From Balanoglossus misakiensis (taxonomy: Eukaryota; Animalia; Hemichordata), in assembly GCA_040954595.2 (NCBI GenBank), contig CM082592.2:5364209-5428208 (forward strand): DNA of 64,000 bases. Direction: 5' to 3'. The notes beneath the pieces were generated by a model, which saw only the letters and a list, made by a program, of their open reading frames with translations, was not told the DNA's origin and did not search any database. The position numbers were made by a program, and so were the translations under genes. Below, one piece after another: positions 1 to 64,000 of the stretch; positions within the stretch are counted from its first letter, which is position 1; each line of letters opens with the position of its first letter.

Positions 1-121
1 CTAAGAAATTTCACTTTTAGTGTATGGAAATGTTAAAAATTAGAAAGAGCGCAGAAAAGTGGTGAAGTTTATGGCAGAAACCTAAAACCCAGTTGTCGGC
101 GCAGAGAAACGTGAAACTTAC

Positions 122-3100
122 AACTTGCTCGTTCTCTTGCAGCAGCGTCTCCAGCAGATCCTCCGTCGACGGCACCTTGTCCCCTTCCGTGGGCCACTGA
201 TTCTGCTGCAGCTGCTGCACCACCCGCGGTTCGAACATGGACTGCGGCCTCCCCCCGCTCCTCGACGACCGACTGGTTCCCGTTCCCGTGCTGCTGCTGC
301 TGGCGTCGCTCTGCGTGGTGTCGTGGCCGTTGCTGATGACCGTCGTCGGTGCCTCCACGGTGCGGGAGAGCGTCTGCGTTCTCAGCTGCGAGTTCTCTTG
401 CATTAGCTTTTGTACCTGTTTTTGCAAGTGGGGAAATTTCACTCGTTTCAGCTCGTCTTTTGCTCAAGCGGTAAAAGGATTTGTATTTTAACACACTTAA
501 GCATAGGAGTGGAAATAGTGCGAATGACACTGCAGCTCCCATTTTGATGATGTGACACTATGATGTCAAATTGCTGCATTTATTGCTGATTTATTGTTTA
601 TAATCGTTTATATATGTTATATTTATATGGTTTGATTAATGAAGCCTTAATTTCTTTAGCTGCATATGTTCCTTACTCATAACACCATGCACATGCTCAT
701 CAATCTCTCTGTGGGAAAAATGCTATCATATTTCTTGCAGCATTGCCTATGATGTAATATATTTATCTCATGATGTATAATGTCACATCTTTCTATAGCA
801 GTTGCAATAGCTGTGATGAACCGATTAAAGGCCACAGGTCTATGCCTCTGCCTACAAACACTATCATTGTGAATGACAGAAACAGTATATATCAATGTAT
901 TCTTTCTTACCACGCTTTGTAAAAGGCTGATTTCTTTTGTCAAGTTTTTGTTTGCAACCATGAGTTGTTGAACTTTGGCCTCCGAGCTCGCCAGCGATTT
1001 CTTGACGTCCAAATACTCCTCCAGTGTAATGGGGTTGTCTGACAACTCCGACGATGCCCTGCTCTGTGAATGGAGACAGAAATAGATGGGTGCCATTCTC
1101 TAGAACAAAGTTCACTCAATGGAGGTAAGGATAAAAGATTGATAGACAAATTTGGACTTGTTGGCCTTGTAAGTTCCTTGGAAATGTGGCAACAATGTTA
1201 TTCTTCGATATCAAATGACGTCAGACGCGCTCAGGCGGCAGTTACGTTCGCATTCGAATTTACAGATGACGGGCAACTTCAACAACGTGGTGCAGCCAAA
1301 GACTGTGCAGACGAAACTCCATGAGGCTGATAAGGCACCATACCTGATACATGTTACGTGTCTGGTAGTTCTAAAGTAAAAACATACTTGGAAAAACTTT
1401 TACTGGATGCCGAAATATTGCTTGCCCGTCATCTGGAAATGACAACGCCGTGTGTCACATGGCCAAATCACGTGATTGATTGTCAAGAATTTCTTCCTGT
1501 GGCTTGAAAAATTGACACCTACCCCGGACCTGCCACGCTTTGGTGAATTTTCTTCGGCTGCACTCAGCCGTGCATTTATATCTCCTTCGTCGTCCGACGC
1601 CACGCTGTCGTACAGCGGTTCGTCGTCGCTGATCGTACTTGGCACTTTGCCAGTGATGTGTCGGGGGTCGAGAACTTTCATGGGTGGCGGTGCTGGAGGG
1701 GGGTCCCGGAATGCCATTATGTCTTGTGTATCTGGAAGGAAACAATTTCGCTTGAGGTTCAATGAATGACATTTTTTTCAAATCTGCTGTCTATCTAACA
1801 AGGAAAGTAGCTGTTTTCACCCTATCATGTACTTCCACAAAGCCAAGACGCTGTCACACTCCAATGCCTTTACGTACATTGTCATCACTAACATTTCTGA
1901 CAAACTCCACTCAGATTGGCTGAACACCAGGTGGCAGCTTAAAACTCAAACACTTACCGATTGGTCTAATGATTGACTTGTGACTCGATCGCCTCCTGGC
2001 ATCATTCAATATGTCAATGATTAAAGTTGCAAACTCTCTGGCATTGAACCTGGCCAGCTTTTGACGACCCTGTCAAAAGACAGACAAATATGTATGTTTT
2101 CCAGTCAGTAATATAAATGGTGCAATGGTTTGTATTACAATATAACCGGCTTATTTGGTGTTGAAAAGAAACTGATGATAATTTTATCAATGAATATTTT
2201 GGATGCCTTCAAAAGACAAAACAGGATCTAAAACAAATGTATTGAAACCATTTTTTTTCTTGACCTTATGTGCAAACAGGTAAAAGAAAAGTTAATACTT
2301 TTAGAAGCACTTACTTGGTTTCTTGTGGACGAAAACTCAGGATTGACTGGCAGAAATGGGATGAGAGATTTGTCAGTGACTATGGTGGCATGATTTTGGG
2401 ACGTCAGCCAGACTCCATCAGCTTCTCGCCTGTCTACTTCATCATAGACATCCATGGCTAACTCCTCAAACAAATGATTGGGCAACTGCATCAGAACGAG
2501 AAATGGGAGAAACTTCTTCAGCTACAGAAATGTTTTTGAGACAGTAATTTGACACCAATGCAACGTGCAATGACTCAGTGACGATGTGCCTCTGCTAAAC
2601 GTTACCACTGCATGGTCCTGTTTTATTTTATTATTCAAAAGTTGTTGATCAATTAACGATATGCGGTAACCATGACAATGTGATGACTCACCGCTTGCAG
2701 TTTACTCTTAGCAGCTTTGGCTAATTCTGACCGATCCAGACTGCTGTCGGCCATTTCTGGAATTATGAAATGCTGGCCGGCACTGTGATCTGCCAAAAAG
2801 ATCGAGACATTTGAAATGTGTGAGCGTAGTCTCATGACAAAGGAAGTAACAGAATATCAAAGGAAACACTACACTGTAACGTGAAAATTTTATTAAGTTT
2901 CAGTTTCTATGACTGAATTATTGATACAAGTACTTGGATGGTTGACATGAAAATACAATGGCGCCCTCAGTGGTAAGCATTCACATATTCACGTACCAAA
3001 TTTTTTATACATATTCTGATCGGTCTTTGTTTTCAATCAAAACACAATTTTGCATACAGTATTTTAGAGAAAATTTCTGTCTATATCATAAAGAAGTGAC

Positions 3101-6100
3101 AAAATTTCACAGGAGAAAAAAAAACAAATTAATAACAGACCTGGTTTCCTTCCACAGAGATAGAATGCTAGTCTGTCGGTCAGCTCATATTGACATTCTA
3201 CAAGACGTTCCGCCAAATCTAAATGTCCTTCTTGTCTGTAAAAGGATGTAAAACAGGCAATGTATTATTTATTATGCCAACTTTCTACCTGTGCCGAACA
3301 GACATGTATTTCTCTGTACTAATCAAACCCATTCACTCCACCTATACTGACAGTTTCATTGACTTACTTGGCGTAATCTAAAGGCGTCTTCCCATTGACA
3401 TCAAAAGATCCCGGATCAGCACCATACACTATGAGTAACTCGGCCTGCAACGACTGCCCCGCTTTGGCTGCTACATGCAATGGCGTATTGCCTTTATCCT
3501 GAAATTAAAAAAAAAATGAACAATCAAAGATCTGTTTTGTAATAAGATTTTCATGACTTGACTTATTAATTTCCCGTTTACAGAAGAAAGGATGTGTTTG
3601 ATCCCAGAGGATGGTATTCTTCCAGGGCAAATATTTCAAATTCCTGAACAATAAAACAAATGACCTAAATCCCCTTTTCTCTGTGCAATTAATCTGTGGT
3701 TGCAATCAGCCATGACTTTACAAGTGCACTTGCACCTGATTTATCATGGTTTAGAAGAATGAACTCAACTCTTTATGGTCCATAGCATTCTAAGTGGCCA
3801 TCAAGTGCAGACGTACATTGTGTGTTGACTCTAAAACCTGACAGACAAGTAGTGGGCACACATATGCAACGCCTACAAGTCAAATATTCAGTCTTGTTCT
3901 CGGTATGTGGTAGAAAGTCGGGAATGAATTTCACAGAGTGAGATGGGGGGAGGGTTAATACATTATTTGTATGGACAACATGCGTTATATTGGGGTCATA
4001 ATTTTACTTGTCAATAAATATGAGCACAGAACATTTTTCAGAAGTGTTATCAGATAAGTCTGAATGTCCCACATTCTGAATGTCCCACTGAAAATGACAT
4101 GCACTTTTTTGTCTATCACAGAAAAAGGAACAGAACTGCGGTAAATTGCCAGATCAGAGTTCAGCTTGTTGCTACCCACACACCAATTGACAACCAAACC
4201 ATGTCGATTATCCACTCTTGATTCAAGACAGGTTTCAAGTCAAAACACATCCAACCAAAAATGCCAGAAGACCCCAGCATAGATTATTATTCTCACCGGA
4301 TGGAAAAAGTTGGCCTGGGCTCCCAGTGACAGTAGTCGGAGACACGTCTCCAGGTTTCCGGTCCGGACACTTGAATGAAGTTGCTGAAAAAGGAAAAAAA
4401 TCAAAACAATTGCCATTATTAACTAAAATACTAATCAGACTGTGGAGTTTATATGGACACAGTTTTATTATTGACACATGCAACACCTAATAATACTCAT
4501 TAAAATCACAAACTTTGGAAATACACATGTAAGCTTGATGGCTTCCTGTATCAAAAGATCAATAAACTGTACAATTTTTTGCTAGTTTTCAATAACAACC
4601 AAGATGAAATCCTTCATCCCTTCACTGTTTGAACTTACAATCAACCAATATTGGATTCATCCAATTATTTTCAGTTGTGATAATAGACAGGTTTGCCAAA
4701 ACAAATTTCTCATTATTCTGTTTTGTATTTCAACAAAACAGCCTCTGTCTTTTCCCCTTCTTTCAGTCAAACAATTATCTTTCACTTCAGAGAATTATGA
4801 AACAATACACATGAACAAAACTCACTTTACTAAGGTCCTTGGCCGTGACAGCTTCATCTTCTTTACTGGGCAATCTGTGTACGAAGTCTAATCTCTGGTA
4901 CTTTGCTCGGATAAAATCTGATTTGACAGGACTGTAGAGAACGAAATGACAATATCAGACTTGATTGAGGCCAAATTATGCTTGACGCTTTCTAAATTAT
5001 TTGCTCTACCAGAAATTATGCCATCAATACATTCACATTATGTTACCTCAGCTCACACCCACAGGAAAAGGCCTTAGTAACAGATGAAATAACTTGATAA
5101 TGGGTAAGAAATGAGATGAGTATGGAAAACATGAGACTACGCCGAGGGTACTCACTGTACAGAATCTTTGGGGCTTGGTTTTCTTCTACCGCTGCGGACT
5201 TGTGATGGGTCTAATAATGAGTGTTCCCATATTGAGTTGGCTCCACTGCTTACTAGTGTCTGTACCATCTGCGTTAGAAAAATTTCAATAAATTTAAAAA
5301 TATTTCCAAAGAGCCAGTTTCAAGAGGTATTCTAACACTGTCGACGTCAAGGATAAAAGAAATGCTCACATGATATCCTCTAGAACATGGTAGGACCTAA
5401 TTTTTGAAAAGATTCTTAAAATCTCCTGTCACATGACCCTTGTGTGAATAAACCACATTTTCTGCTGTGAAACTGCATAATCTCAACAAAAGACCCCACT
5501 CACAGCAACTAATTAGAAATTTGACAAGCTCCATTCTCCACAAATTACACCAGTCTCTCTATGCCTTATTACATTGATTTGATTGTGCCACCTGTGTTTT
5601 GTATGATTGGAATTCCTCTACACCCCATTGTTGACGAAATCAAGTCAAGTTCAGCTGGCACGTTGCCACGGTTACCACTGCAAATTGATTATTCTGCCTT
5701 TTTTCCATACACGTTTATTGCATCAAACCCTGTGTGCTATTTCCCTTGACTCCTGATAAGCTGCAAAATTTAATAGCTACGTTTCCTTTGGGTAATACAG
5801 GATGGAGATTCTCTCCTGAAAACCATGATTACTTCAGTTAAAAGACAGAGAAATAAGGATGAAGAATCTTATCATGACCACTCATAAAATCACCATCAAT
5901 GCAATCAAAATATGAACAGTATCAAACGCATTCCCTTCATCTTTCAGATAAATACAACGCACTGCGAGTAAACTTTTTCTCAACATCTGCTCTGGAGTTT
6001 CCTGATATCTTTAACATGATAACAAAGCATCTGTGTAATCTTTTGAATTCCATTATCATTAACAGCAGCACCGTTCATAAAATTCAATAAGTTCCCCAGG

Positions 6101-9100
6101 CAATGTGATTTCCTCAGCCTCTGCCAATGCTTGATCGGATAAACTTTAATTTGCCATAAAAAACAGTTTCTATGACAACACACACTATAAATTTTGCCTC
6201 CCGGTAAAACGGTCTTTCAAAGGAAGAAATGAAAGTGTTTCCATGACAACATCACCTCCAAAAGGTTCCGTGGCCATGTTGCTCCGTGATGCAGTGGTCG
6301 GACTTGAGATATATGTCTTCCTAGGCTTCTGTGAACGTTGCAACATTCGTCGCAGATCAGTACTCCGTGGTTGATGGACGCCCAGCCTGGGTCTGAGGAG
6401 GACAAAAGTAAAAACTGTGAATAAAATGAACCAATTTTTTTTTACAGCATTGATGATTACGCTGCTGAAAAATTATGCAACTTAGTACAGAGTTATTCTC
6501 TGGAAAACTGAATCATGATAGTGTGATGATTTGAATTTCTTGCAATATTTTGTTAACAAAGTGAAGAATTAAAAGCTGAAACTACTACTATTAACCAAAC
6601 AATATTATTTGGGAACGTACCAAAAATATATACAAGACTTGGAATACAACTTAAACATTGCTAAAATCAAAGTAATATGACGAAATATGCCACATATCCA
6701 TGATATTATTGTTCAATATTCTGGGTCATTTTTCCCCTTGTATGTGCACTGGGAGACACTTTCCAACATTTAACCAGAAAAGAGCATCTGTACTGACAGA
6801 AACGTCTCCCCGATGAGCAGCCATGAAAAGATTACTGTCAGAAACAAGAGAGAGAGAGCGCACATCGCAAAAGTGCAGTCGGATAACAAACCATTAGCAA
6901 GCAAGAAAGCCCTGGCCACATCAGTGGGGGTTTTAACTATTCATTAATCCGACCGGAATTACCCTTGTTCTCTACTTAGCAAAGTCTCGATGCATTCTCC
7001 AAGTCTCGACTCGCCTGGCATTATTCATTACCCACCGAGACCTTTTGACTCAGACAAACGCTGATCACAGCCTCGATAAAAGTATCGGCAAAGAGTGAAA
7101 TGCGCAGCTAATGCAGTCCATTTCTGATAGCATGAGATTTTTTAATCTGTTTTGTCCCCAATAATAAAATCGCTGAGTGCTTTTTACTTGAATTATGACA
7201 GCAGAAGTTTGAAACTAAAATTGAGAGCCTGGTTAATGGTTGGAGCTCACATTTTCAGAGATATATGTGCATGTATTTCTCCAACTGAAGAGAGTCCTCC
7301 AGAGTCCACATACACTTTCCTTGCTTGATAAGAGGAATCTGACCCGAGCCTTTTGACATAAACATACATGTAGAATCTCTCATCATGGTCTATATTTAGA
7401 CAGGAGTGAACTATTTTAGGCTATTCTAGTTGTTAAACTGAGGAGCCCTACAACAACAAACACATACAAACATCACACACAGATGGGCTGGAAACAGCCC
7501 TAGTTCATACTGGAAACTGAAAAGTCACTGACAATGGAAACGTTCCAGCCAAACGCATCACCTGAAACGCAAGCACTGCTTTACAAAGCACCCATTATAA
7601 GAGACAGAACAGAGCCTGATGAAAATATAAACCCCAGCGAAAATCCCTGATGTGTTTCTTAGAGCTGATTAAATAATGATTCTTTTTTTTGTCGTATGCA
7701 CATCAGCATGCAAGCGATGTCTCCAAATGATTTCCTGAGGTAAGGGTTTGGTGACTGACAAAGCGCGGTAGTTATGACCGATGCATAATGCAAAAAGCAG
7801 ATTAAATGGTTGCTACACACTCCTGTGACCTGAACCTCTGATATTACCGATCAATATTAGCTACGCTGAACAAATCTCTCGCAAATGATGCCACAGAGAT
7901 GAGATCTTTGATTTTTTTTTCTTTCTTTTTTTCTTTTTTTTTCGCCGTGGGTGAGTTTCATTTTTGACTCCGTTGCGTATACACGCACTTCAGGGACTGC
8001 TAATCAGGGGACACCATATGTCTGATTTCTGAAACCCCCCTGAGGACTTTCATCTATTCCTCCAGCAACAAAGAACCGAGTGCTCATCTGAATGACGTTT
8101 TGCTTGATATAATATTGTAAGTTTAGAGCTGAAATTCCCTGCGGTGCGATTAGGCCATTACCCTGCAGGGATGGTACATGTACAACTACCAACTTTAGGC
8201 TGGAGTGCATCAAACAAAGGAATTAGCATAGATATCCAGTGAAAGGTCACGCTGGGGTCGGGGAAATGCCCGTTTCTTTGTTCTCGGAAAAATAAGGCCA
8301 GGGAAACAAAAAGAATGTTTGTCAATATTTGGAAGGACGAATCTGTACAAAAATGTGACGTGAAGCCATTGCCTTGGAGTTAGTCTCTAGCGTATACAAA
8401 GGACGAATAAAATATAATGCTACAACTTTTACCGAGCTACATATACGTACGTCATGTATATAAGGTTGAGGGACAATGCACGAGTCAATAATACCTTTCT
8501 GTTCAGTATTCTACTGAGCATACCCCAAGTCGTTTCAATCTCTTTAGTATTCCTGTTCTGTCTGCTTTCTTAATAATTTGTTGATCAAGCTTAGGTGTGT
8601 GTAAGCATGCTGAAAATTGCATATACCGTGTTAGTTGTCGGTTCAATCAATATTATTCATTTCTGACACAGTGCAGAGTTTTCACAGCGGATCAGGTCAT
8701 CAAGTTCTTTTAACAGAGAGAGAGATGAGCAAATTACAGTCTATAGAACAACATTCTTAATCTCTCCATCAAAAACTGGCAAGAAATAAACACAAACACA
8801 TGCCATATACAAGTACGTGTATTTGAAATGAAAATATCGAAATGAACAATATTTCAATTTCAATATTTATTGAATGCAGTACAAGTTGAATTTCTACAAC
8901 CACATGGGTGGTCCCCTTTGCTAACTATCTGCTTGTACTGTGACCTGATGTGACCTGGCCTGACCCCTGAGTAATGACCTTGAAACTTGAGAGCCCTGTG
9001 TGTTTGAGAAACTAAACCAATTAGGAGTGGAAGTATATGATGTAGTGCTGTACTTGGGTGTTTTAACAGCTCATCTACGCGAGAACCAACAAAACACGAA

Positions 9101-12100
9101 AATAAAAAGTCGCTGTCTGAACTTCAAAACGTTTTTTCTTTCCATCCTTGCACAAGGTTACTTATGTATCATTTTACCAAAAATAGTCGTATAGGGATAA
9201 AATATTCAGCTGGTGATTTTTACCATGGTGCAGATCAGACGCGGCATGTTTTGTTCATTTTTTTTTTGGTTTGCTTAATGCAAAGTTTCCACCTCACCCC
9301 TGCATTCGTATTGATTCTCCACCCGACTTTGATTTGCTGCATCAGAAAAGCAAGCACGTGTGCTGTGAGACCTCTAACATCATGCAAAATTCATGTGGCC
9401 GTCAAAACGTCACCATTTCGCTTGAAGTGACACTTAAAAGTGGAAAAAACGTCACTGTTCTGTTATTGTTAATAATTCATGGGCTGTATGCATTGGGGTG
9501 AATCTAAACTGAACTCCCCACTGAAGTGAAAAAAGTCCAGCAACCAACATTTACCGGGAAGGCGTCCCTGGAAATCTAAATTGAGATTTCATCGCACGAT
9601 TTTGTCACTTTGAACTAAGCAGATGGGCGATTTTCACAGCAACTACATCACCCATTTTATGATGGTCGGTCGCGATGAGAATTTCAAGCCAGCATGTTAA
9701 ATTTGAAATCTTTCCTGTGAGAAAGGGCACACAGTTGAATTTAATCCTGTCATCAAAATATAGGTGTTCGATATTTTAATACTCTATTTTTATTTTTTCA
9801 CGTTTGTCTCTTTCGATAATGAAACATTCATTTCCAAAAGAATTGTCTATAATGAGGTCATCAAAGTATCAATTCCTATTCCAGTGTTTACTAAAAGGGT
9901 GGGACTTTGGTAAATTTTACTGGGAGTTCCTCAATCGTTTCGTACATGTTCCCCCAAATTATTTGAAGTAACACAGTTTTCAACTGAAGTGCTTAGGTCT
10001 GTCTACATGGAACTGTACCGTAGTTTTCACTGTTAGGCTGAATAAATGAATATTGCCGAAAGCGAAGGTCATCATGCTGTTCCCGATTCCAAATTTTTTC
10101 AAAATTTCATTTTCCGAGTGGATAAATTCCCCCACAAACATGCCTAATATTGTTATCACAGGTGCTTCCCCCCCAGAATTTAATCTGTCGATATTTTAAC
10201 GAGCTGAAAACTACATCAGCTGGTCACGCTTCAGAACCCCAGAACAAACATCTCTCCCTCTGCACTGTACGGACTTCATAAAACACAATCGAAATTGTGA
10301 AACGATAATTACCCGGCTTGAGAGTAATTAGATTTTGTATGTCGATACGCCTTCACTCCATTAGATTAAGAAATGTGCCCTGCAGACAAAACACTTGTTT
10401 AGATTGCAATTCCTCCATTTCATTCAATTACAGTTTCACTGCAACAGCCAGTCTTGCAAATCATTCCCAATATTTTTCAGCAATACGGTTAGAGGACACA
10501 TTGGGGAATAGTCACAGTCTTTTAACATCGCTTTGGTTATTTTTTTGTTGTGAAAGTTATTTCTATTGCTCATCGCAACTGACAAAATGTTGAATTGTAA
10601 GGTATTTTTCTTGATGGGAATAAACTCAAGAAAACAGGAATTGAAAATGAATAATGCAAGTACCCTTTTTGTTGAGATTCCTGGATCACAGAAAAGACAA
10701 ATAGCTGTGAATTCAAGTTATATTTGTCATAGTGCACTTCCGACTCTGTCCCATGTCCATTTCACGAAACGCAAAGTATCAGAAAATCTATCATATCAAA
10801 CACGGCACATGCACACATTTTATGGGTCTAACATCCGGATCATATTGTGCATTGAAATCAAAAACAAAACAAGAGAGCAGATGACCATTCATAGCAGTAA
10901 TATTTTTTTTTTTTCAAATATAAGATGAGCTTTGCTATATTATATTGCACATGACATCACAGGCTGGCTGAAATCCGAAATCCAACATGGCGACTCTGAA
11001 TATGACGGCAACTTGCAAAAAATCTCAAAACATCGTGATCTGTGACAAAAAAAGTGTGCCCCGACGAGACTGTTCTACGCTGTTATCTGAGACAATCATT
11101 TCCTGACACGAATGAAGCCATACATTTATGCAAAGCTTCCTGTAATGCCAGCGGCTTAGCGGCGAAGCTCTGCAAACTACCAGGGCATGTTTGAAACTGA
11201 CAGATTAATAACCGGGATTACATCATTCAATGGATCAGGATAAATGAACGGCCAGCTACTGTTGCCAAATACTCCACATAACCTAGTTGAGTTTTACAAA
11301 ATATTCCAGACATCATCAGGCCATGAAATCACCACGAACAATCAACATTTAGGACTGGTCAGCAAAACAGGGCACGCCAACATTCGACTCACTCGCTCAC
11401 ATATTAAAAAACATCTTCGGCAGGTGACCTTTGACCCGATGAACATCAATTTTGCATTTCACATCAAGAGTCAAAACTTGAGCACATGAAGGAGTGCACA
11501 CAACGATAATGAAACTAAATGACATATGGGCTGGCTGCTTGAGCTACGAGGCAGACAAGAGATCGCAATCAGAGAACCTTCTAAATGGAAGTAGAGTTGC
11601 GATATCGACTGGTCGGTTGAGTACCCATTGTGCACCGACTTCCTGAAACCAACTACGGAATCGTGAACACCATGATTTATGCATTGCTTTCCCAGGGCAG
11701 TCATCCATCAACATTGAAATATTAATCAATAACAGGAAAGTGAATGTTCATTATTCATTAGGTTATTATTGCAGGGACTGCCAACTTTTAGACTTTGGTT
11801 TTAAAAGCCAGTGCAGATATACAAGATAAAGTGTACACAGTGAAACTGCATAAATAAAAGCATATTTTTAACAATATCTAGATCATTAACAAATGCAAAA
11901 ACAATTTCCAATGACTCGCATGTAAAACATCAAATACGCATTGCAACTACAGGGTAATTTTTCAATATTATTTTCAACAAAAATTCAATTACGAGCAATG
12001 TCTCTTTATTTTCAATGAATTTGAAATAGAAAGAAATTTACTGAAATACATAATCATGTTTAAAATGTACCCCAAAGGATAATCTTGCAACAGACATGGA

Positions 12101-15100
12101 AAAATGTAAACCAATACTTTGCACTGAACGGAATATGACCTTAAAAATTTGTGAATATAAATCCTGTATATTGAATGTCAAAATAATTTGTCTTTAAGAC
12201 TTGCACTTTTCAACAGGTCAAGTAGAAACATTAAACAAGGTCAAGGGTCAGAATGCCATGTGACATTTTGCAATTCAATTTGCCAGAGATTGCATGTCAG
12301 CTACTGGGCTCCCAGAAAATAAATGTCAATACATTCAAGGCATTCAAAGACATTTCAAGGAATATCATCCAAAGCTGAATTAATTTCTCGTTTGCAGAAA
12401 GACGGTCAATGTCTGCAACCACAACTCCCACTGCCCTCTAATGATATAAGAATGGTACGCTTTGCACTTTACGACAACTCAAATTGGCAGATACAATTTC
12501 ATGGTGCTTTTTTTATATTTACCATTGGCAATTGCAAGATCACATTGTTCATTTATAGTATTCTCCTACAATTATAAATCTTCATAGTTACAGATTAATT
12601 TTGGACTACACCAATTTTGTGTAACCATAAAAAGCAATAAACCAAACACAGCACTAAAAACTGTCAACTCCATATTGTCAATATCGTGGACTGGTCCATC
12701 AATGCCTGCAGTCCTTCAAGACTGGTCCATTTTCTCAGACCTTGGCAAGAAGCTTTCCCATGACCTAGACCCCACAAGACCAAGTCAAAGGTCAGACAAC
12801 CATATTGAAATAATCAAGACATGCTGCACAAAGGAAATATGCGTGTTGATGTGATGCAGGTTCAGAATTGTCAGTGGGAAGAAACCAATTACATGTAAAT
12901 TGAACTCTTCCAAACATAGGAGAATGAACGACCCCACGTTGATATACTTTGTTGTATTCAAAACACACCACCACCTCTGAATATGCAAAAGTGCTTGAAA
13001 CTGAAAATATCAATATCTATAGGAACAGCATGCAATGAATTCCTTGTAATGTACAACGTGTAAAAATCACATGACATCACATGATACGATATCACTTCTA
13101 ATGACATCAATATGTCAAAGGTCACAACACATTACATCACAGTGAATGATATCATATCATATCATATCACTTGCTGTGATATGGGGGATCAATATTCTCC
13201 ACTACATTACGATGTGTTGAATGATTCAATGTGCGACTTACAGCATTTACCAGGAAGCGCGGTCATAATCTCTGATGAACATGGTCATTCTGATAACGCA
13301 ATCTGACTTCAAAGTGGCAATGCTGGGTCAAAGTTCACAAGCCGCTGCCAAATTGAATATCTGTGATGTCATCAACTGTTGTGATATCACAACTTGCAAT
13401 GTTTACAAAAAATGATGTTTTGTCAGTGGATTACCCCAGCCATGATTTTTACTCAAGGAACTAGTTCCCTAAAAATACATTTGTTCACTTTGTTATTTAC
13501 GACTGAGCACTTCAGCCAAGGAGATGTTTGTTGCTGCAATGAAAACACTGCACTGACACCAGCATGTAAAAGTTCACACCAAGCATGACATGCATTGTTA
13601 CACACAACGCTTATATTTCTCGTCAAGGTTGCACCTCCGACGGTCATACGCAAGAGTTTAATAAAATATCCTCAGAGCAGAAATGCCTTGAAACGGCAAT
13701 AATAAGCCTGCAAAATGCATGACTACACGATCAGGTGAATTTTACACAACAGGTGACTGTCAGCCCACCATGCTTCAACTTCGAATGGGGAACTATGCGA
13801 ATTAATGCATTCACCGCACTTGTCAGAGAAACTGGGAAGTGAGATCTTGGTAATAGTGAATCCACGCTATTTCAGACTTTGAACTACTTACTACTTATGT
13901 GTGCATCCCCTGTTTGATTTTCACAACAACCCTGAAATGAGCGATTGAGCCCAAAAGTAAACTGCAAACACTTCCTTAATAATAATTGCCTCTCTAAAGT
14001 AGCGCCAAGGACACTGCTCCCATTTGTCCAGCACCGGTACATTCCAATGAGCTATACATGTACTTTACTGGTTATGTTTGATCTCAAACTGATGTCTTAC
14101 CAACAGGCCAAAGGCCGTTTCCTAATTCACCCGCCCAAAGGCCCAAACCTGCTTCTTGTATACATGGATTGAAATGCCCAACAGTGACTGGGATCCAGTT
14201 CGTATGACTAATCGAATTATTCATCCTGAAACTATGATATACAGTAAGTCTACCACAGTTAGCAACTGAATGTTGCTGGCCAGTTATATTCTAAAAAGGT
14301 TTTACGAAAACCATCACAATAGGGGAGGTGCCAGAACAAAAGCAACTGTGAACCAGTTTTAGAACAGTACATCACTGATTAAACAACACCATATCACTAT
14401 GCAAATAAAAGTACAGTAAAACCTGTTTAAAAACGAGCCCTTTCTAATATGCAAACCTGTGTGTACTATTAAAGAACATCATTTTGAGCCCCTTTCACAT
14501 AGAACATGTTAAAAGAACTGTGAATGGTTTACTTAAATTCACTCTCTCACAGTCTATCAAATACCTCTCCCTCATGACATCACACCATTCATATTATCCA
14601 TAGCTGTATTTATCAGATATAATACCTTATTATGTTGGCCATTATATAGTGAAAGCGAACAATGGGCGATAAGTAATGACTATAGCTACAGGTGTAATTG
14701 CACTAATTAAGTACTATAAGCTGCCTAGGTCGCCCAACCGAGAAATTTGCATCTGTTCGTGTTCAATTTCAGTGCTTCAATCAATTTATAAAGCAAACAC
14801 GCTGCATTTATTCTGTAAATGTTTTCCATTTTTGTGCTGCCCACTCAAGCAATTGCCAGTGGTTATTATGATACAGCGCTCTGATTATATCTTACACAAA
14901 ACCGGTAGTAGGTCTACTGGTAGTGTTTAATAGTGATAATACCGAATACATCAATTTTTTTTTAAATGACAGTTTGTGAATTTGTTGAATTAGATGTGCC
15001 TGCAGCTTATTCCAATAGCCCTAAGCCATACATGCATAGTTTGCAACAACCTCATACTGTATTACTGGGGTATATACAAAACATACAGAAAATGTATTAG

Positions 15101-16950
15101 CTCTGAATTCAATTGACTTCTTAGGACTGCTACCAAAAGTTCACGTAAATATTCCTTTGGTTTCTCAATCATTTACCCATGTACGTCACGGCAAACCCAG
15201 TTATTTCAATAAAACGTCAAATATTACCTGTGCTAGTAAAGAATACTGATTGTTGCGGAAACCTCTCCTTTATTGTGGCCAAGGATGTGACAATGAGTAA
15301 TTGTCCATAATGTCATAGCATTGTTGTATTTACAAAGTGATTCACGATAATTGCATATTTCCCTTGAAACTAATTTAGCAATTATTCTTACACGCCTAAT
15401 TTTATTCCAGTTTATTTTAGATGTTCCATTGCTGTAGAGACATATTTGCTATCCATACAACTGACACCACGGTTTTTGTTGCATTTTTTTTTAGGTGTGT
15501 GATTTCTGTGCTTGTGTTTTGTGGGAGGGAGGAGCAGTCTGCCAAACTGAATTCGCCGAACACCATGACCAGCTACACAATGCATTACTGGTGCAAATAT
15601 TGTATTTATGAGCACTGCCAGTACAAAATCATTGTAATAAGGTGAAGTGGATTTCTATGTCAATATCGTGTAAGGTTACATGACAACGATCATTGTCAGT
15701 CTTTTTATATCTCTTTCCACTCTGAACCCAACTACACACCTCCTCACATTAGCAAACACCTACCAAATACGTATCCTTGTACAACCTGAAACAAGGGACA
15801 CTTGACACACACTAGGTGTGTGGCTGTACACACTGACGCCAAGGTTGGCTTGTTGTTGCACCCTGCTGTTTTATCCATGTGTAATCTGGCACCAAGGTTG
15901 CACACCTATTCAAAAGCCCTAAATCATTCTGTGGGCAGAGGGAACCAAAAGGAATCTTATTTAATTGAGACGCGATCACAACATTTATAACTCTCATGGG
16001 AATCACGGTTCACAGACTGACAAATAACACTATCTAGTACCTTAGGGCTTAACCGTGTTATACTGCGACTCCAAAAGATTTTTCCTTCCAATGCTTATTG
16101 GCTGAGTTGTTTCATCTTGATAGACTGCGAGCAGATAAGTTATTATTACCGTATCCCAAGATCATGGTTATTATTAATACATCAAAGATCAAGGTGAAGA
16201 ACTCCTGACTGAAAACGTCTGGTTTAATGATTATAAACTTGACGTTTGGTGTCTTTTTCTACATGATCACTGAAATGTTATATTGTCCGTGTGCGTTTCT
16301 GAAATATGATCACATACAGGCATGGTGTCGTTGGTATCACTTGCCTGTTTATTTTCGGCAACTAGAATTTAGAAACCACAGTAAATTGAGTAATGCACTT
16401 GGGTGTCAGGTTATAACCTGTACACCAATATATAACCAACGCCTGTCGTCACACTAGATGCCAACTGTGTGCATGTATGACTGTGCCCGGGGAAATATTT
16501 CCTGGTTGATTTGTGAGCACTTCCTGTAGAACTTTCCAAAGGTGTGTGTAAACGTGTGTACATATACGTCAACACCGTGGTACGTGGGAACACCCGGAAC
16601 TGCAGGTTGAGTCAATTTATGGCATAACTTGCCTGAGCTTGACCCTACCTTCCAAGTTCAACGAGTTCACGTACCCCCTGTGTTACGAGCAGTTATGTGT
16701 ATTTACCTTCCAATAAAGAGGAATTATTGAGTTAAAATGTCTTTCCTCCTCAATTTATTCTACACACCGACCTGGAGCCATACAATGTGACTGTCCTCAC
16801 TGATGAACTTCACGTCACATCGAATTTGTAGAGGACCCCTCCTTCTTTCGCGCTATTTCAAGTTTGTTTACATCGGTTAACGGACTTACCCGGAGCTCCA
16901 CAGTCGGCACAGGTCTCTCCCGGGGTTCTCTGTTTTCCTCTCATAGCCAT
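122..16950 (-). CDS. GIT: ARF GTPase-activating protein GIT (GIT1/GIT2 orthologue), 5' part; 3' end lies beyond the left edge
   Basis: Hand-spliced GT-AG exons, phase-consistent: 16890-16950 ([20 protein letters not shown]), 6256-6392 ([31 protein letters not shown], ArfGAP zinc finger), 5156-5268, 4826-4931, 4297-4383 ([29 protein letters not shown]), 3368-3498 (ankyrin, GNTPLHVAA), 3141-3235, 2692-2789, 2315-2485 ([20 protein letters not shown]), 1958-2069 ([21 protein letters not shown]), 1523-1731 ([12 protein letters not shown]), 911-1063 (coiled coil), 122-415. The paxillin-binding C-terminus is not in the window. Confidence 0.96.
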
Positions 16951-17044
16951 TCTCCCCTCACAAGGGTTCGAAGCAGCGTGGTCTCAAACTGGCGATCTCC
17001 AAAATAAGACCAGCGCTGTCAAAGCAGGAAGTCTTCTACTTTCC

Positions 17045-17077
17045 AATATGGCTGCGATCCTGTCAGTGCGCATGTCC
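17045..17077. promoter_or_regulatory. GIT proximal promoter: YY1-like (AATATGGCTG) and NRF1-like (TGCGCATGTCC) motifs
   Basis: The motifs lie about 100 bp upstream of the GIT ATG. The same pair occurs upstream of SPT6. Confidence 0.45.
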
Positions 17078-17467
17078 AGGAGTGGAGCGTATGATCAAGA
17101 ATGATTGACCCCGCCTACTTCCGAAAACTGTTTCCCTGATCTTGTTGATTGAGCTAAATAAACGAAAGAATCTAGTGTTCGCTTTAGGTGGCGCAAAAGC
17201 TAAATCAGCAATCAACACATCGGCGTAAGATTTATAATGTAATAAGCCCTGCCTTCACTTAATTTCTGTTTTATGTGATTGATTTTAAAGGGACGCTAGT
17301 TACATCACAATTCCCGGCAAGGGGTATCAGGCTGTGTTAGGCCAGTGGCATGGTCGTAACAACACAGCCATATACTAGACTACTATGGATGAGCGAAGTA
17401 TTTGAACAAAACCCTGCTTTAGACATAATGACAACAATACCAGTAAAAACCATTTTCAGATTCAAGA

Positions 17468-17473
17468 TTTATT
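17468..17473 (-). terminator. Candidate polyadenylation signal (AATAAA) of SPT6
   Basis: TTTATT on the plus strand at the end of an AT-rich stretch about 1.7 kb downstream of the SPT6 stop. Other AATAAA sites in this UTR are possible alternatives. Confidence 0.4.
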
Positions 17474-19188
17474 TGACTACGACTGCGTGATGTACATGTA
17501 CTTCTTTTCAAAAGGAATCAGCCATACATGAAACACTGATAAAGACACAATCTCTTAAATCCCAATCTCCAAGACATAATTCAGTCCTTAAAATATAAAA
17601 AAAGACAAGGTGTATTTCATCAGAATGATTTATGAATTCATAAAAAATAAATTGTGACAAACAAGATGGGAATGCCATCTCATTACGTAATATTCTCACA
17701 ATTTTGGCAGTTTAAAGTTATACACAAATAAAATACAGGAAGTTTTTTTTTTAAATGAACTACTGGTACTAAAAATTACACAGTGCCATCTGCAGCCGTG
17801 ATGTATCTTTTAAGATGTCCTTGAGTTGTTACAGATTCAAAGAGAATGACATGCTCTAAAAGATAAATGTGAGGAATAGAATTCCACTCTGATCTGGATG
17901 ACAGTTTCACGTTTCCAATATTTGAAAAGCAAAGAAATAAACTTTGGTTGAAAACTCTATGCAGGTTACGTTTAAGTTGCAAATGGTTGAAGTACTTCTT
18001 TGAAACAAAGCTTATCGTTATTATCATGTTCTTGACCTTTTAATATTCACAGATATTTTTCAAGTTGTCCAACTGTACTGATGTGGTACCCAAATCATCG
18101 CCCCTTACCAAACCCCTTCAACTAATGTGTTTTTTTTTTAAATTACAGCTGATTATATTATCCAATTAGCATTCTCAATTCTGTACAGATATTGGTTTAC
18201 ACAATTTTAGATTTTTTTCTCAAAACAATGTACAGTTGATTTGATTTTCACATATATTGCAGACGCTATGATTACCTTGAGGCACGCTCTGTACACTGGG
18301 CCCAGTGGCCTTTTATTTCTGAGTAGATACCTTTAACTTTATTTAGATTTAAGTATTATGCAACGACAAACCTGACATCTCCTGTAAACTGAGCACTTTG
18401 AAATTGCCAGTAACAAGATGCCCAATAACAAGATGTGAAATTCGTAGTTACATTTATCAGCCAAACACCATTGCAAGCTGCCTAGCCTAGAACCATTTCA
18501 ACTATTTTCATGATATTAAAGCTTACAATTGTTGCATTTATTGAAGATGTGATTTCTTGGCAATATTTTTGTATTTTCCATGCACTGTACGTCGCCAAGT
18601 CACCGACTGTTTGGAAAATACAAACTAAAGTATGAAAATGAAATGTTATTGCATGGCCATAACATGGCTCTGTATGGGTTAAGCACTTCCATCTGCTGTT
18701 AAGAACGTGAGTAATAGAACAATGCTTGAGATGACTGCAATCAATATTTTCACTTTTAACCCAGAACATAACCAACTGGATCTGAGGAAAACAAAAGTAT
18801 TTTTTGTGTGAAAGTATAACAGGACCTAAACTACAACTTTATCACAAACATAACATCTACCACTTCATCTGGATATTTCTGCATCTACTCTCACTTGTAG
18901 AACACCAAACAAGGCACCAGCACAAAGCTGAGTAATATAAATAAATACCAATTTTCCATCAAAATGTGAAGTCGTGTGAAAAGGCATTGTTGTAAAAATG
19001 GACACTGCCTCGGGAAGAACACATGTAAGCCGCCCCCCCCCCCCCTATTTTTTTTAATTATGTGATCCCCCTCATATATGTACTGGGATTAATTCCAACC
19101 AACATTGCCGAAAAACAGGGGGTAGCACAGGTTGTTTCAGGACATATTTCAGAGCATATGAATTGTTCTGTGTTAATAAACTCATAAA

Positions 19189-34958
<15,770 letters not shown>

Positions 34959-35664
34959 GCTGGTCTTTACAGGTTACTTAAGAAGAGTCCAAAAGCAGCT
35001 TCCAATGTCTATTGATGGAAACACAAAAAATTGCACCTCATGTCAAATGTACATTTTCGGATGATGTCTTGTCTATGGGTATCCCAAAGCCTAGCCCTAT
35101 GGGTAGGCATGACAAGGGTGTCCGGCTTTGGCTGTGCTGCCCCCATCCCCCCCCCCTGCTAGCAGGGAGGCAGTACATGTCTGTGTAACGCCGGGAACAC
35201 ACAGACCTGCGTCATTGTGAATCACAAACTGCAACTGTATTTGTAAACAATGTACCCTGATGTGTATGTTCGAAATTGAAGACACAGCCAGATGGCCAAT
35301 ACTTCAATATTGAAAGGGGTGAAAGTTGTAGGAGGGAAAATTGTAAGGACGGCAGGGATCGGCAAATCAAACGACCTTATTCCAAACACCCAACGCTCAG
35401 TGACAGTCTCAGACAACATCCATATCTTTGTGTATTGCGGAAGGAAATATAGGTACACATGCTTGGGCACCCCATGTGAACACGGACGGAGATCGTGGGA
35501 TTGCACAGACGTAGCAGAAATCAAAACTTACCTTTAGAACGGTTGACTGGCTCCAAGAGAATTCCTACTCGCTTGTATTACGCAGAGAACCAGTTCTATT
35601 ACGAGAGCAGATTTTATAACACCAAAACACCAGCACATTCACGATGTGCAAGCTCAGCACATCA

Positions 35665-35700
35665 AAGATGGCGACGATTGTATTTCTACTGCGCATGTCC
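35665..35700. promoter_or_regulatory. SPT6 promoter: YY1-like AAGATGGCG and NRF1-like TGCGCATGTCC motifs
   Basis: The motifs lie just upstream of a probable non-coding first exon, whose minus-strand GTAAGT donor is near 35525-35531. Confidence 0.5.
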
Positions 35701-35904
35701 TTAAAATAAAACTTTCGAAGATAAGTTGAGGGCGCTCTCAGATCAATGGGGAAAAGTCGGGGTTTTTTGTTGTTCATCAGCACAATCTGTGAAAACGTGC
35801 AAAAATGGTACTTTTTCGAAAATCCTAGTCGGCTAAAGGATGAGAAAACATATCGGTTATGAACACTCTGTTTCCGAAACTAACCAACTTGCTGCAGTAG
35901 TGAT

Positions 35905-36147
35905 GATTTTGTTAAGAACCACGGCTACGTGTATAAATTCCTATCTATGAACCTTGATGATGTCGGAGGGATAAATTACAATAATTGTTAATTAGTAATG
36001 AGAAATTATCGTCCCATCTACTAAAAATAAGACTTTGAAAGCTAGAACCTTGAATATTTTTTAATTTTAAGGCAGAAAAACGTAAGAACCACGATTTTTG
36101 TTAAGAACCACGGCTATGTGTATAAATTCCTATCTATTAAAGAACCT
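35905..36147. repeat. About 50-bp direct duplication in the intergenic region
   Basis: GATTTTTGTTAAGAACCACGGCTA(C/T)GTGTATAAATTCCTATCTAT occurs near 35905 and near 36093. Confidence 0.85.
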
Positions 36148-37445
36148 TCAGCATGTCTCGGGCCTTGTCAATTTCTTTGACCCATTCCAAGAATACTGTA
36201 GCACTAGTTGCCCATTGTCACACATCAAGAATAACTCATATGTATATCATTTGTCCAATCAATGGAAAACCAAAATCTGTGATTGACTATCCCGATGTAA
36301 AGACAGACAGAAATCAACACTGCACTCTTTATGGAAGTATTTAACATTTTATTTTCAGTGATTTCATTAAATTTATAAATACAAAAGATATTTAATTTAC
36401 AATAGGTGCCCCTAATTTTTCAAACATTCATCACCATGAATTGCACCATATAAATAACATACAAAAGTGAAAACTGCATAAAAATTTGACACATCAGAGT
36501 TAAAGCTTAGAATGTGTACGACACATTGCCTATACTTAATTATAATTTGAGGTTGGTTGGTTTTAATCGCAGTCCACCAACTTCCTTAAAATGGAGGGAC
36601 TGTGGTCTGGTATTTTGTTCTAAAATACATGTACCAGTATTGGCTGTTGTCTTTTAAAAGCAGTCTGCTCAGTTTATGTAAATGGAAACCAAACTCATGG
36701 AAGACTGATTTCTACTAAAAGCAACAATCATATCTCTAAGCATACTGCATATGTGTCAAGCAAAAAACACTGCCCACGTGTCTCGCATCCCAAATCCTGC
36801 TTTTCCTTTCAACTGAACTCCTAGCCTGTGAGTTTATTCAGTCCAACAAGACACTCCACGGGATAAACACAGCATTTTCCATAACTTGGTTCAACATATT
36901 TTGACAAGGAAAGACAGAGATGTTTGCAGTTCAAAATGATGATTCCTTGAAGACTGCTGGGAAAGCCATGTAGAAGATAGATAAAGTGAAAGAAAGTTAT
37001 GAATTAAACATGCATGTGTTTTTCCTTAGTATAAATACAAAAACAAATTAAAAAGTATTTCAAAATGGGAAAGAAATTATACATAAAAAATGCAAATTTT
37101 CTAAGCAGTAACGAGAGAATCATTAAGTACTTGTAATATATAATACTGATTTGGTAAATTTTTAAAATCAACTTGCGTAAAAGTATGCATACTTATGAAA
37201 TTTTCTGAAGTAAAAGTAAAGTATATTGCAATTTCATATGTACAAATTTTAAATCATGGTGATGTGAATTACTGTATAAAAATATAACTATTAGTCACAC
37301 AAATCAGTGTGTGTAGCTTTGGCAACTGTGTCAGAAAGCGTAGTTTTTTTAAATTTCACCTAACTCAACTTTAAAAACACTGATATATAACAATAATGGT
37401 ACTTTCTACGACCACCACCATTAAACTAGAGTTAGTAGAATAACA

Positions 37446-40400
37446 TTAGCAGAACTCTTCATCACCAGACATGTCCCTGAAATGAAGAATGAAAATAGAT
37501 GCACTATTACATTGAGGTTATGATAACACATAATAGCGCTATGCTTGGGACAATTGGTTCCTACAGCTATAACTGCTGGTTTGATTAAACCATAATTTGA
37601 AATGAAAACATCGCTCGATTTTTAGTAATTTGACAAAAATAAGAATAATTCCTGACTGACATCAAACAATGACAAATAAGAATCGAGAGATCACCATAGC
37701 GATGATGACACACAGACTTACTCTTCATCGAAGTCTTCATCCAACTGTTCCAACAGCGAGGGTGCCTGATCCAACATGACTGCATACAATCTATCCAAGT
37801 ATTGCTTCTGTCGAGTGCTCTCTTCTACGTTTTCTTGAAGGACATTCAAGATTTCAGACTGCAAAAAAAACACACACAGAGGAAAATACTTAGGCTGGTT
37901 TTGTCTTGCAGGTGTATTCACCACTGTGGTGGTTGTTCTATACACTATACAACTGATGTCCAAAATCATCTGACATCTGACATTTGAAATGATTTCTCAG
38001 TCCCCTTCCAGAAGCAACCGCACATGTCAATTATTATGCATCCAGGCTTCCAACAGTTTCCTCTGTCTTGTAAAAAAACAAACACTGACCTTCTGAGCTG
38101 TTTTGAGTACTTCCCAGACCGGCACATCATCGTCATTCAGATAGACTACCGAGTTGTGCTTCTTCCTGTCTGCGTTCTCCAACTGAGTGATGAAATCATC
38201 TCTCTCCTCTGTCACCGCTGCCAGTGCTGCCTCCTGTTGGGAGGAGGAGGAGGAGGAGGAGGAGGGGACGGGGTCAATAGATATCTGGCTTATAAAATAT
38301 ATAACTAAGCCAATGATCAGAAAATCATGCTAACACCCACATACATGATACACACCAGTTGGTTATTCAGTATACTAGATATCTATCGGAATGTACTAGA
38401 CACTACATGAAACACTGGAATACAGTTATTCTGTACACCAGAATCCAGATTGCATGAGCATATACCTGTTGTTGGCACGTTTTTTGTAGATTATTGATTC
38501 TCTTGGCACTCTCTGCAAGTGCTGCTGTTTTCTTCTTGATTTCAAGCTGCAAGATACAATACAATACAATAACGTCACATACAAAGCAATGCAATACCAT
38601 CAGATACAATACTAAGAAGGACATTAATGTATAATGTTTTCCTATACAGTAAACTTATTTTATGTCACCCACCTCCAGTGCCCTTTTCTCTTGTTCTAAC
38701 TGGTCCAGACTCTCCTGCGTTTCACTGTATCTTTGCTGTGATCTCTGCAGATCACCCACAGTGCTCTCCAAGTCTTGACACTGCGACTCTGAATCACTCA
38801 GCTGTGCGAAACACAAGAAGAATGGTGGTCAAATGTCTGACTCTGCAGATGGTTGTGACCCAATACTGTTATTCTCACAGGTACGCACATGATAGAATGC
38901 ATTCTGTTTGATGTGACTTACAATAATTCCAATCTCAAATACAAACTTCATCTGACCATATATATTCAGAGCGAATTTACGAAAAAAATCACAATATTCA
39001 GACACTGCGATATATCTACCTGTTTCTGGAGTTGTTTTACTTTTATTTCAGCATCGTCCGCCTTCTTGGCTTTTGTTTCTAGGATCTTCAGTCTGGAAAA
39101 AACGGCACAGCGATGTTACAAACAACATATCAAATAAAATAGATCTTTACCTTGAGTTGAAGAAACTTGATCTCATATCAAAACTGTACAGACCATTTGA
39201 GGTTGATTTAAAAAAATTGTCATCAATTTGAAACTGAATTTTATTTGCACATCTTTGTGCAGCTGGTCAATGATGTTTACCTTGCCACTTCTTCTCTCAG
39301 CTCAGCCGTCTCTCTCTTCTCTGATTGGAGGTTGGCTGCAGCCAATGACAACTCTTCTTCCATTCTGTTCATCTTCTGGGTTGTTTTAGGATCAGTGATT
39401 GGCTGCTGCTGCTGCTGCCTTGGCTGTTCTCTCAATACAACTATCTTCGCTGACATCTTGCTGTTCAGCATTGTATTGACTTCGGCATCGGACGACTGGA
39501 ACACGTTGACGCCATTCACCTCTATAAGTCTGGACACAGAGAAAGAGATGTCTTGTAATCAAGCATATAATTAATGTGTACAAATCAATCAATTAGTGGA
39601 TGGAGGGGTCCTATAATGGAGGAGGGTACTGCAATGGAGGATCACATACCTGTCTCCTTCTTTCAGGACTCCATTTGAATCACAAGACGTCACAAACACA
39701 CCATCCTCCTCAAATTCACCGGACGACACAATGAAATCGTAACCATAGTGACCGGGAACAATTTCCATGGCGATGACGGTGTGAGCTTCTTTGAGTGGGA
39801 GTATGGAGTGTAGAGTCAGGGACTGTTGCTTGGCTTTTGACTGGTAAGGAACACAAGAAGACTGTTGGTTAGTTTAACATTGTAAGCTACTTGACGGATC
39901 AAGTTACATCCATGAAGAGTGAATCCCAATTTTATCATTTAACATTGACAGGTTTATTGACAATTAAAGAGACCATCCACCCAAGATGTATCATATGCTT
40001 GGATTAGTGACAGACACTTTACCTTTTAAACCCTATAAGCATGCAATACAGTATTTTATCCCTTCAATGGTCAAATAGATAGATACCTTTATGAATTAGT
40101 GTACTTCTTTGCGTGCAGTCAAAATCAAAGATTATCATTTTGACTTTTCAAACAACACCAGAACAGCACCACCACCTCATGAAAGGTCAATACCAAATAA
40201 TGATTACGGTATTAAATGAAGGAGGCACTCATGATTTAATACATAGGTGAGAGTCCACAGATAATTCCACACGCAAAATCTAAATGGTGATGCAGGACAG
40301 AATTGATGATGTAATATAATAGAGTGGAACTGATGATGACATAGGACTGAATTGATGATGTAGTAAGGTGGAACTGATGATAAAGTACGACTGGACTGAT

Positions 40401-43400
40401 GATGTAACAGGACCAAACTAATGGTGCATTGACCAGACTAAATGACATGGTCAGAAAAGACTGTCAATCTGGTAGGATCGACATGAATATTGCTCACCAG
40501 CACCAGATCAATGTTTTGGAACAAGGAAAGTGTCACAGGTGGATAAGAAAACTTGTGTATAAAATGGCAGAAGAAATGATGAGAAAAGATGCATATTAAA
40601 ACACTTTTACTCGGAAATGATTTTACACTAATAGTCACAATGACATGCAAATAGTGAGTTTCACATGCATCAACCGTGCGTTCACATGACAATCCTTACC
40701 CTCTCTTCCTCTTTCTTCTACAGTTGTGTTTTACGCATTTCGGGGACAGTGTGTACACAGGCCAAGCAGAGACCCCAACACAGAACATTGCATCACAGAA
40801 GCAGGCAGGCAACACATACAGTATCACAACGTCACAGTAGATCAGAGGGAAGAAAACAAATAGAAATTAAGCAAAAAGTGAAAAAAAATTACTGATCAGT
40901 GTATAACACACAAGTAAATTTTTTCACATGTAAATCATTGAGAGAGTTTGTGTGACTAAGTGTACGTGTATGTCTGTATACCGTATGTCAGCATATTATT
41001 ATGAAGTAATTTCACAATTTCAGTTCAGACAAGACAGATATTGATATAACATCTATCAAATGTTTGAGAAATGACTGCAACATATCAATTCACACTGTGA
41101 CCATGGAGTCAAAACAACATGGAAAGCATTTTCATTCCTCAAATGTTGGAAGTTTGTTGTGTCATGTAATCATCAATTCATATTTTCCACAGAATTTTAC
41201 ATGAAAAAAAACCCCCAGCTCTTGAAGATTTGTGCTCTACCTTTTCTTGTTGTAACTGGTGTTCATACGTTGCAAACTCCAGCTCTGTAAACTGTGACAT
41301 CTGTTTTTGCTGCAAAGTTAGAAGATTGGATTCCTCTGATGCTATCCTGTACTCCAACTCTGCCATCTCAGCCACTCCGCTGCTATTCCTACATCACACA
41401 AGAACAGTTCACTTTGCATTATTTGATAATTTGTTTACATGACGAATTAACTGCTTTAATGCATTACCGAAGCACATGTATATTATGAAGATTGATGCAA
41501 AATATTTGTATACAGCAAAAAACTTGTTGTGAGTGATTAAAAAATCTTGATTGATGTCTGGGAGACGGGAAAAATATCACAATCTAATTGAATGCCACAA
41601 AGGTAAATAGTCTCTCAGTATTCTCATTGTTGTTACTCTGTCACATCTTACGGCAAAACCAACAGTATGGCCATATTGTCCGAAGGGTTTATTAATATTT
41701 AGAGGTCTAACATTATTGTCTCTGTACCTCTAAGACAGAATAACACCACCGTTTTTTTCTTTCTGGGGACATAAAGACCCTCACCTCTGCGACTGCTCGC
41801 TGCTCATCTGTAGTTCCTGGCACAATTTCTGGACCTGTTTCTCTTTTGTTTGCACTTCTTGAGTTGTGTGTTCTAGTTGACCTTTGAGGTCAGCGACAGC
41901 CAATGGCAACACTTCTAAATAATGATAATAAGGGTATGACTGTACAATGTAATATGCTCAGTTTTGTATAGCCTAGTACTGGTAGTTGAAAATGCCCAAA
42001 ATGAATAATTCACATCACAAAGGAAACATCTAACAATAATGAATGACACTCACCTCTGTCTTTGACTTCTTGTCTTTGCTCTTGTTTCTTTTTCATGCGA
42101 CTCTGCTGCCTGGTGTAATTGTCTTGTAACTGAGTAATGGTCTTTTGAAGTAAGATGAGCTGATGGAGAAATTAAGATTTGTATTGAGATCAATGAATGG
42201 TGGGGTGCATTTTTGTCACGTGAGCGCTTGCCCTTGCTCAAAGTCAAACACAAAGACCAAGACACATATATATACAAACAAACAGACCGAACACAATACA
42301 CTCTCTTGTTTGGCATCTGTAACCAAATCACAACTCTATTTCATTTCTCAGTACTTTCAAATCGATATCTGTATCTTGCCCAACAGGTAAGAATTTCTGT
42401 CCATGTGAGGTACATGTAGTGTGAAGACACTTAGATTTCCTGCCACAGGTGGGCCAACGTCTAATTCAAAATGGAATCGTTCATAATATGTGGATAGTCC
42501 ATACATGCATTTCAACATCACACCAAAATTCTTTAGTGTAGTGATAAGACATTATGTGAATCAGACCTTCTTGTCTCTCTCCTGAAGCACTTTGTTCTGC
42601 TCCATCACTGTGTTGACATGATCTCTGTTCATCTGCAACTCATCTTGAAGTTCCCGCACTTTCATTTCAAGCTGTGCAGAAAAGATACAATGTTATTGAT
42701 GGGTGCCTAACTGTGTGACTGACTAAACTCCTTTCAAAACAATTTATATTTCAATTCAATTAGCTGTAGCATGGAAACTCTCTTGTAGTCACTTTTAAAA
42801 TGAAAGTTATGACTGATATAAGGAAGAACCCAATGTTGCATACCTCCATAACTTTCACACTGAGTTCATCTCTCTTCAAGCCATCATACTTCTCTGCCAC
42901 TGCTCCATCCTTCTCGGAGTTCTGCGACAGCTCTAATTCAATGGACGCCATCTGTAATGATAATGTGCAAGCTTCAGTTGATTATCATTTCAAATCTACA
43001 GCTTCCATGTGCATGTTTCAAGATATCACTGGATGAAAGTGTCCAATGTAACTAATACAGAGACTCAGAGCACTGACTACTGGAATCAGTATCAATCAAC
43101 AATCCCTTGGAAAAACACTAGACAGGTAAAAGAAAGGGGGAATGTCCACACATCCATATTGTACTTGGGATAAATGTATTAAAAAAACCTGGAGTTACGG
43201 TAGGATTGTTTGACTTTTTGGTTTTCAAATGTCAACGGTTCTTACCTCAGCTTCCAACTGATTCAATCTATCTAGCTTGGGTTTGAGTGATTCTGGCAAA
43301 TGTGAACTGCCCTGCATGTGTTGTGTGCATTTTGCCCATTGGTTGTTAGGATGGAAAATGTAGACGCTAGACAATGATCAGTTACTTTTTTATCAAGAGT

Positions 43401-46400
43401 GCTCAGAACACAGACAGAACACCATGCTGTGGTGAAGGGTGGCAGGGTGCATGGTTTCTATATGTGCGTTTGCAAAGTAGAACTACACGGCATAGAAATC
43501 TGTAATTGGTAAAATTGCAGAATTTTCTAGAACAGAGTTTTTTTTGTGTGTTGCACTGTACAAAGGTGTCAAACATTCCAACACTGTCAATAGGGGAAAT
43601 CATTCTGAAAACTTTTCAAAACATGCTAAACCATGGGGGGGGGGGGGGGGGGGGGGGGACAGACCCAAAGACCAGTTCACTCACTGACACCCAGTCTGTA
43701 AAACCTTTGATAACACTACAGGTGCTCAAGCACAGCAACCCATTACACTCACACCGCAAACCACCCTACTTGCAGTCCACTTACCTTGGAGGAATTCTTG
43801 GAAGACGTTGACGATACCTTGGAGGTCTGAGAAATGGAAGAAGTGTTTCTGCTAACCACTGTGTTGTCCAGCTCATCTACTTCTTCAGTGCCTGCTATCT
43901 GGTTCTCCACATTGGCTTTGTCACAGAGGATGAACTGGTTCGAAGTGAGTTGTGACGGAATTTCCATGTCTTGCACCACGCGGATATCTGGAAGAACAAA
44001 TTGGAAATTTCAGTAAGACTCTAAGAGAGAAAAATTTCCCAGGCATATATTTATAGTATTTCATCAACTGCAATATCCAGAAGGCCAATTATCCTGTTAC
44101 TCTAATACTGCATGTATAACAAGTCACACCTACTGATTATTCAAATTCCTTGTTTGATGGTTGTCATGAATTGTAAAACACACACTTGGAATACATTGCA
44201 AGAAAACATTGTACCTACCTCCATTGTTGTCAAGTTCTAGCAGACAGAAGACGGAGATGTCAACATCTGTCATGTCGAATTTCCTGAGAGCTAACTGTAA
44301 TACTTCATAAGATGGTGTAGAGGCAGACACTGCCAACATCTTGCCTCTTGCCTTGTGACCACTGATGCGGTCCATGACCTGAAGATAAAAATATATCGAC
44401 TGATGGATCAATCTCACAATTCTACTGGTGGACAACAACATGGGTGAAGCAAGACAGCCAAAACCAAGCTATCTGCTACATCTCATACATTTTTTATCTA
44501 CATGGGTTTTGATAACAGCCATGTTACCATCACATCAAGCATTATGTGTCCGCTAGTGGCGTGGATGAAAGAGGGCACTGTTTACCTTAATCACTGTGCC
44601 CTGTTTGTGCCTGAGTTCAAATCTGTACGATGAGGTATTCAACCAGTTTTTCTGGATCTTCAGGGGACATTCATTTGCTCTCAATTGTCTCTCTGGAACT
44701 ATAAAACAGAAAAAAATTAAAACAAAAGTAAATAAATGTTGACTGACTGATGTGAAAAGACCTGTGATTACATGTAGCTGCAACAGGGCTTGCACCAATC
44801 CAAGATTAGTTTATCCTATTGTTTCAAACACCTTGGTTGAATCTATATACAGCATAATAGGGGTGGCAGGGTTTGAAATGACAGCACTGTAATAAATCTA
44901 ACTACTGCAGCAACGGAATTATCAGAACTCAGCGAAAACGATGCTGTTGATGCTATAATGGAAATGGTCTACTGCAGTGAAGTGGTCCCAAATGCAAGTA
45001 CCCAACATGATGCTGGGCTGAAACACAGCCGAGTCAATGTTGTGGTCTGTCGAAAATAAAGGCTGCAACGGACCACAAGTGACATGATGCAGCACTGCAG
45101 TTGAAGAATTGAGAAACTGGTGGATTATGATTCAACACTGCAACGCCTGTCGCCAACTAACTCTGCCAGGAACTGACTGTAACCTCATCAAAACAGCAAA
45201 ACTAACCGAGGCAGTAAAGCATGGCTTGGCACTTAAAACAGAGGCATTACACTAGTCAAATTGGTGAAAAATCATGATACCACACCAATGATAGCACTGA
45301 TATAATGCAATATAAAGAAATGCGGCTGAAAATTCAATGGGAACACTGCAATGAATTTTACTTGATCAGAAACAGAACCCAACTGGCCTGTTCAGTACCA
45401 TACCTTGATACATCAACGATAAAACTGTAAAAACCAATAGGGGTGCCCAAGAAGAAAACATACAGAAACATTTAATCGCAAAATCGTCTGAAAGATTGTA
45501 TAGATATATTTCATTTTAATAGAAATGTGAATTTTAGATTAACGGAAGTTAAAAACTATGACTGATAACCATTAAACCAGATAAATTTAGCTTTCAGGAG
45601 TTAGGTGATGGGGTGGGGTCCATTTCTTTATGGGAAGGGGAGAGAGGGGAATTAAACTCATCCTAAATTAAGTGGGTGAATCATGTAGCACATAAAAAAA
45701 ATACCTCAGCCTGTAGAATAGTTACATACCTCCTTAAGATATTTAACAAACTTCTGAATGAAAAAAAAAAATTCATAAAGGGAAAATGCCATTTCTTCTA
45801 CACATACTAAAAGCCCTTAGTGATTACACCTTTAGTTTACTGAACCCTTTACATGAAATGAAACCTATCAAACCAAAAGCTCTGCATAAACAAGAAAACA
45901 GTATACAACGCTTTGCCTCCTTTGGACAAAATGCGTAAAAATCCCAGTTTTACAGTATTCCCTATTTAGCATTGATCTCATTTTTAACCCTAATGCTGCC
46001 AAGTCAGTTTAAACTGGTGTGATTTCCAGGGTGCCTAGAATCCGGGCTCCCAGGCCCGTTAGGCTGCCAAGTGTGTGTTATTCAGTAGGACCTATACAAG
46101 ACCCTCAGACCAATACAGTACAAACCAGTGCGATTTGGTACATTTTACAGGGGCTCAGACAGCCAAGTGTGTATCAGTACGATTGAGAGCCATGTCAAGA
46201 CAGTCAAAATACGTTTTAGAAGAAAAAGTGGCAAATACGTATTTTAAGGGACTTGACACTCTAACCAGGTTTGACACCCAGTAGCATTAGGGTTAATGCG
46301 TCCGATCAACCCATCCCAACTTATGTCTGCCTCACCTGGATCGTGCACATCGTCATTCACCAGAGGCACTTCCACAATACTGTAGAGTCTGGCATCTTCC

Positions 46401-49400
46401 ACCAGGCTGTGCTGCTCCAGGCACTGACGGATCATCTCATCCGTGGTCGTGGAGTCCGTGGCGTGGAATGAATCACACCGGAATTTACCTGTCCAGACAC
46501 GGAATGGAAATATGCATTTACAGAGATGTAGAGTTACATTCTCAATATTGATGGTGTATATTAAGATATTTGAACTGACTGGTTATCGCTGATCAATACT
46601 GGTTTTCAACTGGTTTTTACTCATCTAGATTGTATTTCATCTGAGTATTATTGTATTACATGTAGTTAATACTAGAAACACGCAATATACAGATGTCAAG
46701 TCTTTAATATATAAACCCATATGAACTAATAGATCAAACTGGTTAACACTGATATCTGAACTGACGGGTTACAACAATACGACATTTCTCTCTCACCTGC
46801 TTGGTTAGTATTTGACCATATCTGGACGGTTTTGGAGTCTTTGAAATCTTTCTTCTTTAGTGATTTTGGTGATATTGCTTCTTTGAATTTAGAAAATCTA
46901 ACGAGGGAAAAAAAAATTCCATCATCTTTGAAATGTTAGAAACAGAAAATCCAGAATTTCATGTTTTTTTTCTGAAGTGCAGCATTTTGAATAATTCAAA
47001 TGCCAGAAAAAGTAAATCATAACAGGGACAAGTCACTATACTGTGACTCTCTTTTTAATTCAGTTGATAATTGCAACAGAAATAGTTGAAGAAAAGGGGT
47101 AAAGTCTACACATGTTTTGGGGGCACTCTCCGCATAATCCGATGAGGTTATCTTACAAAATTTATTTTTGACATCTTATCAAGCACCTGACTCATTAATG
47201 TGCATGCTAACACTTTAACAATAAGATCTTTATAGAAATGTTTATCCTTTTCTGTATAAAGGTCAAAGTTTATTGTACAAGTAAAACAATTATTTAAATG
47301 GTCACGACAGCTGCTATTTTAAAATCAATATTTCTTTGGCAAAGAATCCTAAACAGAATTGCTTACATAACACAGAACTGTGGAAAATGCTGTAATTTCT
47401 CCGAAGATAACGTATGCCTGACAACTTACCCACTGTGAGACTTTCTTTTGCTCTCCTTATGCTTGCCCCCATTACTCTGTTCCACGGACTTGACAATGTC
47501 CGTAGTACTTCCGTTAGACTGCCCTGGTGGCGGAAGCTGTACGTTTTCCTGTGAGTTTAAGGCACTGACTGCTGCCATGTATTTCTGCCTCTCATAGCCA
47601 GTGGATTTTTGTGCTTCGTCTGAGAGTGAAAATGTTAAGATGGCGTATTGATCAAAGAGTACTCACATATACTGTTACATTAACTTGACCAGATGTGATG
47701 TTATTCATCATATACATGTAAAATATTCTTCAGTACAGATATAATTAGGAAATTTACCCCCTCACAATTTACCATATGGACATTTCCAACAAGCAATATA
47801 GGCTATGGTTAGGGAGAGGGTTGAGGTAAGTGTCTTGTGGGTAAATCTCCACGGGGGTGGGGGGGGGGGACTTGTCCAAGATCCCTAAAGACAAGCAATG
47901 AGACTTTCACTTACTGAGAAGCTGATCTGCATTTGCTGCAGCGGTTGGATTGAAGAGCTCATAGATTTTGGACAACACCTCTTCTCTTTCGTTGGCAGAC
48001 TTGATGTTCATATCCTCTGTAGAGACAGAATATTTTTACAATACAAGTCACAATGAAATTTAATGTAATTAAAATATATTTTTAGATAAAAAAAATCATA
48101 TGCCATAGTAGAATGTACTGTGAGCTTTTTAGCGAAGATCTCAAATGGTGACATTTTTAACATGATCACCAACAAAGACACAACTCACCAAGTAATGGAA
48201 GATCAATCTCGGCAAGATCCTTGCCTGTAATATGTTTGGCTGTAAAAAGAAACCAAAAGAGTGAGACTGGAGGTCATGTAGTACACTACTGCATGTATCA
48301 GCTTTCGAGAAACGGCTTTTGATATCTATTTTGAGCGTGCTGGTACCTTTGAAAGCTGGCACATGCTTGCTGAGTCCAACTACTTCAAGCCATGTAATGA
48401 CATCACCATCCGTCCATTCCTCTACAGGCACTGTGTGAGTTCCATCAGCTGTGAATGTCTTTGGCGGACTGATTATGCCACCTGGATCACAACAAGACAA
48501 ACAGGAGAAAAAGTTTTTCGTCAAAGAATCCAACTTACAGTTGCACCGAACAATCAAAGTGTATCTTCTGACTTTTCTGCAGACAGACGATTTCAAGGAA
48601 AATGTATAAAACACGTATGACAAACTCACCACCTCCTACTGGTTTCTCCGCTCCATGGGAATTCACATGTACTTTGGAAGACTCCACGTTCTGTGGTTCT
48701 GATTGCATAGACGTCTGGTGGCTGGATATCAGCTGATCAGCCAGCTTTTGCTCCTCTTTCAATTTGGCAATATCGGCATCAATTCGACTCTCCTGGTCTT
48801 CTTGTAACTTGAGGAGCGTTTCCAACTCTCCTGATGCTTCCACAAGAGTACTGTTGTCAGGGGTCGATATCTCTTTCTTATTTGACGGCTGTACACTCAC
48901 GACAGGTGCTGACTTCGGTCTTTTCTTCAGTTTTTCAACTTCTAGCAGAAAGGAGGCTCGGATGTCTTCCTCCTCAATATCCAAATCAACTGTAAAATAT
49001 GTAAAAAAATTAATACATTATACACCTATCTGGAAAATTGCATGATTGGTTATATTCATCTCTGCATCCCAATACCATCAGCTAGCATTTACAGTCCAGT
49101 AAATAATAGTTGATTAATGAAAGGTATAGTGCAAATGCCAAGAAGCGACTTACGTAGATCTCTTTCTGTGACTTGCGAAAGGTAATCACCATCAATACCA
49201 CATCCTGTACAATATCAAAGCAAAGGTAATGCATCAAAATCATGATGTACACACAAGTGAGGAATTGAAAGTATTCAACTGTCATGGCCACGTGCAGTGC
49301 ATGTACTGAGTTGAAACAATCAGTCAATGGTATGCATATTAACCTAACATTGCGTTTGAGATTTATTTTCACGTACTGCTGATGTCAATCAATGTCATCT

Positions 49401-50002
49401 CAATGACAAAAGTGTACATACAAATTACTTTTTTCTACCACTGGTTTGTAAAATTATTCTACATCAGACACATAGTATGACAGCATACCTTCAAACATGT
49501 CAACAAAATAATCCAGTTTCACTGCCAGCAACCAATCGATGACATCCTGCTCATTCCATTTTTCCACAGGGGTGGTCAGCCAGGGGGCAACGCCATGATC
49601 CTCAAAATCCATCCCAATGTCAGCATCATCATCTGTGTTCATCACACCTCCCGAGGCAACACTGCCGTCGTAGTGCTCGTTGAAAACCACCGTCGACGGC
49701 ACATTCGGCTCAACACCGGCGGCCGGATCGGACACGCTTGACCTCGCGCTTCCTGCGCGCGGTGGAGGTAGAGGCGCTGTTCTTCTGTTTGACCCCTGCC
49801 GAGCGGGAGCAACTGGCACACTGTTGACGTAGCCCACTTGGTCCACGTTAGATCCACCTGAGTCCACAGCAGGCAGTCTCTGGTTCACACCAGGCGCCGT
49901 CATGTAGATATTTTCGCCGACACTGAGACGTGTCGCGTCCGACCGCGGCGGCGGCTCTGGCTTGTCCTTCTTCTTCTTCTTTTTCCTTCCGAAGAACGGC
50001 AT
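37446..50002 (-). CDS. Uncharacterised multidomain scaffold: 2x SAM, 2x Ras-association, coiled coils, PDZ, C-terminal Rab11-FIP-like RBD; about 25 exons
   Basis: Exon 1 49489-50002 (MPFFGRKKKKKK). SAM1: PVEKWNEQDVIDWLLAVKLDYFVDMFE-GCGIDGDYLSQVTERDL. SAM2: PVEEWTDGDVITWLEVVGLSKHVPAFK-AKHITGKDLAEIDL. RA1: TTTDEMIRQCLEQHSLVEDARLYSIVEV..ERQLRANECPLKIQKNW. RA2: KMLAVSASTPSYEVLQLALRKFDM. PDZ: GHYGYDFIV..GVFVTSCDSNGVLKEGD-RLIEVNGVNV. RBD-like: EILNVLQENVEESTRQKQYLDRLYAVMLDQAPSLLE. Last exon 37446-37476 reads DMSGDEEFC-stop. Confidence 0.85.
40700..40717 (-). CDS. Candidate 18-nt microexon (KKEEER) of the scaffold gene
   Basis: TAG|AAGAAAGAGGAAGAGAGG|GTAAGG. Phase 0-0, matching the flanking exons that end at 41241 and start at 39840. 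Confidence 0.6.
45404..45424 (-). CDS. Candidate 21-nt microexon (VLSLMYQ) within RA1 of the scaffold gene
   Basis: TTTTTACAG|TTTTATCGTTGATGTATCAAG|GTATGG. Phase 1-1 with an open frame, matching the flanking exons. Confidence 0.4.
45988..46292. mobile_element. 305-bp piggyBac-like MITE
   Basis: TTAA|CCCTAATGCT ... AGCATTAGGG|TTAA. Confidence 0.7.
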
Positions 50003-50455
50003 CTTGTCAAGTTGGCACAGTCAAACTCTAAAACCACATGAAAGACTTCAAACTGTCTGTTCCGTATGGGACATTTCCTAGCTGCTAACTGTTTCACATA
50101 TTCTTTTACCTATGAAACAGGAAGAAAACATCATTCGATAGGCAGGGATCTCCTCACACCAGTCGATATGGCACTCAGAACCAGTGTCTGGTACAGTATA
50201 GTAAGGTGTTGTATACATTTTAAAAAGCTGGAAATGGTACCAGATCCAATAGATCTATAAAGGCCACCTGTTTATAAAGGAAAGTTTAGTAAAGTCACCT
50301 GACTAATTAATTAATTAGTGCACAGTATTCTAGTGTATGGACAGCCAAGTGCAAAGTATCATCTGGACCCTGTTTGGATATTGTGTTGCACGACGTCTGC
50401 ATATCATTTATTCTATCAATGGCATCATGCTTGTAATTAATATTCATGTACATGT

Positions 50456-50499
<44 letters not shown>
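50456..50499. repeat. (ATCA)11 microsatellite
   Basis: Read directly from the sequence. Confidence 0.97.
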
Positions 50500-51304
50500 C
50501 ACGCGAAAAAATACCAAACTACAATGGAAGAACACCATCCTTTTAGTGCAATAATGAAGTTTTACCCCAGTTTTACACTAAACTGGTTTTAACGTGCAAC
50601 CCTCAATGTCTAACCCTAAAATTTATATAACCATGGAGATAGACGACACCCTAGAGCTACGCTACGACCGAACAGAACCGGACTGCAGGCTACGTCAGAT
50701 AAAATCAATAAAATCAGTAGGGAAGCATTTGACAATGGAACGGTGAAAATGGCTGAAAATGACACGGTATATTTTATCAAAAAGCGTTTGATTACATACC
50801 TGGGTTTGAAATTTGCAACAGCTCTGTTTATATTACATTTGACCTGTCCGCCATCACACGTCGAAATGTAATGTTTACATCCGGGTCATTAGATCCCCAA
50901 GTCCCGTCTCTCTTGTGCTTGCTCATCGGCAAACATTGCACGTTTATCCTGTTTTAAACTGCTGTGATTATTAAATTATCGATATATATTCGTGTCACAA
51001 AACATTTGACAAAAATTTCCAGAAATATCCCATTTATGCATTTCAAGAGCTTTCCGTCTCTTGAACGAGGGTTGAAGGTCACTTTCTGAGGTCACCCTGC
51101 CAAAACATGAATGGGGGAGTCTGGATATCACATCAGAGACCGGTGATATCCGGCCCGTTTTCTCAGATTTTCCATAATTTTGCATTGCCTAGTGTTAAGA
51201 CAAATCCTGAGATTGAATATGAGTCTTGTCTTCTCTTATCGTCACTGGCCACCGGGCGCGGCCTCGTATATATAGGCGTATCAAGTGAATGAATTTCTGA
51301 ACAT

Positions 51305-51317
51305 CGCCCTCTGCTGG
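51305..51317 (-). promoter_or_regulatory. CTCF-like core motif
   Basis: CCAGCAGAGGGCG on the minus strand fits the CCASYAGRKGGCR consensus. Confidence 0.45.
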
Positions 51318-51547
51318 ATAGGAGTAGGCACTATACTGGAATATCTTTTGAATGTCAAGTTTTGTCAACATTTTTTTTTAACTTTCTGGTTATACCCACT
51401 GCACACATTTTGATTGAGTGTGGCCTTGCATCCATATTAATGCATGAAATTTGGAAAACTGGTCGCCATTAACTTCTCCAACAATCTGTGTGATCGTGTC
51501 TCTGTATAACAAATAAAAAGTCAAAGTGCACATTTGGTTGTATCATT

Positions 51548-51581
51548 AGGGGACCAAGCGCCCTCAGGCGCTTGGTCCCCT
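51548..51581. repeat. Perfect 15-bp-stem hairpin, possibly the terminus of a Helentron-associated (DINE/HINE-like) element
   Basis: AGGGGACCAAGCGCC-CTCA-GGCGCTTGGTCCCCT, followed by a TTC-rich tract. Confidence 0.6.
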
Positions 51582-51814
51582 TCTGTTATTGCTGGAGTTT
51601 TTCTTCCATCTTCTTGAGTCGTTTTTTTGCTCCCGCTTTTCTCAAAAATCCCTGGGCCTACGCCTATGAAATATGGCACGGTGATTGGGGCCCATGAGTA
51701 CTGGTGCACCTGCCCTTTGAATTTGTAATTAGTCACGTGACTTGGTGGCTATAATCAAGCGAAATTTTCAAATTGACCTAATTTGCACGTTAATGGGGGC
51801 ATTTCATTATCTAG

Positions 51815-54800
51815 GCTGCGTTTTTTATCTGTCGGGTATAAGAAACATGCAGGGAAACTTGGTCATTTTTTTTGTCGCGGTTCACTTGGGCAAGTCTGAA
51901 TACGTATAGTGCTCAGGAAAGAGAAAGATAAACTCGCTAAAACCATGTCTTTCCGTCCGCGTGACCAACCAAAGAGCGAAAAAGTCATTATTCGGTTCAC
52001 TTGGGCAAGTCTGAATACGTAGTGCTCGCAGGAAAGAGAAAGATAAACTCGCTAAAACCATGTCTTTCCGTCCGCATGACCAACCAAGGAGCGAAAAAGT
52101 CATTATTTGGGCCGTAATAAAACGTTTTTGTCGCCGAGGAGTGAATAAAGAACGGTCAGATCGTTGCGGTGCAGGGAACTCTTATTTGCACCGCAGCGGT
52201 GAACTCTTATTTGCACCGCTGCGGTGCAAATAAGAGTTCGCACCGCTGCGGTGCAAATAAGATCATTGTAGTTATGCTGCAATATAGTGCGGTAAATTTC
52301 CGACCTTTTCGTGAACAGATCGTGCTGGCGAAGGGTTCAGGAAGGCTTGACTTTTTACCTCAAGGTGTCAACTGATGTTGGTTCGAGACCACTTTTTTCC
52401 TATTTCTTTTTTTGTGAGAACTTTTAACGACATTGTCATTGTAATTTTTATCAATTTCATAAATCCAATTTATTTCAATATCTACGCTGCGTTTTTTATC
52501 TGTCGGGTATAAGAAACATGCAGGGAAACCTGGTCATTTTTTTGTCGCGGTTCACTTGGGCAAGTCTGAATACGTAGTGCTCAGGAAAGAGAAAGATAAA
52601 CTCGCTAAAACCATGTCTTTCCGTCCGCATGACCAACCAAGGAGCGAAAAAGTCATTATTTGGGCCGTAATAAAACGTTTTTGTCGCTGAGGAGTGAATA
52701 AAGAACGGTCAGATCGTTGCGGTGCAGGGAACTCTTATTTACACCGCAGCGGTGAACTCTTATTTGCACCGCTGCGGTGCAAATAAGAGTTCGCACCGCT
52801 GCGGTGCAAATAAGATCATTGTAGTTATGCTGCAATATAGTGCGGTAAATTTCCGACTTTTTCGAGAACACATCGTGATGGCGAAGGGTTCAGAAAGGCT
52901 TGACTTTTACCTCAAGGTGTCAACTGATGTTGGTTCGAGACCACTTTTTTCCTATTTCTTTTTTTTGTGAGAACTTTTAACGACATTGTCATTGTAATTT
53001 TTATCAATTTCATAAATCCAATTTATTTCAATATCTACGCTGCGTTTTTTATCTGTCGGGTATAAGAAACATGCAGGGAAACCTGGTCATTTTTTTGTCG
53101 CGGTTCACTTGGGCAAGTCTGAATACGTAGTGCTCAGGAAAGAGAAAGATAAACTCGCTAAAACCATGTCTTTCCGTCCGCATGACTAACCAAGGAGCGA
53201 AAAAGTCATTATTTGGGCCGTAATAAAACGTTTTTGTCGCCGAGGAGTGAATAAAGAACGGTCAGATCGTTGCGGTGCAGGGAACTCTAACTTGCACCGC
53301 AGCGGTGAACTCTTATTTGCACCGCAGCGGTGAACTCTTATTTGCACCGCTGCGGTGCAAATAAGAGTTCGCACCGCTGCGGTGCAAATAAGATCATTGT
53401 AGTTATGCTGCAATATAGTGCGGTAAATTTCCGACTTTTTCGAGAACACATCGTGATGGCGAAGGGTTCAGAAAGGCTTGACTTTTACCTCAAGGTGTCA
53501 ACTGATGTTGGTTCGAGACCACTTTTTTCCTATTTCTTTTTTTTGTGAGAACTTTTAACGACATTGTCATTGTAATTTTTATCAATTTCATAAATCCAAT
53601 TTATTTCAATATCTTCGCTGCGTTTTTTATCTGTCGGGTATAAGAAACATGCAGGGAAACCTGGTCATTTTTTTGTCGCGGTTCACTTGGGCAAGTCTGA
53701 ATACGTAGTGCTCAGGAAAGAGAAAGATAAACTCGCTAAAACCATGTCTTTCCGTCCGCATGACTAACCAAGGAGCGAAAAAGTCATTATTTGGGCCGTA
53801 ATAAAACGTTTTTGTCGCCGAGGAGTGAATAAAGAACGGTCAGATCGTTGCGGTGCAGGGAACTCTTATTTGCACCGCAGCGGTGAACTCTTATTTGCAC
53901 CGCTGCGGTGAACTCTTATTTGCACCGCTGCGGTGCAAATAAGAGTTCGCACCGCTGCGGTGCAAATAAGATCATTGTAGTTATGCTGCAATATAGTGCG
54001 GTAAATTTCCGACTTTTTCGTGAACAGATCGTGCTGGCGAAGGGTTCAGGAAGGCTTGACTTTTACCTCAAGGTGTCAACTGATGTTGGTTCGAGACCAC
54101 TTTTTTCCTATTTCTTTTTTTGTGAGAACTTTTAACGACATTGTCATTGTAATTTTTATCAATTTCATAAATCCAATTTATTTCAATATCTACGCTGCGT
54201 TTTTTATCTGTCGGGTATAAGAAACATGCAGGGAAACCTGGTCATTTTTTTGTCGCGGTTCACTTGGGCAAGTCTGAATACGTAGTGCTCAGGAAAGAGA
54301 AAGATAAACTCGCTAAAACCATGTCTTTCCGTCCGCATGACTAACCAAGGAGCGAAAAAGTCATTATTTGGGCCGTAATAAAACGTTTTTGTCGCCGAGG
54401 AGTGAATAAAGAACGGTCAGATCGTTGCGGTGCAGGGAACTCTTATTTGCACCGCAGCGGTGAACTCTTATTTGCACCGCTGCGGTGCAAATAAGAGTTC
54501 GCACCGCTGCGGTGCAAATAAGATCATTGTAGTTATGCTGCAATATAGTGCGGTAAATTTCCGACTTTTTCGTGAACAGATCGTGCTGGCGAAGGGTTCA
54601 GGAAGGCTTGACTTTTACCTCAAGGTGTCAAATGATGTTGGTTCGAGACCACTTTTTTCCTATTTCTTTTTTTGTGAGAACTTTTAACGACATTGTCATT
54701 GTAATTTTTATCAATTTCATAAATCCAATTTATTTCAATATCTACGCTGCGTTTTTTATCTGTCGGGTATAAGAAACATGCAAGGAAACTTGGTCATTTT

Positions 54801-55235
54801 TTTGTCGCGGTTCACTTGGGCAAGTCTGAATACGTAGTGCTCGCAGGAAAGAGAAAGATAAACTCGCTAAAACCATGTCTTTCCGTCCGCATGACCAACC
54901 AAGGAGCGAAAAAGTCATTATTTGGGCCGTAATAAAACGTTTTTGTCGCTGAGGAGTGAATAAAGAACGGTCAGATCGTTGCGGTGCAGGGAACTCTTAT
55001 TTGCACCGCAGCGGTGAACTCTTATTTGCACCGCTGCGGTGCAAATAAGAGTTCGCACCGCTGCGGTGCAAATAAGATCATTGTAGTTATGCTGCAATAT
55101 AGTGCGGTAAATTTCCGACTTTTTCGAGAACACATCGTGATGGCGAAGGGTTCAGGAAGGCTTGACTTTTACCTCAAGGTGTCAACTGATGTTGGTTCGA
55201 GACCACTTTTTTCCTATTTCTTTTTTTGTGAGAAC
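51815..55235. repeat. Tandem array of about six near-identical units (core 552-578 bp), each with a long internal palindrome
   Basis: Units start at 51815, 52486, 53039, 53617, 54194 and 54746; the last is truncated at 55235. Unit 1 has an internal duplication of about 115 bp. Units 3 and 4 carry one extra 25-bp subrepeat. Confidence 0.97.
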
Positions 55236-55676
55236 AGGGCCAAGCAAATGACATATAAATACATAAGAGACAACCGAGTATAAACAGCACAAACACAGTT
55301 AACCGCTGCAACAGTCAAACTTGGTTTTGTATTCCGACTGCGGTAAGTACGTAAAGACTTTGCATAAAGAAGCAAACATAGAATGTGTTTTCTAAAAGTA
55401 TTAATCTTTGAGTTCTCTGGTTATAACTGAATATATCCATGTGTGATCAACCTGAAGAAAGGTTTAATCACGAAATCGAATATGCAGATTGATTCATTGC
55501 ACATCAGGACCAGATCAGTTACTATGTCCACATTCTTGTTTAATAGAACTTCAGCAGGTCCGAGTTGTAGTGGGAATGTGTGTGTCTTGAAGATGAAATA
55601 TGTCGAAAAGCCAAATAAGTTCATTGGGTACATTTTGGGTCACACTTCTGGGTAGTTGATCAGTGGTTGTGACGTT

Positions 55677-56679
55677 CTAGGCTTCTGGATCTTGGATTGG
55701 TCGCTGCTGGTCATCGTTAATGCTGCGCTTGCGTATCAAATGCCGGTAATTCTCGGGTCTGAACACGGCGTCTGCGTTGTTGAAAAACGGGTGATTGGCG
55801 TCGATCTCGGGCAGGTCTTCGGGTAACTTAATCTTGACCAAACCTGGCATTAGGAACTCTTCTGCTGGCCTCAAATTCCAGTCTGGTAGAGGTATCTGAA
55901 ATAAAATGATAATCCCGTTTATTGGGGAAAAAATATGGAAGGATGAATTCAGATGTAATCACGTGAAAGTAGTGTTTCCAGAAAATATCCACTTACTTTG
56001 AACTTTGGTTCGCAGGGACCTGGAAGTGTTCTCTTACCCGATTTTATTCATCAGTTATCTCATAAGAAGTTGCATTCAAGGGATTGTATTTTAATACGCG
56101 ATGAATACTCATTCCCACTTGGCAACAGGTTGGACTAAACACCGTTGGCTATAAATCATTTAAACTTGTTTTCATTTTTAGGCTAGGGCGCGGTAATTTC
56201 TTTGCAATACTGTGAGTGTTGTGTTTATCGTTGGAATATTTCATATTTTTTGTCTACAAATGTCTTGTGATCGGTAGAGGATGATAGCGTAAATAACGAT
56301 TGTCGATTTTTCTGCCTACATTTTAAGGATTCATTGGACGTGTGGCGATGTTTCGATCCGCTAGGTCATCCTCACCTTAATTTATAAGCAAATATTTTCA
56401 TTTCATACATGTTTTACTGGGACAACTTCGACAAACGGATTGACTTACACCATTTCCCAGGTTTAGAGTCGGATTTTGCGCATCCTGGCCTTCGTCTGCG
56501 CTGCTCCCTTCTTCGGCACCCGGCGTTGTGACTGTGCCATCGCTTCCGTCGGGGGCTGTCGAGGTCGCTGTATCGCCGCGACCGGCGCCCGGTAAAGCTT
56601 GGTCCTCCTTAGCATTATCCGCAGAAACACCGAGGAACACCAAGGCCAGAAGAAATCCCGCTGCACCAAGTAATTGCAT
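55677..56679 (-). CDS. Orphan secreted protein or peptide precursor, 149 aa, 2 exons
   Basis: Exon 1 56449-56679 (signal peptide MQLLGAAGFLLALVFLGVSA, acidic G/A/T-rich region, GTAAGT donor). Exon 2 55677-55895 (IPLPDWNLRPAEEF..RHLIRKRSINDDQQRPIQDPEA-stop). The join is phase 0, and a TATAAAA lies upstream at 56743-56749. Confidence 0.75.
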
Positions 56680-59600
56680 GTCTTTCAGAAGTGATGTATC
56701 ACGAACACCAGTTATTAACGGCGGCTGATAACTGCGCTGTTGTTTTATAATCTGCCTGATTTGACGCGATTTTCAATCTTTTAATATAAAGGCAGATGGC
56801 ACTCGTGTCTGCAGCAGGTAGACCCAGAATGAACCAATCAAAATAGTACACATTTCACTACAATATAACTATATTAATAATGGCATATTCTGTTGGTTAT
56901 AATATTATAAATAATTCATTTTGGAACTTACGCGAACTTTTAAATCCACATTCGTGGATTGCTTAAGGCCGAATCGCCCAACCGCACAAAGTCTTCAGTA
57001 TCTGCTATCGCGTATTTCTTGAAATAATGCAATTCATTACTTGAATTCTGTAAAAAGGTGAAAATCTAATTTTAAACACAGGAGGTCAGTTGAAAACGGG
57101 AACGTGAAAACCGAGGAAAGATACAGTATTTGAAAGGCAACTAGTTAGAGAAACGCAGCAAGCTTGCTGTGATTTTAGAGTAGGCCTAGACATTTCCTGG
57201 TTGGACGATTACCAAACATTTATCAGTGTTTCGTACAAATTAAGCCCAAGTGACGCTTTCAATTGGAAAAGTACATAATTTACGGCGATCACCAGAATGA
57301 TAAAGATCTAGGGCTGAAATACACCTTTCCGCTCATTTGTTGGCAATCAGAAATATTTTCGTGAAAGTGATAAATAGTGCTATTGTCCAGCAGGTAAATT
57401 GATTTACAGCGTGTTTCCACTCATGATACTGCCCGACTTTTGCTTTTTATTATCAATTAATATATCACCAGCTGACTTCGCCCTTTTTTATTGGTACATA
57501 ATGCTTTCAACATTTACAACCCCAAATTCAGGTTGTACAAACATGATCCTAATGAGGGGTCGCGACCGGTGATATCAAAAGAACTTGCTTTTGCTTTCCG
57601 GAAAAATTCTCTGTGTTTGTGTCAGGGGTAAGAATAGTGATGTGGCGTTTCTTATTTTTTCTGTGCTAAGTTTGCCGTATGGTTTTCATGCCAAACGTAG
57701 TCTTTTTTAACCGGATTGACATACTAAGTCATAAATTTACTCCCGATAAGTATTTCACCTTGGCGTAGAAAAATCACTGTCCCACGCAACTCACGGTAGA
57801 CCGTTTTTCGAAGTCCGTTACATTTTTGCTAAAGTCATGTGCCTATTCTAGTTTCATGCGGTTATTAACCAAGCCTGGCTAGATCTCGTTGAAATTCATT
57901 TATTACATCATACATGCATGTATCACTATTTGCAGTGCATAGTGTCAAGGAGAGGATTGAACCGGTAGTTAGGATAACCAAACTGATAACATGTTACAAT
58001 AAGTCAGTATACATGTCGTAATAATGTACTTACGTATATAAAGGTGAGGGTCAGAGAAGCCCGCTCATAAAATGCCAACGTGGTCGTCTGATATTTTAAA
58101 GTTATGCCTGCTTTGAAAGGAATTCGGTAACACGGAAATTCGAAAATTTACATGCCACCAATAAAGTTGACTGTTTCTCAGGCTGACCTTGATTTTTTTC
58201 CAGGTGGTGCTAGGAATACGTGTGCACACATGTTGTTTTGCATTCAAACTCATGCGCTTTTACTGACGCAATTCATTTGTGGTATGCGCAACCAAAGAAT
58301 CTATATCCGCGTTATTGTGTGTCTTTCTGCGTCACCGGATCACCAGCTTTTGAAAATAAAAATGAAAATATTTATTGAAAAATGGTACAACTCTTTGATA
58401 CTCCGTACTACATTGGGAAATGACTAAGCCTCGAGATGCCAGTTGGAGCAAATTGTTGTAGTGGACAAGTCTTTGAAACAACTGTTTTGCTACAATGGTA
58501 TAAAGTTACCCCAGGCTCTAATAGCCAGAATAACATTTAATACTTCTCATGCAAACACACTGCCACGGAGCCACTGTCTCTTTGCTATCATCCGTGCATG
58601 CTTGTTTTAAGTTTGCACCTTGCATCAAGCAATGACTGGCAATTGGTGTTTCCTTTCAAGAAGTGTAGCATTTAATGTGTTTGACAATCGAGTGGGTATA
58701 TGGCACAACAAACACTCGTATCACCGTAATGGTTAAAAAACGGTTCAGGAATTTGTTTGTTTTACCTGTAAAACTCGAACTCAGTGGCATACTAGGTAGC
58801 GTGAATAGTTACGTAGTTAAAAAGTGCAAGGCGTTTTAATGGGTTAGTGACACATAAATCTGTTTTCTAAATACCGTTGTATATAAAACCGCCACAAATC
58901 AAATCGAAACGTATGAAGTCGGCATAACACCGGTGCCAAAAGTGAGTTTGCTGAAGCTATAGCGAATGTTCAAGTACTAACCCCCACACACTGTGGTTGA
59001 ATTATGATTGCGCTATTTTATTCTGTTGAACTCAGTATGCCGTTGGAAAGTTAGCTCTTCCTAGGCTATCGAAGTAATGTTTCATCCAGGAAAATTATTC
59101 CAGAAAAACAATGATTTGTGAAATCTGAAATGATGAAAGTACACTTTAAGGCAGCAACATGCACGGCTTTTCAGATCTGGCCGTACGCAGTCTGTGTTCA
59201 CTGGAACGTCTGCGTAAAAATCTTTTTCCCTTCTCGACTGTTGTTAGAGTGGTGCCATGGGAAGTCAGGAATGTGACAGGTGTTTTGCCATCCCTATATT
59301 TCCATGAATTTCAAGAAAAGAAGACACGCAAGCCACGTGGCAAAAACATTGGACGTTGCTCAGTACTGTTTCGTTGTGGTGGTTAAAAAACGCCTAAGAG
59401 TTTAAAAGCGACACGGCAGTCGTTTTTTATTTATCGCTTTGATTAAGTGACAGCAAAACTGTGCATTCGTGTCATCAAATTCCATTGCTGTAGATGTTGT
59501 TGACGTTGAAAACACCTGCAATAAGCTTCGAATGTAGTTGTTACTAAGAAACTTTTGACCATGGCAACACTTTGAGAATTTAAAATTTCTTCGTTCTGTT

Positions 59601-59803
59601 TTCCGTGACAGAAAGTATGTAATTAATCAAAGCATTCTCTTTGTTAATTGTATGTTGATTTCACTATAATAAATTTCAATAAAACCCGGCGGTTTTTCCA
59701 AACCCGGATTTTTTTAGTAGTACACCCGGATACATACCAACTTTTCCTGTTGGCCTCCTGCCACCAGGAAATTATTTTCGCACGTATCTTGGTCAGACTA
59801 AGG

Positions 59804-59811
59804 TATATAAA
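59804..59811 (+). promoter_or_regulatory. TATA box of the BRICHOS precursor gene
   Basis: TATATAAA about 100 bp upstream of the ATG at 59910. Confidence 0.7.
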
Positions 59812-59909
59812 TGCAGCAAGGTGCAGGGAGAAAGTCAGATTGCTATCTACCAGCATTAACTTCGTTAGCTTCATCATCTACCTGAGAAGAATCCAGTAGA
59901 GGCAGCATC

Positions 59910-61645
59910 ATGAAAACTTTGGTGATCCTCATTTCTTGCCTGTTGTTGGCCACCGTGCAATCTGCCCCTACAGAGTCAGATGCACCAAAGGTATTCCTTT
60001 AAACCATCTATTTCGTTTTCTGAATTTTCTCAGCTGTGAGAAGATCACTACCAGTTTAACAGAGTTTACTAGTAATACGTCGACCCGGTTTTGTTGTCTG
60101 TTTATATAAGTGACAGCATACTTGGATTTTTCTTCATTGCAAATGATGCGGCGCCACGTATTCGCTTTGTTGCTGAATGTATTTGAGATGATTCTGCCAA
60201 TGCGCCGCCAAGTTGTATCTTCTCCATTCCACAAGCTTTAACTTATTTATACCACACTCCTATCCCGTGTTATATTTTCTTTTCCCTGTGTAGAGTAACA
60301 CGTACTCCGTGAAAATTACTGACAATGGCGTTGAGAAGGAAGAGGAGATCACTCTTGACGAAGAGAAGAATGTGGAAATATTCAAGACTGTCGATTCCGA
60401 CGATGCTGAGATAATTGAAGATTTTGACGCGGTGGGTGACAACATACAACTTTTACTTTTAAGTTTTCTAACCGATTACATGTACATTGATTTTGTCCGC
60501 TGAACGCCTATAATATACGCTTCAAAATGTATGTTATTCAAGAATTAGCCAATTTCCAAAGAGTAATAACCAAAAATGTTAGAATTTGAGAATACTTGCA
60601 CAAAACATTAAAATAGATACAATTGTATTATCATCGAACTGAAGATAAAAACTCCGTTATAAGTGTACTGGTAAACGAGTCTTTAGCTCCACCAAAACGA
60701 TTTTTGGGGGTAAATCAGGAACATGGATTTCTTTAAAATAATTCACATTCAATTTTTTCTTTTTCTTGTTCAGGGAATTGAAGCCATAGTGCCCGCTGAT
60801 GGTCCGTGTTACGTGAAACCGTTGAAGAGTGACGAGAGTGTGCCGCCCGCACAGTTGAAAACTGATATCGAAAGCGCAAAGGTGAATGCCGTACAAATCG
60901 TTGTCATGTAGTCAACCGCCTACTGTGGCGAGTTTTGCTGTGAAAATAGACAATTTTCCGAACTCAACGAGACCCTGCGAGATCTCACGTGACTAGGCAG
61001 TTTATATGGGGGGGGGCATGCTCTTGTGACACTGGTCAAAGAACACATGGTCCATCGTGTTAAAATGACATATTTTGTGGGGGGGGGGGGGGGTTAAACC
61101 CTCCCTAGTTTGGTTTTATAAAAAGCTTGACTTGTATTTCTCGGCTAGCAATCCTTATTGGGCAACCATGTGTTGCATAGACGTAACCGTTGCTCTTTTC
61201 CTTTTTAGGAGACAACTCAGGAAGCCGAGGAAAAACCGGATGACTACTACACGCTGGCCGGCACTCCGGTCAAAAATCGCGCTGTCGTCGGTGAAACCAT
61301 CGGAGCAAAGTGTGAAGGCAGAGACATCTACTGGCTGGCGTCAGTTCCCCACGGAGATGAAAGTAGGTAGAATTTTGGAGATTTTTGGAATGTGAAATTT
61401 TGGAAGCGACATTTCTTTGTACAGTATTCCAGCACATTGTTATGCGCATGGCAGGTTGCATAAACCGACACACTGCAAATTGGCGAATGAACAACTAACT
61501 CAAGATGCTTGTGTTTTTTTTTTCTATAGGTCGAGATAAACGCGGCTGCTACTGGTACCGGTACTGCAGGTACTACTACTACCGCTGCGGGTGGGGCCTG
61601 TGTTGGTACCGTCACTGCTGGTACATCGTGCGTTGTTATTACTAA
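59910..61645 (+). CDS. Secreted BRICHOS-domain precursor (198 aa) of a 33-aa Cys/Tyr/Trp/Arg-rich C-terminal peptide
   Basis: Exons 59910-59990 (MKTLVILISCLLLATVQSAPTESDAPK), 60294-60431 (..AEIIEDFDA), 60774-60881 (GIEAIVPADGPCYVKPL..), 61209-61362 (..VGETIGAKCEGRDIYWL..) and 61530-61645 (SRDKR-GCYWYRYCRYYYYRCGWGLCWYRHCWYIVRCYY-stop). All introns are GT-AG, phases 0,0,0,1. BRICHOS hallmarks: DFxxG aspartate, CY-x-x-P and I-x-x-x-C-x-G-x-x-IYW. Confidence 0.92.
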
Positions 61646-62019
61646 GTACCGCGACTGAGATTACGTCCACGCCGATGTTCGCATGTTCCTGTACCGATGT
61701 AATTTTCAATGTTTTATTAGTCGAGAGCGCTAGCCTTAAAGATGGCAATGTGTTTTGTCACAATTGTGTATTTAGTTTAGGCTATCCTGCATGGTTTATT
61801 GCGTCTGGCAATTTTGATTTCTGCTTTTAAAGTCGGATGTATCATATCCGAAGCAAAATTCATACTGTAATTTTGATGTCTGATGTACAATATACCGGTA
61901 CCTCTCTCTCTAGGGTATATGAATGTACGTAGCACCTTTATTACTCGAAATTAATGCAACCTGTTGAAAATAAGTGGATACTACGGGTGCAGCTTTTATA
62001 TTCCACTAGTATTAAGTCA

Positions 62020-62025
62020 AATAAA
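62020..62025 (+). terminator. Polyadenylation signal AATAAA of the BRICHOS gene
   Basis: Located 375 bp after the stop and followed by a GT/T-rich element (GTGTGTCTG..TTCTTTTT). Confidence 0.65.
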
Positions 62026-64000
62026 AGTTAATGAAGGAGAAAACTGTACGTGTGTCTGAGTGGTTCTTTTTAAATCATAGATGTCGTTAGTATGTCCGGC
62101 TTTCTAACTTTTACGTTTTTGTAGACAATGTCTCTTCGTTAACATCTTTAAACTTGCCACCGGTATGAGTTTTTGTCTCTGCCACAGCTACCATGGACGT
62201 TGAGTGTAGACAATCACAACTTTTCGCGGGGTGGACACACCCTCAAGGCCAGAACAACAGTTTAAGTTTGTGTTTACATAACCCGATTCTTGGGTTAAAA
62301 ACGGGACCCGCACCAGAGTGATCCAGTAATTAAAGATAAATCGAGCCACCAAAAAAGCTTGGAACTCGTCCAACAAGGATATGTTTTTATTTTTCGGGGT
62401 TTCTCAAGTAAACAAGTATCGTCCTCTCTTACCTTGAATGAACGAACGAACGAATGAATGAAAGACTCTAAGTACAGCCCACACGAAAATATCTTCTGCC
62501 TTAGCCTGGAAGACTTCGTCTTTCTTTCTGTCCGTTTCCAAGCTCAATTTAACAAAGACAATACGAATGTGTTTTATTCTACCTGTAAACACGCCAAATC
62601 GATGTGTTTTCGAACTGTGTTAAATACATGTACGTACATTATTATAAACTACATACCACGCCCGAAATACAGAAAGTGCGCACATGCAGTGTGCCAGGTA
62701 GCGGGACCGCGGCACAGGAATTTACCTTGTTTTTTAAGTTGCGCCAGTGTACGCAGTTCAAAAATAATCCATGTGATTTATAGATTTAGTGACACAGAAA
62801 CCTATCTACCTAATACAGTGTACTGATATCGGGGTAACGATCAACTTCATAGGTAAATATTCGTAACTTCAGGGTTGACAAACGCTCGAGTTGGCACGTA
62901 AGACTAAAGCCCCAGTAGCTGGGCGTTGTTGTTGTTTGTTTGTTTTTGCATTTTTTTTCATGATTTTATTTTCAAACTTTAATAGACTGGTCCATTGAAA
63001 TGTATGCACAAACACATTACCAACCACTGAATGTGACTGTACATATCAATGCGAAATATTTAAGTAAACGGGTGTCGCACCCCTTTATTCAGCCATGCAT
63101 TGCAATAGTTTATATACAACTATAGTGGTATGATGCACATCGGTGTTAGAATCAACAGTGAAAGTTGTGTCGATCGTTTGTCGACTTAGGATAAGGGGAA
63201 AAAAGAATAATTTTATCGATTGAAAATATGCTAAAATGGGACAGCTATTTGGAGCTTTAATGAGATCTCGATGATAAAGACGTGAATGTTATGAGGTAGA
63301 TTTTAACGGTCAGACTGTTGACTTTTTACGTACAAAGAGCGTGAGAAAACTAGCCTTGACCTAAGTTAATAATTGACGGATATTTCTAATGTAGTCGTCA
63401 CTGTTGCTGCAATAGTGGCGCATAGAGGATAATGTTGTTCCGCACGGGTTAGTTGCGCATCGGGTATGATAGGACACGGAATAGTTCTTGTGTTCACACG
63501 AAAACTTTAATAATAAATAGGGTAAATGGTTTTTGCATCTGCGTTCATGTGTACATGTGTAGGCTTACACATAGCAACACTTCATTTTGCACGGGGCGTT
63601 TGCAGGTGCACGCATATAGTTCTGAAATTTGGCGAGATCGTCGACTCGTCATACACCTGACTGTGTACATCAGTACTCCAATCCTGTTATGCACGCTTAA
63701 ACGTTTGATTTGGCACGCATCTTAGGATATTTTAATTGTCGCGAATGAAGTCCCAAAGTCCCACGAACTTTCCATATGCGTTTGCGAAATATTTTGAGAA
63801 AAACGTAAAAACAAATCAAACCGTTTCGCAGAATTTCGCAATGGTGACGTGCAAATAACAGACAAAACTCAAGTAGCCATGTCAATATTGACCAATTGTT
63901 GTTTACTGTCAACTGAATCCTTCGGTCATTGCTACCATTTCAAAGAAAAGTGGGTTTACTACACCTCACGTCACCTAAAGGTGGTGGACAGGGTTTGTAC

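Follow-up and report, generated by a model that had tools for sequence, protein, structure and literature searches.

The BRICHOS antimicrobial peptides that have been assayed are all of annelid origin, as far as the accounts in PMC11767717 and PMC13001179 go, and the locus described here raises the question whether a hemichordate delivers a peptide of this kind as well. In the window (the whole stretch of 64 kb of Balanoglossus misakiensis DNA that was analysed), five exons on the + strand at 59910-61645 join to 597 nt that encode 198 amino acids and a stop codon (Table 1).

Table 1 Features of the five-exon gene and its flanks (positions in the 64-kb window)
Feature	Position	Strand	Content	Basis
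exon 1	59910..59990	+	aa 1-27: hydrophobic, signal-peptide-like stretch (~aa 1-18/19), short spacer	family profile, E 9e-5
exon 2	60294..60431	+	aa 28-73: acidic, likely N-terminal strands of extended BRICHOS, Asp70	profile, E 2e-19
exon 3	60774..60881	+	aa 74-109: BRICHOS core, first conserved Cys (C85)	family profile, E 8e-12
exon 4	61209..61362	+	aa 110-160: BRICHOS C-terminal half, second conserved Cys (C144)	Pfam PF04089, E 7.4e-4; 63% to P0006
exon 5	61530..61645	+	furin-type site, terminal peptide, stop codon	family profile, E 6e-8
RDKR, putative proprotein-convertase site	61532..61543	+	aa 162-165	sequence; cleavage predicted
predicted mature 33-aa peptide GCYWYRYCRYYYYRCGWGLCWYRHCWYIVRCYY	61544..61642	+	Cys 2, 8, 15, 20, 25, 31; net +5; ~4.6 kDa reduced	
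TATATAAA box, candidate TATA	59804..59811	+	106 nt 5' of ATG	sequence; function putative
AATAAA, possible polyadenylation signal	62020..62025	+	375 nt 3' of stop	weak

The five-exon model is almost certainly correct, as far as can be judged from the sequence. All four introns (303, 342, 327 and 167 nt) have GT..AG borders and pyrimidine tracts, and their phases are 0, 0, 0 and 1. When the 3,285 stop-to-stop pieces of the window were scanned with a family profile of 11 outside relatives that contained no sequence of the window itself, the five exons took ranks 1 to 5, in order and on one strand (E 1e-22 to 9e-5), and the next-best piece reached E 1.1. On a second profile, made from 20 more distant matches, the complete 198-aa model reached 136.5 bits, compared to 6.0 bits for the best of 500 shuffles; these matches had been collected using a close relative, so that this profile is not fully independent of the gene. 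Over its whole length, the model aligns with the protein P0006 of Ptychodera flava (61% identity, 200 columns). The joining of the exons was deduced from homology, and the splice chosen between exon 4 and exon 5 corresponds to the junction of the relatives and is gapless in the alignment. Other offsets for the splice at exon 4 led into stops or into unrelated frames and were rejected. Two isoforms of one P. flava gene differ by two residues at the position of the first intron of the window gene, and three relatives are each found whole on contigs of 1.07-1.37 kb, as expected of spliced transcripts; both observations fit the same splicing.

With GT-AG introns, an open reading frame and the five best profile matches in the window, the five-exon structure proposed in the initial annotation holds. 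The flanking signals that it had named next to it fared differently: the TATATAAA box is indeed rare (4 occurrences on the + strand of the 64-kb window), whereas AATAAA is so frequent (59 on the + strand of the window, with ~0.35 expected per 375 nt) that it is weak evidence for polyadenylation. NF-kB consensus words did not occur in the 3.1 kb upstream, where 0.1-0.7 would be expected, which is uninformative. There is a single copy of the gene within the 64-kb window, 2.4 kb from the window end.

Judged by its sequence, the encoded protein is a BRICHOS protein. The Pfam model PF04089 reaches 20.1 bits on exon 4 alone, which is under the 25-bit cut-off, and it matches all 11 full-length relatives (best E 2.8e-16, 59.9 bits, residues 61-154). 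The family profile made from these relatives also finds the structure of the human Bri2 BRICHOS domain, 8RNU (E 2.9e-7). One conserved aspartate and two conserved cysteines are described as the hallmark of the superfamily (PMC2751770, PMC6265681), and D70, C85 and C144 of the model align with D70, C86 and C147 of P0006. Within an alignment of 53 rows all three fall in conserved columns; the aspartate is nearly invariant and the cysteine of exon 3 is present in every row. Foldseek with a model of P0006 retrieved BRICHOS entries at ranks 1 and 2 (E 0.09 and 0.3), the model itself being of low confidence. The BRICHOS domain claimed for this gene is supported by the retained Asp and Cys residues, by the Pfam matches of the relatives and by the profile scores of the model. 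All four regions of a BRICHOS protein are present, i.e. a hydrophobic region, a linker, the BRICHOS domain and, at the C-terminus, a beta-prone peptide.

The N-terminus, inspected by eye, has a hydrophobic stretch (aa 4-16) after Met-Lys and an S-A-P that is kept in close relatives; it is signal-peptide-like, and secretion is likely. A weak Pfam match of exon 1 to Defensin_propep (E 0.006) was rejected as mere likeness of signal peptides. From aa 19 to 165 the precursor is strongly acidic, with 36 Asp and Glu vs 17 Lys and Arg (net charge approximately -19, pI 4.3). The acidic linker described earlier is real as an acidic pro-region, but aa ~28-58 are likely part of the domain. Most BRICHOS domains are described with two extra N-terminal strands (PMC9714404). 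The acidic stretch of aa 28-58, whose conservation equals that of the remaining protein, probably corresponds to these strands in an extended BRICHOS domain. The model of P0006 has strands in this region, at low confidence (pLDDT 51 overall). The furin-type RDKR site was also found as claimed, and its KR is common to all 12 aligned tails, together with four Cys and a Gly at the tip.

The host is likely an acorn worm and not a polychaete. The window also carries an SPT6 gene (~19190-34960, - strand), and a single exon of this gene was most similar, among the 120 matches listed, to Glandiceps (79%) and Saccoglossus (75%). Across ~1,120 residues, the identity of SPT6 to Glandiceps is 83%, compared to 65% or less for full-length rows from outside the hemichordates. 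A FastTree analysis of 28 rows placed the window with the two hemichordates (support 99) as sister to echinoderms, and a polychaete as well as a coral was rejected as host on SPT6; the SPT6 pieces had been gathered with Glandiceps as guide, Ptychodera SPT6 is absent from the rows and four rows were left out.

The terminal peptide is cationic and Cys-rich as proposed, with 6 Cys, 11 Tyr, 4 Trp, 5 Arg and 1 His among its 33 residues, and neither Lys nor acidic residues. Its 15 aromatic residues make up 45%, its mean beta propensity is 1.25, and its cysteines are spaced by 5, 6, 4, 4 and 5 residues without a CC doublet. Compared to the relatives, the tip is three residues longer and there are two extra Cys. 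For a 37-mer, AlphaFold2 predicts a single antiparallel beta-hairpin without helix (pLDDT 83, pTM 0.35), and four of five hairpin models came near or above pLDDT 80. The predicted strands cover residues 5-19 and 22-36, i.e. 1-15 and 18-32 in the numbering of the peptide, with a Gly-Trp turn. The positions of C2 and C31 as well as those of C8 and C25 add up to 33, and each pair is predicted to lie opposite in the model as a cross-strand rung. C15 and C20 add up to 35 and are therefore off the register of the ladder. On balance, we slightly favour the view that they close a four-residue tip loop as third disulfide, for which a two-residue bulge would be needed; they could also form a link between molecules. 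If the hairpin register is regular, its faces are not amphipathic (3 vs 2 Arg, 6 vs 8 aromatics).

Among the structures retrieved by Foldseek for the tail, arenicin-1 entries came third and tenth with an rmsd of 1.4 A across 20 residues, which is not significant at E 4. We found no Pfam family for the tail, no PDB sequence match at E up to 10, no Foldseek match below E 3, no VIA-align match above Z 2.8 and no usable match in the Atlas, and these blanks prove neither novelty nor absence.

Precursors of annelid BRICHOS peptides are built from a signal, an anionic pro-region with BRICHOS, a dibasic site and a cationic tail (PMC6265681, PMC10745061). Arenicins, abarenicins, alvinellacin, capitellacin and HfBRI-25/29 share this layout, the anionic pro-region, the furin-type site and the cationic tail with the window precursor, for which the hairpin is a prediction. 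The polychaete-type layout pointed out in the initial annotation is borne out for BRICHOS, furin-type site, acidic pro-region and cationic, Cys-rich tail. By analogy, the mode of action of the window precursor probably resembles that of the annelid BRICHOS antimicrobial precursors, with a putative activity. However, these annelid peptides have 21-29 residues and one or two disulfides, whereas the window peptide has 33 residues and six Cys and belongs to another phylum. The genes of alvinellacin and capitellacin also have five introns, compared to four coding introns in the window gene. For alvinellacin, all introns are described as phase 0 except for the last one, which is phase 1 (PMC4002450), and the peptide is located in the last exon (PMC5431198). 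With its phases 0, 0, 0 and 1 and the peptide in the last exon, the window gene has the alvinellacin pattern minus one intron, in a comparison of phases, not of positions.

The known annelid BRICHOS peptides are themselves reported to vary, from 18 to 91 residues and from helical and hairpin peptides to one with 11 Cys (PMC10745061), and PMC11767717 cites a defensin-like one with four disulfides, AmBRI-44a. An arenicin in the strict sense has 21 residues and one or two disulfides (PMC13001179). Strict arenicin identity is ruled out for the window tail by its 33 residues, its six Cys and the missing PDB sequence match.

According to PMC13001179, hairpin antimicrobial peptides comprise 11-25 residues, have charges of +1 to +8, prefer Arg over Lys and keep a distance of three residues or more between paired Cys. 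Charge (+5), Arg bias (5 Arg, 0 Lys) and Cys spacings of the window tail lie within these rules, but its 33 residues lie outside of the length range, as do the tails of the relatives (27-30 residues). This excess length lowers the probability that the peptide is a typical member of the class, not that it works like one. A single hairpin that carries three disulfides is also known from theta-defensins (PMC13001179); these differ in being head-to-tail cycles of 18 residues without a BRICHOS precursor. The C-x4-C spacing of tachyplesin and capitellacin (PMC10745061) equals that of C15-x4-C20 in the window tail; tachyplesins differ in having 17-18 residues and two disulfides. In both cases the analogy concerns shape alone.

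Defensins of the CS-alpha-beta type as well as vertebrate and big defensins combine helix and sheet and are marked by C-x3-C and C-x-C or by a terminal CC doublet. Membership in these groups is ruled out by the Cys spacings, by the lack of a CC doublet and of a helix in the model, and by the absence of a Pfam family. Bri2/ITM2B, gastrokines, chondromodulin and OAF have a BRICHOS domain that contains the single Asp and both Cys, and a furin-released, beta-prone C-terminal peptide, which is described as modelled in the groove. They differ in that they are mostly membrane-anchored, have few copies and have tails that are conserved within most families, and the passages of PMC9714404 and PMC2751770 cited here establish no antibiotic role for vertebrate BRICHOS tails.

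The closest relatives are found in another acorn worm. The initial annotation could not match the peptide to a described one, but it is no orphan, since the 61%-identical P. flava protein P0006 is already annotated automatically as 'arenicin-1-like'; it is the nearest protein, and its tail is identical at 21 of 29 positions. This label of the relatives in RefSeq is a name given by similarity. The family records comprise at least 14 RefSeq entries from P. flava (two of them isoforms of one gene), 3 from Saccoglossus and 1 from Glandiceps. By their automatic names, the P. flava records are arenicin-like (8), LECT1-like (3) or uncharacterized (3), and 11 of the 14 are located on one sequence of 44.0 Mb. 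The P. flava arenicin-1-like proteins (XP_070572722/3, XP_070572756-59 and XP_070544431, to which LECT1-like or uncharacterized paralogues are added) resemble the window protein in length (196-201 residues), in full-length identity (53-61%), in an R-x-K-R site and in a four-Cys frame C-x5-C...C-x5-C. They differ in their tails, which have 27-30 residues, 4 Cys and a Gly-rich tip. In a tree of BRICHOS domains only, with deep nodes not resolved and long-branch warnings, the window gene nests among the P. flava paralogues (support 97/87).

In pairwise comparisons of ten family members, identity averages 43% in the tail vs 61% in BRICHOS, and the tail is the less conserved part in 40 of the 45 pairs. 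The same holds for all six pairs of close paralogues, in which the BRICHOS domains are 83-95% and the tails 38-72% identical. A near-constant BRICHOS domain with diverged tails in paralogues is, at the level of sequence, the pattern expected of defence effectors. For Alvinella the opposite is described, i.e. a fixed peptide and a variable chaperone (PMC5431198). The comparison of the window gene with P0006 reverses the trend (tail 72%, BRICHOS 63%), which indicates that the type of tail does not change fast between species. Two of the three Saccoglossus tails are net negative (-1 and -2). In the wider set of 53 matches, 10 of which were covered by the annotation lookup, a rule-based sorting gave 12 with a cationic Cys-bearing tail, 22 with other tails and 19 without a site. 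Such cationic tails also occur in an ark-clam cluster and in the cnidarian Oculina, whose proteins (~28% identity) have Arg- and Cys-containing, hairpin-like tails.

We consider it probable that the window gene encodes a secreted BRICHOS precursor that is cut after RDKR and frees a cationic hairpin tied by disulfides, which is predicted to be an antimicrobial peptide of host defence. The precursor would be secreted by means of its signal-like N-terminus, for which annelids and vertebrates provide the precedent, and the aromatic, beta-prone tail may be held in the groove of the BRICHOS domain. A tail in the groove has been modelled for human BRICHOS members (PMC9714404); in the case of alvinellacin, chaperoning by BRICHOS is hypothesised, not shown (PMC4002450). 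During secretion, the acidic pro-region might mask the positive charge of the tail, and a furin-type convertase would release it after RDKR, a cleavage that we regard as very probable. Attracted to anionic microbial membranes by its Arg, the peptide would then insert by means of Tyr and Trp and oligomerise, a mode of action described for arenicin-type peptides. Damage to microbial membranes has been shown for abarenicin, UuBRI-21 and HfBRI-25 (PMC9410094, PMC10745061).

The antimicrobial reading rests on the five exons as the top five matches of the family profile, on the Pfam BRICHOS matches of all relatives and on the link to Bri2. It is also supported by the annelid-type layout with alvinellacin-like phases and a peptide in the last exon, by the variability of the tails (40 of 45 and six of six pairs) in a family with 11 of 14 P. 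flava records on one sequence, and by the hairpin predicted at pLDDT 83 with the bias for Arg that is typical of the class (PMC13001179). Against it, the combination of BRICHOS and a cleaved tail is also found in vertebrate proteins that are not known to be antibiotics (PMC9714404), and C-termini are also variable in some vertebrate BRICHOS proteins, as in GKN1 with 26% identity (PMC2751770). The non-amphipathic faces, the length and the off-register C15/C20 pair speak against it as well, and so do the acidic tails in Saccoglossus, the small share of cationic Cys-bearing tails (12 of 53) and the well conserved tail in the comparison with P0006.

A mucosal or signalling factor resembling gastrokine, chondromodulin or the Bri peptide, which would act as peptide or as whole protein without killing microbes directly, appears unlikely to us. 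It would agree with the same layout and furin cleavage in vertebrate BRICHOS proteins (PMC9714404), with the gastrokine-2 cluster in the Atlas (0.91 for P0006), with the neutral or acidic tails in the family and with a tail type that is kept between species (72%). Expansion to as many as 13 genes in a single species, in which almost the same BRICHOS domain carries exchanged tails, and a composition of Arg, Tyr, Trp and Cys with net +5 are difficult to reconcile with such a factor. The aromatic content and beta propensity of the tail, with aromatics on both faces of the hairpin, would also suit a self-assembling structural or adhesive tail that is part of the mucus or of the burrow lining, as a functional amyloid or as a fibre crosslinked through tyrosine, with BRICHOS delaying assembly up to secretion. 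Acorn worms secrete mucus heavily and have a halogenation chemistry, which would be in line with this idea, as would the aggregation-prone nature of BRICHOS clients (PMC9714404). We nevertheless think it improbable, considering that there is one short peptide without repeats per precursor, that the tails of paralogues diverge more strongly than expected for a bulk structural polymer and that the closest functional precedents are antimicrobial. Structural and antimicrobial roles could coexist in fibres that trap microbes.

A conserved pro-region with a variable, Cys-rich tail is a pattern of venom-type peptides too. The peptide might be directed against eukaryotes (parasites, grazers, predators or foulers) and act on membranes, chitin or channels instead of on bacteria. 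The cytotoxicity that is also described for nicomicin and abarenicins (PMC13001179, PMC6265681) points in this direction, but the tail lacks a PDB sequence match and any fold match above Z 2.8. Since, moreover, no venom apparatus is known from acorn worms to our knowledge, we rate this explanation as quite improbable. It is finally hardly to be expected that the six-Cys tail is not made as modelled, be it from a silent copy or by another splice between exon 4 and exon 5. There is a second GT 4 nt 3' of the donor chosen for exon 4, but the open frame, the canonical sites and the TATA box are intact, and the chosen splice agrees without gap with the junction of the relatives and leads into a tail that matches that of P0006 at 21 of 29 positions.

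We found no published work on hemichordate BRICHOS peptides in a search of mainly open-access literature that included supplements of hemichordate genomics. An identical peptide already described was likewise not found, with 0 matches in the PDB and none in the mainly open-access papers searched. The claim that the gene widens the range of BRICHOS effectors would hold with regard to the phylum if the peptide is active, but predictions for a coral are already in print: in Pocillopora, BRICHOS proteins proposed to be antimicrobial were seen by proteomics in settling larvae, and two BRICHOS-related antimicrobial peptides are described there with predicted activity (PMC12960093). The peptide is also a longer, six-cysteine member as claimed, but six-Cys tails occur in three other database matches, one of which has a perfectly symmetric ladder, and the four-disulfide AmBRI-44a is known. 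Given these matches and the coral, ark-clam and Oculina tails, neither a host outside the annelids nor the six Cys are unique. A review from 2026 lists 25 natural families of hairpin antimicrobial peptides from five phyla, all of 11-25 residues and none from hemichordates (PMC13001179). The hemichordate case offers a ready target for experiments and a new phylum, but specialists would partly have anticipated such an extension.

If the peptide is active, hairpin antimicrobial peptides would be extended to a further phylum and to a longer scaffold, with some twelve natural tail variants on one chaperone that could be assayed together. A deuterostome with a defence peptide delivered by BRICHOS would also make an ancestral role in the delivery of antimicrobials testable. 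A broader scenario, which taken as a whole is tentative and rather doubtful, would be a radiation of BRICHOS-delivered hairpin antibiotics in acorn worms. The window gene would then encode the longest of its close family, a linear peptide with a three-rung disulfide ladder, possibly brominated at Tyr or Trp. Together with the precursors from coral, ark clam and the other database matches, this would make BRICHOS an old carrier of antimicrobial hairpins throughout the animals, one that predates the split of protostomes and deuterostomes, and vertebrate BRICHOS proteins such as gastrokines and Bri2 would have been repurposed from it. The different tails on near-identical BRICHOS domains represent a natural experiment in the specificity of a chaperone for its clients. 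In humans, BRICHOS guards against amyloid.

Cationic, hairpin-like tails with four cysteines are present at the C-terminal end of several of the BRICHOS precursors found by the relatives search, namely P0148 (bivalve, Tegillarca cluster), P0158 (the coral Oculina), P0177 and P0182. This occurrence suggests that the system of a BRICHOS precursor with a cationic hairpin-like tail is animal-wide. The Arg/Tyr-rich tails of three other BRICHOS precursors, P0155, P0166 and P0180, contain six cysteines each (34, 46 and 27 aa, respectively) and are additional candidates for long hairpin peptides. In the P0155 tail, the cysteines are spaced as a symmetric ladder of three rungs (position sums 36, 36 and 36), and in the tree this protein clusters together with Oculina.

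Within the hemichordate members of the family, P0139, P0145 and P0146 share the BRICHOS frame, and their tails are acidic, neutral or equipped with eight cysteines. Several types of cargo are therefore carried by the hemichordate BRICHOS domain.

The BRICHOS gene lies head to head with an unannotated two-exon gene, with 3.2 kb between the two (see the table for this and the other features). The protein encoded by the latter has a signal-like N-terminus; exon 1 (to 56448) is of low complexity, being composed of Gly, Thr, Ala and acidic residues, and exon 2 (from ~55894) contains a dibasic RKR site close to its end. A TATA-like word is located at ~56790, and a Pfam search of this gene gave no match. 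It may be a second precursor of a secreted peptide.

Further genes and repeats of the window, with the two-exon gene
Feature	Position	Strand	Details
GIT-family ArfGAP scaffold gene	1 to at least 2521	-	GIT_SHD E 7e-11; extends beyond window start
SPT6 gene	~19190-34960	-	~30 exon pieces; served to place the host
Perfect minisatellite	22488-22838		37 bp x 9.5; within SPT6 intron
Multi-exon gene, SAM and RA domains	~37500-50020	-	SAM piece, two RA domain pieces, coiled-coil-like C-terminus
Tandem array	~51900-55200		unit ~554 bp
Two-exon gene, unannotated	55678-56679	-	~149 aa

Each unit of the tandem array carries a 25-bp subrepeat in two to four copies, and the array is accompanied by a 115-bp doublet.
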